Part shown: piece by piece, positions 1 through 42,868 of the stretch
Position numbering within the stretch: the first letter of the stretch is position 1
How the letters are laid out: the number at the start of each line of letters is the position of its first letter
Origin: a virus
IMG/VR virus record: IMGVR_UViG_3300010331_000021
Span: 1 to 42,868 of that record
DNA: 42,868 nucleotides
Direction: 5' to 3' (one strand)
Notes under the pieces: generated by a model
Databases searched by the model: none
The model's input: only the letters and a program-made list of their open reading frames with translations
Told to the model about the DNA's origin: nothing
Translations under genes and position numbers: made by a program

Positions 1-234
1 CACCCGAGCATCGCCGGACACCCGAGCATCGCCGGACACCCGAGCATCGCCGGACACCCGAGCATCGCCGGACACCCGAGCATCGCCGTACACCCGAGCA
101 TCGCCGGACACCCGAGCATCGCCGGACACCCAAGCATCGCCGGACACCCGAGCATCGCCGTACACCCGAGCATCGCCGTACACCCGAGCATCGCCGGACA
201 CCCGAGCATCGCCGTACACCCAAGCATCGCCGTC
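1..234. repeat. 18-nt tandem repeat of 13 units (cacccgagcatcgccgga). On the minus strand it encodes G-D-A-(R/W)-V-(S/Y).
   Basis: Counted directly. Units differ at only two positions: g/a at unit position 6 and g/t at unit position 17. Confidence 0.95.
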
Positions 235-375
235 AGACGCAATATTTTCTTCCTTCTGCACCCAGCCGCCGAGCTCGCCTTCTTTGACATTACCAAAAGA
301 GCGCGTCGCTTTGATTTGGTGTAGAACAATACCGAAATATTCCTTCGTGACTTCAGTCAACACAAACTTTTTCAT
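1..375 (-). CDS. Hexapeptide-repeat protein, 5' part. The start codon is at 375-373, the frame runs off the left edge, and 42472..42868 continues it.
   Basis: ATG at 375-373 has GAGGAGGA 9 nt upstream. Own translation: MKKFVLTEVTKEYFGIVLHQIKATRSFGNVKEGELGGWVQKEENIASDGDAWVYGDARVSGDARV... There is no stop before position 1, so it is open-ended and absent from the ORF track. Confidence 0.8.
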   Translation of the reverse strand, partial: MKKFVLTEVTKEYFGIVLHQIKATRSFGNVKEGELGGWVQKEENIASDGDAWVYGDARVSGDARVYGDARVYGDARVSGDAWVSGDARVSGDARVYGDARVSGDARVSGDARVSGDARVSGDARV

Positions 376-407
376 CTTTATACATCCTCCTCTTTATTTG
401 ATGGAAC

Positions 408-1130
408 CTAGATTCCCCGACCATTGGTAACCGCAAGGACTAATGTGACCAGATGATCGCTAAAATCCTTGTCGGCTTGTTCGGCATACTTCTTTTTAGC
501 AGCGGGCATACCGGCCTTGATGTTATCCCATATGTCTTCCAGCGTTTCCTCAGCCGGTGCGATCATTGGTATAGGTGGAAACTCATTCTCCGGATCCGCG
601 ATGAATGGTTGACTTGTAACAGGGGATTCAATCTTTGGAAACTCCTGAGGTGCAACGTCTGTGTGGAACTGCTCGATCTCAGCTGGAGTCGGTGGCACAA
701 TCTCTTCCAAAATCGGTTTTTCATAAACTTTAGGAACAACTGGTTTATCGACGGGCTTCTTCTCGCCTTGAACCCCTGCAATCTCATAAGACTTAATCCA
801 GTTATGGATGGTTTGAACTGATGCCTCGTATTTCTTGGCAATCTGCGAGATTGTTAGGCCTAGCATAAGATCCTTTTCCAGTACGCCCTTTTTCGGTTTG
901 TTAGCTTTCAATTCAGTGTTCCTCCCCGCGTTTTCTTTTTTGGCTCTCATTTCGTTATCTCGTTTCTTCTCCCCGGCCCGACAGCAGTTATACCGGCAGA
1001 AGTAAATGGTTCCTGTTTTGATGGTAAGCTTGTAGGCCCACATATCTGAACTGATAACGGTGAATACTTTACCGCATTCCTCACAGATTTTTTCCGATTG
1101 CGCCAGAATCTTTTGATCACTTTTCAGCAT
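408..1130 (-). CDS. Early protein with an N-terminal Cys-rich zinc-ribbon-like region, a central HTH and a Pro-rich tail
   Basis: 240-aa ORF. Motifs CEECGK...FCRYNCC and LTISQIAKKYEASVQTIHNWIK (HTH-like). Confidence 0.7.
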   Translation of the reverse strand: MLKSDQKILAQSEKICEECGKVFTVISSDMWAYKLTIKTGTIYFCRYNCCRAGEKKRDNEMRAKKENAGRNTELKANKPKKGVLEKDLMLGLTISQIAKKYEASVQTIHNWIKSYEIAGVQGEKKPVDKPVVPKVYEKPILEEIVPPTPAEIEQFHTDVAPQEFPKIESPVTSQPFIADPENEFPPIPMIAPAEETLEDIWDNIKAGMPAAKKKYAEQADKDFSDHLVTLVLAVTNGRGI

Positions 1131-1142
1131 GGTTTAAGCACC

Positions 1143-1397
1143 TCACTTATCTACCATGATTTGAGCACATACCTTGCAGAGTTTTACACCACCGAATTCA
1201 ACCAGACCTTCAAATGTACCACGGCTCATGCAACCCGGCTGATACTTACGAAGGACGATCTCCTCCTTATCATTCGTGAAGATTTCTAAGGCGTCTCCCT
1301 CTTCAATCCCCATCGTGCGACGTAACTCCTTAGGTATAACAACGCGACCCAGTTCATCGATCCTTCTAACAATTCCAGTAGCTTTTTTCAAATTCAT
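1143..1397 (-). CDS. AbrB/SpoVT-family DNA-binding protein
   Basis: 84 aa. GIVRRIDELGRVVIPKELRRTMGIEEGDALEIF matches the SpoVT/AbrB looped-hinge-helix signature. It overlaps the upstream gene by 4 nt. Confidence 0.8.
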   Translation of the reverse strand: MNLKKATGIVRRIDELGRVVIPKELRRTMGIEEGDALEIFTNDKEEIVLRKYQPGCMSRGTFEGLVEFGGVKLCKVCAQIMVDK

Positions 1398-1642
1398 CGA
1401 CCCTTTCTTTTTCGTGATTTTTGATAATTCTTGTACCGGTCAGCTCTCGTTTTCACTGAACAAGCTTTCGCTCTTTCGAAAATTGGGTTAAAGATGGTTG
1501 TGAATAATCCGATAGCCCAGTATCCTTCGGGCTTAAGTTCCCAGTGCATACCACAGTTTTTCGTTGGGCACTGGACTTTGACTTGTCCTTTACGAAATCC
1601 TATTACCTTCCCGCACTTGCATTTTGGAGACACGATGGTCAC
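1394..1642 (-). CDS. Small zinc-ribbon-like protein
   Basis: 82 aa with CKCGK...CPTKNCG Cys pairs. Overlaps both neighbours by 4 nt, which suggests translational coupling. Confidence 0.6.
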   Translation of the reverse strand: MTIVSPKCKCGKVIGFRKGQVKVQCPTKNCGMHWELKPEGYWAIGLFTTIFNPIFERAKACSVKTRADRYKNYQKSRKRKGR

Positions 1643-1911
1643 GCTCCTCGCTTTCCAAATTTCTTTAGGTAACGATGAACAATGGGTGGATCCATGCAGT
1701 AGATTTCGCCGATCTCCCTTAAGAAGAGTCCTTCCTTGCGCATCTTGAGCATGTCAGTGTAATCCTCATCTGTGATCTGGTTGTGTACACAGCTCGGTTT
1801 ATCAGATTGAAGTTTTTCAAAGGCAGTTTCGGGTATACATGTTGTTAGAATTGAGACCACAAGCGCGTAATAATTAGTTTTTACGGCTTCTGACCGAGAA
1901 AGAGCTTGCAT
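1639..1911 (-). CDS. Hypothetical early protein with a C-terminal HTH-like segment
   Basis: 90 aa. AGGAGGGAG sits 5-6 nt upstream of the ATG at 1911. LFLREIGEIYCMDPPIVHRYLKKFG is HTH-like. Confidence 0.65.
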   Translation of the reverse strand: MQALSRSEAVKTNYYALVVSILTTCIPETAFEKLQSDKPSCVHNQITDEDYTDMLKMRKEGLFLREIGEIYCMDPPIVHRYLKKFGKRGA

Positions 1912-2089
1912 TTCGTCTCCCTCCTAGTTGTGGTATACTAAAGTTGTATAATTTTTTCAGCAGCCTGTTTAGATGTTTCAGCATCTGACGGGCTTTTTTG
2001 CTGTCCGGGGAATGATAGAAACAGAAGATCCAGAAGGCTATGGCCATTGGGAGCGCGTGGCCTAAGAATGTCGTTTGAGTGTGGTCCAT
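1874..2089 (-). CDS. Small hydrophobic hypothetical protein
   Basis: 71 aa. GGGAGG lies 8 nt upstream of the ATG at 2089. It overlaps the next gene by 38 nt, hence the lower confidence. Confidence 0.4.
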   Translation of the reverse strand: MDHTQTTFLGHALPMAIAFWIFCFYHSPDSKKARQMLKHLNRLLKKLYNFSIPQLGGRRNASSFSVRSRKN

Positions 2090-2094
2090 GTGTT

Positions 2095-2478
2095 TTACCT
2101 CCCGATTTTCTTGTTGTACTTTGCCTCCAGATCAATCAGCTCATTGGCTAATAAACAGTATTCGTCAGAGTCTTCCTTGGTTGTCCAATCACGAGCCATG
2201 GCCCATAACACTTCGTTCCCTAATGCCTTGAACGCATCTCTTACGGCTCTGACTATAACTTTGCTAGGAGCAATTGGTTCCAAGGCTTTTTCAAACGCGG
2301 GGTTTGGTGCTACGCCTTTGCATTTTGCAATCGTGATGCCCAATTGACTTCGCTTTGCATACACCTCGGTTAACCCACGATTCAGGCGCCCTGCGATATC
2401 CCGGTTACCCAAACCATCAAGGCACAATTGCTTAAGTGTTTCGATTTCTTGATCAGTCCAAATCATCTTCTCTTCCAC
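2095..2478 (-). CDS. GcrA-N-terminal-like HTH protein. The likely true start is the ATG at 2466.
   Basis: MIWTDQEIETLKQLCLDGLGNRDIAGRLNRGLTEVYAKRSQLGI resembles the GcrA/Myb-like HTH N-domain. GGAGGTG lies 9 nt before the ATG at 2466. Confidence 0.6.
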   Translation of the reverse strand: MEEKMIWTDQEIETLKQLCLDGLGNRDIAGRLNRGLTEVYAKRSQLGITIAKCKGVAPNPAFEKALEPIAPSKVIVRAVRDAFKALGNEVLWAMARDWTTKEDSDEYCLLANELIDLEAKYNKKIGR

Positions 2479-2593
2479 CTCCCCTCGATGGCTTGTCCAC
2501 GCTATAGTCGCATGGATCCACCTCTGAAAACCAGCCGGTTACGATCAGGCTAAAACGTCTGGACCTAAGTAAGAGTTTACGGAGTAGATTCAT
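2453..2593 (-). CDS. 46-aa hypothetical ORF
   Basis: Own translation: MNLLRKLLLRSRRFSLIVTGWFSEVDPCDYSVDKPSRGGGREDDLD. AAGGAGGTGA lies 6 nt upstream. It is below the ORF-track cutoff. Confidence 0.35.
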   Translation of the reverse strand: MNLLRKLLLRSRRFSLIVTGWFSEVDPCDYSVDKPSRGGGREDDLD

Positions 2594-2627
2594 CTGTTCT
2601 CACCTCCTTAACCACTATTTTCACAAT

Positions 2628-2846
2628 TTAGGCTGAAATGCTTTGCGCCTTTTCCCCCTTCCGTGCCTCAATCCACTTAATGAAATCTTTTTTTTCGACG
2701 CGTTTGCTTGTCCCAATGGCGAAGTTTGGTATGCCTCCCGCGGTTGGCTTAATTTGAAATAGCGTGTAGATTTTACCTCGTGAAATACCTAAATAATCTG
2801 AAATGTGCTGTGCCGTAATGATCTCGGGGAGTTCGTTTATTGGCAT
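2628..2846 (-). CDS. Excisionase-family (MerR-like HTH_17) DNA-binding protein
   Basis: 72 aa. ITAQHISDYLGISRGKIYTLFQ...FAIGTSKRVEKKDFIKWIE fits the excisionase-type HTH pattern. Confidence 0.7.
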   Translation of the reverse strand: MPINELPEIITAQHISDYLGISRGKIYTLFQIKPTAGGIPNFAIGTSKRVEKKDFIKWIEARKGEKAQSISA

Positions 2847-2883
2847 TAGTTTTTCCCTCCTTCCTTACCCATTAGCCTACTTT

Positions 2884-2902
2884 AGTATCTTTTTAGGATA
2901 CT
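2884..2902. promoter_or_regulatory. Operator-like inverted repeat AGTATC-N7-GATACT
   Basis: Perfect 6-bp arms. The 19 nt at 2887-2905 are identical to 3145-3163 in the immunity intergenic region. Confidence 0.55.
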
Positions 2903-3111
2903 TTTTCATTAAAAAAAATACTGTCTATTTCTTCCGGGGAAAGATTGTACCTTTCTTTAATTTTAGATATTTCACCTTGTGTAAATTCGGCCCCGTTTCT
3001 TTCATTAATCTTTGCTGAAAATGTTTGTGGAGAAACCCCGATTGTGCCAGCCAGAACGGCGCTTGTGTCGCCGTAGAGGATCATAACAGATTTCATTCTT
3101 GCAGTATTCAT
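2893..3111 (-). CDS. Cro-like XRE-family HTH regulator, first gene of the leftward early operon
   Basis: 72 aa, divergent from the CI-like gene. TSAVLAGTIGVSPQTFSAKINE is HTH-like. Confidence 0.7.
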   Translation of the reverse strand: MNTARMKSVMILYGDTSAVLAGTIGVSPQTFSAKINERNGAEFTQGEISKIKERYNLSPEEIDSIFFNEKVS

Positions 3112-3141
3112 ACGCTCACCACCCTTCTCTGCTTTACGTCC

Positions 3142-3272
3142 TGCATCTTTTTAGGATACTTTTATCTTAATGCGCTAACTGTATGATGTCAAGGGATATC
3201 GGTATCTTTTTTTTTGATACTTCTTCGCATTTACTTGTATACCATTAATATATATGGTAATAATAAGATACT
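3142..3272. promoter_or_regulatory. Immunity switch region with an early leftward promoter and operator repeats
   Basis: On the minus strand: -35 TTGACA (3192-3187), a 17-nt spacer, then -10 TAAGAT (3169-3164). Operator-like repeats are tGCATC-N7-GATACT (3142-3160), GGTATC-N9-GATACT (3201-3221) and a GATACT half-site (3267-3272). Confidence 0.6.
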
Positions 3273-3304
3273 AAGAAGTTAATGAATGGGAGGAAGATAT
3301 TTCA

Positions 3305-3688
3305 ATGAATATGGGTGATCGTATAAAGGAATTAAGGATTTCCAAGGGATACACTCAAGAGGAACTTGGAAAGAGACTTGGACTGAAAAAGGCCGCTATT
3401 CAGAAGTATGAGAATGGGGGTGTCGAAAACATTAAAAGGTCGAAGATCAAACTTCTTGCAGACGCTTTGGGCGTAACCCCTTCATATATAATGGGATGGG
3501 AAGAACCAACTGCAGCCTTGAAATATCAGTCAAGTGAGGGATTATCCGAAGTTGAGAAGGAACTAATTTTCAGTTACCGTAAACTATCCCACGATAACCA
3601 GATGAAGGTTACTGGCATAATTGAATTTATGTTTGATGAGGAATCAGCCACGGAGGAGGAATACGAGGACAAGATTAAAAGAGCGTAG
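3305..3688 (+). CDS. CI-like XRE-family repressor with no S24 peptidase domain
   Basis: 127 aa. IKELRISKGYTQEELGKRLGLKKAAIQKYENG is a classic XRE HTH. GGGAGGAAG RBS present. It is divergent from the cro-like gene. Confidence 0.85.
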   Translation: MNMGDRIKELRISKGYTQEELGKRLGLKKAAIQKYENGGVENIKRSKIKLLADALGVTPSYIMGWEEPTAALKYQSSEGLSEVEKELIFSYRKLSHDNQMKVTGIIEFMFDEESATEEEYEDKIKRA

Positions 3689-3711
3689 GGGTAACGTGGT
3701 ATACGTAAATT

Positions 3712-4962
3712 TTGGGAAGAAATAATGAGAGGGGGTTACTTATCATGGAAGGTCATTTTTATAAACCTAATTGCAAGTGTCCCAAAGATGCTAAGAAATG
3801 TACTTGCGGAGCTACGTGGTCTTACATCGTCGACATTGGGGTTGATCCCAAAACTGGAAGGCGCAAACAGAAAAAGAAAGGCGGGTTTAAGACAAAAAAA
3901 GATGTTACCTTGGCCGCCGCTATCGTGATACAAGAACTTGATCAGGGGACCTTTATTCAGGAATCGAGTATTACGTTTAAGGACTTTACCGCGGAGTGGC
4001 TAGCTCTTTATCATGGAACTGGAAGGGTTAAGATAAGTACAATAAGAATCAGGAAACACGAAATTGGCAGGCTTAAGCCATTTTTCTCCTTGAATAAAAT
4101 TAAGACCATAACAAGGAAAATGTATCAAGGGGCATTGAGTGATTTAGCGAGACAAGGACTTTCATATGGTACCCTCATAGGTATCAATTGCACGGGGCGA
4201 ATGATCTTTAAGAAAGCCGTAGAATTGGGCTATATAAAGACTGACCCAACTCAATACGCTGTTATTCCAAGGACACAGAAAACAGTCGAGGAACTTGAGG
4301 CTGAGGAAGAAATCCCTAAATACCTTGAGAAGGAAGAATTGTCACTCTTTCTAAAAACGGCTAGGGGTAAGGGTTTGGAAATGGATGTCGTTACTTTTGT
4401 TACCCTGGCTTATACTGGAATGAGGGCTGGCGAGTTATGCGCCTTAAAGTGGAAAGATATTAACTTTGAAAATCACACAATAAGTATCACTAAGACTTTG
4501 TATAGCCCAACAAATAATACAAGAAAATATGAGTTGCTTCCACCAAAAACGAAGACCTCTAGGAGGGTGATCGAAGTAGATGCTGTTGTTTTGACGGAAC
4601 TAGAAAGCCATCGAGTGAAACAAAACATTGTTAAGATGAGCCATAGGGATACGTATCACGATAAAGATTTTATCTTTGCTAAAATGAAAAAGAGCCACGG
4701 CTATCCTGAACTCGTAACTATTGTTGAGACACGCATGTCTAGGTTGCTCAAGCTAGCAAAGTTAAATCAGGACCTAACACCTCACTCCCTAAGGCACACT
4801 CATACATCGTTATTAGCCGAGGCTAAAGTCGGACTCGAAGAAATTATGGAACGTCTTGGACACGCCAACGACAAAATAACAAGAAGGATATATCTGCATG
4901 TAACTAAAGCTATGAAAAAAGAGGCTTCCCAAAAGTTCGGTGAACTAATGAGAACCCTCTAA
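3712..4962 (+). CDS. int: Tyrosine integrase with an N-terminal Cys-containing arm-type DNA-binding domain. The likely start is the ATG at 3745.
   Basis: Catalytic signature seen: YTGMRAGEL (R), HSLRHTH (H-x-x-R), LGH and RIYLH (Y). GAGGGGG lies 10 nt before the ATG at 3745. Confidence 0.9.
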   Translation: MGRNNERGLLIMEGHFYKPNCKCPKDAKKCTCGATWSYIVDIGVDPKTGRRKQKKKGGFKTKKDVTLAAAIVIQELDQGTFIQESSITFKDFTAEWLALYHGTGRVKISTIRIRKHEIGRLKPFFSLNKIKTITRKMYQGALSDLARQGLSYGTLIGINCTGRMIFKKAVELGYIKTDPTQYAVIPRTQKTVEELEAEEEIPKYLEKEELSLFLKTARGKGLEMDVVTFVTLAYTGMRAGELCALKWKDINFENHTISITKTLYSPTNNTRKYELLPPKTKTSRRVIEVDAVVLTELESHRVKQNIVKMSHRDTYHDKDFIFAKMKKSHGYPELVTIVETRMSRLLKLAKLNQDLTPHSLRHTHTSLLAEAKVGLEEIMERLGHANDKITRRIYLHVTKAMKKEASQKFGELMRTL

Positions 4963-5318
4963 AAATATATTCCCAATGTTACCTTTTCGTTACCTTAGGA
5001 GGTGTTTCTATTTTAGGATCGTTGGTATATAAGGGCTGAGCGGTTGACATAGCATCATAAGTGTTATGACCCTTGATAAGAAATTAATACTGTAACATCT
5101 TACTTCCTGTGCTACAAGGCGCATACAGTAAGGATTCCTCCTTTTTAGCATTGTAACATCTTTAGCCCGTTTCATCCCCTTTATCCCGATTATGTTACCT
5201 AAAGGTTACCCAAGAGGGTAGGTACAGGTATAATTAATATTATCACATAGCAGGAAAAGACCCACCGGACACAGAACTGAATACTCTAGAAAATAGCAAA
5301 GAAGGAAGGTTTTGTTTT
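4963..5318. other. Candidate attP region
   Basis: Non-coding and directly downstream of int. It has two pairs of GTTACC at an 11-nt period (4978/4989 and 5194/5205). These flank an 11-nt direct repeat TGTAACATCTT (5091-5101 and 5152-5162). Confidence 0.5.
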
Positions 5319-5960
5319 ATGAGTTTTTTAAAGAAGATCCCAGGCTTTAGATCGGGAACAAAGTGGAAAATGGCCGTTGCCATCATAGGGTATCTGGCTA
5401 TATTAGGTATAGTCAGTGATGTGGTTGGTGGAAATTCGGATACAGCACCAGCGACAACCCCTGCCACGATCGTTGAAAAAACACCTGAACAAATAGCCAA
5501 GGAAAAGGCAGATACCGATTTAAAGGTAAAACAAGCAGAAGAAGCGAAGGTAGCTGTGGATAAAATGAACTCTGATATATTGTATTATTCTCAAGTCAAG
5601 GCAAAGGAAGTATTTAAGGATAGATTTATCAAGGCTGAAAAAGATGATAAAGGTATACTTATCACTTTCAAACTGGCTGAAAATCTTAGTATGAAAATGG
5701 TTGGAGATGGAGGACTTATAGACTCTGGTAAATTGTTTGCCCTTTATAAAGGACACATGGGAGATTATACTGACGTAACTTGTCTTGGTACTTTCCCTAT
5801 GAAGGATAAATACGGAACCGTAACAGATGACGTTATATTTGCCATTACCTTAGATAAAGAAACTATCCAGAAAGTAACTTTCGAGAATATAAGCCCAACC
5901 ACAAATTTAATACCCTTATCCAGCTCACACAGGATAAGGCCTGAGCTGTTGACTAAATAG
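5319..5960 (+). CDS. Membrane-anchored secreted-type protein (moron, candidate lysogenic-conversion or exclusion factor)
   Basis: 213 aa with an N-terminal TM segment (WKMAVAIIGYLAILGIV). Own promoter: TTACCC, 17 nt, then TATAAT at 5229-5234. It is followed by a terminator hairpin. Confidence 0.7.
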   Translation: MSFLKKIPGFRSGTKWKMAVAIIGYLAILGIVSDVVGGNSDTAPATTPATIVEKTPEQIAKEKADTDLKVKQAEEAKVAVDKMNSDILYYSQVKAKEVFKDRFIKAEKDDKGILITFKLAENLSMKMVGDGGLIDSGKLFALYKGHMGDYTDVTCLGTFPMKDKYGTVTDDVIFAITLDKETIQKVTFENISPTTNLIPLSSSHRIRPELLTK

Positions 5961-5975
5961 AATATCAAACACAAA

Positions 5976-6009
5976 AAAGCCCTCCCACCATTTCTGGCAA
6001 GAGGGCTTT
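5976..6009. terminator. Hairpin terminator between convergent genes
   Basis: AAAGCCCTC (5976-5984) pairs with GAGGGCTTT (6001-6009). It is preceded by an A-run and followed by TTTCGTT. Confidence 0.7.
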
Positions 6010-6023
6010 CGTTATGCACTTAT

Positions 6024-6539
6024 TTATACGGAAGGTTGAACGAGATTGATCACCGGTTGCTCTACTGGTGGCAGCGGATCGGGTACAGGGGCAATCGTAA
6101 TAACAGGATCATTCTGCTTCATAACCCAGACCCCCGCCTCTGCAGTACCGCGAATAACCTGTTCTAATTCTGGTGTAACCTCATGACCGGTTAACTTAAG
6201 CATATTAACAGCGTATTGGGTAGCCCGCTCTTTTCTCATGCCAGGGAGTATTTGACCGCTATCATATAATTGTTGTGCCGAATGTACACCTGCCTGCGTT
6301 ACTTTAAGGACCGTCTCAATAAAATTCTCTATGGGTACCGGGATAAACGTCTTAATAGTTGTGTTGGCAGCTATAGCAGTATCCACGATGGTATCTGCTA
6401 GCTGCAGCTGCTTGCCCGGATCTCTGCCCTGCTTAACTAGCGCTTGGATTCCGTACATCGTACCAAAGAAACATAACAACGCTAGGATGGCGAACAGGAG
6501 CATTATGGTTTGAATATTCATTGCGTTTTCCTCCTTCAT
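6024..6539 (-). CDS. LL-H-family-like holin or lysis membrane protein. The RBS favours the ATG at 6521.
   Basis: N-terminal TM segment (IMLLFAILALLCFFGTMYGI) followed by a soluble domain. AAGGAGG lies 8 nt before the ATG at 6521. It sits next to the endolysin. Confidence 0.6.
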   Translation of the reverse strand: MKEENAMNIQTIMLLFAILALLCFFGTMYGIQALVKQGRDPGKQLQLADTIVDTAIAANTTIKTFIPVPIENFIETVLKVTQAGVHSAQQLYDSGQILPGMRKERATQYAVNMLKLTGHEVTPELEQVIRGTAEAGVWVMKQNDPVITIAPVPDPLPPVEQPVINLVQPSV

Positions 6540-6625
6540 TTTTAGGCAAAATTAATAGCAGGTCATTGCCTGCTATTCAATAGATTTTTCCTTTGGCCAT
6601 TAGCCTGCACCAAGGGTTTAATGGT

Positions 6626-7300
6626 TTAAGCCAATTCTAACTTTTTGCAAGCGAAACCAAGTTTGTTAATATCGACTATCGCCTGCGCTGAAAGACTTTC
6701 ACGAACGCGAACAGTTAAGTAAATATCGTCTGGTGCAATGATTTTAGCCACGGTTGACACCCCCTTTACGGCTGTTTGTAGTGCCACAGGAGCAACCTTA
6801 ACGACCACAGGAATTTTAAGGGTAACAATCATACTGTCGATAGCCGATAGAAGCTGATCCCACGTTTTACCGTGATTAGCAAGGAATTGTATAGGGTCCG
6901 TGTGATTTGTTTCTTTCCACTTTGCCGATATGCCACGGTGAGAATACACGTTAGGGCCGGTTGACCATCCATAACGAACGCAAGCGTCAGCGACTAGCCA
7001 AACGGTCCTATTCCAAACTTCGGCGAAGGGTTCAATTTCGCACATTTCAGCAGAAAGGAATTTACTGTTTGCGGTTTGTCCTGCGTGCCAGGCTTGCTCA
7101 GATTCTGGAATACAACGAATAATACTCTTATTATCTACAAAGTAGTGAGAGGATGCCTGACGATCCCCACCGTTGAAGTAATCGTGTTCATTCTGCGCTG
7201 TTGCGTTTGGTGTAGCCGTTGAGTGGATGACAAAGCCGAAAGGGGAGAGGGGTTTTTTTGAACGGTTGTATTTAATGAGCTGTTCTGAGATTTGATACAT
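6626..7300 (-). CDS. N-acetylmuramoyl-L-alanine amidase endolysin (Amidase_2/PGRP type) with a C-terminal binding domain
   Basis: 224 aa with VIHSTA, AWHAG and NHTDP motifs typical of T7-lysozyme-like amidases. Confidence 0.85.
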   Translation of the reverse strand: MYQISEQLIKYNRSKKPLSPFGFVIHSTATPNATAQNEHDYFNGGDRQASSHYFVDNKSIIRCIPESEQAWHAGQTANSKFLSAEMCEIEPFAEVWNRTVWLVADACVRYGWSTGPNVYSHRGISAKWKETNHTDPIQFLANHGKTWDQLLSAIDSMIVTLKIPVVVKVAPVALQTAVKGVSTVAKIIAPDDIYLTVRVRESLSAQAIVDINKLGFACKKLELA

Positions 7301-7318
7301 AATAATAATTCCTCCTCC

Positions 7319-7606
7319 TTATTTAAAAATTGCCAACGCCGCAATACCCGCAGCAATAATGGTCCCAACGATAGTGCGCCAAAGCCAAGTATTATCGGCT
7401 TCGAGTTTGTTAATCCGATGAGTATTGGATTTTGAACGTGCCTCCGTTTCAACGCTCATTATTTCATTAGTTTCCACTTTCAGCTTGAGATCATTCTGGC
7501 TGTCTAACTTAGTCTCCACTCTCACTAAGCGTTCACGTATATCCATTAACACATCTTGTTCCAATTGCAAACTCACCGCCCCTTCACCTCTATTCGTTGA
7601 TACCAA
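7319..7606 (-). CDS. xhlA: XhlA-like haemolysin/holin-associated protein. The likely start is the GTG at 7576.
   Basis: Coiled N-terminal part plus a C-terminal TM segment (WLWRTIVGTIIAAGIAALAIF). GAGGTGA lies 7 nt before the GTG at 7576. Confidence 0.7.
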   Translation of the reverse strand: MVSTNRGEGAVSLQLEQDVLMDIRERLVRVETKLDSQNDLKLKVETNEIMSVETEARSKSNTHRINKLEADNTWLWRTIVGTIIAAGIAALAIFK

Positions 7607-7742
7607 TAAGGATTATCAAACAAACTAAAGTGGTGGATCACGCTCCGAAGCATTCATGCAACCTCTCCTTTCGGGCATAAAAATAACCACCAATATGGCG
7701 GTTTGAAAATAAATGATGGGTACAGCACAAAGAACGCCGGGG

Positions 7743-7898
7743 TTAAACCTCAGCGTTCTTTTCTAGATATTCCTTTAAAATAGTTATGACCAGATTATTG
7801 AAACTCCTATTTTGCTTTCTTGCTAACTCTTCCAGGTCTTTCTTCATATCCTTTTCGATAATCAGATTAGACCTAACCTTATCTTTACCTATGCTCAT
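7743..7898 (-). CDS. Ribbon-helix-helix (CopG/Arc-like) regulator, 51 aa
   Basis: Own codon-by-codon translation: MSIGKDKVRSNLIIEKDMKKDLEELARKQNRSFNNLVITILKEYLEKNAEV. GAGGTG RBS present. It is divergent from the plus-strand cassette and below the ORF-track cutoff. Confidence 0.7.
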   Translation of the reverse strand: MSIGKDKVRSNLIIEKDMKKDLEELARKQNRSFNNLVITILKEYLEKNAEV

Positions 7899-7916
7899 AA
7901 TTAACACCTCATGGTT

Positions 7917-7967
7917 ATTATACCATAGTACAATTGTGTTGCATAGGTTACGTAACTATGGTATAAT
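7917..7967. promoter_or_regulatory. Back-to-back extended -10 promoters embedded in a 12-bp perfect inverted repeat
   Basis: TTATACCATAGT (7918-7929) and ACTATGGTATAA (7955-7966). Plus strand: TTGCAT (7939-7944), 17 nt, then TGgTATAAT (7959-7967). The minus strand carries the mirror-image TGGTATAAT (7925-7917). Confidence 0.6.
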
Positions 7968-7999
7968 AAGGCATAAACAAATTTGAGGGGGAAACAAAG

Positions 8000-8491
8000 A
8001 TGACAGAAGAAACATTTGAAGGTAATAAATTCGCTATACAGGTAATCTCGAAAGGTTCGTTTGTAGACAATGCTGGAGGTGGAAGCTCCTTTCTGGTGGA
8101 GGTAACCACCGTCCGCATGAACCACGTTGCGTTGGATGCGTGGATAATGTCAGCAACTATGAACCATCGCGATTGCTATGACACTAACGAAGAATGGGAA
8201 GCGCATAAAGCCGAGTATGTGGAACGCCGCAAAGCTGTGATAGCGCAGATGGTCGAGGCATTAGAAATTGACTCAACCAAAGGAAGCGTCAGTATCACGC
8301 AGTCACAGTCGGAAGTGTTTACCGTTGTGCATATTCGTGAAGTTGCTAAGGTTTATAAAAGGGATGGAATGAACTGTGTTGATCTTAACGGCACCTACAC
8401 ATATCTACCTGATGATCTAAGCGTGGGGCCTGGCAAGTGGATAGATGGCGAATACTACAGCGAAATCGCCATAGTCCAAACAAGTATATAG
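8000..8491 (+). CDS. Hypothetical 163-aa protein, first gene of the plus-strand cassette
   Basis: GAGGGGGA RBS 7 nt upstream. No recognisable motifs and no TM segment. Confidence 0.7.
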   Translation: MTEETFEGNKFAIQVISKGSFVDNAGGGSSFLVEVTTVRMNHVALDAWIMSATMNHRDCYDTNEEWEAHKAEYVERRKAVIAQMVEALEIDSTKGSVSITQSQSEVFTVVHIREVAKVYKRDGMNCVDLNGTYTYLPDDLSVGPGKWIDGEYYSEIAIVQTSI

Positions 8492-8544
8492 CTCAAAACC
8501 ACCAGCCGGGGCCAGTACCGGCGCCAGAGAAAGGAATGAAAAAT

Positions 8545-8736
8545 ATGTTTGAAAATTGGACTGATGATGAACTTCGTAACGCGATCTGGATGGATAAAGA
8601 CGGCATGGTGCCAAAGGGCGGTTACCCTCGGGAATGGTACGAAGATGAGTTATACCGAAGAACTGGAAGCAATAAAGGTTTTCATGAGGAATACCCTCAA
8701 GGCCAGCCGGGGCCAATCCGGCGAAGGAGGAAATAA
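8545..8736 (+). CDS. Hypothetical 63-aa protein with a basic C-terminus
   Basis: AAAGGA lies 9 nt before the ATG at 8545, inside the longer track ORF 8437..8736. Sequence: MFENWTDDELRNAIWMDKDG...RRRRK. Confidence 0.5.
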   Translation: MFENWTDDELRNAIWMDKDGMVPKGGYPREWYEDELYRRTGSNKGFHEEYPQGQPGPIRRRRK

Positions 8737-8737
8737 C

Positions 8738-9004
8738 ATGGACTATGAATCAATGTGGGCAGAACTTTACGAACTATTATTGAGTTGTGAGGAAAATGTC
8801 AAATCCAACATGGATGTTGTTAGAAAGATGAGAGCGATCAGGGAGAAACATTTTGAGGATAAGTTGCACCGTAAACCCCTAACCGCATCTGAAATGGGGA
8901 AGATTGGCGGGGCCAGCACATCAGAGGCCAAGAGCAAGTCTAGCGCGGCGAATGGCAAACTTGGCGGACGGCCAAAGAGGACTATTGATACTAAAGAACA
9001 ATGA
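8738..9004 (+). CDS. Hypothetical 88-aa protein with a Gly/Lys-rich basic tail (GKIGGASTSEAKSKSSAANGKLGGRPKR)
   Basis: AAGGAGGAA lies 5 nt before the ATG at 8738, in frame within track ORF 8549..9004. The stop of the previous gene is 2 nt upstream. Confidence 0.6.
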   Translation: MDYESMWAELYELLLSCEENVKSNMDVVRKMRAIREKHFEDKLHRKPLTASEMGKIGGASTSEAKSKSSAANGKLGGRPKRTIDTKEQ

Positions 9005-9006
9005 GA

Positions 9007-9045
9007 AAGCACTCGTCTCCGCCTCCACAGCTAAAACGAGTGCTT
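9007..9045 (+). other. 10-bp stem hairpin directly after the stop of 8738..9004
   Basis: AAGCACTCGT (9007-9016) pairs with ACGAGTGCTT (9036-9045), with a 19-nt loop. There is no clear U-tract. Confidence 0.4.
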
Positions 9046-9108
9046 ATATCAGACACCGGAGTGCCTTACTAACATTGTAAGCGATCGCTCCGGGTTAGAC
9101 AAGAGGGA

Positions 9109-10122
9109 GTGATTAATTATATGGCTGCACAAATACTTAGTTCCACCGCCGAGATTATGCTCGAGCAGATTACAGACGCTATCGATTGCCCCAATGCGGA
9201 CAAGCAGTATATCCAGCAAGCAATTACCGAAATACTAGCTCAGTACGATATTAAACCCGCCTTGGTCATGTCTGGCAATCCGGATCTAGCGCAGAAGATA
9301 AAGCTGTTTCTATCTGGAAAACGTCTGGAGGGTCTCGCGAAGTCAACTCTTAAAGGTTACGGTCATGAACTCCGCCTCTTCTCTCAATACGTCCCAAGGG
9401 CAACGGACGAGATAACTACAGGAGATATCCGGATTTACCTGAGCGAGTTTGAACACCTCAAGACATCTTCGCTCTCAAAAAGATTGTCGGTACTCAAATC
9501 AATGTTTGGATGGTTAACAGCTGAGAAGATAATCCCTAATGACGTGACAAAGCAAATAAAGCCGCCGAAGAAGGAGCAACGGATTCAAGAATACTTGAAT
9601 ATTGGAGAACTTGAGATGGTCAGAGAGGCATGCATTACTCCGAGAGAACGTGCGCTAATGGAAGTGCTGTATGCAACTGGCGGAAGGCTCTCTGAGATTC
9701 AGAAGATGAGTCGCGGAGATATCGACTATCAGTCCATGTCGGTATCGGTAATCGGGAAAGGAGATAAACAGCGCATTGTGTATTTTTCACAGAAAGCAAT
9801 ATACCACTTGAAGAAATACTTAATGCGTAGACTAGATGATAATCCAGCCTTATTTGTATCCATACGTAAGCCCCATGGCCGGCTCTCTGGGCGCGGGATT
9901 GAACATGTAATACAAGTTATATCAGATCGGTCTGAAGTAGAGAAAAATGTGCATCCGCATATATTTCGTCACACCTTCGCAACATTGCTTTTACAAAATG
10001 GTGCAAGTTTAATAGCCGTGCAGGAGTTACTTGGCCACTCCGATCCTAAAACGACAATGACCTACGTGAGCATTACATCGGAGCAGAAAAAACAATCATA
10101 CAATCAATACTTTGTTCAATAA
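9109..10122 (+). CDS. XerC/XerD-like tyrosine recombinase, the second recombinase in the genome. The likely start is the ATG at 9121.
   Basis: Catalytic residues seen in ATGGRLSE (R), HIFRHTFAT (H-x-x-R), LLGHSD (H) and MTYV (Y). An N-terminal SAM-like domain is present. Confidence 0.85.
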   Translation: MINYMAAQILSSTAEIMLEQITDAIDCPNADKQYIQQAITEILAQYDIKPALVMSGNPDLAQKIKLFLSGKRLEGLAKSTLKGYGHELRLFSQYVPRATDEITTGDIRIYLSEFEHLKTSSLSKRLSVLKSMFGWLTAEKIIPNDVTKQIKPPKKEQRIQEYLNIGELEMVREACITPRERALMEVLYATGGRLSEIQKMSRGDIDYQSMSVSVIGKGDKQRIVYFSQKAIYHLKKYLMRRLDDNPALFVSIRKPHGRLSGRGIEHVIQVISDRSEVEKNVHPHIFRHTFATLLLQNGASLIAVQELLGHSDPKTTMTYVSITSEQKKQSYNQYFVQ

Positions 10123-10150
10123 CGTCCTTCGGGGCGTTCTTTTTTTTTTT
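10121..10150 (+). terminator. Rho-independent terminator
   Basis: AACGTCC-TTCG-GGGCGTT stem-loop followed by a 12-nt T-run, starting at the recombinase stop codon. Confidence 0.8.
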
Positions 10151-10288
10151 CGTGGCATCGGAGTGAATCCTCATTTAATACAATTCAAATTGTAACCACT
10201 AACTATGTCGCATAATGCGTCAAATGTTCAGTAGGAGGGCAAAGAAATAGAAGCATCTCTGCTCCCTGCTTTGCCCTCGGTTATAATA

Positions 10289-10441
10289 CTACGCTGGAAT
10301 TGGGACAATCTTGTCTTGGAACCCATCAGCAATCAATATAAGATCTGTATCCTCTTGATAGGGTTTATAGGCTGTTTTTGAAAATACCGTTAAATAGTCC
10401 AACTTGTCGATCTCAATGCGCATTGCAAAATATACTGCCAT
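10289..10441 (-). CDS. 50-aa hypothetical ORF
   Basis: Own translation: MAVYFAMRIEIDKLDYLTVFSKTAYKPYQEDTDLILIADGFQDKIVPIPA. GGGAGGTGA RBS present. It follows the tail-fibre-associated gene. Confidence 0.4.
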   Translation of the reverse strand: MAVYFAMRIEIDKLDYLTVFSKTAYKPYQEDTDLILIADGFQDKIVPIPA

Positions 10442-10467
10442 ATCATTCACCTCCCTTCACCTCCTTT

Positions 10468-10794
10468 CTACATTAAACTCATAGCAAGAAAATCTACCAT
10501 AGAGTTTGTGGCTTCTAGACTAGATTTAAGAATAACATTGTCAGCGTTAAGCTGAATAAACTCTTCTTCTCTTGTTAAAGGTCTGTCTACATACTCATAC
10601 CACAAAATATTAGTAACTGGATTGAAATACAATTTATCTGCTTTGAATGGTCTAATTTCTGGTTCTGGGATGTCGATAGTTATTAATACGCCATCTTCCT
10701 TTTGTTCCTCTGACAATTCTTGCGGTATGAAATGAATACCTACCACTTGATATCTTTCAGGCGTTTCGATTTTGATAAACAGCAATTTTTCCAT
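10468..10794 (-). CDS. Tail-fibre-associated hypothetical protein (position as for PBSX XkdW-type genes)
   Basis: 108-aa ORF directly downstream of the tail fibre gene. Function is inferred from position only. Confidence 0.6.
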   Translation of the reverse strand: MEKLLFIKIETPERYQVVGIHFIPQELSEEQKEDGVLITIDIPEPEIRPFKADKLYFNPVTNILWYEYVDRPLTREEEFIQLNADNVILKSSLEATNSMVDFLAMSLM

Positions 10795-10807
10795 TAATAT
10801 TCCTCCC

Positions 10808-13516
10808 TTATATAATTACGCGCCTGTCTCTGACTAAGAGAATAGGAGCCTGAGTATTATTGACATTAACACCAGTGCCACCGTATATTACGCCGTTAGA
10901 GTAACCAAGAGAGGTTTTATTGGGGCAGTTGTCAAAAGACAATAACCCATTTGACTCGTTTACAGTAAGCCCCGTAGTTTTATCTATCCTTCTAATCTTA
11001 GTAGCGTCAATCGCATAAATCATTTCATCCGGTGTGACTATTCCCACACCTGCGCCAGTAGTAAAAGTAATGTTAGACCATATAGGTGTAATCGTTGGTG
11101 GGTTTGCGTACTTATACACACGACCTGTAGAATGGAATATATAGATGCAATCTGGAAATACATGTATACTGGTTCCAAATCCATAGGTCCCTAACGTAGT
11201 AGTACTAACGAGTGTACCCTCTGCCAAATTAATCTTTGAAATGCCGGGTTTCTGACTAGAAACGTAAAGATAGGCTCCATCCTCGCTAAGATTAGCACCA
11301 TAGATATTGCTTTCTCCACCCGCTAACCATGAACGACTATAAATTGGAGGTTGTACTGTTGGATCAAACTTTTGAATCCACCCTGCATCATTAACTACAT
11401 AAATATTACTAGATGGGTCAGTGAACATCCATATTAAGTTGTAAGATCCTACCGCTCTTTGATACTTAAAGACTAAAGCAGACGAGTATATAAGTATTAA
11501 TAAGTTTTTAACAATAGCAATATCGCCATTAGGTAAACAACAAATACCTGATATTTGAAAACCACTTGAGTAGGGTACGCTTATGTTATCCGCTATGACA
11601 CCTGTCTGTAAATTTGTTTTTATTAAAATCTCAGTATGACCAGAATACACATAGGTGCCATCTGCATCTGCTGCAATTACTGACTCAGTACCTGACATAC
11701 CTTTATAAGTTCTAACCAGAGGCGGTGACCCCGCTAAGGACGAATACAGCATAGTGTCACCCGGTCCATAAACTTTTGTATTTGTACCAATCACTTGCGT
11801 TTTGGCGTCTGTTGAATAAGCAGTCTTTCCGCTAGCTATATCAGCAGGTACGGCAGTTCCTGTTAAAGCTAATGTCCCAGTTAAACCTGTGTCATTGTCG
11901 TTGCTGAATGTTTTTCCCGCTAGTACGTCACCAACAACGGAAGTTCCCTCTGCACTAGCTTTGATAAAAAAACAATTACTCGCTAAGTTGTACCAGACCG
12001 TCACGGCTTTCCCTGCTGTTAGATTAGGCGCAATAACGGTGCTTGGTTTGTATAAAGACTTTCCATTTATGGTCGTCGCTGCCCCTGCATTATTTGCACT
12101 AACAACAAAGGTTTTAGCATAACCGTCTATCAACGCTGGAGTAGATACCGTTATTGCGGTCGCTGTTCCTGTTGCTAGTTGATACGCTATATCCGCCTTA
12201 TGCGCAGTAAGGTCTGCGTTCGTAGTGTCTAAAGAGGTTTGTGGAGCATAGAACGCAGGCAAGTTTCCTCCCAGTTTCTCAGCGTTATCCACTACGCCAT
12301 TACCAGCAACATCATAAACAGACTCGAGCATATCCCCTGTGCCTAATCCATCTGCACCAGTTGCGCCTGTTGCACCTGTGTCTCCTTTAATGCCCTGTAT
12401 CCCTTGGATACCCTGTGCGCCCGTTGCACCTATTGGTCCTTGAATACCCTGTGAGCCTGTTGCACCTGTGTTGCCTGTTACCCCTTGTATACCTTGGATG
12501 CCCTGAGTACCTGTGTCTCCTTTTTGTGCAATAAGTATCCAATAAGTAGCATTTGTTGGGATGTTGCCTGTGCTTGCTAGGATATTTTGGTAAGTGTTAC
12601 CTAGATAGGTGACTTTGTTTAATGGGACATATGCATGGGTATTGTTATAGACCTCTAAGAGCTTGAATGCTGTATTATTTGATTGTCGAGTATTTTCTGC
12701 ACCTACTCTACCCGTTTCAGCAGTTACTCTGTTAGCCTCTGCTGTATTAGCATTAGTGGTAGCTGTATTCGCATTGGTAGTTGCAGTATTCGCGTTAGTG
12801 GTCGCGGCATTAGCATTTGCGGTTGCTGTAGTTGCGCTAGTTGTGGCAGTAACAGCGTTTGCTGTGGCTGTGTCTGCATTTGTTTTAGCGGTATTAGCAG
12901 CCGCTGTGGCTGTAGTAGCATTAGAGGTTGCTGCGACGGCATTATTTGTTGCTGTTCCAGCACTAGCAGTTGCAGTATTGGCATTGGTTGTGGCTGTATT
13001 TGCAGCAGTAGTTGCTGTGATGGCTAACTGTCTAGTTGCCTCAGTTTCCGTAATCTTGTTAGTTGCTTCGAGAATTTTAGCGTCTAATATGGGGATCTCA
13101 TTTGTGCTAAGTACCGCCTTATCACTCGCTAATATAGCGGTGACATTAAAAACAAATTGTGCGGTGCTTAGTTTCTTTCCCAATAGAGAGAAACTAATTT
13201 CTGCTTTTACGGTTCCCACTGCCGCCAGAGTATTGGATTTAAGGACGCATTCAAGTTTGCCAGTTGTTCCCCCAGCTAAGATAGCAACACCCGTTGTTAA
13301 GTCTTGGATCACGAGCGTTCCGTCTGGCTTAGCAAAGGCTATCTCTATGTCCTGTCCTGCAATGGATACTGGTTGACCACCATCGACTATGGTAATTTCT
13401 AAGACTGACGTGTCGATATTGTTTTGCACAAAATTGATATTCAAGAGAGAACGTTGTTTAAAATCTAAGGTTACTTTGTATCTATTTTCCAAGGTTACAC
13501 CCCCTATTTTATTCAA
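10808..13516 (-). CDS. Tail fibre / receptor-binding protein. It has a BppU-like N-domain, Ala/Thr/Asn heptad repeats, a collagen-like G-X-Y run and a large C-terminal domain.
   Basis: 902 aa. [11 protein letters not shown]...[11 protein letters not shown] looks BppU_N-like. There are about 16 heptads of the A-x-T-A-x-x-N type. The G-X-Y run reads [58 protein letters not shown]. Confidence 0.85.
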
Positions 13517-13548
13517 CTAATGTGACACTTGATCCATTCGCTTTATTC

Positions 13549-15726
13549 TTAATTTAGCTCTACTAGTGCTAATCTTGCTTTTAAATCTTCAATCTCAATT
13601 TGCATTTCTTGTATCGCGTGGGTTATGGTTGGAATCAATACAGGAATGTTCGGTTGATAAAGTGATGGTTTTTGATTTCCTGCTTCGTCCAATCCCTGTT
13701 TTACTTCAAATGCAAAATCAGAGTCTATCTCCATTAATTCCTGAGATATTACCCCAACTTTTTCATGCCTATTTCCATCCTTCCAATCGAATTGACGATG
13801 CTTTATTAATAATATTTTAGCTAGAGAACTTTCTGTTGTGTCGACAATATTTGTCTTTAAAGAATGGTCAGACGTAAAAATAGTGACCCCCCAACTACTA
13901 CTACCAGTATTAACAGCCATATAGGGGGGAGGGCCATCAGCAATACCTATATGGGTTATTCCAGAAGTAAATCCAGTATCTGTTGGGACAGCTCTTGAAG
14001 AACCGAGATATGATAATGTCGAAGCACTACCACTACAACTTCCTATCAGATCGCCCGTTATTCCATTATTGGCATAAATTATACCTGTAGCTGTTAAAGT
14101 ACCATAAACAGTAAGGTTATTTTCAATAGAATCAATGTCTGCCATCAGTTGACCTGCCGCGGATAATCCAATTGTCTTAGCAGGTGCACCTTCATACATT
14201 CCAGCTATGAATTTAATATAGGGTAAGTTGTATAAGCCATTTATTTGTACACCAATATCTAATGCCAAATCTGTTCCGTTATACCCCTTCATTGATGAAC
14301 CAATGATAGATAGATAGTTAAAGGCAGTGGTCTTAAAAGTAGATCCAGTAATTGAAACCCCGTTAATTGTTCCACCGTTGATCTGATCTCCGGTTATGAG
14401 TAAGGCTGTAATAAACTTACCCACAATATGACCGTCTTGTGTGATCGCTGTATCGAATGGCCCATTAACGCCTGTCGCGCTATGACCAAACCCTCCAAGG
14501 TTCCAACGCCAGACATTAACGGCAGTCATTACGTCCGCTGTGTCCATAATTAGTATCTCGTAGGGCTTACCTGCTTCATCTTGACGTATTACTACGTTCC
14601 CGCCGTTTGAGCCCGTTATAAGGGCTGTGGCGTTATCGATGGCGAGTTGATAGGCGGATCTGACGTTGACTATTTCCTGCTTGACTGCTTGGATCGCGTT
14701 ACTTATTCCGGTGGCCAGGTTTGGTTTGAAAGAGCCTAGTTCAACCTTTTCAATTCGCTTAGTGCCATCTTTTCTAACCATTGTGATTAACTTAATTACT
14801 TTAGCTTTGAGATCAAGTCCTAACCGACTATGTCTGATGGTTACGGTGTCACCCTCATAAACACGTTCCAAAACTGCGTAATCCTTGTATTCTTCAGTCT
14901 TGGATAGCTCCATGAAGTCGATTTTGTAATTGAATTGAGGGATGTCTATTTTAGCATTGACCATGTACGCTGCGCCGGTTGTTCTCAGTGTTGCTTCATC
15001 TTCGCACTCTGAGAACTCTACGACCTTGATTTTAGGGTTTGGATAGTTTCCAATGTAAGGACTGTCAATATACTTTTCAGGAAGTAATAAACCGTCCTTA
15101 CCTATTGGCATTAAGCGAGTACAGAGGCCACTTGTGTCGAGTGTTTCTTCAATCCCTTGAATGTTCTTACCGTATGCAACTAGGACCCCTCTATCAAGGC
15201 CTCTAGCTCCTAGATAAGATATGAGGAAGTTATCTCTGACCAGTTCCCCGCCATACATACTTATAATCCCATCGGTCCCCATGATCGCTTCCACTGGGTT
15301 CTTACGAACAAAATATTTAGTATTCAATCCGCCAACATCACCCATACTGGTGAATGGATGCGCATATTGAGTATGAGTCAATATCCAGTCTAATGCGCCT
15401 TGACCACTTAAATTGGTTGGCCTTACATCTTCAAGAAGATTATCAAGGAGATCATAAAAGATGTGCCTGGCGTTGATTTTTATAGAGTTTAGAGTTTTTA
15501 CCTTGTGATAGATCCTAAATAACTGGCCATCCGCTTTGACGATGTTTCCCTCTAAAAGGTATTTCCATTTTCCACGTTCGTCCAGCGGGTACTCAAGCTC
15601 GCACTCAAAGATACCGTTTAATTCCTCCGTGATGAGGCAGGAAATAGTATCGGATAGTACCACCAGTCCATTGTTTGTGAATGCCGTTTCCTTGCTGTCG
15701 TATAAGGAGATCATAAGTACCTCCAA
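13549..15726 (-). CDS. Tail-associated lysin/Tal-type minor structural protein with a C-terminal S74-like intramolecular chaperone domain. The likely start is the ATG at 15714.
   Basis: The N-terminus MISLYDSKETAFTNNGLVVL is typical of siphovirus Tal proteins. The C-terminal SDHSLKTNI...ISQELMEID...LKARL resembles the autoproteolytic chaperone domain. There is an ATGA overlap with the upstream gene. Confidence 0.8.
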   Translation of the reverse strand: MEVLMISLYDSKETAFTNNGLVVLSDTISCLITEELNGIFECELEYPLDERGKWKYLLEGNIVKADGQLFRIYHKVKTLNSIKINARHIFYDLLDNLLEDVRPTNLSGQGALDWILTHTQYAHPFTSMGDVGGLNTKYFVRKNPVEAIMGTDGIISMYGGELVRDNFLISYLGARGLDRGVLVAYGKNIQGIEETLDTSGLCTRLMPIGKDGLLLPEKYIDSPYIGNYPNPKIKVVEFSECEDEATLRTTGAAYMVNAKIDIPQFNYKIDFMELSKTEEYKDYAVLERVYEGDTVTIRHSRLGLDLKAKVIKLITMVRKDGTKRIEKVELGSFKPNLATGISNAIQAVKQEIVNVRSAYQLAIDNATALITGSNGGNVVIRQDEAGKPYEILIMDTADVMTAVNVWRWNLGGFGHSATGVNGPFDTAITQDGHIVGKFITALLITGDQINGGTINGVSITGSTFKTTAFNYLSIIGSSMKGYNGTDLALDIGVQINGLYNLPYIKFIAGMYEGAPAKTIGLSAAGQLMADIDSIENNLTVYGTLTATGIIYANNGITGDLIGSCSGSASTLSYLGSSRAVPTDTGFTSGITHIGIADGPPPYMAVNTGSSSWGVTIFTSDHSLKTNIVDTTESSLAKILLIKHRQFDWKDGNRHEKVGVISQELMEIDSDFAFEVKQGLDEAGNQKPSLYQPNIPVLIPTITHAIQEMQIEIEDLKARLALVELN

Positions 15727-16394
15727 TTAGGAGTTATTAAGACTGAGGTGACTGTGCCGGTCCAGCTAATAGTATTCTCTCCTACTTTCAACTCGGGAAA
15801 TTCTCCATTCATTTGGTTGTTTTGCAGGGCTGTGTCTTTGAAGCAATCCATTAAATCTGAGTCGATTGTGACGTAGCCCACCACGTTGGTGAGGTGGATC
15901 ACGTTTCCATTGACACTAAGATCAATCGTTCCGGTGCCATAAACCTTAATCACTGGCTTGCTCTTGTAGGTCCCCCCGTTGTAGAGACTACCGGGAGCGG
16001 TGAGTGTAATGACCGGGTTTTCTATCATAGATGGGTGGGGTTGTCCCTTGAATATCAGGGGAAAGTCTCCAAGGATTGATAAACTCTGCGTTATGTCGAT
16101 TCTGTTAATTAACTTTGCCCTGTATGATCTATCTGATTGCCAGGAGAGGATCAGATCACTAAAACCGTCCAGCCACAATATAACCTCATCCTGATTTGTT
16201 GTATCGAGAAGAGTGCATACAAAAGGGAAGGTGATCGCCTTGTACGTGCCATCGTCTACAGTCAAATCACCATCTCTACCAGGTATTTCGATCTCTAGTA
16301 CGTTTCTCTCAGCCCTAACCACAGGAGGCCTTTCTTTAATTACAATCCCAAAGTCAAGATATGAATCTTTATTTTTCCAGATGAAGCTATACAT
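15711..16394 (-). CDS. Distal tail protein (Dit, Sipho_tail-like)
   Basis: 227 aa, located between the tape measure and Tal. MYSFIWKNKDSYLDFGIVI has the typical Dit N-terminus. Confidence 0.75.
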   Translation of the reverse strand: MYSFIWKNKDSYLDFGIVIKERPPVVRAERNVLEIEIPGRDGDLTVDDGTYKAITFPFVCTLLDTTNQDEVILWLDGFSDLILSWQSDRSYRAKLINRIDITQSLSILGDFPLIFKGQPHPSMIENPVITLTAPGSLYNGGTYKSKPVIKVYGTGTIDLSVNGNVIHLTNVVGYVTIDSDLMDCFKDTALQNNQMNGEFPELKVGENTISWTGTVTSVLITPNWRYL

Positions 16395-18091
16395 TAAGCA
16401 CCTCCCGGTTCGTGCATTCGCCTATAAATTTCCATTTCCTGCATCAGTTCTTCAACGTCTTGCTTGCGGTTGTTGATGAATGTCGCGATACTGAGGGTTA
16501 ATCCACCACCTGAGCCACCCGCTTTACCATTCTTCGCCATTTCCATGCTGACATCGTGCGGGATGACGCGACTTCCGCTAGGTAAATCAATGATCTCTCC
16601 GCCTAATTCGTTGACTCTTGCATATCCTCCAGGATGGTTGTCTGTTCCATTGGCATACGGAGTAGCGTGTGACGAAAGCATTTGTCCTGATTTGTAATTT
16701 GTAATCTGGGTAGTTGTCACCGTGGAGGATTTGTCATTCATCTTAGTGCGATTAAATTTATCGAGTACCCACTGAACCCCATCAATGACCTTCTTTATGC
16801 CGCCGAAGACTGAACTAAAAATATTAGCAACTAAATCTAAACCCGGTTTTATGAAGTCATATATTCCTTTTACTACCTTGATTAGCCCAGTTATCCCATC
16901 AATCACATTTTTTACGACCAATACTAATATAGGGAAAACTATCTCAAAGATCGCCTTGATTCCTGGCATTGCCTTTTGAACTGTACCCCAGAGACCCATG
17001 ATGATAGGCATTAAATCTGATTTTATCGTAGCAACAAGTTTATCAAAGGATGGCTTCAGATAATCATACGCCTTCATTACAGCGGCTTTAATAGCAGGAA
17101 AGTATTCATCAAATTTCTGCTTAAGGAGTTGAAAAGTCGGTATTACATGGTCCGTGACAAAGTCGCTAACAAACTTTATCTCAGCTTTTATAATAGCGAA
17201 TTCAACCTTAAACATTTCTTTTATGCTCGGGATGTTCGGCTTTATCCAGTTCCAGAACTTATCGAATGCCGGTATTAGCATCTCGGTAACAAAACCGCCC
17301 ACATACCTAAATGCCTCTCCGATAACGTCAAAGGTCTTTGTGAAGAAATCTGCGATAGCTGGAAGGTGAGGCGTAACCCACGTCATGAATTGGGTCAGTT
17401 TAGGCAGTAAGGCCGCGCCTAATGTCTCCGTAACATTTCCCATTGCATTTTGAAGAATAACGAGTTGACCTGCGAAGGTCTTTCCGGCCGCTTCTGCTGA
17501 TCCGCCGAACTCTTTCGCCAGCTCAGCTAGAATAATCTTTTGCGCTCCCATGATGTTACCGGATTTTTGCATAGTTTCAATTTGCTTCTTCTGGCCATCG
17601 GTAAAGCTAACGCCAACTCTGGAAAGTGCGGTTACTCCCTTTATCGGATCATTCAAAGCTTTACCTAGTGCGATGGACTGCCCCGCCGCATCCCCACCAA
17701 GCGCTGTTGCCATATCTAAGGCTGTTTTGGTGACTTCGGGGAATATCTTACTGCCGATATTAGTAAACGTCAGGAGCAATGCCTGCGCCGCCTGTGTGGA
17801 CTCTGCGCTGAACTTGGTCGTCTTCTCTAATCCGTCGGCAAGGTCTGTTAGTTGATCCCTAGTTACTCCGGCTGTTCCACCGGTTGACTTTAGGACAGCA
17901 TCTAGTTGAGCAAGCGAACTTTCTGCCTCAGAGGCATCTTTTATGCTTGCTATGGCTATGCCACCAACCGCTACAGCGAGAGCAGCTCCCCATTTGGCAA
18001 CTGACCCGATCATGCCGCCGAAAGTTGCGCCTGTTTTCTTGGCCTTTCCGTCTAGGTGATCGAGTTTCCCTTCTACCCCTTCATCTTTCAA
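16394..18091 (-). CDS. Tail tape measure protein
   Basis: 565 aa, Ala/Gly-rich and helical. The core reads LAQLDAVLKSTGGTAGVTRDQL...ALSRVGVSFTDGQKKQI. It lies downstream of the chaperone pair. The start codon is uncertain (TTG in the track). Confidence 0.85.
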   Translation of the reverse strand: MKDEGVEGKLDHLDGKAKKTGATFGGMIGSVAKWGAALAVAVGGIAIASIKDASEAESSLAQLDAVLKSTGGTAGVTRDQLTDLADGLEKTTKFSAESTQAAQALLLTFTNIGSKIFPEVTKTALDMATALGGDAAGQSIALGKALNDPIKGVTALSRVGVSFTDGQKKQIETMQKSGNIMGAQKIILAELAKEFGGSAEAAGKTFAGQLVILQNAMGNVTETLGAALLPKLTQFMTWVTPHLPAIADFFTKTFDVIGEAFRYVGGFVTEMLIPAFDKFWNWIKPNIPSIKEMFKVEFAIIKAEIKFVSDFVTDHVIPTFQLLKQKFDEYFPAIKAAVMKAYDYLKPSFDKLVATIKSDLMPIIMGLWGTVQKAMPGIKAIFEIVFPILVLVVKNVIDGITGLIKVVKGIYDFIKPGLDLVANIFSSVFGGIKKVIDGVQWVLDKFNRTKMNDKSSTVTTTQITNYKSGQMLSSHATPYANGTDNHPGGYARVNELGGEIIDLPSGSRVIPHDVSMEMAKNGKAGGSGGGLTLSIATFINNRKQDVEELMQEMEIYRRMHEPGGA

Positions 18092-18129
18092 CAGGACCGA
18101 TCCAAAGAGCTCAAAAATCTGAATAGTAA

Positions 18130-18390
18130 TTACCTCCCCTCGTCAGCCGCTTTGATTAGCTCAGCATCTTTTAATATCTGTTTCTTATCCAAATTTATCT
18201 TAACTACTAAGAATTTAGCTTTGTAATTTTCATACGTTATGAAGTTTTCATGCGTCATCAACGCCCGATCGCACAGGTATTGTTGCCATTGCCTATCTTC
18301 AAACTCTTGTTTGATGGCATCAGCGAGTAGTTTTGTTATGTTCTTCAGGGGTAACTTTGATGTGGGGTCTAGTCCATAATGGCTATGCAA
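18130..18390 (-). CDS. Downstream (T-like) part of the tail assembly chaperone, reached by a -1 frameshift
   Basis: It lacks a good start of its own. Its frame is exactly -1 relative to 18396..18746 (checked by coordinate arithmetic). Confidence 0.6.
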   Translation of the reverse strand: MHSHYGLDPTSKLPLKNITKLLADAIKQEFEDRQWQQYLCDRALMTHENFITYENYKAKFLVVKINLDKKQILKDAELIKAADEGR

Positions 18391-18395
18391 GAGAT

Positions 18396-18746
18396 TTAGG
18401 CTTTTGGAGTATCCAATTGCATAGCAAGTCCTAAAAAATCGGTTGTTTCAGTATCCGTAAATATCTTCCTCAAGGTATTGATTGTAAGCATAAAGCTCTG
18501 TTCCTTTACTTCCTCAATCGTTTTTTCCTCGAAAACTGATACTATCTCGAATACTTCCTCTTTGACCTTTGGGGAGTTTTTTAAAATGTACTTAAAAAGG
18601 TCAATCCCAACCAGCTTTTTGCTGATGTTTGTTTTGCCTTCTGTTTCTTTTGCTAGGTTCTCTCTAAAAGTATTGATATCTAATTTGTCGTAAATCTCCG
18701 TGAACGAGGGGAGAAGATCAAAGGCCTTTTCGGATGAAACACTCAT
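18396..18746 (-). CDS. Tail assembly chaperone (gpG-like)
   Basis: 116 aa, acidic, located between the major tail protein and the tape measure. Confidence 0.7.
   Translation of the reverse strand: MSVSSEKAFDLLPSFTEIYDKLDINTFRENLAKETEGKTNISKKLVGIDLFKYILKNSPKVKEEVFEIVSVFEEKTIEEVKEQSFMLTINTLRKIFTDTETTDFLGLAMQLDTPKA
18432..18438 (-). promoter_or_regulatory. Slippery heptamer T_TTT_TTA for a programmed -1 frameshift (G to G-T fusion)
   Basis: The minus strand reads GAT TTT TTA in the zero frame of 18396..18746, 12 codons before its stop. A -1 slip enters the frame of 18130..18390. Confidence 0.65.
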
Positions 18747-18807
18747 AATTTACCTCCAATTCAATTAGAAAAGCACCTCATAGTGGAGGTGCTTTAAGTG
18801 TTATTTC

Positions 18808-19686
18808 TTAGTTGTTGACTACAGCCATAGCTCCGAACGATCCGAGTGCTACACCGCTAAGCGACTTAACGTCACTCGCATCAGCCACAGGCTTGGCATA
18901 AGCCACAGTTACCACCTGTCCTGCCGTTGGTGGAGTAGTTAGGGTCAACAGGATGGTATTGAATTGGTTCACACCGCGTGCCGATGCTGTGACTACGTCT
19001 GCCACGCCTGCCACTGTTACTGCAAAGCCATCAAGAGGGATGACCGCTGCCATCGTGTCGCTGAACCCGATCAATACTTTTGCATTGTCAATGATCGGAC
19101 TGCCTAAGACTTTAAGCAATACACCATCAACTACTTTAGGGTACCTTATTTCATAAGGCAGGATTGTTGGAGTCGTTGGATCTCCAAAGGCCGTAAACGT
19201 GATTGGCAATACGTTGTCTTTATCATCCTCAGTCTTAAACTTCAATCCATCTGTGTTCAAGACATTTTTCAGAATGATAATAACGGGCTTTGCTGATCCG
19301 GAAATTCTACCGACAAGCGCGATATTCTCCAAGTAATCGGAATCGGCTATGGTGGTTTTCCCTGTGATAATGTCATAGTCTACATTACCAGCAGTATCGG
19401 CCTCACCCATTAATGCCATTGTTAGAATATCTGTGGTCACTTCAAGCAAGTTTGCTTTAAGAGTAATTTCCACATTCGTAACGAAGCGAAGTCCTTTGCT
19501 CAGGTTTTTAACTCCGTCTACTTTTACGTCTCTTGTCGAGACATTAACAACGAACTCATTTCCTCCGGCTGTTGCAGAGATTAACGCTTCTCCAGCTAAT
19601 CCGTAGTTCTTATATAAGGCCCCTGCGTCAATCAATAGATTATCTGGTGTAGTTGCTGAGAACCCTAATGTGCTTTCACTAAGCAT
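18808..19686 (-). CDS. Major tail protein with a C-terminal Ig-like extension
   Basis: 292 aa, located upstream of the chaperones. The C-terminal VTVAGVADVVTASARGV...LTLTTPPTAGQVVTVAY is Ig-like. Confidence 0.8.
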   Translation of the reverse strand: MLSESTLGFSATTPDNLLIDAGALYKNYGLAGEALISATAGGNEFVVNVSTRDVKVDGVKNLSKGLRFVTNVEITLKANLLEVTTDILTMALMGEADTAGNVDYDIITGKTTIADSDYLENIALVGRISGSAKPVIIILKNVLNTDGLKFKTEDDKDNVLPITFTAFGDPTTPTILPYEIRYPKVVDGVLLKVLGSPIIDNAKVLIGFSDTMAAVIPLDGFAVTVAGVADVVTASARGVNQFNTILLTLTTPPTAGQVVTVAYAKPVADASDVKSLSGVALGSFGAMAVVNN

Positions 19687-19701
19687 TAAAGATCACTCCT
19701 T

Positions 19702-20073
19702 TTATTTTCTATGTGTTTTGACTACATACCTGAGCTCCCTGCGCTGAATTCCGATCTCTGGATCCGGAAGGGATAACCGGCACGGAGTGTTTTTGTATAT
19801 CGAGACAAAGAAATTGGTGTCATTGTGCTTCAGCCTATTTAATGCGGCATTAATTGAATCCGCTATGCCCTCGATTGCTCTGATGTCCGTGCCAAGATTG
19901 TGCCATACGTTTATGGCAAGAATATTATTGTCAGAGAACGTGTTATTGGGTGTGACGTCGAACTTGAAGTCTGCATACGGATATACTTTTTCTTCTTCTT
20001 CGGGGTAGTGGTCTGCATAGCATGGAACAATCGGTTCGATGATAGAAGAAATAAGAGTAATTAATTTAAGCAT
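19702..20073 (-). CDS. Tail completion/terminator-like protein (by position)
   Basis: 123-aa ORF between the gp10-like gene and the major tail gene. Confidence 0.5.
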   Translation of the reverse strand: MLKLITLISSIIEPIVPCYADHYPEEEEKVYPYADFKFDVTPNNTFSDNNILAINVWHNLGTDIRAIEGIADSINAALNRLKHNDTNFFVSIYKNTPCRLSLPDPEIGIQRRELRYVVKTHRK

Positions 20074-20426
20074 TACCCACCGCCTAACCGGTTACGATAA
20101 ATTTCATTGATCACATTCTTGATTTTAGGGATTGCCGCATTCGTCCCGGGCTCCAAGTATGGGTTAGCTTTCTGCCGGCTACTCCCTTTCTCGACTACAA
20201 GTCCGTAGGGAGCTGCAGCTGTTACACCAATAATTACTCCTTCGTCGTTTTGCATTGGCTCAGAAGCAATACTTCTTCTCAGATTTCCGGGCTCTGCGGT
20301 TCCAACGCCTACTGGTGTAACGCTTTGAACCTCCGCGACTGCTAACGTCCCAACTTTTACACAGGCCTCATGCTTGCAATCTTTTAAAACGGCCTTAACT
20401 TTATCCTTGTAAGATGTAAATCTCAT
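20073..20426 (-). CDS. HK97 gp10-family tail/neck component
   Basis: 117 aa. GNLRRSI...YGLVVEKGSS...NPYLEPG matches the gp10-like pattern. Confidence 0.7.
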   Translation of the reverse strand: MRFTSYKDKVKAVLKDCKHEACVKVGTLAVAEVQSVTPVGVGTAEPGNLRRSIASEPMQNDEGVIIGVTAAAPYGLVVEKGSSRQKANPYLEPGTNAAIPKIKNVINEIYRNRLGGG

Positions 20427-20731
20427 TACGTCGCCACCGTTTCAAAGGTCATAACCTCGAAATAATCCCAGGCTATGATCTTTTTCACTTCGTGTTTTTC
20501 TGCGCCGTACATCAAAATAGTTCCGATCTTTATGCCGGATATGTCGTCGATGAAGAATCGTTTTGTTACTTCGATATTGTATCCATAGTTCTTCAACAAT
20601 AGCTCAGCAGAATAGGGTTGCATGTCACAATCGATTGTTTTCGTGAGTGTGAGAACGCCGGGGATAGTAATACCGCCTACTTTTGTACTGGGTCCTCTAT
20701 TCCACACGCCAACTTTATATTTTTTCAACAT
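20426..20731 (-). CDS. Head closure / head-tail adaptor protein
   Basis: 101 aa. The call rests on position and size, plus coupled start/stop overlaps. Confidence 0.65.
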   Translation of the reverse strand: MLKKYKVGVWNRGPSTKVGGITIPGVLTLTKTIDCDMQPYSAELLLKNYGYNIEVTKRFFIDDISGIKIGTILMYGAEKHEVKKIIAWDYFEVMTFETVAT

Positions 20732-20735
20732 AGCT

Positions 20736-21044
20736 TCACCTCATCCGGATATATGGAGAAGGTAATAAGGCCTTTACAGCCTCCGGAAGATCGTCGGCAT
20801 AAGTTCCGCTTCTGGATCCTTGCGCGAAGCTCTTAAGGCCCTCATTTCCCCTCTTGGCCATAGCAGTGACAACATACTTGCTAACCGCTTCAGGGTACAA
20901 AGTCTGAACGTCCATAGTGCTGGCAACTTTGAGATAGTTCTTGATTAACACGGTGCCCTCTTTGACGTAGACGTTTAACAGTACATCCTTAGAAGAATCT
21001 AGCAATTCAATGCCCAGTACAGCTTTAATTTCATCAATTGGCAT
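20736..21044 (-). CDS. gp6-like head-tail connector protein
   Basis: 102 aa. MPIDEIKAVLGIE...LIKNYL is the typical N-terminus of this connector family. Confidence 0.7.
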   Translation of the reverse strand: MPIDEIKAVLGIELLDSSKDVLLNVYVKEGTVLIKNYLKVASTMDVQTLYPEAVSKYVVTAMAKRGNEGLKSFAQGSRSGTYADDLPEAVKALLPSPYIRMR

Positions 21045-21202
21045 TACTCGTCACCTTTGCTCTCGGATGCCACTTTTTCGGCTTCTAACTCTTTGGCCTT
21101 AGCTATCTCTTTAGCCGTTTTATCGGATGCCGCTTTTTCGGCTTCTAACTCTTTGGCCTTAGCCAGCGCTCTGCGTTTTCTTTGAAATGCTGTTGCACTC
21201 AT
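21044..21202 (-). CDS. 52-aa Lys/Glu/Ala-rich protein containing an internal duplication
   Basis: Own translation: MSATAFQRKRRALAKAKELEAEKAASDKTAKEIAKAKELEAEKVASESKGDE. GGAGGT RBS present. Its stop overlaps the next start by 1 nt. Confidence 0.5.
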   Translation of the reverse strand: MSATAFQRKRRALAKAKELEAEKAASDKTAKEIAKAKELEAEKVASESKGDE

Positions 21203-21251
21203 CGTCTGTACCTCCGATCAATAAGAATAGGGGGATTGCTCCCCCTGATAA

Positions 21252-22202
21252 TTAGGCTAGTTTGTGTTTGAAGATGATCAAGCGTACATTTTTAGTCTCG
21301 TACACTTTGGTCCAGTTGGTGGCTGTTGCGACTTCGGCATAGGTTGGCGTAGCACCAACGACCGCAACTTCATTCCACTTGACACCCCGAGGATGGATAA
21401 TGAAGTGCTGTCGGTTGATGAGGATATCTTCACCCAACAGCTTATCTCTGTCCGTCTCTGTAGGAACCGGAGCCGCGCCATTACCCAAGCCAAACACGCC
21501 TTGTCCGAACATGTACGTGGTATAGATTCCACCGGCAACAGGACAGGCATCATCGACGATAACCCGATACCCCAAGTAGGTAGCAATTCGGACGTTAGCA
21601 TCGGCAGTCGGGAAGTATATGATCAGGTCGTCTTGCTGTAATTTAGTGTATGTCGCGGAGTGCATCCCGATCGCCCCGAGTTTCCCGGAAGCATCTCCAA
21701 GCTTTTGTTTTGCGTTGAGCGTTTCCTTACCGGAGATTACAGCCAACCCGCCAATCGCGGCAGAGATATCGTAGACATTTTCAGGGATTGCCGTTTCAAT
21801 ACCCGCGAGAGACTTGAACAGGATCTTGCTTCTTTCACCAGCCCAAAATTTCGCAACCTTAGAGCCAATTACAGCCATTGGGTCAGCCCCGGAGAGTGCT
21901 TCAGCTAGGTCATTTACTCCCCAGGCTTTACCACGCATGTGTAATCGTGCTTTATCCTGGCCCGTGGTGATCGCATTAACCCCGAGGGCAACGGTGTCAG
22001 ACAGCCCTTCCGAGTCTCCGGTGAGGTCATTGAAGAAAGGCATATTGACCAGGTTACCCCCGGTTCTTGCAAGGACGTCAAAAGCGGGATCGTTGTTTAT
22101 GATCCCGGATTGCATAAATGCATCGAGACGGTTGGTTTCCTGAATTACGTATGGGTTAAATACCGCTGGGATGATGATGTCACTAATTTTAACTGCTGGC
22201 AT
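21252..22202 (-). CDS. Major capsid protein
   Basis: 316 aa, downstream of the scaffold gene. Several antisense ORFs in the track are nested inside it. Confidence 0.8.
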   Translation of the reverse strand: MPAVKISDIIIPAVFNPYVIQETNRLDAFMQSGIINNDPAFDVLARTGGNLVNMPFFNDLTGDSEGLSDTVALGVNAITTGQDKARLHMRGKAWGVNDLAEALSGADPMAVIGSKVAKFWAGERSKILFKSLAGIETAIPENVYDISAAIGGLAVISGKETLNAKQKLGDASGKLGAIGMHSATYTKLQQDDLIIYFPTADANVRIATYLGYRVIVDDACPVAGGIYTTYMFGQGVFGLGNGAAPVPTETDRDKLLGEDILINRQHFIIHPRGVKWNEVAVVGATPTYAEVATATNWTKVYETKNVRLIIFKHKLA

Positions 22203-22226
22203 ATTTATTACCTCTTTCCGTTTCTA

Positions 22227-22865
22227 TTATTTTGCTGACGCCATTAATTGCGCCGCGAGTGCTGGGTTTTCCGTGAAGATCTTACCTTGAGCCGTCAGGT
22301 TGAAACTGTCTTTAGCCCATGGATTCTTTGTGCCTGCTCCCCCTCCACCATTCGGCGGGATATATGTGCCTTTTAATCGTTCGGCAACGACGGCCTCGAT
22401 ATGTGTGGAGAATACTTTTTCTAAGGACGTTAGATTAGCTGTGGTAATCGTTTCGTCCGCCCCGATCAAGAAGTCTACCAGTTCCAATGGGAGTTTCTTC
22501 TCCTGCGCGATCTTCAGTGCCTTATTCGTGAGCTCCTTGCGGATACCCTCAGACTTCATTTGTGCTAGCTCTGCTTTCAAGGTATTCATGGCCGTGTCGC
22601 GTGGATCCGCGTCAGGATGGAGCTCTTTCACTTTGGCCAGAACTAAGGTATCGAGATTATTGGTCTTCCAAGTGCTTAAGCTCTTCTCCGCGTGCTTATC
22701 CCTTTCGCTGTCCATGAAACTTTTGAAATCAGCGTCATTTAACTTGCCTTTGAATACCTCGAGAGTGGGTTGCACCATCAAACTATTCAGGTAGTTTTTG
22801 ACCTCATCATTCGCCTTGTTGGCTTCCAGGTATGTTTTGATCTCTCCGATATTTTCAACTGGCAT
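22227..22865 (-). CDS. Scaffolding protein
   Basis: 212 aa, helical and charged, immediately upstream of the capsid gene. Confidence 0.7.
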   Translation of the reverse strand: MPVENIGEIKTYLEANKANDEVKNYLNSLMVQPTLEVFKGKLNDADFKSFMDSERDKHAEKSLSTWKTNNLDTLVLAKVKELHPDADPRDTAMNTLKAELAQMKSEGIRKELTNKALKIAQEKKLPLELVDFLIGADETITTANLTSLEKVFSTHIEAVVAERLKGTYIPPNGGGGAGTKNPWAKDSFNLTAQGKIFTENPALAAQLMASAK

Positions 22866-22928
22866 TAATTTCCCTGCTTTCTGCCCTCTTGACGATTCGT
22901 CACCAAGAACGCGATAGATTTGAGCATA

Positions 22929-22950
22929 TAAAAAACACTCTTTCGAGTGC
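22929..22950 (-). terminator. Rho-independent terminator inside the head operon
   Basis: The minus strand reads CACTC-GAAA-GAGTG followed by TTTTTTAT. It begins at the stop codon of 22950..23240. Confidence 0.55.
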
Positions 22951-23240
22951 TAGATATCGAACATATTATGGTTATCCATAATGACTTGGTAAAGCATCGT
23001 GCCAAGCCTTTCAACCATGGCCTCGTCCTGCTCCTCTTTTAAGTCATACAGACAATTGTGGATTATCTCGTGTAACAGACATTCCTCTTGCCTACTCTTG
23101 GGGTAGTTCTTGTTTATCCTAATTAAGTTTTTACCCAAGATAGTTTTTCCAATGGCGTTATACTCAATTTCATCACAGTCATTAGTGAATATAACTTCCA
23201 GAGTATGTCCGCCAATCTTAACCTTTTCTGGTATGTTCAA
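22950..23240 (-). CDS. Small HExxH-motif protein (mini-zincin-like)
   Basis: 96 aa with the LLHEIIH motif, downstream of the minor head protein gene. Confidence 0.6.
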   Translation of the reverse strand: MNIPEKVKIGGHTLEVIFTNDCDEIEYNAIGKTILGKNLIRINKNYPKSRQEECLLHEIIHNCLYDLKEEQDEAMVERLGTMLYQVIMDNHNMFDI

Positions 23241-23242
23241 AA

Positions 23243-24133
23243 TTAATTAACCCCTTTCGCTTTGGCCCAGTCTTCATAATTTATATATGCGATAATCTCA
23301 CCGCTTTGATTGTCTTTGCGTGCCGATGGGCTCCATCCCTCGTAGGGTACATTTATCCAGCAACAACGATCGAGAGGGTGCAATGGCATCTGTGGGCTAC
23401 CGCCATCGTTAATATCGTATAGCTTACCATCTTGCTCAGCGCATTCTGGAGAGGTTTTACCATCCAGTGTGGCACTCCACATATGCTGTTCAACACCCGA
23501 GCTTTTACCAATATCTATTGACGCCCGCGTCTGAACTCTTGATGTCTCTGTTGCGACTAATCTTCGACTCTCATACGCTGTCACATTGAAACGGTCCCGG
23601 ATCTCTCTGCCTATTTTGTCGATCGTCATTTTCCCTTGCATCGCCTTGGTGAGCGAGTCTTGCAAGTGGTCGATCATTCCGGCTTTGTTTGACCAGATCC
23701 TATCGCTGAAAAACTCACCTTTATACTTCGCATTGACGGCTGCTTGAATGAATTCCTTTTTGAGGAGGTTGAATTTAATATTGGCCTTCAAGCCCGACTC
23801 CATAACAAAAGCATTTTTGTAGTATGTCGAGCTGAAGACCGAAGATAGCAATAGTGTGACTTGATCGATCTCACTTTGACCTAGCTTTAGCCCCATAGCC
23901 TTCAATTTTGACTTCATTCCGGTCATAAGTTGTCGTTGTTGAGCTGTTGTTAATGTTATAACCCCGTCCTTAGCGTGGTTGATATATGCTTTACCGATCA
24001 AGTCGTGTAATTCACCCATCGCGGCCTTTTGTTCCAAGTACACTGGTTTCATAGCGTCTTCAGCGTACTTCTCACCGTCGACTTTCACCTGCTCGACTAA
24101 CTTCCGGTAGGCTGGGTCAATCTTCTTAGGCAT
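23243..24133 (-). CDS. Minor head protein (SPP1 gp7 / Mu F-like)
   Basis: 296 aa, overlapping the portal gene end. ATETSRVQTRAS and C-terminal Cys/His motifs fit this family. Confidence 0.8.
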   Translation of the reverse strand: MPKKIDPAYRKLVEQVKVDGEKYAEDAMKPVYLEQKAAMGELHDLIGKAYINHAKDGVITLTTAQQRQLMTGMKSKLKAMGLKLGQSEIDQVTLLLSSVFSSTYYKNAFVMESGLKANIKFNLLKKEFIQAAVNAKYKGEFFSDRIWSNKAGMIDHLQDSLTKAMQGKMTIDKIGREIRDRFNVTAYESRRLVATETSRVQTRASIDIGKSSGVEQHMWSATLDGKTSPECAEQDGKLYDINDGGSPQMPLHPLDRCCWINVPYEGWSPSARKDNQSGEIIAYINYEDWAKAKGVN

Positions 24134-25406
24134 TAGGCACCACCGGATTCAGTAAATCATTTCCTATGGAATTGGCTTTGTTTTCCTCTTTCAGCAATGC
24201 CATCTCCGCATCCACGTTAGCCACAAAGCTTAACTGCTTAATTCCTGTCTTGGTGGATACCTTGCCATTGAGTTGACTTATGATCTGCGCCATCATGAGA
24301 TCATCCGAGGGAATGTTCGGTGTGAGTTTAGATTCTACATCACCATAGAAATAATCTTTGTTTTTCTTGACCTTCAAATACTCAAACAAGAATTGATGCC
24401 GGAGTTTAATACAATCCTGTATGGCCTGAATATTGTTCGTGCATTTCTGCTGCAATCCGATCAGCCGGTTCTTCATGGCTAGGCTTGAAGTGTTACTGGA
24501 CAGCTTTTCATTGTGATTAATGTGGTTTGAAAGCTCATACATATTTTCTCTCAGCGTGCTCATGGCATTTTGGATGAAAGTATCCGATAATGTCTTGATC
24601 AAGAACTGAGCTGAAGCCTTCTCATTGGGTAGCATCATCACGCCAAGCTTCTTCATCTTTGTTAGATCTTCATCCTCGACCGTGCAATTCGTTAATACGA
24701 GGAAAGCGTTTCGCATGTCGGAGATCTCATTCACTAGGTCAGACGTGATCGTCTCATATCCGTCCTGAGCGCCTTTGATGTTGTTGAAGAGCGATTCGTA
24801 TATGGTCCCAATATGGCACACGCTAACAGGCACCCTGCTGAACTTGGTGGACTCTGGCTCTCCCAGCAACGCAAAGCTTTCACCATCGATGGTGTAATGG
24901 GTAACGGTATTTCCCTCATAAACATCTGCATATTGCGTTTCAAGGTCGAATTTCTTCATAAAAAACCGGATTACCAGTACAACATTCCCAATATCATCCC
25001 GCAATACGTAGGCATCCCTCGGTGTTAGGATAAGTGCCGAAAATAGAGCGTCATCGTTGAGGTAATACAGTTCATAAGCCTCGTTGAACTTAAGAGCTTC
25101 CTTACATAGCTCCCGGTCATGTTTCTCGCTCCAATGGACGGTATTTACTCTTATGTCCTCAATGATCGCCGGATTGTCAGAGTGGCTCGTATAGGTAATC
25201 TTGTTACCTACGCAATACGCCGCCTCTTCCGTGATGAATTTTTGTAGCATGTTATTACTAACCTTGCTATTTGCCCGTTCCGTCACCATTTCGTAATTTG
25301 TAAGGGCGTCGGTCTTACCGTCGTAATAATCTTGCATCTTTTCGTATCCGGGTAGGTTTAATAAAAATTCTTCCCGGCATTGTTGCAATAAAGTGAGTTC
25401 TGCCAC
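24126..25406 (-). CDS. Portal protein
   Basis: 426 aa, directly downstream of terL. The call rests on size and position. Confidence 0.85.
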   Translation of the reverse strand: MAELTLLQQCREEFLLNLPGYEKMQDYYDGKTDALTNYEMVTERANSKVSNNMLQKFITEEAAYCVGNKITYTSHSDNPAIIEDIRVNTVHWSEKHDRELCKEALKFNEAYELYYLNDDALFSALILTPRDAYVLRDDIGNVVLVIRFFMKKFDLETQYADVYEGNTVTHYTIDGESFALLGEPESTKFSRVPVSVCHIGTIYESLFNNIKGAQDGYETITSDLVNEISDMRNAFLVLTNCTVEDEDLTKMKKLGVMMLPNEKASAQFLIKTLSDTFIQNAMSTLRENMYELSNHINHNEKLSSNTSSLAMKNRLIGLQQKCTNNIQAIQDCIKLRHQFLFEYLKVKKNKDYFYGDVESKLTPNIPSDDLMMAQIISQLNGKVSTKTGIKQLSFVANVDAEMALLKEENKANSIGNDLLNPVVPNA

Positions 25407-25421
25407 GTAATCAGCTCCTTT

Positions 25422-27188
25422 CTAAACGCCTAATAGCCTTCTGTCCCCAACTTTTATGGCCTGAAGTACCTTTATTTCTTTAATGTCGATCGTAAATTGA
25501 GCCACACAGTCAGGCGCATCATCGTGTTCCGAGAAATCCTGTCCGGAGAACTCCAAGACTTGATCACAGAACGCCTTATCTTCCTCGTTGAAGATCACTT
25601 GGCCAGTATTAACGCCCTGGATGATCGTGCCGATCTTCTCGTCTTTGTTTTGGCGTTGCATGGCGTTGAGATATTCAACCTTTCGGTACTTCAGCTCCGG
25701 TTCTAGTAGTGCCAGCTCTTTGATCTTGCTAACATCAGCTCCGGAGTAAAGATTCTTCTCAACACTGACGTGGGTTATGTCCGGATACAACAACAACAAC
25801 CCAACAACCTTCTTGCAGAAGTCATCAAAGCATAGTTTTGCGAGGATTCCCTTTCGGACGTATTTAAAGCCGTTAACGGCCGTGGATCCAACCAGTAAAG
25901 CAGAGTAATCCGACTTGATGGTTACGCTTGAAGCCGGGTCGCATACCAGCATGGTCTTTGTGAACTCGTGATCCTCAATTTCCTCCGCCGTTTGGGTCCT
26001 CATGGACTTGAACCACTTCTCACCGATCTTACTGGCGTCGTTGAGCATCTCCTGGGCGAAGGCCGTGGGGTTATTGTAATAATCAATGGCTAGATCAAGG
26101 CAGTCATATTTATCCGGCCAGATCGTCGTGTACTGCATGTCCACTTGATGCTGATAATAAAACTCTTTGGCATCAGCAACAGGATCTTGCCGTTTGTCGT
26201 CAAAATATATTTCTTTGAACTGTTTCCATAGCGGTCCTTCGTTGAAGAACTCGCTGACATCAAAGTCAACGGCCCTTTTAAGAATGTGCTTATAATCTCG
26301 ATCCTTGAGTAATTGAGACATGAAGCAATTCTTGTGTAAGATCGTTCCAATCACGATAAACTTCGTGGCAGGCTTTATCTTTACGCCTTTACGGTATACC
26401 GCTTTATCCCCGGCGTAAGCACTATCCTCCGCCCAGGTGTCATATTTCTTTTTACGACTGGCCTCAGTGATGATGTCCGCCCTGGACTGATAGTCATCCG
26501 CAATAATGCAAGACGGCCTACTATCGCCATATTTCTTACCACGCATTGAGCTAGTAGAAGAGATGGCCTGAATCTTTGTTTTGTTTGTAAGTTCAAGCTC
26601 CAGCTTGTTGACCGTGAAGTCGTTAGGCCGGATCAGCTTCCCGAATGCCGCGATAATGTATTGGTTTTCCTCGAAAGCCTGCCGAGTTTGACTTATGAAA
26701 GCGACCGAATCGCCCTCTGTCCGCCCAGCAACTAGCGTGTATTTGCTTTTCTTGTAAGCATGGATCCACACCGACAAAGCAAAGTCGAGGACAGTAGTTT
26801 TTGCCACTCCACGAGGAAGGACTGCTTCCAGTTTGTCATGAAGGTCCTGGATAAACATCCGATCTAGTTCTTCCCAGATCTCTATATGGACCGGCGCGAG
26901 TTCTCGCGCTGTGTTGTCCGGCTTCGGCAGGAAGGTGTCTTGGAGGAAGTACCTGCAGAAAAATGGAATGCTCAGGGCACCGATGCTGTGCGCTAATCCC
27001 TCAAAGCCGAAGAGGTTACTAATATTTTTTAATATCAACGCCTCTGTTGAGGTCTCTGCTTCTTTGGGGCTCGCGCCACTCGCAATAAACTGGCCATAGA
27101 TCGCTCCATACAAAAGCTGTCTGTTTTGTTGCTCTTCCTCTTCCGTGGTTTCTAACCTTTGCTGAGGCGCTTGTGTTTTAGCCATCAA
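25422..27188 (-). CDS. terL: Terminase large subunit. The likely start is the ATG at 27185.
   Basis: Walker A-like LPRGVAKTT and Walker B-like CIIADDY, plus a C-terminal nuclease-like region. Confidence 0.9.
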   Translation of the reverse strand: MMAKTQAPQQRLETTEEEEQQNRQLLYGAIYGQFIASGASPKEAETSTEALILKNISNLFGFEGLAHSIGALSIPFFCRYFLQDTFLPKPDNTARELAPVHIEIWEELDRMFIQDLHDKLEAVLPRGVAKTTVLDFALSVWIHAYKKSKYTLVAGRTEGDSVAFISQTRQAFEENQYIIAAFGKLIRPNDFTVNKLELELTNKTKIQAISSTSSMRGKKYGDSRPSCIIADDYQSRADIITEASRKKKYDTWAEDSAYAGDKAVYRKGVKIKPATKFIVIGTILHKNCFMSQLLKDRDYKHILKRAVDFDVSEFFNEGPLWKQFKEIYFDDKRQDPVADAKEFYYQHQVDMQYTTIWPDKYDCLDLAIDYYNNPTAFAQEMLNDASKIGEKWFKSMRTQTAEEIEDHEFTKTMLVCDPASSVTIKSDYSALLVGSTAVNGFKYVRKGILAKLCFDDFCKKVVGLLLLYPDITHVSVEKNLYSGADVSKIKELALLEPELKYRKVEYLNAMQRQNKDEKIGTIIQGVNTGQVIFNEEDKAFCDQVLEFSGQDFSEHDDAPDCVAQFTIDIKEIKVLQAIKVGDRRLLGV

Positions 27189-27358
27189 TCACACCGAGGC
27201 GGACGGTAGAGGTTAGTCTTTGCGGGTGCCATAGTCGTCGGCCTACCAATCGCCGACCTGACGGGCCTTTCATCGGGATCCAGCTCGTCACAGTCATAAT
27301 ACTCATCGATCTCTTCTAACTCGTCTCGTATTTCCTCTTTTGTCATATCTGGCACCAT
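27185..27358 (-). CDS. 57-aa protein with a very acidic N-half and a basic/Pro-rich tail
   Basis: Own translation: MVPDMTKEEIRDELEEIDEYYDCDELDPDERPVRSAIGRPTTMAPAKTNLYRPPRCD. AAGGAGTGA lies 6 nt upstream. Its stop overlaps the terL ATG by 1 nt. Confidence 0.5.
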   Translation of the reverse strand: MVPDMTKEEIRDELEEIDEYYDCDELDPDERPVRSAIGRPTTMAPAKTNLYRPPRCD

Positions 27359-27394
27359 AAGCTTTCACTCCTTCATTTCAGGCATAACTTACTC

Positions 27395-27760
27395 CTAGTT
27401 ACCATAGTCAATCTTCTTTAATTGACCATTTATATATCCCCAGTTGCTTGGTTTGAAGTCGGATAAAAGGAATTCAACTAGCTCATCATCTTTGTATTTC
27501 TCTTCTAAAACTTCCATGGTATCTAGCCAATTAGTATCATTACCCAACACTTCGGCTCTCTCCATGATTAAAACGAAACCGAGTTTTCCGCAAAAACTAA
27601 CTCTTGCTAAATCAGGATGATTGCCGGACCAAAGCTTCTCTTGAAGGTTAGCTAGTAAACCATTTAAGAATAAATCATATTGTTTAAATGTCGGTATTTT
27701 TAGGACAAACTTTTTAAATACAAATACTATCCTAGTCGCCCCACGTTCAATCTGGAACAC
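27395..27760 (-). CDS. Minimal protein-kinase-like protein, 121 aa (function is inference)
   Basis: GTG start with AAGGAGTGA 9 nt upstream. Motif order is ERGATRIVF, VLKIP, LIMERAE, SDFKPSNWG (D-x-K-x-x-N), then KIDYG 17 residues later. Confidence 0.55.
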   Translation of the reverse strand: MFQIERGATRIVFVFKKFVLKIPTFKQYDLFLNGLLANLQEKLWSGNHPDLARVSFCGKLGFVLIMERAEVLGNDTNWLDTMEVLEEKYKDDELVEFLLSDFKPSNWGYINGQLKKIDYGN

Positions 27761-27776
27761 TGATAGGCTTCACTCC

Positions 27777-28319
27777 TTATTTCACTCTCACGCTCGACGC
27801 GGCATACTCGTCTTGAACCCATCGAGGAAGAACCTCGTCAAGCTGTTTTCTAAAGATCAGATATAAATTAAGTGATATCCGGTTAGAGCCGAAGAAGTAG
27901 ATCGGGTTAACATAATACTGAGTGATCTTCTCACCACCCAGCAAGACGGTTACCCTGGCAATCATACTCACCTTGATCATGCTCCGCACAAAGTCTCTGG
28001 CCTGATATGCTTTCAATCCAACAAGCACACCGATCTGCTCATCGGTATAAGCCTTCACCCCACCACTACCCCGATAACCTAGCATATTGGTATTGCTCCA
28101 CATATGCTTTGCCAGTGTCGCCATCTGCCCGCGTTCCTTCATGGTCATGCCCTCTGGAAAGTCTACATCCACAAATGACTTGGCGAAGTTCTTACGTGCC
28201 CAAAACAAATAACCCTTCTCGTCATGGAACGCGGCTGCTATATGCTGAACCTTCTCACTCGTCATCTCCCCAGTATCCGGATTAATAATCTGAGTAACTT
28301 TTATAAGACTGTTGCTCAT
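27777..28319 (-). CDS. Winged-helix-like DNA-binding protein (RepL / replisome-organizer-N-like pattern, or a second TerS-like protein)
   Basis: 180 aa. AYTDEQIGVLVGLKAYQARDFVRSMIKVSMIARV and QYYVNPIYFFGS resemble wHTH replication/packaging DNA-binding domains. This is motif-level inference only. Confidence 0.5.
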   Translation of the reverse strand: MSNSLIKVTQIINPDTGEMTSEKVQHIAAAFHDEKGYLFWARKNFAKSFVDVDFPEGMTMKERGQMATLAKHMWSNTNMLGYRGSGGVKAYTDEQIGVLVGLKAYQARDFVRSMIKVSMIARVTVLLGGEKITQYYVNPIYFFGSNRISLNLYLIFRKQLDEVLPRWVQDEYAASSVRVK

Positions 28320-28877
28320 GGAAACCGCGTTCCCTTCCAGTTGGTTTTTGTGCCCATTTAGACCCTCAAATCAGTCGAAAAACCAACGGCCAAATATGGC
28401 CTAAACCCTTGGTAGTAACAGAGCGTAGCGAATTGACCATGTAAAGATACATAAGTACTAACGTTACAAGTCTGCACGGTTTCCTGCCATGGGGCCTTTA
28501 AGAGGGGCAAAAGTTTTGAGGAGAATTAAAAGTTTTTCTGGAAATTGTAAAAATAATTGTTGAGGCGACCGCCACGCTCTCAGGAGAAATCAGAAAAAGA
28601 AGACCACCCCCTAATGCTTTTTAGCGATTGGGTCCCATAATAGGTACTATGACAAGTAAAGTACTAATTGGTGCAACCTCTATAAGCCTAGTGTCAGTAA
28701 GGTTACAGCCAATCAGCGTATATTATGCGTAAGTAGTAAGCTGTAATTATGCGCCAATGTCCACGACTAGTGTACGTTATTGTTTGTGATCGACAGACAA
28801 CTCACACTCGGGCAGTAGTCAGCCGCTGAAATCCTGATAGGTTAAGAATTCAGTAACCAGACAGGAGCCAAGCTGTA
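28320..28877. other. 558-nt non-coding region, the largest in the window, between terS and the wHTH gene
   Basis: TAA, TAG and TGA occur repeatedly in all three minus-strand frames (checked by hand). No ORF of 60 aa or more appears on either strand in the track. Confidence 0.7.
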
Positions 28878-29396
28878 TTAGATATCAATGACCTCTGGTT
28901 TGTTTAATTGCCTACACTGCTTAAAGGTTTTTTGTATCTCCTCTAGCATGGGTACCTTGACCTCAATCGTTTTCTCCACCTCGTGCTTGTCTCTCCACTC
29001 TAACTTCTTCCTGTTCTTCAACCAGAAGATCATTGATGTCGGATCAGCGAGCACCTCTTTAGTGACTCGCTTTGTCTCGACCATCTCATAACCAACGATC
29101 GTTACATGATCCCATTTGTCATAAATGGGCAATCTCTCACGGGTTATCTCGTCATATCTAAAACCCTGTGTTCGCTTGAACAGAGCGTTCTCAACCATTA
29201 TGTCGGCTTCTTCTTTTCCCCTTTTTAAGGCAGACCGGAAAGACGGATATCTTTTCTTATAATCCTTTAACGTTGTAGTACCTATTCCCAAATTATGGGC
29301 TATGTCTGCTTCTATCAGGCCATCTCTACACCAGGCCTCAACGAGCACTAATTTACTTTGTACTTGTGGCCATTTGCTTACTGCCATATGGGCCAC
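28878..29396 (-). CDS. terS: Terminase small subunit. The likely start is the ATG at 29387.
   Basis: An HTH (DIAHNLGIGTTTLKDYKKRYPSF) is followed by ALKRGKEEADIMVENALFKR...MIFWLKNRKKLEWRDK, a pattern typical of Firmicutes phage TerS. Confidence 0.75.
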   Translation of the reverse strand: MAHMAVSKWPQVQSKLVLVEAWCRDGLIEADIAHNLGIGTTTLKDYKKRYPSFRSALKRGKEEADIMVENALFKRTQGFRYDEITRERLPIYDKWDHVTIVGYEMVETKRVTKEVLADPTSMIFWLKNRKKLEWRDKHEVEKTIEVKVPMLEEIQKTFKQCRQLNKPEVIDI

Positions 29397-29399
29397 CTC

Positions 29400-29522
29400 C
29401 TAACCTAGGAACTTTACTTGAGCGCATTCCGGACACTTTGCCCTCTCCTGATATGAGAAGTAGTTCTTTTTACAGATCGGGCACCGGAACAGGATTAGCT
29501 GGATTCTCATTTTCTTAGACAT
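29400..29522 (-). CDS. 40-aa zinc-ribbon protein
   Basis: Own translation: MSKKMRIQLILFRCPICKKNYFSYQERAKCPECAQVKFLG. AAGGAGG lies 6 nt upstream. Confidence 0.5.
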   Translation of the reverse strand: MSKKMRIQLILFRCPICKKNYFSYQERAKCPECAQVKFLG

Positions 29523-29540
29523 GGCGACCTCCTTTTGAGC

Positions 29541-29566
29541 AAAAGGAAAAGAGCCTTTTGGCTCTT
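29541..29566 (-). terminator. Rho-independent terminator in the leader of the late operon
   Basis: The minus strand reads AAGAGCC-AAAA-GGCTCTT followed by TTCCTTTTG. It ends about 15 nt before the RBS of the zinc-ribbon gene. Confidence 0.6.
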
Positions 29567-29645
29567 CAAAAAAGTATCCCTCACTATTAGGTGCAAATCG
29601 TAAGACAAAACAACGTTTTTATTTTCAGGTACCCGACTGGTACCC

Positions 29646-30167
29646 CTAAAATATTGCAGGTTGAACAGGCTTTTTGAAGATAATTCCGCTATCAGTCAAA
29701 TCCTCGACCATATGATATATTTTATCTTCTGCCCTTCTGACCAGTAGCTGGACCGTTCCCTTTTGGATTTTCATGATATTCGCTGCCACTCCGAACGAAT
29801 AACCACTGCCCCTGACAAATGAGTATGCTTCGCGTTCTTTGGCGCTCAGGACCTTTAAGACTATCCCTAAATCTTTGATTGCTTTTTGCGTCTGCTCGCT
29901 GATCTCTGGAGGATGGCTTTGTATTGCGACTGCCCTAACAAAAGCAACACTCTGCGGATCCATGGGAACTTCCCGTCGAAGAGAGCTCAATCTCGTTATT
30001 CCTCGATAGCTGTCCGGGTTTTTACCCATCTCCATAAATCTGATTGAGTATCCAAGACTGTCCGCACAACTAGCAAGCAAAGATCTGTCCTCTCTGCCGG
30101 TGGCCACTGTTCTTGCTTTATTAACACTCCGTAAAGCAACTCGGTATTCCCTGATTAACCTTTTCAC
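29646..30167 (-). CDS. Sigma-70 region-4-like late transcription regulator (Xpf/positive-control-factor-like)
   Basis: 173 aa. LSAKEREAYSFVRGSGYSFGVAANIMKIQKGTVQLLVRRAEDKI is a region-4-type HTH. It is the last gene before the packaging genes. Confidence 0.65.
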   Translation of the reverse strand: MKRLIREYRVALRSVNKARTVATGREDRSLLASCADSLGYSIRFMEMGKNPDSYRGITRLSSLRREVPMDPQSVAFVRAVAIQSHPPEISEQTQKAIKDLGIVLKVLSAKEREAYSFVRGSGYSFGVAANIMKIQKGTVQLLVRRAEDKIYHMVEDLTDSGIIFKKPVQPAIF

Positions 30168-30188
30168 GACTGGCCACCTCCAAAATAT

Positions 30189-30410
30189 TTAAGTCAGATA
30201 TTTATCTGGGTACTTAACATTTAGCGCATAGATCGCTACCACGACGAAGAAAATTGCATCAGCCACATTATTTGTGTAAAAAGCGACCATGCCGAAGGCG
30301 CACAAGACTCCGGCTGATACATTTAGAATCAGATTTACTAGAACCTCAAATTTAGGCATCATTTTCCCCCTCCGTCGTCCACGATCGGCATTGACAAGTA
30401 GATATCCCAT
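30189..30410 (-). CDS. Small membrane protein with two TM segments
   Basis: 73 aa with hydrophobic segments LILNVSAGVLCAFGMVAFY and IFFVVVAIYAL. Confidence 0.55.
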   Translation of the reverse strand: MGYLLVNADRGRRRGKMMPKFEVLVNLILNVSAGVLCAFGMVAFYTNNVADAIFFVVVAIYALNVKYPDKYLT

Positions 30411-30434
30411 AGCATTTTGAGCCTTAGTTTAATC

Positions 30435-30626
30435 TCAGCCTCGCTCATGGCATTCACCCCAGGCAATACAATCCTCTGAACACTTATCCATTGCAAAAAC
30501 GAAAGGGCAGTTGACCATTACCTCGACTCGGCTTGAATGGCTAGAATTCACCATGATGATGCATAACAGGTACCCAGCGATGGTTCCGATAAATCCTCCG
30601 ACTCCTAAGTACAATGCTTGAGTCAT
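30435..30626 (-). CDS. Small membrane protein with a Cys-rich tail
   Basis: 63 aa with TM segment LGVGGFIGTIAGYLLCIIMV and tail KCSEDCIAWGECH. Confidence 0.55.
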   Translation of the reverse strand: MTQALYLGVGGFIGTIAGYLLCIIMVNSSHSSRVEVMVNCPFVFAMDKCSEDCIAWGECHERG

Positions 30627-31048
30627 ACCTTCGCTCCTTTCGGTTTCCAGTTGCGAAGGTCATTGCATGTATCGCATGGGTCACTGCCTAGTTTGACTAG
30701 ATCTTCCTCGTGCATAAAGGAGTATAAACACTTCTGGCATTCCGCTGCCTCTTGCAACGGCCTTTCCTTTTCTACATTCAGCAAATTTCCACTAAGCCTA
30801 CACATCTTTTGACACTTCACTGCATCAACCTCATAAGTTCCGATGCCTAGACCCATTTTCATCTGGTCAAGCATGATCTCAACATTGGCAATCTCCTCGG
30901 TGATATGCTCGAGGTTCCCTTGGCCAAGGATATATTTGCAAAGTTCTTTTTGCAGTTCAGATAATTCCTCTACACACTTGACCATCTGCTTTTCGAGTCC
31001 GTATCCCTTCAATGCCAGTTTATATATCACGTGTTCTTGTGCTGTCAT
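30623..31048 (-). CDS. MazG-like nucleotide pyrophosphohydrolase domain with a Cys-rich C-terminal extension
   Basis: EELSELQKELCK...EEIANVEIMLDQ fits the EExxE...EExxD MazG pattern. The C-terminal part carries CQKMC...ECQKC...CDTC. Confidence 0.6.
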   Translation of the reverse strand: MTAQEHVIYKLALKGYGLEKQMVKCVEELSELQKELCKYILGQGNLEHITEEIANVEIMLDQMKMGLGIGTYEVDAVKCQKMCRLSGNLLNVEKERPLQEAAECQKCLYSFMHEEDLVKLGSDPCDTCNDLRNWKPKGAKV

Positions 31049-32431
31049 TCCTGTTCACTCCTTACTTCTTCAATTCTTGCTTTCACTGCATCCATCAAGG
31101 CGTCTTGCCCCGCGGCTTTCTGCGCGATGGCTTCCACCACGTCCTCGTCAATTGTGCCCTCTGCCACGAGTCGCATGACCATGATTCGCCGCGTTTGCCC
31201 TTGCCTATGTACTCTGGCATTCGCTTGCTGGTCCTCTTCAAGGCTCCACGTCATGTCTAGCCAAACGACCAGTTGACAGCTCGACTCTTGAAGATTCAGA
31301 CCATGACCGGCTGATTTCGGATGTAATAAAAGCAGTGGTATTTTATCGTTGTTCCAGTCCTCTATGTCCTGGCTTCCGTCTTTTCCTTTTCTCAGGATCT
31401 TTGCCTGTGGGAATCGTTCTTGGATCCGCGCTAAGGAGTGTTTGAAGTTGTAAAAAACCATGACCGGCTTCCCGTTTGCGCCCTCGATGATATCCTCCAG
31501 CGCGTCCAGCTTTGCATCGTGGATCTGCTTGACTCCTCGCTCCTCGTCGTAGACTGCTCCGGAGGCCATTTGCAGTAACTTGTTTGACAGCACGGCTGCA
31601 GTCACAGCGACGACATCTGCATCCAAGTATGGGAGTAACATGTCTTTCTCTAGCTTTTTGTATAACTCCCGCGCCGGGTCTGATAATTTGATTGGCACGA
31701 CTCGATCAATTCTCTCGGGCAACTCTAGCCAATCCTCTGACTTCATGCTTACAGCGATATCTGAAATGGCCTCGTAGATCCGCTGCTCTGCCTCTTGCTT
31801 TTCCTTCCACTCGTAAACCACGTGACCACTTCGGGCGCCTGCGGTAAAGTACCGGTCCCTGTAGCTGGTGATCGTCTTGCCAAGGCGTTGTCCTTGATCC
31901 AGTAGGTAAATCTCTGGCCATAAGTCCATCAAGCCATTGGGTGCCGGTGTGCCGGTCAACCCGATCACCCTCTTCATCATGGGCCGTACCCGACGCAACG
32001 CTCGGAATCGTTTAGACTGACCATTCTTGAAACTGGATAACTCGTCGATCACAACGGTGTCGAAGTTCCATGCGGTGCCCAGCTCACCAACAAGCCATTC
32101 AACATTCTCTCTGTTGATCACCCATATATCAGCATCAGCCTTTAAAGCTTTTCTCCTGGTGGCAGCACTCCCTAACACTTTACTGATCCGTAGGTGCTGT
32201 AGATGATCCCATTTCTCAGCCTCGCGGGCCCAGGTGTCATCGGCTACCCTCAGCGGCGCAATGACCAGGACTCGGGTTGCATCGTAATAATCGTTTAACA
32301 GGAGGTCGATCGCGGTTAGAGTGCTCACGGTTTTGCTAACCGAGGCCCATCTCTAACAGTAACGCGATATATGGCGTGTCTAGGATTCTGTTCGTGGCAT
32401 ACTCTTGGTACTGGTGTGGGATGAACTTCAT
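31045..32431 (-). pseudogene. SNF2-family helicase interrupted in motif I (Walker A) by a TAG stop plus a frameshift
   Basis: An N-terminal 31-codon fragment (32431-32339, MKFIPHQYQEYATNRILDTPYIALLLEMGLG) ends at TAG (32338-32336). The rest (31045..32328) is in the +1 frame and carries VVIDELSSF (II), LTGTPAPN (III) and QANARVHRQGQ (VI). Confidence 0.8.
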
Positions 32432-32718
32432 TTCGGCATCACCTCGATTATAAATTGGTCAATGTCTTCATGGGAGTCGATCTTGTAAACGCGATGGTCC
32501 ATGCCCCTCAAGATCTTAGCCCACCACTTCTGAAGTGGCTTCAAAGGTTTACCTGGTGCTTTCAGTTCGACGTATATCGTTCGTCCGCCTGGGAGTAATA
32601 CGATCCGGTCGGGAACTCCTCGGGTACCAGGTGACGTCCATTTTGGCGCTCGACCTCCGATCCGTTTTACTTCCCGAACGAACCGACTTTCAAGTTCTGA
32701 CTCTAACAACTTAATCAC
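32428..32718 (-). CDS. VRR-NUC domain nuclease
   Basis: 96 aa. GVPDRIVLLPGGRTIYVELKAPG carries the D...E-x-K signature. There is an ATGA overlap with the SNF2 start. Confidence 0.8.
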   Translation of the reverse strand: MIKLLESELESRFVREVKRIGGRAPKWTSPGTRGVPDRIVLLPGGRTIYVELKAPGKPLKPLQKWWAKILRGMDHRVYKIDSHEDIDQFIIEVMPK

Positions 32719-32777
32719 CTCTCAGAATGTTTGTTCCAATGTTGCTCACATACACGTGATGTGGCGAAATACGCGTT

Positions 32778-32999
32778 AGCATAGGGGCTATACATATACG
32801 TCTTTTAATATCCCTATGCTACTTACTAATTATCTTTAATAGGGATTTCACTGCAACATTAGCAACAGTAGGCCCTAAAGCCTTGCCCCATCTAGCTTTT
32901 AGGTGTTGCAGTGAAATAATTCTATCTGCAACTTCACTGCAACATAGGCAACACTTTACTGTTGCAGTCGTTGCAGTGACTTGCATCATACTGCAACAC
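32778..32999. repeat. Iteron-like array (candidate replication origin or regulatory array)
   Basis: The core CTGCAAC/GTTGCAG occurs 7 times. Direct copies start at about 32849, 32926, 32935 and 32990. Inverted copies start at 32905, 32961 and 32970. Flanking inverted repeats are AGCATAGGG/CCCTATGCT (32778-86/32812-20) and ATCCCTAT/ATAGGGAT (32810-17/32840-47), around an AT-rich stretch. Confidence 0.6.
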
Positions 33000-35334
33000 T
33001 CTTATCAAATACATTTTGTACCCCATATCCGGGAATACGTGCCTTGTTTTTCCGCCCTACCCAGCCTGGTATGGTACGCATAAGATCGCATATCTCCCGG
33101 GCCTCCCAAGGTCGCATAGACCCGGTTTTATTGTGTAAGCATTCGGACCATATCTGAGAGGCGCATACACGATCCCGTAGTTGGTTTCCATCTGCACTAT
33201 CTCCCCATTCATCCTCGATAGGAGTCTCAAGCCATTCCTGAATTAGTCCAGCGCGTGGGTCTTCCTCCATATGCATTCCTTGAATACGTGAAGCCTGCTG
33301 CTCGATCTCTGGTGACAATGTAAGCACTTCGCCTTTTCGGTAAGCCTGTACGACCTCAGCCCATATTTGTGCGATATCGTACTCAGATAGATCAGTAAAG
33401 ATACTCTTGATTCGTTTCTCTGGATCTATCACAACGGGCCAGAATCTTCGATTGCCTGTCGGGTCCTTTAAGAAGTTACAATTATTTGTTGTTCCGAAGA
33501 AAACGCACTTCCGTGGAAAATCTGTGATAACACGGTCATAGGCCACTCGATACTTGTCAGCGCGTTTAGTGATAAATTGCTTGATCTCATCCACTTCGAT
33601 CTTGGTCATGCCTGCCAGCTCACCGAACTCGAAGATCCATGCCGACTGTAGATGCTCACCGGCATCTTTAGAATCAAAGGTCTTCAGTGAATCGCTAAAC
33701 CAGTTCCTCGCCATCATTTGTATGATCGTGCTTTTACCGGCGCCCTGCGGGCCAACCAGAACCAGCATGTAGTCGAACTTGCATCCCGGCTCATAAAGCC
33801 TTTTGACCGCTGCAGTAAACATTTTCCGTGTAACTTCTTTAACATAGTCCGAGTCTTCTGCTCCCAGATAATCAATGAATAGCCGATCGATCCGTGGAAC
33901 TCCGTCCCACTTCTGTTCTTCTAAGTACTCGATAATAGGATGAAAGCGATTAACATGGGCCACCTCAGTGAACGCATTCGCAATAATATTGGCGGACTTG
34001 ATCTCATATTTTTTACCGAACCAATGCTGAAGCCTTTTATCATCGGCCCCTAGCCAAGGCTCATAGTCCTCATGTTGTCGCTCTCGATTGCGCCAGGGTA
34101 ATTCCTTACGGATGACCTCTGTATTCCCAAAGGCGTCGTATGCAAGGACCCCGTCCCACTGTCCATTTGACATAATGACTTCCACATTCTTGGAATTTGA
34201 TAAAGGGAATCCGCTTCTCTCATTCATCTTTAATTTATCGATCCATTTGGCCTCAGGTTCTTCTTCGTCTTGTTCCTCAGCCTCAGTGCCTTCAAAGTCC
34301 TCTGATAACTCCGATAATCTCTCACGTTTCACTTTTCCGTCTTGCGTGGCAAAGGCGACCATGGCCGTATGACTCGGCAATTTGTCGATGTTGGTTTTCT
34401 CACTGACCCGATCGTCCAGCTTCCCGAACTTGTGCAGCCGTACTAAGTCGAAGGCATTGACCTCTCTACCACTGCACGGATCACTCTCGTGATGAGAGTA
34501 GGCGAACAGGTCCTCGTCATAGACCACGAGGCCCCCGTAACTACTGGCGCCAATATGCGTATACCGGGTATTTCCATCGTCCACTGCTTCATATACGTCG
34601 GCAAGGAAGGTATCAATGGCCTCAGATATGGAGTAACAGCGACAGAAAGCACCCACAACGCCCAGCTTAGCCTTAGGATCTTCCATCCGTCTGGACGTTT
34701 GTCTTTGCACCTTATCGTCAACGTGCCTCGGCCATTGGAGAGGATCACGCCAGTCGTCGTAATCTGCGAGAACGCCATCCACATCCAGTGGGTCGCCCTC
34801 GCAAACTTCTATCATTGGCTCAGCATCCTTCGAGCAACTTGGCAGGTACATCAGCCGGTGCACGTCAAATGTGGTCTTGTCGAAATACTCCATGCCGATC
34901 TGCTCCGCCAGTTTACGACTCACCGCGGCATAAGCATCCGGACTAATGGCACGATCAGTCGCTATCACTAGTCGGTACTTAGGCTTCTCAGGTCGATGGC
35001 TGTGCGTGGAGTAGATTACATAGGCCGTGCCTCCTAGCACGAGCTCAGTGGCAAATAGAAAGTCCTCAGTCGCATGGTCCACGTCCAGCGTGATCAGGCA
35101 ACGCGTGTCGATGTTCTCCTTCTTCCGGCGTCCGCCTCGGACTAATCCCCCCACAAACGCTGGGCCATCTTTGATCTTGCCTCGACCGATATTATTCATC
35201 TTGGCATACTGAGCCATCGTCTCAGACGTGCGTCTGACTTTCCTCAGCCGATCGACAAACTCATCCCAGGTTAAGTACTCAGGTTTCCAGTTCGTGTCCG
35301 CTCTGTGCTTGCCGAAACTTATATCTAGTTCCAT
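32986..35334 (-). CDS. Primase-helicase (VirE-family P-loop NTPase with an N-terminal primase-like domain)
   Basis: 782 aa. Walker A is VGPQGAGKST. N-terminal TLDVDH and YSTHSH primase-like motifs are present. Nested antisense ORFs are ignored. Confidence 0.85.
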   Translation of the reverse strand: MELDISFGKHRADTNWKPEYLTWDEFVDRLRKVRRTSETMAQYAKMNNIGRGKIKDGPAFVGGLVRGGRRKKENIDTRCLITLDVDHATEDFLFATELVLGGTAYVIYSTHSHRPEKPKYRLVIATDRAISPDAYAAVSRKLAEQIGMEYFDKTTFDVHRLMYLPSCSKDAEPMIEVCEGDPLDVDGVLADYDDWRDPLQWPRHVDDKVQRQTSRRMEDPKAKLGVVGAFCRCYSISEAIDTFLADVYEAVDDGNTRYTHIGASSYGGLVVYDEDLFAYSHHESDPCSGREVNAFDLVRLHKFGKLDDRVSEKTNIDKLPSHTAMVAFATQDGKVKRERLSELSEDFEGTEAEEQDEEEPEAKWIDKLKMNERSGFPLSNSKNVEVIMSNGQWDGVLAYDAFGNTEVIRKELPWRNRERQHEDYEPWLGADDKRLQHWFGKKYEIKSANIIANAFTEVAHVNRFHPIIEYLEEQKWDGVPRIDRLFIDYLGAEDSDYVKEVTRKMFTAAVKRLYEPGCKFDYMLVLVGPQGAGKSTIIQMMARNWFSDSLKTFDSKDAGEHLQSAWIFEFGELAGMTKIEVDEIKQFITKRADKYRVAYDRVITDFPRKCVFFGTTNNCNFLKDPTGNRRFWPVVIDPEKRIKSIFTDLSEYDIAQIWAEVVQAYRKGEVLTLSPEIEQQASRIQGMHMEEDPRAGLIQEWLETPIEDEWGDSADGNQLRDRVCASQIWSECLHNKTGSMRPWEAREICDLMRTIPGWVGRKNKARIPGYGVQNVFDKSVAV

Positions 35335-35352
35335 CTCGTTTCACCTCTCATC

Positions 35353-35895
35353 TCATGCCAGTAATTCCTCAAATTCGATATCTCTAAGATCAATAATTGG
35401 TAGTCCCTTGAGTAACTCGACTTGATCCGCGGGTAATTCAAACAGTTCCACGGTCCCCATATTAGTGTGTTTTTGATAACTGACGATTAAGGATTTCCCA
35501 TCTATTTTAATATCCGGGTTCCAGAAGTCGCTCCTATCAAGCGAGCGATCAAACCTGCTCAAAAGATCATAGTTAAGACATAAAGATGCATCTTCGACCT
35601 TTATGATTACGGGATGACCAGTGATTATCGGGAGTGCATTAAATCGATTACATAAATCAGAGAGATGATCTTGCAAGCTTTTTAGGACTTGGAACAGGTC
35701 GACATTTCGGTCTTTTCCTTTAAGCCTTTTGGTTTCTTCTTGTATCCTTTTACGTTGCTTTTTAATAACCCCTTGCAATTCTTGGCGCTGATTTTTAATG
35801 GTGGCTTTAGCCTTTTTGATTTGTTCTACTTCTTCCTCCGTCAGCTTTCTTAAGAACATTCTCTTCCCCTCCAACTTTCTGAAATTACCCTGCAT
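35353..35895 (-). CDS. Hypothetical protein with an N-terminal coiled-coil. The likely start is the ATG at 35859.
   Basis: GGAGGGGAAGAGA directly precedes the ATG at 35859. Confidence 0.6.
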   Translation of the reverse strand: MQGNFRKLEGKRMFLRKLTEEEVEQIKKAKATIKNQRQELQGVIKKQRKRIQEETKRLKGKDRNVDLFQVLKSLQDHLSDLCNRFNALPIITGHPVIIKVEDASLCLNYDLLSRFDRSLDRSDFWNPDIKIDGKSLIVSYQKHTNMGTVELFELPADQVELLKGLPIIDLRDIEFEELLA

Positions 35896-35898
35896 CTA

Positions 35899-36090
35899 TC
35901 ACGGCTCAAATGGGTTGATCTGGAGTTCATAATCATCTTCCACCAAATCAAAATAAACAGATGAATTATCGTCTATACGTGAATTCAAAAACTTCACAAT
36001 CAACTCTCCAAAGTATTTATTTGGTACCTCGGCAATAGTTTCTTCTACAAAGTAAGCTAAACAATGATTGTCTTTCTCTACGATTTTCAT
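35899..36090 (-). CDS. Hypothetical 63-aa protein
   Basis: ORF overlapping the upstream gene stop by 4 nt. Confidence 0.5.
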   Translation of the reverse strand: MKIVEKDNHCLAYFVEETIAEVPNKYFGELIVKFLNSRIDDNSSVYFDLVEDDYELQINPFEP

Positions 36091-36584
36091 TTCTTACCCT
36101 CCAGCAATTCCGGATTATCGTAGATATTACCAATGACCACTCGCTGTTGCCAGGAGTTATTGAGCAACTGCTGGTGGTCTGTATCTCTGTCCCGTTCCCT
36201 TTTGTCAGCCTTCACGTCCTTAAGCCACCAAGCAACTCTGTACGGGTCCCATATCACTTCGTAAACGATGGTTCTATCATTAAACTTCACAAGGTCGCCC
36301 TGATAAATTTCTTTGTCATTATCATCTTTGAGCGTTGTATATTGACCGACCGTTTCGGGATCAACTTCTATACACTCAATTTGCCGCGGCATGTTCCAAT
36401 CAGCAAAAGCTGTCTTAGCAATGCAATGCTTACTTGGTTCGTCGATTCCAGCAATACATTGCGATGGGGGTTGATGCTCATAATATGCTCCGTAAACCCA
36501 CCTGCCATCGTAGAGCCTTTTCCCCCTAAACATAATCTCTCTTTTCATTTGATTCCCCTCCATAGTCTGATTAGATTCGGCCAT
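36087..36584 (-). CDS. YopX-family protein. The likely start is the ATG at 36548.
   Basis: IMFRGKRLYDGRWVYG...VIGNIYDNPELLE is the YopX signature. GGAGGGG lies 7 nt before the ATG at 36548. Confidence 0.8.
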   Translation of the reverse strand: MAESNQTMEGNQMKREIMFRGKRLYDGRWVYGAYYEHQPPSQCIAGIDEPSKHCIAKTAFADWNMPRQIECIEVDPETVGQYTTLKDDNDKEIYQGDLVKFNDRTIVYEVIWDPYRVAWWLKDVKADKRERDRDTDHQQLLNNSWQQRVVIGNIYDNPELLEGKK

Positions 36585-36750
36585 AAACTTGATTTTCTAG
36601 CCGGATAGTATCTCTCCGCAATTCGTGCATTTTGGCCTTTAATTCGGATGTTTCCATGCCATACGGTCTTAGTACTTCTCCTGCTTCAATAATCTCTATA
36701 ACTCTTTTGCATTCGAGAACGACAAGTTTTTTAGTATCATCAATATTCAT
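36571..36750 (-). CDS. 59-aa hypothetical ORF
   Basis: Own translation: MNIDDTKKLVVLECKRVIEIIEAGEVLRPYGMETSELKAKMHELRRDTIRLENQVYGRI. GAGGTG RBS present. It fills the gap between polA and yopX. Confidence 0.45.
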   Translation of the reverse strand: MNIDDTKKLVVLECKRVIEIIEAGEVLRPYGMETSELKAKMHELRRDTIRLENQVYGRI

Positions 36751-36759
36751 ACGAACACC

Positions 36760-38721
36760 TCAATCTTTCTTATAAAAGTCGCATTCATAACCAGCAGCCC
36801 TTAATGGAATCCCCGGAGCCCATCCGATATCTTTACCCATTACAGCCGTCACGTGGTCCAGTGATCCAGTCCCGATCGGTACATCGAGCACCACTTCGTC
36901 GTGAACATGTATATTTATTACATAACCCTCGGCATCTAGTCTCATCATGCTTACCGCCAGACAGTCCCGAGCAATGGCCTGGACAAGATTCTCGACCAGC
37001 CGACCGCCGTACGTTCTGTGAGACATCCATTTTTTCTTTATTTGGTCCATCCCATCAAACACGAGGCCCTCTTTATTGAACTTCGGTTCGTGCTTAATCC
37101 TTGGATTGACATAGGCCAAACTCCGGCCACTCGGCAGATCCGCGAACAACATGCCTGACTCATATCGATACTGGACACCGTGTGCCAGCTTGACGGTCGT
37201 CTTCTCTCGCACTGCTGTGACGGCCGCGTCCTCTGCGGCGTACCAAAGCTTGACGATGTTTTTATTTGTCTGTCTCCACTGCTTCACAAGTCCAGGTAAT
37301 TCTTCTTCGGGAATACCGCCTTTGACTGCTCCCATCGCGACGAGTGCATTAGCCCCTCCGCCGTAACCACACGCTAAAACAGCGACCTTACCTTTCTGTC
37401 TAAGTGCGTAATTCGCTTGGCCCTTGGCTATTGACTCAAAAGGAACTTTGAACATCTCAGCCGCCGTTGCTTCATAAATCTTCCCATCTCCACGGAATAC
37501 GTCCAGCACCCAGTGTTCGTCAGCCAGCCACGCAATCACCCGCGCCTCGATGGCGCTAAAGTCTGACACGATGAACCGGCAACCCTCGGAGGGAATGAAC
37601 GCCGTGCGGATCAGTTGACTAAGTGCAAACGGTGGAGCGCCAAACATCATTTCTAATAATTCAAAATCTCCACTGTGGAGAGTCTCCCTCGCCAGCTCCA
37701 AGTCTTTGAATTTGTTCTGCGGTAAGTTCTGGACCTGAATAAGTCTTCCGGCCCATCTCCATGTCCGGTTGGCTCCACAGAATTGAAGCAACCCTCGCGC
37801 CCGTTCATCGGCACACATGCTCCGATTCATGGCGTTATATTTGTCCACGCTAGTCTTTGACATCTCTTGTCTCAGTTCCAGCATCCTCTTGGTATCATCG
37901 TTCGGCGCGGCGTCCAGTAATCCCGCCATGTAATCCTTTGACAGACCGTCAGGGGTATCTAGTCCGTGTTCACCGAACCACTCCTTGAGTTGTGCTAAGC
38001 TGTTAGGGTTGTCTAGGCCAGTAAGCGCTTGCGCCTCCTGCACTAGACGTTTCTCGTACAGATCGTCGCAATCAATTGCTTGGTGGAACAACACTGGATC
38101 GAGCCGGACCCCTCTGTCGTTAATCCTTTGATCAAGCGCCCACAATTTCCATTCATGGTCAGGGATCGGGAAGCATTCCAGCTTGTGACGCACATCTCGT
38201 TCAACGACAACGTCCTGACAGTTATATGATTTGTATTCCTCCCACTTCTCTGGGGCGTGGTGTGGGTAGTTACGTGTCCGTTCTCCGTTGACCTTTGTCG
38301 GTTTGCAGGGGATGGAGAAATACTTAATTAATGCTTTGCCTTTGGCATCCTTCTGCGCGTCCAGGTTAAGAACTTCTGCTACCGCTGCTAAACCACCGGG
38401 TAACCCTAAAGCCAGTGCCCAGACAGAAGTACAACGCCAATAGAGTGGATCACACTTGATCCCATAATGCTTGGATATACAAGTCCTCTCAAAGTTGGCG
38501 TTATAAGCCATCTTAATTACAGTCGGATCAGTGAGATCTTTAAGTACTCGTGCCGGTATATCTTCGAAGGCTGTCAGGTCAATTACTTGGACTTCATCAT
38601 CGTCGTAGGCATATCCGAAAAGTAAAATTTCAAAGTCATCAGCCTCAACGTATTTGTAAACCCCGCCCTTGATCAGGTCGTTACTGCTGTAGGTTTCAAT
38701 ATCGATTCCTAAGATGGTCAT
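36760..38721 (-). CDS. Family A DNA polymerase with a 3'-5' exonuclease domain
   Basis: GIDIETYS (Exo I), DFSAIEARV (motif A), RQKGKVAVLACGYGGG (motif B) and HVHDEVV (motif C). Confidence 0.9.
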   Translation of the reverse strand: MTILGIDIETYSSNDLIKGGVYKYVEADDFEILLFGYAYDDDEVQVIDLTAFEDIPARVLKDLTDPTVIKMAYNANFERTCISKHYGIKCDPLYWRCTSVWALALGLPGGLAAVAEVLNLDAQKDAKGKALIKYFSIPCKPTKVNGERTRNYPHHAPEKWEEYKSYNCQDVVVERDVRHKLECFPIPDHEWKLWALDQRINDRGVRLDPVLFHQAIDCDDLYEKRLVQEAQALTGLDNPNSLAQLKEWFGEHGLDTPDGLSKDYMAGLLDAAPNDDTKRMLELRQEMSKTSVDKYNAMNRSMCADERARGLLQFCGANRTWRWAGRLIQVQNLPQNKFKDLELARETLHSGDFELLEMMFGAPPFALSQLIRTAFIPSEGCRFIVSDFSAIEARVIAWLADEHWVLDVFRGDGKIYEATAAEMFKVPFESIAKGQANYALRQKGKVAVLACGYGGGANALVAMGAVKGGIPEEELPGLVKQWRQTNKNIVKLWYAAEDAAVTAVREKTTVKLAHGVQYRYESGMLFADLPSGRSLAYVNPRIKHEPKFNKEGLVFDGMDQIKKKWMSHRTYGGRLVENLVQAIARDCLAVSMMRLDAEGYVINIHVHDEVVLDVPIGTGSLDHVTAVMGKDIGWAPGIPLRAAGYECDFYKKD

Positions 38722-38888
38722 TGGACTACACAGGCACTACAGGAACATTCTGAGCAATCCTTTTCGAATCCCGATTCTTCGCACTTTTTAGAATCGGAGA
38801 GTTGGCATTCACTGAGTTTGATGACCGCATAGTCATTTTCCCTAAGAAGGTCTATTGCTTCTAATATCTTTACTGTCTTTTCATCCAT
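38718..38888 (-). CDS. 56-aa Cys-rich protein
   Basis: Own codon-by-codon translation: MDEKTVKILEAIDLLRENDYAVIKLSECQLSDSKKCEESGFEKDCSECSCSACVVQ. AGGAGTGA RBS present. There is an ATGA overlap with the polymerase start. Confidence 0.5.
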   Translation of the reverse strand: MDEKTVKILEAIDLLRENDYAVIKLSECQLSDSKKCEESGFEKDCSECSCSACVVQ

Positions 38889-38954
38889 GCTTTAAATCAC
38901 TCCTATCTGATAGGTTAGGGGCATTGCATTTTTACAATACCCCCACCGAGTTGA

Positions 38955-40091
38955 TTAGTTCATGAAACCGTCGCTGTCGTCTTCCTCTTCGTCTGTCCTA
39001 TCGACCCACACAAGACAATTGTCGTCTAGGTACTCTTCCAAGGCTTCTAACTGCTCTGCTGTCCCTGAGACCTCGTAGATCGCGACTACCTTTCGCGGTT
39101 CATCACTGACAGAAAGAGTAGCATTCCCAACACTGGGAATCTCAACAGGCTCGGGGGTGATGGCCTCTACTTTCGGCACTTCTGCCGCCTTATCCGCTTT
39201 GAGCGCGTCAAATACATCCTTCGCGGTTTGCGCATCGGTGGTTATTAGCAAATCGATCTCGGTAACTGACTTGTAGCCTAAAAGCCTTAGGTATTGATCA
39301 GCCGTCAGGTTACGCGGCGCTAGTTGATACTCGGCATTGGCCAACTGAACTTTTGTTTTGATCAGGTCGATGTCCTGAGCTTCTTTTTCCTCCTGGACAC
39401 TTAACGTATTTGCGAGGGCCAATAGTTCGGCTTTAATAGCTTTGATGGTTTTACCCTTTGCGAGATATTCATCATAGATAACAAGCTGTTCTGCAAATTT
39501 ATCAGCAAGCATATGATCCGCGATAAGAACGTCGATAAAGCTTTGGATCTCCACACGCTTTAGATTTTGACGGTCAAGTTCGAACTGCGCCGATTGCATG
39601 GTTAATGGTGCGATGACCACATCAAACTTACCGTAAAGCAATTTGCACTGAGCCTCGAAGGCTGTTACCGATTCAGTGAGTTGCTTTTTTGTTGCCTTCC
39701 GGAACTCGTCCAGGGACTTTTGCCCTTTTCGAAGTTCCGCGATAGTCTTCTTGCATTCCGCGACATCCTTGTCACTGAATACTAGGCCTTTATACTTTTC
39801 AAGAACTCCAGCCAGATGGTCCGATATCTCTTGGTAATTGAAGCTGACCACGGCGGGTGTTGTTTCAAACACCCTTATGGCCACGTCAGTTGTTACGGTC
39901 AATTCACTCATTCGTATTGCTTCCTCCGCATTCTCTTTATTCGCGTATTTGCAGTTTCCAACGCCCATTGTTCCCTTGCATCCTTCTCTGCAGAAAATCC
40001 AAGTTCGAGGCGGTATGATAAGACACTTCTTGATAGTGCTACATTCTGAGCATTGGCAATCTTCGCAGGCTGTACCTGTCTTAATACTCAT
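38955..40091 (-). CDS. DUF1351-like phage protein. The RBS supports an internal start at 39911.
   Basis: From MSELTVTT...VVSFNYQEISDHLAGVLEKYKGLVFSDKDVAECKKTIAELRK the sequence resembles DUF1351. GGAGGAA lies 8 nt before the ATG at 39911. The 60-aa upstream extension is Cys-rich. Confidence 0.7.
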   Translation of the reverse strand: MSIKTGTACEDCQCSECSTIKKCLIIPPRTWIFCREGCKGTMGVGNCKYANKENAEEAIRMSELTVTTDVAIRVFETTPAVVSFNYQEISDHLAGVLEKYKGLVFSDKDVAECKKTIAELRKGQKSLDEFRKATKKQLTESVTAFEAQCKLLYGKFDVVIAPLTMQSAQFELDRQNLKRVEIQSFIDVLIADHMLADKFAEQLVIYDEYLAKGKTIKAIKAELLALANTLSVQEEKEAQDIDLIKTKVQLANAEYQLAPRNLTADQYLRLLGYKSVTEIDLLITTDAQTAKDVFDALKADKAAEVPKVEAITPEPVEIPSVGNATLSVSDEPRKVVAIYEVSGTAEQLEALEEYLDDNCLVWVDRTDEEEDDSDGFMN

Positions 40092-40095
40092 ACGA

Positions 40096-40689
40096 TTAGT
40101 TTAAGAAATCGTCGTCGCTTACTTCGGTTTCAAATTCTTCATTGGCGAAGTCGTCATTGACATTCGATCTGCCACCAAGGAAGTCACCGTCCTGAATTTT
40201 GACTATGTTATTAAGGCCTGCAGCCACACCGCGATTCCCTTTTGCATCGAATGGGTAGAAGTTCAAACTGACTTTCGCGTAGCATCCCGAATACACTTCC
40301 GTGGTATCTGTGATCTCTTGGAACTTTGTTTTGCCGTCTGCGCCTTTACCGATCGGCTTGGCGATACCAGGCTTGTTCTTACTGGAAGCATTAAGGAAAT
40401 AACATCCGGCGTAGGTTTCATCATCCGGTCGTTCTTCGTCGCCATCACGGAGAGGAGTTTTGCAATTCGCAGGAACCTTGCCGTTAGGCCATTTGTTCTT
40501 ACCAAGTTCTTTGGCGGCGTCGGTAGCGTCCTTGATCTTTTGGAGCGTCACCTTGTCAGTCTTAGGAATGAGGATTGCTGTGCTGTACTTTTCGTCTCCA
40601 CCGTCAACACTTGCTGGTTCGAATACATGTGCGTAGGATAAACGGACCTTTCCTGTGATTACCTTTGTCGATTGATTGTCAATTGCCAT
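40096..40689 (-). CDS. DUF2815-like (SSB/OB-fold-like) protein
   Basis: KVITGKVRLSYAHVFEP at the N-terminus and an acidic C-terminal tail (EEFETEVSDDDFLN) as in SSB proteins. Confidence 0.7.
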   Translation of the reverse strand: MAIDNQSTKVITGKVRLSYAHVFEPASVDGGDEKYSTAILIPKTDKVTLQKIKDATDAAKELGKNKWPNGKVPANCKTPLRDGDEERPDDETYAGCYFLNASSKNKPGIAKPIGKGADGKTKFQEITDTTEVYSGCYAKVSLNFYPFDAKGNRGVAAGLNNIVKIQDGDFLGGRSNVNDDFANEEFETEVSDDDFLN

Positions 40690-40722
40690 TTGTTCATTTC
40701 CCCTTTAAATTTAATTTAATTT

Positions 40723-41895
40723 TTAGTCGAAATCCTCGCCCTTGAAGTCGCCTTCGACGCTGTTCATTTCTGGTCTCTTATCGGTCTCAGGGGCTAAAGT
40801 CGGTTTCCCTGGTGGCTTAACGATCCATGGCCCCAGTAATAACCCAAAGTTTTTCTTGCCGAGCGATTTCTCTAGCTCACCTATACCGAGCAATTCTTCA
40901 GGTTTCAGGTACACGCTCGTCTTCAGCTCAGTTTTCTTTAGTGAAGCTATCGCCGCGTCCTTGTCTGAGATGGAGCGATTACTGCGCCCCTCGACTAATT
41001 TCCACTGCGGGATCGGCTTTCCATTTAGCGCTTGAGTACTGGCGTAGTCCTCGACGTCCTTCGCCCAGGCTTTGAGCTGTTCGGTAATAAACAGGATGGA
41101 GCCGATCTCCTCGTTACTCATAAGCGCTGGGTCTTGAAATTCATGTGCCAGGGCTTTCATGTTTTCGTCGGTTCGTGCTCTGCAGTTACCTTTGACCTTG
41201 CACCATCGGCAGTGATCGCCAGACTTGAAGTCCCCTTCTCCGGCGAAAGCTAACACACCGGCAGGCCTTACAACTTCCTCGGCCCACGCAAGTAATTCGT
41301 CTACCGGCATTATGTCCGTACTAATACTGTCTAAGCGAGGCTGAATGATGGTCATGTGCACTTCGTCGATAGAGTAGAGATAGTTGTAGTTCCCCCAGGC
41401 TCCAAGGCCATAGATGCGGGGCTGTGGGTTATTGAAGGCACTGACTGGAACGCCTTTTCCATACTTAAGATCTATGACCTCTAAAACCCCGTCACTGATC
41501 AGCACAACGTCCCCCGTGCCGAATCCTTCTTGAACCCACTCGCTGTAATCAAGATGTTCTTCTAATAGAACAATTGCATCACTGGACCTAGCTTTCGCCG
41601 CCATGAATCGTTCCTCGACCTGATCCACGTACACCTGAATGGCTTGTTCCATCTCTTTGCCATAAAACTTGTTGGCCTTGATCTTGTCGTACTCTGCGAC
41701 TAAGGCCCTGCGTTGCTTGGAGTTACATGTAGTAATACGACTTCGAAGTTTGATCTCAGCAAGTGCATGGGCTACCGTGCCCTCTTCGGCGTACTCACTC
41801 GTTGACTCTGGTACACTCTCCTGCAGTCGAGCACTAGGCGGACAGTTAAGCCACTGCCCAGCTTTTGATGCTCCTAGTAGGGCGTGTTTCATCAT
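40723..41895 (-). CDS. DUF2800-like PD-(D/E)XK (Cas4-like) nuclease
   Basis: 390 aa. GDVVLISDG...IDLKYGKG (D...D/E-x-K) and a C-terminal Cys cluster CRWCKVKGNC. Confidence 0.75.
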   Translation of the reverse strand: MMKHALLGASKAGQWLNCPPSARLQESVPESTSEYAEEGTVAHALAEIKLRSRITTCNSKQRRALVAEYDKIKANKFYGKEMEQAIQVYVDQVEERFMAAKARSSDAIVLLEEHLDYSEWVQEGFGTGDVVLISDGVLEVIDLKYGKGVPVSAFNNPQPRIYGLGAWGNYNYLYSIDEVHMTIIQPRLDSISTDIMPVDELLAWAEEVVRPAGVLAFAGEGDFKSGDHCRWCKVKGNCRARTDENMKALAHEFQDPALMSNEEIGSILFITEQLKAWAKDVEDYASTQALNGKPIPQWKLVEGRSNRSISDKDAAIASLKKTELKTSVYLKPEELLGIGELEKSLGKKNFGLLLGPWIVKPPGKPTLAPETDKRPEMNSVEGDFKGEDFD

Positions 41896-42299
41896 AGAGC
41901 GGTCAGCTCAGCTAAGAATTCTGCTCTCTTGTCTTCGGGAACATCAGAGACAGATTTGCTCCCAAACTTGGTAAGCAGAGCCTTGATCGCCTTTTTGCCA
42001 TCCGGACTCTGACCGTGCTTCTGTGCTTCAGCCCGAAGTTCAACGACTGTGGGTATTTCTACTTCATCTACTTCAACCTGTGGAGTTTCCACTGCGTCTT
42101 CTGCAGTACCAGACTCGACCTCAGGCTTGGTTTCCTGTGGCTTCTCTGTTGGGGTGGCGGGCTTACTGACCCGTTTGGCTTTCTCTGGCTCCGATTTAGA
42201 CGCGACTGCCCCGGCTGAAACCAATCGGTTTGCTAATCCGTTGACGGCTTCCTGCAGTTCCTCTGAACTACCAGCTACGATTGTTAGTGTGATATTCAT
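41892..42299 (-). CDS. Hypothetical protein with a Pro/Glu-rich linker and a C-terminal helical SAP/HeH-like motif
   Basis: 135 aa. GAGGGGGA RBS present. There is an ATGA overlap with the downstream nuclease gene. Confidence 0.6.
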   Translation of the reverse strand: MNITLTIVAGSSEELQEAVNGLANRLVSAGAVASKSEPEKAKRVSKPATPTEKPQETKPEVESGTAEDAVETPQVEVDEVEIPTVVELRAEAQKHGQSPDGKKAIKALLTKFGSKSVSDVPEDKRAEFLAELTAL

Positions 42300-42471
42300 T
42301 TAATAGAATCCCCCTCTTAAAATTAGATGTATGCCTCTTGGACAAAATCGTTTTTCGCCTCTTCGCGTGTATCGAAGTTCCCTACGTGCCGACCCTCGAC
42401 CCAAAGTTCATAATATCCGCGCCCGCTTGGGACGATCTTGTAATGCAACGTTGGGTTTCCTTTCTTTCATT

Positions 42472-42868
42472 TTAAATTTCAGGTGTTTCAGTTTCGATGA
42501 CAACCACGCCTCGGAAACGGATCCGGATATATTGGATCAGTACCAGGTACGCCTCACCATCCTGACTATCCCCGTGTGTTTTTAGCACGGCGGCTTCAAA
42601 CTTATCGATCGAGCCTTGGAAACAACCGCGTGTAATCTCAATAGTTTCCTCTTTGGTCATGTACGCGGTAAGCGTGCCACTCTCTGAACCCACTGAGGAA
42701 AACCATGCTACGTGTTTTTTCGAGGACACCCGAGCATCGCCGGACACCCAAGCATCGCCGGACACCCGAGCATCGCCGGACACCCGAGCATCGCCGTACA
42801 CCCGAGCATCGCCGGACACCCGAGCATCGCCGGACACCCGAGCATCGCCGGACACCCGAGCATCGCCG
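42472..42868 (-). CDS. Hexapeptide-repeat protein, 3' part. It is open at the right edge and continues the frame begun at 375..1.
   Basis: The frame stays open to position 42868. It has repeats (S/Y)GDA(R/W)V and then a unique C-domain: SSKKHVAWFSSVGSESGTLTAYMTKEETIEITRGCFQGSIDKFEAAVLKTHGD... Confidence 0.8.
   Translation of the reverse strand, partial: GDARVSGDARVSGDARVSGDARVYGDARVSGDARVSGDAWVSGDARVSSKKHVAWFSSVGSESGTLTAYMTKEETIEITRGCFQGSIDKFEAAVLKTHGDSQDGEAYLVLIQYIRIRFRGVVVIETETPEI
42727..42868. repeat. The same 18-nt tandem repeat as at 1..234, with 7 full units plus 16 nt
   Basis: Counted directly. 42799-42868 is identical to 1-70. Confidence 0.95.

Follow-up and report, generated by a model that had tools for sequence, protein, structure and literature searches.

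A putatively repressor-controlled mosaic module with a second, Xer-type recombinase at the tail/lysis junction of a temperate phage

Second recombinases and accessory modules in phages

Where Firmicutes phages encode a second recombinase, it often receives the annotation 'integrase' without further explanation. An Xer-type recombinase is encoded in the late region of Tyrovirus (gp50), and its function was called unclear (PMC9703825). The same was stated for p22 of phIS3501, described as a 'second integrase' (PMC3335513). Two further examples are the 'integrase' genes between tail and holin genes in the Clostridium phage phiCp-D and the Terrisporobacter phage TPELB_ph1. In all of these, an Xer-type recombinase is located within the structural module or at its end, either in addition to or in place of the canonical integrase. 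The same can be observed in the DNA studied here, a viral stretch of 42,868 nucleotides (the window). However, the window recombinase lies on the opposite strand and is accompanied by its own ribbon-helix-helix (RHH) regulator, cargo ORFs, a leader and terminators. Tyrovirus gp50 differs further in its position between the neck and tape-measure genes, and in an 11-bp inverted-repeat site right behind its stop codon, which is absent at the window recombinase.

Morons are autonomous promoter-gene-terminator units that are found between the modules of phages. The 2.4-kb cassette of the window resembles these in having its own predicted promoters and terminators, in its site between conserved late modules, in its opposite orientation and in its variable presence (presence or absence among related phages). 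It is, however, larger and composite, with a regulator and four genes including the recombinase, and this recombinase keeps its position throughout a broad group of phages rather than being sporadic. The PeSL cassettes of T4-type phages (Arbiol et al. 2010) reportedly carry promoter-early stem-loop motifs that flank shuffled ORFs; they are compared with the window below.

Our preferred reading, held with moderate confidence, is that the cassette is an autonomous, repressor-controlled mosaic module of the moron type, whose recombinase would most likely resolve or circularize phage DNA.

The window phage and its lysogeny module

The window represents the complete, circular genome of a temperate phage, its ends overlapping by 70 nt. 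It contains a canonical lysogeny module (3305-5318) with a cI-like HTH repressor (3305-3688), a canonical integrase (3712-4962; Arm-DNA-bind_4 at 9.8e-17, SAM_3 and a catalytic domain) and the presumed attP region, which holds repeats at 4976-5219 (repeat search, D4 and D11). This cI/Int/attP module supplies integration in the window phage. As it is separate and has its own integrase, the cassette recombinase is a second recombinase.

It was also considered whether the cassette recombinase could itself be the lysogeny integrase. This was rejected, since the arm-type domain, the adjacent repressor and the attP repeats belong to 3712-4962.

Layout and borders of the cassette

The cassette consists of a minus-strand RHH gene, divergent from a plus-strand operon of ORF1, a 66-aa ORF, an 88-aa ORF and the recombinase gene. 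A holin-like gene (6024-6539), an amidase (6626-7300) and XhlA (7319-7576/7606) are found on the lysis side and tail-fiber genes (10289-13516) on the other flank, in line with the placement between tail and lysis modules given in a preliminary description. There the whole block was called a plus-strand cassette. This is correct for 8000-10122 alone, whereas the RHH gene shares the minus strand with the late genes.

Both ends of the cassette carry terminator-like structures. A minus-strand hairpin with a T-run (7685-7703; 8-pair stem, ATTTTTAT tail) separates the RHH gene from the lysis genes. Related cassettes have conserved the sequence around it, GGGCATAAAAATAACC..AAAATAAA, at their left border, and the arrangement recurs in the relatives L005, L008, L033, L040, L047 and L037. 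The segment 7632-7765 of the window also aligns with L207 at 73.5%. A second minus-strand hairpin (7729-7761, repeat I12), the putative terminator of the RHH gene, directly follows the RHH stop codon. Its 16-nt arms are 88% complementary and 1 nt apart, and relatives have an equivalent hairpin, AAAGACGC..GCGTCTTT, after their regulator gene. The plus-strand operon ends with an intrinsic terminator (10121-10150), in which a hairpin at 10121-10138 is followed by a T-run; most relatives carry a near-identical terminator behind the recombinase gene. The hairpin after the RHH gene and the strong terminator at the cassette end had both been reported before and were found again. Together with the predicted divergent promoters, they bear out the description of the block at the tail/lysis junction as a self-contained accessory unit with its own regulation and termination.

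Past the operon terminator, at the end of the tail module, the unstranded motif GCATAATGCGTC (10210-10221) delimits the insertion point on the right. This motif is located outside the cassette proper and belongs to the phage backbone, as it is also present in phages without the cassette. The preliminary description proposed to look for relatives in which tail and lysis genes meet without this block, and such cases were found. The junction is empty in L199, where the tail genes are followed by the motif, a terminator and a small XhlA-like ORF (identified by inspection). In L016, the tail genes adjoin the lysis genes.

The empty site in L199 would suit a small nested mobile element, as had been suggested earlier, with the recombinase integrating the 2.4-kb block into, and excising it from, a specific tail/lysis site of different phages. 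The same cassette is indeed found at the same junction in unrelated backbones, with conserved border sequences on both sides. However, the repeat search found no direct or att-like repeats flanking the cassette, no core-type site was found near the recombinase gene, and the right-border motif does not depend on the cassette. Moreover, the inner modules of the cassette reassort independently, and junction recombinases are found without regulator or cargo and co-oriented with the late genes (L041, L046, L048, L049, phiCp-D and TPELB_ph1). The recombinase gene is positionally conserved in many Clostridia phages, at times without a cassette. The nested element is not supported and is judged improbable.

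The RHH regulator and the divergent promoter region

The 51-aa regulator (7743-7898, minus strand) is an RHH protein of the Arc/CopG-like type. As described earlier, its gene is divergent from an operon ending in a recombinase. It matches the Arc-like repressor phrog_582 at 3.9e-9; Pfam RHH_5, Arc and RHH_1 match weakly, under their cut-offs, and a RelB-like match (E 0.002) reaches 18 bits against a cut-off of 50. In L217/L223, an 86%-identical RHH copy adjoins a 67%-identical recombinase. Some relatives have an HTH_26 regulator in its place.

A back-to-back predicted promoter/operator region is located at 7915-7969 (unstranded; read from the sequence and from repeat I9). It contains a perfect 15-bp inverted repeat, TTATTATACCATAGT / ACTATGGTATAATAA, with 100% complementary arms and 25 nt between them. 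Each arm bears an extended -10 box (TGGTATAAT), one per divergent transcript, and the plus-strand -35 box is TTGCAT (7939-7944) at a spacer of 17 nt. The RHH protein would bind this inverted repeat with both extended -10 boxes as its operator, and may thereby control its own gene as well as the plus-strand operon. Tight repression, opposite orientation and terminator insulation would equally be expected of a lysogenic-conversion or host-directed function, which counts against our preferred reading of the cassette.

ORF1

ORF1 (8000-8491, plus strand) encodes a protein of 163 aa. Residues 1-116 represent an uncharacterized phage protein family, while residues 117-163 form a separable beta-rich extension. 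For this family 77 homologues were found, as well as 239 clusters at 50% identity, and the homologue alignment displays invariant residues. The AlphaFold2 model of ORF1 has a pLDDT of 84; no analogue of it was found in the PDB, and no family match in Pfam, PHROGs, NCBIfam or PADLOC. In other phages, ORF1 is an early-operon gene beside Cro/Ner-like regulators, a Mu-type transposase or recombination genes.

These properties bear on the suggestion that the cassette is a toxin-antitoxin, superinfection-exclusion or anti-phage defense unit, in which ORF1 and/or the small ORFs would be effectors silenced by the RHH protein. An own promoter, terminators and a location on the opposite strand are typical of accessory genes expressed by prophages in lysogeny. 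The ORF1 family is also widespread in phages and uncharacterized, and in one Dehalobacter prophage a ParE toxin is found among the neighboring genes. Nevertheless, the early-operon settings fit a function in the phage cycle better than defense, and no conserved partnership is seen for the small ORFs. Unlike in type II toxin-antitoxin pairs, which are co-transcribed, the RHH gene runs divergently and is not co-transcribed with a toxin, and no toxin or defense family was matched in PADLOC, Pfam, NCBIfam or PHROGs. The sole match in PADLOC-DB v2 was a DpdH fragment (E 0.021, 11 bits), which is not credible. Neither the toxin-antitoxin nor the defense reading held up, and such a function is considered unlikely.

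Small ORFs, E element and structured leader

The preliminary description listed three ORFs of 163, 63 and 88 aa without recognizable domains. The lengths of ORF1 and the 88-aa ORF stand, but the middle ORF (8536-8736, plus strand) is 66 aa long, or 63 aa if the second Met is used. It gave no family match in Pfam, PHROGs, NCBIfam or PADLOC, and a stretch of 51 aa is 88% identical in L033. The 88-aa ORF (8738-9004, plus strand) encodes a helical N-terminal part and the Gly/Lys-rich tail that had already been noticed. By inspection this tail contains GRP and is AT-hook-like. Two near-full-length homologues of the 88-aa protein were found, the remaining matches covering the tail only. One lies directly upstream of an Xer-like recombinase at the tail/lysis junction (L205), the other adjoins a canonical integrase (L203). 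In the public gene call, both small ORFs are fused into one ORF of 145 aa (8567-9004). Two ORFs of 66 and 88 aa appear preferable, because an E element and an RBS precede each ATG and the 88-aa homologues share the start Met.

The E element is a conserved GC-rich 24-mer (23-24 nt) directly 5' of the RBS. Copy 1 (CCAGCCGGGGCCAGTACCGGCG, 8502-8523, plus strand) is followed by the RBS and ATG of the 66-aa ORF, copy 2 (GGCCAGCCGGGGCCAATCCGGCG, 8702-8724, plus strand) by those of the 88-aa ORF. Copy 2 and the RBS behind it also encode the last 12 codons (QGQPGPIRRRRK) of the 66-aa ORF. In related phages, E is located ahead of more than 12 unrelated ORFs, and 61 distinct contexts of it were counted; the number of matches expected by chance is 0. 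The segment 8698-8740 of the window aligns with the E of L207, L005 and L008 at 88-91%, while the flanks fail to align. All copies are directly oriented and none is inverted. In about 60-65% of the contexts, a tyrosine recombinase is encoded 160-1000 nt downstream on the same strand. The element has a dyad symmetry of 5-6 bp, its hairpin stability is not unusual, and no recognizable promoter was found in it.

A conserved structured leader of about 115 nt (9007-9120, plus strand) precedes the recombinase gene. It is composed of hairpin 1 (9007-9045), hairpin 2 (about 9055-9093) and an RBS (9103-9109). Its covariance model R1, with 95.7% of cells paired, yielded 23 matches, 20 of them at 72-134 bits and three weak ones at 26-28.5 bits. 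Compensatory changes are found in 5/8 pairs of hairpin 2, U-G/C-G alternation is seen on the plus strand, and the folding z-scores are -4.8 and -2.5. The Rfam search gave no relevant match for the leader or E (E <= 1 or gathering threshold). Both leader and E may act at the RNA level.

E resembles the motif of PeSL cassettes in being a short, conserved intergenic sequence of constant orientation ahead of many unrelated small ORFs in hyperplastic regions, and in coinciding with breakpoints of module exchange. Contrary to the PeSL motif, E has no recognizable promoter, immediately precedes the RBS, and shows a strong association with operons ending in a tyrosine recombinase.

A tyrosine recombinase beside short ORFs split by a repeated element is also found in integrons and in the R64 shufflon. 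In an exchange of gene cassettes of this kind, the recombinase would recombine E (and/or the leader), excising or capturing single small ORFs. E indeed marks the boundaries between interchangeable ORFs, with an invariant orientation and mostly with a recombinase downstream, and what distinguishes related cassettes is precisely the set of ORFs lying between E and leader. As E is conserved in sequence and not unusually stable as a hairpin, recognition by a protein is suggested. Furthermore, copy 2 shares a 10-nt exact run (GCCAATCCGG) and 11/12 positions with the Rci sfx core GTGCCAATCCGGT (PMC4176322). On the other hand, E accompanies three recombinase subfamilies that are mutually only 25-34% identical, so that one shared E site is unlikely. 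E arrays also occur without a nearby recombinase (e.g. behind a DNA polymerase gene in L252), and in L213 and L141 the leader occurs as a plain terminator without recombinase. With 23-24 nt and a 5-6-bp stem, E differs from attC (55-140 nt), and the sfx sites are inverted while the E copies are all direct. The window recombinase fails the integron-integrase model TIGR02249 (95.6, far under the cut-off of 265). Homologous recombination at a conserved expression signal accounts for the same pattern. Integron- or shufflon-like exchange is considered doubtful. Similar doubt applies to the wider proposal that E, leader and recombinase form a phage-borne system of cassette capture and shuffling, continuously reassorting small accessory ORFs among Clostridia phages. 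Such a system would be a functional analogue of integrons or shufflons, assembled from other components. If it were true, ORF1 or the AT-hook-like 88-aa protein could be accessory recombination factors. Under the moron-type reading that we prefer, the small ORFs would be interchangeable cargo, and cassettes would be reassorted by recombination at conserved linkers, namely E, the leader and the sequences at the cassette borders.

The cassette recombinase

The last gene of the operon (9121-10122, plus strand) encodes an Xer-type tyrosine recombinase of 333 aa (Phage_integrase, 3.8e-34). Its start is most likely ATG 9121, with the RBS GAGGGAG at 9103-9109, rather than GTG 9109. An N-terminal extension of about 55 aa lies outside the coverage of any structure; the N-terminal SAM-like domain matches Phage_int_SAM_1 at 4.7e-10. 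The protein scores 222.8 bits with the NCBIfam XerA equivalog (cut-off 220), 206 with the XerC model (cut-off 335) and 197 with the XerD model (cut-off 330). Alignment to XerD (1a0p) revealed that all six catalytic residues (R-K-H-R-H-Y) are kept, in the motifs LYATGGRLSE (R), GKGDKQR (K), HIFRHTF (H, R), LLGHSD (H) and TMTY (Y). Judged by its sequence, the enzyme is Xer-like and its active site is intact.

For the substrate and biological role of the recombinase, we infer that it most likely acts on phage DNA, in multimer resolution or in circularization of the replicating or episomal genome. Such a role would match what is expected for the homologue in phiCp-D, a plasmid-like phage of Clostridium. 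The situation resembles P1 Cre/lox and Xer/dif in that a recombinase of the Xer/Cre class is carried by a temperate phage, has a homologue in a ParM-bearing plasmid-like phage, and is proposed to function in monomerization or cyclization. In contrast to these systems, the window has a canonical integrase, no partition genes were seen in the window phage, and no lox-like site was found. No dif-like or core-type inverted-repeat site was conspicuous within 7550-10500 either; the 11-bp-arm palindromes in this range are one terminator and two in-ORF coincidences only, not conserved in relatives. This absence counts against the proposed role, and so does the integration of the window phage, whose need for a multimer resolvase is not obvious.

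Position and mosaicism among relatives

More than 20 phage contigs and two isolated Clostridia phages carry relatives of the recombinase (34-87% identity) at the same tail/lysis junction. Those at 52-87% identity, from more than 20 viral contigs, are flanked by tail-fiber and lysis genes and occur in either orientation; those of phiCp-D (40%) and TPELB_ph1 (35%) lie between tail and holin genes. The plasmid-like phiCp-D encodes ParM, a replication protein and a TraD/FtsK-like protein. According to its annotation, the tail/holin recombinase is the only one in record positions 21,639-54,735. L008-type relatives encode FtsK and Replic_Relax. The junction occupied by the cassette would be a site of repeated insertion in temperate phages of Desulfosporosinus-like Clostridia. 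Whether relatives carry these ORFs as conserved late-region genes, which the preliminary description regarded as a possible refutation, has a divided answer: the recombinase does so in part, the small ORFs do not.

The cassette itself is a mosaic. ORF1, the leader and the E element with its RBS are conserved, while the regulator is of the RHH or the HTH_26 type and the middle ORFs of different phages show no relationship. The homology breakpoints against L207, L005 and L008 are found at 7985, 8523-8540, 8698-8740 and 9003. ORF1-recombinase cassettes (66-87% protein identity) are present in both siphovirus-type and myovirus-type phages, and no similarity was detectable between the flanking tail/lysis genes of the two types of carrier. 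The supposed mobility between phage backbones is thereby supported. In several recombinase homologues (L005, L042, L050, L041 and L207), the reading frame is truncated or broken up by frameshifts. The gene may be dispensable or decaying, a point against our preferred reading; alternatively, these may be metagenome assembly errors.

Between L247 and L245, a 1.13-kb segment bearing the recombinase gene is found in opposite orientation. As the gene adjoins the tail-fiber genes, a DNA invertase like Gin/Cin or Rci that switches host range could be imagined. However, the inversion junctions share merely 3 nt and the segment excludes the fiber genes. Neither the window nor five relatives contain inverted repeats around the fiber genes or alternative inverted fiber segments, and a fiber invertase is thus highly improbable.

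Significance

The anatomy, mosaicism and conservation of the cassette, the family and active site of its recombinase, and the separate integrase are directly established. Among the second recombinases of Firmicutes phages, the window is a clean case, since the true integrase is located elsewhere. The homologues of its recombinase define a positionally conserved lineage at the tail/lysis junction of Clostridia phages. In addition, three uncharacterized conserved elements were exposed: a phage protein family of about 115 residues, a covarying structured leader and a 24-nt junction element. Should E turn out to function as a signal for recombination or processing, the reassortment of accessory genes in these Clostridia phages would be explained. 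Multimer resolution by the recombinase, if confirmed, would connect integrative and plasmid-like lifestyles in a single group of phages.

A cassette with its own putative repressor in a temperate phage genome

The ~2.4-kb cassette (7743-10150) lies, as the preliminary description had placed it, between the tail and lysis modules: its neighbours, which are all encoded on the minus strand, are XhlA, amidase and holin-like genes to one side and tail-fibre genes to the other. From the ORF listing and the reading of the sequence, it comprises a 51-aa ribbon-helix-helix (RHH) gene on the minus strand (7743-7898) and, on the plus strand, ORF1 (163 aa, 8000-8491), a 66-aa ORF (8536-8736), an 88-aa ORF (8738-9004) and a recombinase gene that starts at GTG 9109 or, likelier, at ATG 9121 and ends at 10122. 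The RHH assignment was borne out, as the 51-aa protein resembles Arc-like repressors (phrog_582, 3.9e-9) and RHH Pfam families were matched weakly. The two structures thought to bound the block, a hairpin 3' of the RHH gene (7729-7761, repeat I12) and a terminator at 10121-10150, are both real, and a second terminator-like hairpin is found at 7685-7703. ORF1 and the 66-aa and 88-aa ORFs, already described as lacking recognisable domains, returned no match in Pfam, PHROGs, NCBIfam or PADLOC. In the public gene call, 8567-9004 is a single merged ORF of 145 aa that shares its frame with the 88-aa ORF. Two frames are open across 8549-8737, and comparison with relatives favours two genes (66 and 88 aa) over the merged ORF.

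The window, a public metagenome contig of 42.8 kb, has ends that overlap by 70 nt (1-70 = 42799-42868) and therefore represents a complete, circularly assembled phage genome. Its first 40 nt are also repeated in short from position 91. A standard lysogeny module is present, with an HTH repressor (3305-3688) and its own integrase containing an Arm-DNA-binding domain (3712-4962); the cassette recombinase is thus a second recombinase. Direct repeats just 3' of the canonical integrase (region 4963-5318; repeats 4976-5003/5192-5219 and 5084-5101/5145-5162) are likely the arm-type sites of the presumed attP. The replication module encodes a DUF2800 nuclease, DNA polymerase A, a VapE-like protein and an SNF2 helicase. 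Close DNA relatives of the window were not found among deposited phages, where the only DNA match is one of 150 nt between the RHH region and C. botulinum phages. The host lineage is probably Desulfosporosinus-like: a prophage of Desulfosporosinus sp. OT (L150) carries a 71%-identical recombinase, its leader and a variant of the E element (both described below), and the named sources of ORF1 homologues are Desulfosporosinus, Dehalobacter and Sedimentibacter.

Several other features of the genome were recorded. A 213-aa plus-strand ORF (5319-5960) between the lysis genes and attP/integrase occupies a second accessory position; it has an N-terminal hydrophobic segment by inspection and a match to phrog_8263 (function unknown). 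The 902-aa tail-fibre gene is repetitive at 12708-13039 and 12353-12527: a 21-nt period recurs in 13 in-register copies (Ala/Thr/Asn-rich heptad repeats) and there are collagen-like Gly-X-Y repeats; its public annotation includes Pfam Collagen and BppU_N. In the early region, 1143-1397 (minus strand; L001:1109-1363) encodes a MazE/AbrB-type small protein, and 408-1130 a 240-aa protein that carries an HTH_23-like motif. A search for relatives via a 108-aa tail-associated protein found none.

The second recombinase and its lineage

That the operon closes with a recombinase of the Xer type was confirmed. The protein shows a Phage_integrase domain (3.8e-34) and a SAM-like N-terminal domain, and all six catalytic residues are kept in the alignment to XerD. 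The NCBIfam cut-off for XerA was reached (222.8 vs 220), while those for XerC and XerD were missed. Relatives with 52-87% identity occur in 43 viral loci, and in nearly all informative loci the gene is located between tail-fibre and lysis genes. Two layouts were observed. In one, the recombinase runs opposite to the flanking genes and is preceded by a small regulator and between one and four small ORFs; in the other, it is co-oriented with the tail-fibre/lysis genes and has little else around it. Several of these phages (L040, L043, L207) also possess a canonical integrase. Some homologues are found in two frames or without the N-terminus (L005:7540-8572, L042:4559-5555, L050:8001-8970, L041:8232-8882, L207:10924-11751) and may be pseudogenes or assembly errors. 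Distant homologues (55-60% identity) are preceded by a different conserved sequence, ATGGTAAAATATAAGCAGG... (L044:7830-8000, L045:6300-6470, L049:7830-8000), with apparent hairpins by eye and no Rfam match.

Among deposited phages, the closest recombinases are those of Clostridium phage phiCp-D (40%) and Terrisporobacter phage TPELB_ph1 (35%). In these two genomes the recombinase gene stands between the tail genes and a holin gene, with the endolysin gene next. Beyond its lysis genes, TPELB_ph1 has a further gene annotated as integrase. For phiCp-D, record positions 21,639-54,735 contain no other annotated integrase; the phage encodes ParM, a TraD-like protein and a replication protein. This phage looks plasmid-like and its recombinase is most plausibly a multimer resolvase. 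Relatives of the L008 type carry FtsK and Replic_Relax genes. The role of comparable extra recombinases has been stated as unknown (PMC9703825; PMC3335513), and we infer the biochemical role of the present one.

No convincing core-type palindrome was found as a recombinase site. The downstream motif GCATAATGCGTC was ruled out as such a site, as it is found at tail-module ends without any recombinase. A tail-fibre invertase was also considered; inverted repeats were sought and none were found. One related contig pair (L247/L245) does carry the recombinase segment in opposite orientations, but the inversion junctions share only 3 nt (GAT/ATC) and the event has the look of an ancient rearrangement rather than a programmed switch. 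The inverted segment of 1.13 kb (L247:758-1887 vs L245:2897-4022; also L214, L265, L267) lies in contigs that are otherwise collinear and ~89% identical. It takes in the distal portion of a small ORF, whose C-terminus depends on the orientation, along with the leader, a recombinase (~34% identical to that of the window) and the recombinase terminator.

Mosaic structure and borders

At least five backbones share the pairing of ORF1 and recombinase (the window, L005, L008, L030 and L207), and their tail and lysis flanks are mutually unrelated. The regulator is of the RHH type in the window and L217 and of the HTH_26 type in other cassettes. The middle ORFs vary between cassettes, with none in L005. 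When the window is aligned to L207, L005 and L008 at the DNA level, the homology blocks end sharply at 7985, 8523-8540, 8698-8740 and 9003.

Both outer borders are kept across phages. The left one carries two tandem terminators and GGGCATAAAAATAACC, the right one the motif GCGCATAATGCGTC(A/T)ACTG (window 10210-10221; L008:9407, L030:2398, L052:9049 and 11479, L199:13547). The right motif marks the 3' end of the tail module in many related phages, with the cassette present or absent; it thus belongs to the backbone and indicates where the insertion point lies. L199, for example, has its tail genes followed by the motif, a terminator and an XhlA-like small ORF (identity by inspection only). L052 has two copies of the motif and L036 a clear and a degenerate copy; each pair flanks minus-strand genes, with a 530-aa ORF enclosed in L036.

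The suggestion that the block is a small nested mobile element is unlikely to hold. Its mobility between backbones is real, but direct att-like repeats flanking it are missing and the recombinase is resident at the tail/lysis junction in many phages. A 16-nt repeat (7580-7595/10453-10468) was rejected as att, being merely two alike ribosome-binding regions.

Conserved elements before the small ORFs and the recombinase

Both small ORFs of the window are preceded by the E element, a sequence of 23-24 nt, (G)GCCAGCCGGGGCCAATACCGGCG (8502-8523 and 8702-8724), with a ribosome-binding site and start codon within a few bases 3'. The second copy doubles as coding sequence for the C-terminus of the 66-aa protein. 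In related phages, E stands before over a dozen unrelated ORFs, in 61 distinct contexts and on the coding strand every time; all copies are direct in orientation. The small hairpin that it can form does not fold more stably than shuffled sequence, so the conservation is at the sequence level. The second copy shares a 10-nt exact run (11/12 positions) with the Rci sfx core, a lead that is probably coincidence. In ~60-65% of the contexts a tyrosine recombinase follows 160-1000 nt downstream on the same strand, and these recombinases fall into three subfamilies only 25-34% identical to one another. E arrays also occur without a recombinase, for example in L252 after a DNA polymerase gene. There, three E elements ~210-220 nt apart (L252:996-1453), each followed by a small ORF, are located downstream of an ORF resembling a DNA polymerase fragment (motif inspection), and no recombinase was found in the following 2.6 kb.

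The ~115 nt upstream of the recombinase gene (9007-9120), here called the leader, are conserved in 23 loci; a covariance model of it (R1) matched 20 of them at 72-134 bits and three weakly (26-28.5 bits). Two hairpins are present, with folding z-scores of -4.8 and -2.5 in the window. Unrelated upstream ORFs extend into hairpin 1 and hence share the ending ESTRP. In the R1 alignment, which was fitted to the model and is thus biased towards structure, 95.7% of the cells are paired. Hairpin 2 shows compensatory changes in five of its eight pairs, and the alternation of one pair between U-G and C-G points to a plus-strand RNA. In both L213 and L141, a U-run comes after hairpin 2 and no recombinase lies beyond it, so the leader is able to act as a terminator. 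Both observations favour an RNA element over a DNA site or promoter, and the embedded -35/-10-like hexamers are poorly spaced. Its inferred role is that of an attenuator or insulator separating the recombinase from the cargo ORFs. The leader had no match in Rfam. A hairpin-1 pattern search of genome contigs proved too generic: most of the 120 matches were unrelated terminators, and it was real only at the Desulfosporosinus loci L150 and L141 and, weakly, L125.

A cassette-exchange system, in which the recombinase would act on these elements, is attractive but less likely, as E and the leader are common to very different recombinases and are also found without any recombinase. The description that suits E best is that of a conserved junction and expression element, at which modules are exchanged.

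The ORF1 family

Residues 1-116 of ORF1 define a family with 77 matches in a word-indexed search and 239 clusters at 50% identity in an exhaustive search, and no member carries an annotation. AlphaFold2 models ORF1 with confidence (pLDDT 84); a structure search with the model returned no PDB analogue (best E 0.15) and one uncharacterised viral match. Family scans across all homologues gave nothing consistent, and a bacHORMA_1 identity was dismissed as a single match (E 0.044) not repeated in any other member. In most phages ORF1 does not have the recombinase alongside. Typically it comes first behind an HTH/RHH regulator, divergent or adjacent, in early regions, with neighbours such as a Mu-type transposase, ParA/ParB or recombination genes, and some members have a fused N-terminal HTH (GcrA-like by inspection). 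Judged from this gene pattern, an early phage-cycle function would fit better than a toxin. Nothing spoke positively for the toxin-antitoxin or defence function suggested earlier, and the genes are not arranged as a type II pair would be.

Significance of the cassette

The most economical account is that the cassette would be a repressor-controlled accessory module, with a recombinase from a phage lineage whose likely ancestral job was resolving or circularising phage DNA, and with small ORFs that would serve as interchangeable cargo. What the analysis establishes is the anatomy of the cassette and its evolutionary pattern. For a categorically new system there is nothing in support at present. 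The finding is real and falls within a known kind, accessory modules that carry a second phage recombinase; three uncharacterised conserved components in the cassette deserve testing.

Follow-up and report, generated by a model that had tools for sequence, protein, structure and literature searches.

A portable winged-helix gene module and an exchanged cassette in the interval between the terminase genes of a temperate phage

The interval between the small and large terminase genes (terS and terL) of the temperate phage studied here is not one foreign island; there is, in our estimate, an even chance that it consists of three layers of different age, one of them a regulatory module. The window, that is, the whole stretch of 42,868 nt that was analysed, carries on its minus strand terS, a 558-nt non-coding stretch, three ORFs of 180, 121 and 57 aa (ORF180, ORF121 and ORF57) and terL, in this order, with the portal gene next (SPP1_portal match, E 3.5e-88). 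The three layers would be a clade-typical spacer, whose distal part, with a conserved block, follows the terS/terL type; a portable module composed of a palindrome (IR1), a leader of ~100 nt with a hairpin (H2) and ORF180; and a slot between ORF180 and terL, where cassettes would be exchanged at RBS-bearing junctions. An earlier note on this DNA had described a 1.7-kb island wedged between genes that are normally adjacent, in a locus that fits no textbook packaging module. The last remark holds, and the ORFs, their coordinates and their strand were all confirmed, but a synteny comparison contradicted the adjacency and left only part of the island standing.

terS (28878..29396, minus strand), correctly named in the earlier note, matches phrog_309 (E 3.4e-51) and shows a strong third-position substitution bias (8/5/30 by phase); its identity is 93% in the closest relative, L023, and 65% in L004 and L006. 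terL (25422..27185, minus strand) is of the phrog_38 type (E 1.2e-80), with counterparts of 86% identity in L023 and of 59% in Clostridium phage vB_CpeS-1181, and its ATG at 27185-27183 is the start also used in relatives, whose proteins open with MAKTQ. In 11 of 11 relatives of the same TerL clade, a gap of at least about 350 nt separates terS from terL; in some it is purely non-coding, in others it encodes an ORF180 homolog, serine recombinases or a winged-helix protein that is RepL-positive. Recombinase genes occupy the gap in the TerL relatives phiSemix9P1 and HGP05. L023 is collinear with the window, with 83.6% nucleotide identity over 30181 to 27769, spacer and ORF180 included, and 27768-27213 is the sole segment of the window that is not collinear with it. 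None of the related loci compared has ORF121 or ORF57. The island description is therefore apt for the cassette at 27213-27768 and fails for the spacer and ORF180, which are conserved with L023. We regard it as most improbable that the whole 1.7 kb is one foreign unit, set between adjacent terS and terL and serving anti-defence, host takeover or packaging redirection. In its favour, the ORF121/ORF57 segment is an exchanged low-GC cassette, and phage kinases can counter host defences broadly (PMC13645617); against it, no locus examined in the clade has terS next to terL, the spacer and ORF180 are collinear in relatives, ORF180 homologs stand beside unrelated terminase types, the three ORFs do not travel together, ORF57 is an orphan and PADLOC returned no matches; for the unit as a whole, synteny largely refutes this reading.

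The 558-nt stretch (28320-28877) is genuinely non-coding, as had been claimed: comparison with six relatives revealed no codon periodicity (phases 38/39/40 against L034), and indel lengths were not multiples of three. Its distal part (28520..28877, minus strand) contains a conserved block at 28542-28610 (GGGGGT...GGCGGT...CAACAATTATTTTTACAATTT) that is common to L023, L005, L006, L009 and L004. Since L004, which has the same terS/terL types as the window, carries this block while having neither ORF180 nor IR1, the block goes with the terminase genes rather than with ORF180. An Rfam search of the non-coding spacer returned nothing at E<=5.

The last ~160 nt of the spacer, together with the gene that follows, form the module of IR1, H2 and ORF180. 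ORF180 (27777..28319, minus strand) encodes a basic protein (pI 9.5) assigned to phrog_31110 (E 3.3e-25), a family that, like that of ORF121, is uncharacterised. Its 133 homologs (the family has 410 representatives at 50% identity) and its strong third-position substitution bias (phases 4/6/35) show that it is a real gene. The winged-helix character proposed for its product agreed with an AF2 model (pLDDT 82.7) and with Foldseek matches to MarR/MepR, TubR and DnaD-N, all of them generic wHTH matches. Of 51 loci with a large ORF downstream of the ORF180 homolog, at least 46 have TerL there; in about 20 of the 72 loci with enough downstream sequence, there is no large ORF within 4 kb. The neighbouring TerLs are of the phrog_2 and phrog_38 types and match Pfam Terminase_6N, Terminase_3, TerL_ATPase and GpA, and a TerS lies either upstream of the ORF180 homolog (phrog_309; 15 loci) or between it and TerL (phrog_51, 2606, 1595; about 25 loci). 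The IR1-H2-ORF180 unit is a widespread portable module that sits beside terminases of unrelated TerL/TerS families.

IR1 (28437..28479), the putative binding site of ORF180, is an imperfect palindrome (CCGTGCAGA...N...GTATCTTTACATGG) with an AT-rich spacer at its centre. It occurs once in this genome; in 41 loci with ORF180 it precedes the start codon by ~160 nt, its position being fixed relative to that codon and not to terS or terL. Hardly any other copy was present in the 959 kb of loci, and TerL relatives that lack ORF180 have none; when all viral contigs were scanned for the motif first, 10 of 13 matches abutted an ORF180 homolog. In loci of divergent ORF180 homologs, a different palindrome takes the place of IR1 (7 of 26 loci; expectation 0.31). 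IR1 is conserved in sequence, with G.U at 46 and A.C at 31, in line with a DNA site and not an RNA one. A consensus σA promoter was found at IR1 in one of four loci scanned, with none in the window; 9 of 35 loci (26%) have a terminator-like hairpin no more than 150 nt before IR1, compared with 2 of 35 controls, and the window has none. The hairpin H2 (28340..28387, minus strand; GTTGGTTTTT / AAAAACCAAC), which ends shortly before the ORF180 RBS, has 10-nt arms of 100% complementarity that covary. Across 39 loci, 85% of cells were paired, compared with 36-48% when the partners were slid, and 8 of the 10 pairs change on both sides (e.g., GC 15, CG 12, UA 4, AU 3). Because G.U (27) exceeds A.C (7), action as a sense-strand RNA is favoured.

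Judging from sequence, ORF180 most likely heads the terL operon as a regulator that binds DNA site-specifically. Its dimer most likely binds IR1 and would thereby control transcription into its own gene and the downstream terminase/late genes, by autoregulation and/or as a late-operon switch, while H2 would act on the mRNA through stability, processing or attenuation. Such a role recalls the Ltr regulators (RinA, ArpU, LtrA/Sigma70_r4, LtrB/DUF1492 and LtrC), which sit beside terS (PMC3753634): ORF180 is likewise small, basic and predicted to bind DNA, is encoded at the packaging-gene boundary, has its putative site beside the terminase genes and would have its own site specificity in each variant. 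Unlike them, it has a winged-helix fold and matches no Ltr family, nor any TerS family, in Pfam and PHROG profiles. Furthermore, the Ltr site consists of direct repeats between the regulator gene and terS, whereas the candidate site of ORF180 is a palindrome upstream of its own gene; the module includes a covarying leader RNA hairpin; and ORF180 lies here downstream of terS in a phage that also has an LtrA-like gene. The latter is a sigma-70 region-4-like gene (29646..30167, minus strand), a candidate late activator of the LtrA type that matches phrog_1190 'RNA polymerase sigma factor' (E 4.8e-34) and, weakly, Sigma70_r4_2; it lies upstream of a 40-aa Zn-ribbon ORF and terS, and is kept in L023. 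As this candidate is already present upstream of terS, ORF180 may be redundant for late activation.

An origin or a packaging site would be no less consistent with a palindrome that has an AT-rich spacer, and both readings have to be set against that of a regulator. ORF180 could be a RepL-like initiator and IR1 with its AT-rich spacer an origin, giving a second (late or plasmid-type) replicon, for example for concatemer synthesis or episomal maintenance. The protein that takes the place of ORF180 in L004 scores above the Pfam RepL cut-off (23.4 bits versus 20.3) and aligns with ORF180 by HHalign (90.6% probability, E 1.3e-6), some BFVD and PDB matches of ORF180 are labelled replication initiator, replisome organiser or DnaD-N, IR1 is a unique palindrome with an AT-rich centre, and the gap of phiSemix9P1 and HGP05 harbours recombinase genes. 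ORF180 also resembles Firmicute RepL (PF05732) in length (~160-180 aa) and in having a wHTH followed by a C-terminal NPxxF...RI...LYxLF-like motif, so that it may be called distantly RepL-like. We nevertheless consider an initiator unlikely. PF05732 was reached by 0 of 53 and 1 of 48 family members, the region shared with the L004 protein being a generic wHTH and a short C-terminal motif; the family setting is a phage late/packaging cluster, which ORF180 heads, and not a plasmid replicon; the phage replication module (polymerase, primase-helicase, helicase, exonuclease) is complete and lies far from ORF180; and the fixed distance from IR1 to the start codon, like the 5′ UTR hairpin, resembles gene control. 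The second reading, raised in the earlier note as a second TerS-like protein, makes ORF180 a packaging-specificity factor, that is, a second TerS or pac-binding accessory that would bind IR1 as the packaging start and recruit terminase. It would account for a basic, predicted DNA-binding protein with a unique candidate site near terS/terL, adjoining terminase genes whatever their family and standing, in several loci, immediately before TerL, the classical TerS position. However, a separate, recognisable TerS is found up- or downstream in most loci and ORF180 matches no TerS family, so that the idea of a second TerS finds no support. The same IR1 moreover accompanies unrelated terminase families, which would need different interaction surfaces, and its placement is fixed to the ORF180 start. 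We judge a packaging role to be rather improbable.

Downstream of this module, which we continue to read as regulatory, the slot holds a cassette (27213..27768, minus strand) comprising ORF121 and the N-terminal four fifths of ORF57. Its GC content is 36-38%, compared with 45-50% in the flanks, and its junctions are short, conserved and RBS-bearing; the cassette showed neither a promoter nor a terminator of its own. Spacers of 16 and 36 nt contain the RBSs, which had been placed inside the preceding gene ends. The same slot contains three other ORFs in L023 and another filling in L035, and is empty in L036, L038, L113 and L039, indicating that the cassette is horizontally exchanged. An anti-defence or host-takeover role is plausible for this kinase cassette only, by analogy with phage kinases that act as anti-defence factors, the T7 kinase being the precedent (PMC13645617).

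ORF121 (27395..27760, minus strand; phrog_4301) had been called kinase-like, and structure prediction bears this out. The model (pLDDT 94.5) has TTK/Mps1 (E 5.7e-5) and NleH2 (E 6e-4) as its top PDB matches in Foldseek, with further matches to TTBK2 and a chain of a pre-40S ribosome particle; there was no Pfam Pkinase match. In 53 sequences of this type, which come from very different phages, K21, E41 and D118 are invariant and D101-x-K103-x-x-N106 is at least 90% conserved. Phage records with a homolog of ~120 aa, annotated as hypothetical in every case, number 93; T4-like JS10, jumbo phage 121Q and N4-like phi G17 are among them. In an unrelated phage (L119), a copy of 80% identity fills the equivalent slot behind an ORF180 homolog that is 33% identical. 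ORF121 is a real gene whose modelled product has a kinase fold and the catalytic residues. The chain ends 3 residues beyond its DFG-like DYG, so that the activation segment, the APE motif and helices αF-αI are missing, and a 121-aa kinase core without the whole C-lobe may lack catalytic competence. ORF121 shares the N-lobe, the αC Glu, the VAIK-type Lys, the D-x-K-x-x-N loop and the DFG-type Asp with the NleH1/2, RIO and Bud32 kinases, but we know of none of these, nor of any phage kinase such as T7 gp0.7, that is as short. T7 gp0.7 (T7K) is similarly phage-encoded accessory cargo, but ORF121, a member of phrog_4301, is no homolog of T7K, and the ORF121 motif is DYG whereas that of T7K has been described as DPV (PMC13645617).

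It is possible, if doubtful, that ORF121 is not a functional protein kinase at all. It might then bind ATP as a pseudokinase or decoy, or use its kinase N-lobe and catalytic loop to phosphorylate nucleotides or small molecules. Canonical protein kinases use the missing parts for substrate binding and spine anchoring, and both the lack of a Pfam Pkinase match and the JS10 homolog, which abuts RNA ligase 2, are in keeping with such a protein. The near-invariance of the full catalytic set (K21, E41, D101, K103, N106 and D118) points the other way, as do the D-x-K-x-x-N loop, which is of the Ser/Thr-kinase form, and the presence among the closest structures of NleH2, a reduced effector kinase that is nonetheless active. 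On our main reading, ORF121 is presumably active as a kinase and is probably an accessory host-takeover or anti-defence enzyme.

ORF57 (27185..27358, minus strand) is an orphan acidic small ORF (pI 4.3), with no homolog but itself in 5.8 billion proteins. Its codon usage in frame (0.18) is gene-like, compared with 0.25±0.09 for real genes and −0.34±0.16 for off-frames, and it is this property that fits ORF57 being a gene; nothing supported the earlier label of DNA mimic. Its last ~25 nt (..LYRPPRCD) are common to an unrelated 46-aa ORF before terL in L023 and L034. As noted earlier, its TGA stop (27187-27185) shares one base, the A at 27185, with the terL ATG, and no good SD precedes that ATG. 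ORF57 is probably translationally coupled to terL, to which its translation would deliver ribosomes.

Morons and cargo slots in temperate phage genomes are a concept from the lambdoid-phage literature. Like a moron, the cassette has deviant GC content, is present, absent or replaced among collinear relatives, and is bounded by short conserved junctions; unlike morons, it occupies a cargo slot inside the packaging module, directly before terL. Because its last ORF overlaps the terL start codon, the cargo would be translationally tied to an essential gene.

The first and last 70 nt of the window (nt 1–70 and 42799–42868) are identical, showing that the window is a complete circular assembly of ~42.8 kb. 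Because it carries two tyrosine integrase genes on the plus strand (3712–4962 and 9109–10122; phrog_1, E 2.6e-71 and 1.5e-54, respectively) as well as a full replication module comprising DNA polymerase, primase-helicase, helicase and exonuclease, we consider it to be a temperate phage genome. The second integrase gene (9109–10122) may stem from an inserted element or encode a Xer-like resolvase. The nearest genome matches of ORF180, the first of the three ORFs between terS and terL, were Desulfosporosinus MAGs (82% and 74% identity), and a search for near-identical DNA among annotated phages returned none. The packaging locus lies on the minus strand and is preceded by a sigma-70 region-4-like gene (29646–30167; phrog_1190), a candidate for an LtrA-type late activator. 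A terminator-like hairpin (29567–29548) separates this gene from a 40-aa Zn-ribbon ORF (29400–29522; CxxC...CxxC) that abuts terS, and all three features are conserved in L023, the nearest relative among the comparison loci. The ORF at 28878–29396 proved to be a genuine terS (phrog_309, E 3.4e-51). It is followed by a gene-free stretch of 558 nt (28320–28877), ORF180 (27777–28319), ORF121 (27395–27760), ORF57 (27185–27358), terL (ATG at 27185; phrog_38, E 1.2e-80) and, downstream of terL, an SPP1-type portal gene, all in the same orientation. The 558-nt stretch is indeed non-coding, as its substitutions have no codon periodicity and its indels are not multiples of three, whereas the flanking genes are strongly biased toward third-position changes. 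The ribosome-binding sites of the small ORFs had been placed inside the ends of the preceding genes; instead, they are located within spacers of 16 and 36 nt, each with the Shine-Dalgarno sequence AAGGAGTG.

The earlier note had viewed this region as a 1.7-kb island wedged between two genes that are normally adjacent. When TerL relatives were drawn from viral contigs and annotated phages, adjacency did not turn out to be the rule, since at least ~350 nt lay between terS and terL in all 11 of the 11 loci that showed both genes. Depending on the locus, this gap contained non-coding DNA only, ORF180 homologs, a RepL-positive winged-helix protein (locus L004) or a serine recombinase (L016 and phage HGP05). 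L023 (TerL 86% identical) is collinear with window positions 30181–27769 at 83.6% nucleotide identity, a stretch extending from the sigma-like gene through the Zn-ribbon ORF, terS and the spacer to ORF180, and is collinear again from 27212 on (80%). Between these points (27768–27213), L023 has three unrelated ORFs instead. In the close relatives L036, L038, L113 and L039 the interval is empty, the ORF180 stop codon leading directly into the terL ribosome-binding site and start codon, while in L035 it is occupied by yet another gene. The GC content of the ORF121 segment is 36–38%, compared to 45–50% around it. Together, these observations indicate that recent exchange was limited to ORF121 and most of ORF57, so that only this part of the proposed island stands, the spacer and ORF180 belonging to the collinear backbone. 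More distant TerL relatives carry serine recombinase/invertase genes in the terS–terL gap (L016, 4449–5162; L002, the C. difficile phage HGP05, 4070–4642; KX905163, 55745–56302), indicating that this gap generally accommodates cargo in the TerL clade. Separately, two TerL homologs were found to be interrupted by ~1.2-kb insertions (L001, Clostridium phage vB_CpeS-1181, 1537–2708; L026, 3193–4408) resembling intron or homing-endonuclease-type interruptions; the L001 insertion encodes a 259-aa ORF.

ORF180 encodes a small basic protein (180 aa, pI 9.47), a trait reminiscent of the late transcriptional regulators (Ltr) of Gram-positive phages. The suggestion that it has a winged helix agrees with its predicted fold, a generic winged helix with β-hairpins before and helices after it, and structural searches returned generic wHTH matches only. 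It belongs to a conserved family of 133 clusters at 90% identity and 410 representatives at 50% identity, which with few exceptions are single-domain proteins of ~170–200 aa. None of the members carries a functional annotation, tblastn with ORF180 against annotated phages gave no match, and the sole family match was phrog_31110, of unknown function. Members neighbor terminase genes that belong to unrelated types. In 51 of ~80 dereplicated loci, an ORF of ≥380 aa started 0–1.9 kb downstream of the ORF180 homolog, and at least 46 of these 51 ORFs are large terminases (phrog_2, 26; phrog_38, 20), assuming that the matches to the two families do not overlap; their Pfam types include Terminase_6N, Terminase_3, TerL_ATPase and GpA. 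A TerS gene was located upstream of the ORF180 homolog (phrog_309 in 15 loci, phrog_606 in 3, phrog_24579 in 2) or between it and TerL (phrog_51 in 11 loci, phrog_2606 in 9, phrog_1595 in 5). The order is thus ORF180 homolog–terS–terL in ~25 loci and terS–ORF180 homolog–terL in at least 15, including the window. Three unusual members were noted (P0317, P0209 and P0216): one is a 514-aa protein with an ORF180-like segment at its C-terminus only, and two are ~350-aa proteins with two ORF180-like stretches. One member of the same scanned set has an HNH match. A small basic ORF of 55–61 aa (HxRW..SWIxLxGDGR..KEMVKGS.KK..QRDTRLRLKREL), absent from the window, is conserved directly after ORF180 homologs in different phages (L005, 1051–1218; L119, 3823–4008; probably L114) and may be a partner gene of these homologs.

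When the 200-nt regions preceding 39 non-redundant ORF180 homologs were aligned, two cis-elements emerged, IR1 and H2. IR1 is a sequence-conserved palindrome with the consensus CCATGTAAAGATAC-N-GTATCTTTACATGG, located ~160 nt before the start codon (28479–28437 in the window, where it is single-copy). In 959 kb of fetched loci, IR1 occurred at this fixed position in 41 cases, was displaced upstream in 3 and was found essentially nowhere else; it was missing from TerL relatives that have no ORF180. When all viral contigs were scanned for the motif itself, 10 of 13 matches lay directly beside an ORF180 homolog, and a stricter pattern matched one contig only. Mismatched pairs in IR1 comprise 46 G·U and 31 A·C, which is no RNA signature. 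Divergent ORF180 homologs (<45% identity) are not preceded by the IR1 consensus. In 7 of 26 such loci, however, a different palindrome with 11-nt arms and an AT-rich spacer was present at the same position (0.31 expected from shuffles in the strict test); under a laxer test the excess was not significant (23 found, 15 expected). Such a pattern would be expected of a DNA site that co-evolves with the protein binding it. A σA consensus promoter overlapped IR1 in one of the four loci scanned and was not found in the window, and we therefore regard a promoter at IR1 as weakly suggested. Of 35 loci, 9 had terminator-like hairpins immediately before IR1, compared to 2 of 35 controls. A literature search on the IR1 sequence and on ~120-aa phage kinases found nothing relevant. 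In L129 (728–768), what looks like a canonical IR1 closely follows a terS-like gene, with no ORF180 homolog detectable in the ~600 nt beyond, and could represent a decayed or replaced module. An IR1-like long hairpin between putative structural genes of 834 and 328 aa in another phage type devoid of ORF180 homologs (L125, 3184–3227; L126, 1671–1714) is likely to be some other terminator or hairpin with no relation to IR1. In L027–L029, a strong σA-like promoter followed by two terminator hairpins is found ~850–400 nt upstream of the ORF180 homolog, and a conserved Cys-rich ORF of ~61 aa precedes IR1; this arrangement may represent a small-RNA or attenuator unit.

H2 is a leader hairpin ending just before the ORF180 ribosome-binding site (28387–28340 in the window). 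Its stem varies in sequence between loci yet remains complementary, with 85% of cells paired as opposed to 36–48% when the partners were slid, and 8 of 10 pairs have changed on both sides. The excess of G·U over A·C pairs (27 versus 7) points to an RNA read from the sense strand. No Rfam 15 covariance model reached its gathering threshold over the window, none matched at E ≤ 5 over 27100–29500, and a tRNA/tmRNA scan found none. A long-range helix in the minimum free energy fold of the window, pairing GGAAACCGUG with CGCGGUUUCC at the ribosome-binding site, was dropped because its conservation stops at the nearest relative. In the distal spacer (28877–28520), a conserved block (28610–28542; GGGGGT...GGCGGT...CAACAATTATTTTTACAATTT) is located ~270–335 nt downstream of terS. 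L004, whose terS and terL are of the same types but which has neither ORF180 nor IR1, also contains the block, indicating that it tracks the terminase genes; it may be a packaging (pac) site or a promoter tied to this terS/terL type. A genome terminus upstream of the ORF180 homologs was also considered and rejected: the bump in contig ends was mild, at 750–1000 nt, and the ends were heterogeneous, some of them inside terS.

The best reading of these results is that ORF180 is probably a site-specific DNA-binding regulator heading the terL transcription unit. In favor of this are its putative cognate palindrome, whose distance from the ORF180 start codon is fixed, the structured 5′ leader that forms part of the module, the location of the module at the early/late boundary next to the terminase genes, and the terminator-like hairpins before IR1. 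The weakness of the promoter signal and the presence of an LtrA-like gene upstream of terS speak against it. Ltr late activators bind next to terS (PMC3753634) and would be functionally analogous to ORF180, but they are not homologous to it and are organized differently, the conserved site of the ORF180 module being a palindrome upstream of ORF180 itself. Consistent with this, ORF180 matched none of RinA, ArpU, Sigma70_r4, DUF1492 or LtrC in Pfam or PHROG; in this neighborhood it is the gene at 29646–30167 that matches a sigma-factor PHROG.

The proposal that ORF180 is a second TerS was rejected, since ORF180 matched phrog_31110 and no TerS family in PHROG or Pfam, and most loci possess a separate TerS, for which ORF180 is therefore no substitute. 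It is unlikely, in our estimation, that ORF180 is a RepL-like, origin-binding protein. HHalign comparison of the family (profile A3) with the 179-aa RepL-positive protein occupying the same slot in L004 (RepL 23.4 bits; cut-off 20.3) gave a probability of 90.6% (E 1.3e-6, 68 columns), but the family members themselves fall below Pfam RepL (PF05732), with no match at E ≤ 0.1 among 53 members (0 of 53) and a single one (E 0.0012) among 48 divergent members, which excludes membership at the Pfam level. A role as a pac-accessory factor appears more doubtful still.

ORF57 is strongly acidic (16 acidic and 8 basic residues, pI 4.32), as had been stated, and has gene-like codon usage; the base A is common to its TGA and the terL ATG. 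It had been likened to DNA mimics, and strong negative charge is indeed shared with acidic anti-restriction proteins of this kind, such as Ocr and ArdA. Nothing, however, supports a DNA-mimic function: at the sequence level, 5.8 billion proteins contained no homolog of ORF57, and it matched no family. Homologs of ORF121 have no recurring acidic partner ORF beside them. The last ~25 nt of ORF57 are shared with an unrelated small ORF preceding terL in L023 and L034, and no good Shine-Dalgarno sequence precedes the terL ATG. The most economical role for ORF57 would be translational coupling to terL.

The kinase-like character ascribed to ORF121 was confirmed at the level of predicted fold and family conservation. 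ORF121 belongs to phrog_4301, of unknown function, and its AF2 model (pLDDT 94.5) has the strands (3–23) and helix (28–44) of an N-lobe β-sheet and αC. Foldseek returned TTK/Mps1, NleH2 and TTBK2 as the most similar structures, each with a probability of 1.00, and a PDB profile match aligned the catalytic residues with HSDLKPAN...DFG of TTK; no Pfam kinase model matched at E ≤ 1. Across 53 homologs, the Lys–Glu pair (K21, E41) and D118–Y119 are invariant, while G120 and the catalytic loop D101-x-K103-x-x-N106 are at least 90% conserved. ORF121 ends 3 residues after DYG, and thus has neither the activation segment nor any of the C-lobe (αF–αI). Such brevity is typical: ~120-aa homologs, ending 1–3 residues after the motif, occur in 93 phage records, where they are annotated as hypothetical, including JS10 (T4-like), 121Q (jumbo) and phi G17 (N4-like); these three are cultured E. 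coli phages, as is IME341, which also has a homolog. In JS10 (L134, 1477–1845), 2 nt separate the end of the 122-aa homolog from rnlB (RNA ligase 2), a possible sign that its role relates to nucleic acids. The unrelated phage L119 carries a copy with 80% identity, preceded by an ORF180 homolog (33% identical) and followed by a 618-aa ORF at the place of TerL, indicating that the kinase gene moved between phages into this same slot. We found no defense or anti-defense family match (PADLOC). Homology to the T7 gp0.7 kinase domain was sought and is absent; ORF121 belongs to phrog_4301 and has a DYG motif, and in the T7 kinase DFG is replaced by a DPV-type motif (PMC13645617). By analogy with the T7 kinase (PMC13645617), an accessory role of ORF121 in host takeover or anti-defense is plausible.

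In summary, the features described in the earlier note were confirmed and their interpretation was supported in part. The locus joins a conserved yet uncharacterized DNA-binding module beside the terminase genes, which has clear cis-elements, to a cargo slot and a remarkably small kinase-fold gene. It varies known kinds (a late-operon regulator, a moron cassette and a reduced kinase) and is not a categorically new system. We tentatively entertain, as a possible but rather improbable whole, a reading in which IR1, H2 and ORF180 form an unrecognized, widespread packaging/late-operon control module of Bacillota phages and ORF121 represents the smallest family of active protein-kinase-like enzymes. 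The module would correspond to the Ltr activators, but with a winged helix, a palindromic target and an additional RNA element, and would also create a cargo hot spot directly before terL. The ~120-aa kinases ending at the DFG motif would range from phages of the Desulfosporosinus type to coliphages of the T4-like, N4-like and jumbo groups, and serve host takeover or anti-defense. If the module and the kinase were both inactive or redundant, the locus would be an ordinary mosaic junction with hypothetical genes.

How phages control their late and packaging genes is understood for only a few groups. ORF121 raises the question of how little of the kinase fold suffices for activity, which is directly testable because homologs exist in cultured E. 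coli phages, and is timely as phage kinases are now emerging as broad anti-defense tools. The ORF180 family, with ~400 clusters, its own palindrome and leader hairpin, and a position beside unrelated terminases, is a testable candidate for a new class of Bacillota-phage regulators, and its module marks a predictable cargo slot before terL.

Follow-up and report, generated by a model that had tools for sequence, protein, structure and literature searches.

The window analysed here, a stretch of 42,868 nucleotides (IMG/VR record IMGVR_UViG_3300010331_000021), was found to be a complete phage contig of 42.9 kb with nearly all of its genes on the minus strand. The packaging genes encode a portal protein (24126-25406), TerL (25422-27188) and TerS (28878-29396), and a sigma factor, helicases, a primase and a DNA polymerase are also encoded. 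The host is probably a Firmicute, as the TerL protein shares 59% identity with TerL of a Clostridium perfringens phage and 47% with that of a Clostridioides difficile phage.

The gene under study lies in the TerS-TerL interval of the late packaging operon (27395-27760, minus strand). It encodes a protein of 121 aa, referred to here as the mini-kinase, with a GTG start and a TAG stop. A ribosome-binding site, AAGGAG (27773-27778, minus strand), can be read 12 nt 5' of the GTG, overlapping the TAA stop of a 180-aa gene upstream. The start was considered fixed because of this site, an in-frame TGA four codons upstream of the GTG, and an ATG at the matching position of a homologue with 80% identity. 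The gene is located 16 nt past the 180-aa gene and 36 nt before an acidic ORF of 57 aa, the stop of which overlaps the start of TerL. Read-through or frameshifting into the downstream ORF is ruled out by three in-frame stops between the mini-kinase ORF and the next gene. The upstream 180-aa gene matches phrog_31110 ('unknown function'), and its product gave no match in the PDB or in phage records. A 558-nt gap beside TerS gave no Rfam match and folds no better than shuffled sequences. A trough in G+C content (36%, with flanks of 45-52%) coincides exactly with the mini-kinase ORF, so that, on compositional grounds, the gene is an AT-rich single-gene foreign insert between the terminase genes.

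The first-pass annotation had described this ORF as holding the core motifs of a protein kinase, and all of the motifs that it quoted are present in kinase order and spacing. A glycine-loop equivalent, ERGATRIVF (residues 5-13; 27722-27748, minus strand, as are all motif coordinates below), was placed by an alignment of 145 family members, and is followed by the 'VAIK-like' beta3 motif FVLKIP with K21 (residues 18-23; 27692-27709), placed by the alignment and by profile registers. The alphaC helix, YDLFLNGLLANLQEKLW (27629-27679), was defined from an AlphaFold2 (AF2) model and the alignment; it contains the invariant residues N38 and E41, the latter within LLANLQEKLW (residues 35-44). In the beta5/hinge segment LIMERAE (residues 64-70; 27551-27571), M66 falls on the gatekeeper Met in the 'VMEY' hinge of PknB. 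A single long helix at residues 78-89 (27494-27529; AF2 model and alignment) is the equivalent of kinase alphaE. The catalytic loop, LSDFKPSNWG (27437-27466), of which SDFKPSNWG forms residues 100-108, carries D101, K103 and N106, and the DFG equivalent is the DYG of KIDYG (residues 116-120), with D118 (27401-27409). As had been noted, D118 follows D101 by 17 residues, and a single residue separates DYG from the stop: the chain ends three residues past D118, with the stop codon after N121.

The protein is a member of phrog_4301 (PHROGs v4), a family labelled 'unknown function' in PHROGs; residues 2-120 of the window protein match profile positions 40-167 of 225 (E 6.2e-26). In a search of 5.8 billion proteins, 56 relatives were found, and those with full coverage are nearly all 115-135 aa long. 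A profile search of 1.84 billion cluster representatives (50% identity) returned 1447 matches at E<=1e-3, 817 of which had E<=1e-10; the best 150 of the 1447 are nearly all 110-150 aa in length, with the match reaching the C-terminus. The family has more than 1400 clusters and the motif residues lie on its invariant columns, so that their occurrence is more than chance. Three longer homologues, those of RP12 (209 aa), AH04 (163 aa) and OBP (273 aa), together with other extended members, were considered as full-length ancestors and rejected, their tails containing no kinase C-lobe motifs or Pfam domains. The N-terminal extensions of longer members consist of an HTH domain or unannotated sequence. 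The sole member of 390 aa (P0159) was set aside as a longer relative, since it is a prophage remnant joined to the last two thirds of minor capsid protein 2.

Conservation was counted in the alignment of 145 diverse members. Five residues, namely R10, K21, N38, E41 and D118, are invariant (145/145), and three of them, K21, E41 and D118, are the counterparts of the kinase beta3 Lys, alphaC Glu and DFG Asp, respectively. Conservation of at least 90% was found for G7, V12, P23, F31, G34, G61, M66, G108, Y119 and G120. In the glycine loop, G7 is kept in 144 members, position 9 is T or S in 139 and V12 is kept in 139; around beta3, position 19 is A or V and P23 is present in 143. The hinge M66 is kept in 138 members and G108, which occupies the place of the adenine-floor Leu, in 143, and in the DYG motif Y119 is found in 141 and G120 in 134. 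Variation and indels in the family are most frequent between hinge and catalytic loop (residues 69-98).

The catalytic loop was found to occur in two forms. Position 101 is acidic in all 145 members (84 Glu, 61 Asp), Lys occupies position 103 in 125 (86%), and at position 106 there are 74 Ser and 68 Asn. The covariation of positions 101 and 106 is nearly perfect (D-N 61, E-S 74, E-N 7, D-S 0), as would be expected if both residues cooperate at a metal or phosphate site. The alignment thus divides the family into a D-x-K-x-x-N variant, which is the canonical Ser/Thr-kinase form and the one carried by the window protein, and an E-x-K-x-x-S variant, half of the family having Glu/Ser instead of Asp/Asn. 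The positions picked out by the first-pass annotation are therefore conserved among homologues, with a choice of D or E at 101 and of N or S at 106. When compared with homologues of 55-80% identity, the gene has a saturated pS of 0.85-0.96 and a pN of only 0.13-0.35, which indicates strong purifying selection.

These data bear directly on the proposal, also made in the first pass, that the ORF may be a truncated kinase. Since the chain ends one residue past DYG, it could be viewed as the decayed remnant of a full-length kinase, shortened by a premature stop or deletion, or even as a chance ORF. However, the chain stops 2-3 residues past the DFG-like Asp in 112 of the 145 diverse relatives, which were drawn from 1447 clusters, and the tails of the longer members are unrelated to a kinase C-lobe. 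Selection is strong, the AF2 model is that of a confident, compact domain, and the sequence downstream offers only the three in-frame stops and the unrelated acidic ORF. A damaged copy or chance ORF is refuted by these family data, and its probability is negligible. Rather, given the shared size and end point and the purifying selection, the short length of the mini-kinase is a selected state.

The AF2 model, built from a 30-sequence alignment, has a pLDDT of 92.4 and a pTM of 0.81. DSSP assigns strands to residues 3-6, 10-14, 18-23, 54-57, 64-67, 107-110 and 113-116 and helices to residues 28-44 and 78-89, giving the order beta1-3, alphaC (28-44), beta4-5, helix 78-89, a short helix, the catalytic loop and beta7-8. 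A Foldseek search of the PDB with this model gave 1889 matches at E<=10, and the best 50 of these all have the kinase fold, in agreement with the kinase-like fold suggested by the first-pass annotation. They include TTK/Mps1, Mycobacterium tuberculosis PknA/B, TTBK2 and the aminoglycoside-kinase-like Cph001, with E-values from 1.7e-4, probabilities of about 1.0 and query-normalised TM scores of 0.43-0.60. Against BFVD, the top match was a Ralstonia phage RP12 'Protein kinase domain-containing protein' (E 2e-10, TMq 0.76). Many phage proteins (130-270 aa) ranked next, ahead of full-length kinases of giant viruses and Bacillus phages.

Comparison of profiles gave the same correspondence of residues. 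With the 145-member profile, the 22 best matches among PDB sequences were all TTK (E about 0.1), HSDLKPANF..IDFG of TTK falling on veaKpdNfG..iDYG motif for motif. In hhalign against PKA, D101, K103, N106 and D118 fall on D166, K168, N171 and D184 (E 0.44). Alignment with PknB and its relatives, which are too alike to make a good profile, is full-length and collinear (E 0.15) and pairs K21 with K40, E41 with E59, M66-E67 with the VMEY hinge, D101 with D138, N106 with N143 and D118 with D156. The RP12 homologue matches models of the Ser/Thr kinase PD-T4-6 at E 1.4e-4 over the same segment as the TTK, PKA and PknB registers. Curated models did not pick up the window protein itself: it matched no Pfam family at E<=10 and nothing in NCBIfam or PADLOC, and its use as a single-sequence query against the PDB gave chance flavodoxin matches (E about 1). 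Searched singly, the 145 members gave scattered noise in Pfam (PIP49_C in two members), and neither Pkinase (PF00069) nor PK_Tyr_Ser-Thr is among the 25 families most often matched. As the matches to TTK, PKA and PknB are individually non-significant (E 0.1-0.4), the case for homology comes mainly from the predicted structure. Homology to Hanks-type kinases is nevertheless well supported by structure prediction and the consistent registers, and the mini-kinases very probably represent a genuine kinase-fold family.

On this mapping the protein keeps Hanks subdomains I-VII, namely G-x-T-R, A/V-x-K, the alphaC Glu, the gatekeeper Met and hinge, an alphaE-like helix, the catalytic loop, beta7-beta8 and D-Y-G. 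It is collinear over these subdomains with TTK/Mps1, PknB and PKA (PF00069), including D-x-K-P-x-N and D-[FY]-G. Missing are alphaD (a linker at most), the His-Arg of HRD, the whole activation segment with APE, and alphaF-alphaI. The first-pass annotation was accordingly right that an activation segment and subdomains VIII-XI are lacking, on which the AF2 model agrees. Its description of the protein as having no C-lobe holds for everything after the DFG-like motif; the alphaE-like helix, the catalytic loop, beta7-beta8 and the DFG-like motif itself are, however, part of the C-lobe and are kept. Canonical Hanks kinases measure about 260 aa and possess the elements listed as missing, whereas the mini-kinase has about 120 aa and falls below every Pfam threshold. 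The invariant R10 and N38 are specific to the mini-kinases, half of which use the E-x-K-x-x-S form.

The small size is also unusual by comparison with the minimal kinases to which the first pass had referred. RIO, Bud32/PRPK and Kdo kinases (KdkA) are small and have no classical activation loop, several of them being ATPases or switches, but at 200-300 aa they retain a helical C-lobe and are much larger than the 121 aa found here. None of them is among the best sequence or structure matches listed. To our knowledge, the smallest characterised kinases are all substantially larger than the window protein.

A parallel in architecture is provided by OspG and NleH1-2, type III effector 'minimal kinases' of Shigella and of EPEC/EHEC, which also have a kinase fold without subdomains VIII-XI (PMC12756638). 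OspG autophosphorylates, phosphorylates CAND1 and is activated by a bound host E2~ubiquitin (PMC12756638). It differs from the mini-kinase in several respects: OspG (from pCP301) is a secreted bacterial effector of 196 aa with 39 residues after the aspartate of its IDF, as opposed to a phage protein with three after D118, and its catalytic loop, HYDLNTGN, has no Lys, while K103 is present here. An hhalign comparison of the mini-kinase family with OspG (prob 0.2, 12 columns, out of register) gave no sequence relation.

How such a protein might work can be proposed from the residues retained. The invariant K-E-D set, the acidic covarying pair, the conserved V12 and A/V19 as adenine contacts, and the purifying selection argue for a nucleotide and metal site selected for its chemistry rather than a decayed pseudokinase. 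The gene, its family, the conservation, the selection, the predicted fold and the residue mapping are observed; ATP binding, catalysis, the class of substrate and the biological role we infer. The mini-kinase would be a complete, free-standing unit made of a Hanks-type N-lobe and the first part of a C-lobe. ATP would sit between V12 and A/V19 and the hinge after M66, with K21 and E41 positioning the alpha and beta phosphates, D118 and N106 serving as Mg2+ ligands, and D101 together with K103 acting on the gamma phosphate. Without an activation segment, a P+1 loop and alphaF-alphaI, the active site would be open. As no element is left that could position a peptide, another source of specificity is required. 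The protein could be a phosphotransferase or ATPase of low specificity acting on exposed substrates (compare the motif-free T7 kinase), or a bound host or phage protein could complete and activate it, by analogy with OspG and E2~ubiquitin. The favoured reading, for which the odds appear evenly balanced, is that the mini-kinase is a stand-alone, active minimal Mg-ATP phosphotransferase with an accessory role.

Several observations speak against an active phosphotransferase. Canonical kinases depend on alphaF as an anchor for the catalytic loop and the spines, and the mini-kinase has no substitute for it. Half of the family has E/S in the catalytic loop, K103 is absent in 14%, and the window protein is missed by the curated kinase models of Pfam, NCBIfam and PADLOC. 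A somewhat unlikely alternative is a nucleotide-binding switch, ATPase or pseudokinase, which would bind and perhaps hydrolyse ATP without phosphorylating other proteins. Such a protein might bind or remodel a partner in the manner of RIO, Bud32 and COQ8, or its N-lobe might dock on a host Hanks-type kinase and either block or trigger it. All substrate-binding elements of protein kinases are absent, as this alternative would predict, and the K-E-D triad, which nucleotide and Mg binding require, is invariant while the catalytic-loop residues are looser (E/D, K in 86%, N/S). That RIO, Bud32 and COQ8 work as ATPases also weighs against a protein kinase; for the kinase-like COQ8 proteins, ATPase activity has been described (PMC13418538). 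On the other hand, position 101 is acidic throughout the family and covaries with position 106, and K103, which is typical of Ser/Thr protein kinases, is largely retained. Pseudokinases usually lose catalytic-loop residues.

The presence of Cph001 among the structural matches raises the question of a small-molecule or nucleotide kinase, for which a metabolite, an immune signalling nucleotide or a nucleic-acid end would be the substrate. Two neighbourhoods would suit this, as the homologue in Dhakavirus JS10 lies directly upstream of RNA ligase 2 (rnlB) and that of RP12 adjoins a dihydrofolate reductase gene. However, in a set of about 40 loci no gene of metabolism or RNA repair is a repeated neighbour, the best structure and sequence matches are protein kinases, and D-x-K-P-x-N is the Ser/Thr protein-kinase form. 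Moreover, small-molecule kinases of the kinase fold hold their substrate by a helical subdomain, which the mini-kinase does not have. This explanation is considered improbable.

The distribution of the gene points to an accessory role. Homologues were found among small hypothetical genes in the N4-like phage phi G17, the Seuratvirus Skure, the rV5-like A7_1 and jumbo phages, and in BASEL phage Bas45 the gene, bas45_0262, lies between ipI and a tRNA cluster. Five unrelated lineages of coliphages carry copies with 61-78% identity, and among T4-like phages just a handful have a homologue. A scan of 185,579 representative genomes with narrow patterns for the close subfamily gave no match. Such sporadic occurrence and exchange among unrelated phages is the pattern of an accessory gene, and the mini-kinase gene behaves as a horizontally exchanged moron.

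When the neighbours at 51 loci were clustered, TerL was the sole recurrent one. It lies within about 1.5 kb of the mini-kinase gene in the window and in L001-L004, L016 and L042, and in L011 and L012 the gene is placed between TerL and the portal gene. A split kinase, with a C-lobe supplied by a neighbouring gene, was rejected, as no other partner recurs in the 51 loci and the downstream genes encode 46-335 aa. The association with TerL, and the prophage remnant in which the domain is fused to minor capsid protein 2, could suggest a role alongside the terminase/portal machinery, such as the phosphorylation or regulation of a packaging or head protein. The evidence from the association is weak, though, because the TerL-adjacent copies are closely related and hence not independent, and the gene is far from the packaging genes in T4-like, N4-like, Seuratvirus, rV5-like and jumbo phages. 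By its G+C trough the window gene is a foreign insert, and morons are commonly found at the borders of packaging modules. A packaging-linked function is thus very unlikely.

For a moron of this kind, host takeover or counter-defence would be the most plausible role, by analogy with the unrelated T7 kinase. T7 gp0.7 (T7K) disarms defence systems by promiscuous phosphorylation; its kinase domain comprises residues 1-242, has DPV instead of DFG and precedes a shut-off domain (PMC13645617). T7K resembles the mini-kinase in being a phage-encoded kinase-fold protein with an accessory role, and is, by its description, of a different family. At its strongest, the proposal would be that a chain of about 120 residues ending at DFG is a self-sufficient catalytic kinase, perhaps dimeric or docked on a host protein as a substitute for the missing C-lobe, and that it is spread horizontally by phages, in its D-x-K-x-x-N and E-x-K-x-x-S variants, as a general host-modifying or counter-defence enzyme. 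This fuller version is put forward tentatively, the chances being somewhat against it. The location of the window gene in the late packaging operon argues against a counter-defence role, since early anti-defence genes are not usually found there.

The assignment of a kinase fold is not wholly new, as a few annotators have already named homologues as kinases. In GenBank, the pEa_SNUABM_5 homologue is a 'STE family protein kinase catalytic domain containing protein' and those of AH04 and Kc263 are each a 'serine/threonine kinase', while the name of the RP12 protein given above is from UniProt. No paper on the mini-kinase family was found in full-text searches of the literature, and the family itself appears to be undescribed, along with its size and spread, the conserved end of its members at DFG and the pair of covarying catalytic variants. 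Surveys of kinase-like domains can miss proteins of this length through filters such as that of a 2026 structure-based survey, which drops fragments <150 aa.

The protein-kinase fold is among the most studied, and the C-lobe helices are held to be essential for the catalytic loop and for substrate binding. The mini-kinase family keeps the residues that contact nucleotide, metal and phosphate and yet ends at DFG, which offers direct experimental access to the minimal catalytic unit; the mini-kinase may be the smallest enzyme with a kinase fold seen so far. If it does catalyse, it would be the smallest phosphotransferase of the protein-kinase fold known, and an N-lobe with catalytic and Mg loops would suffice for phosphoryl transfer. 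Phages would also have, in addition to T7 gp0.7, another and much smaller class of kinase-like accessory proteins, just as phage kinases are coming to be seen as counter-defence tools of broad action. The presence of homologues in tractable Escherichia coli phages (BASEL Bas45, phi G17 and Skure) makes genetics on the family feasible.

The G+C content falls to ~36% precisely across the mini-kinase ORF (27395-27760, minus strand), compared with 45–52% on either side of it (flanks taken over 27100-28300), and the window-wide value is 44.9%. This trough marks the mini-kinase gene as a single-gene insert which is foreign by composition. Copies with 61–78% identity are common to Tequatrovirus, Vequintavirinae, N4-like, Felix-O1-size and 50-kb coliphages, including the loci of Bas45 (L055), A7_1 (L056) and phi G17 (L005), while the gene is absent from most T4-like phages. 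Together, these identities and this absence point to a recent horizontal exchange of the gene among virulent phages of one host.

In Escherichia phage JS10 (L007:3977-5354), rnlB (RNA ligase 2) starts 1 nt past the end of the homologue, an adjacency found in Dhakavirus-type T4-like phages (JS10, NC-G) and not conserved elsewhere. A fusion was also identified on a bacterial chromosome with toxin-antitoxin genes on the flanks (locus L051), where the 390-aa protein P0159 (L051:5001-6173) consists of a mini-kinase domain and, in the same reading frame, the last two thirds (C-terminal) of a phage minor capsid protein 2 (PF06152). This fusion is probably the result of a deletion within a decaying prophage.

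Across the family-wide alignment of 145 diverse members (A2), the catalytic-loop acidic residue (position 101) and the presumed Mg ligand (position 106) covary near-perfectly, with D-N found in 61 members, E-S in 74, E-N in 7 and D-S in none. This covariation defines two subfamilies of mini-kinase, and the Glu/Ser form of the catalytic loop is an unusual one within the kinase fold.

Directly upstream of the mini-kinase is a 180-aa gene (27777-28319, minus strand) matching phrog_31110 ("unknown function"), for which searches of Pfam, NCBIfam, PADLOC, PDB and phage records gave no match, and whose homologues lie close to the mini-kinase in near relatives only (L001, L002). Between this gene and TerS lies a 558-nt stretch (28320-28877) without a credible ORF, which has a reversed GC skew and a single terminator-like hairpin (28388-28401, minus strand), matches no Rfam entry and is of ordinary folding energy (z = -0.85); it could be the location of a pac site or promoter. 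A gene for a phage-encoded RNA polymerase sigma factor (29646-30167, minus strand; phrog_1190, E 5e-34) is located a short way upstream of the packaging operon to which the mini-kinase belongs; the mini-kinase is therefore probably transcribed with the late genes under this factor.

On the other side, between the mini-kinase and TerL, a very acidic 57-aa ORF (27185-27358, minus strand), for which no family match was found, has its own AGGAG site, and its TGA stop overlaps the likely ATG start of TerL (ATGA). The closest TerL relative, that of Clostridium phage vB_CpeS-1181 (H101, MW478292.1:938-3790), matches in two pieces across 2.85 kb, and two "terminase large subunit" features are annotated there with a hypothetical protein in between, suggesting a TerL interrupted by an intron, an intein or an HNH split. 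Unlike this arrangement, the TerL of the window is uninterrupted.
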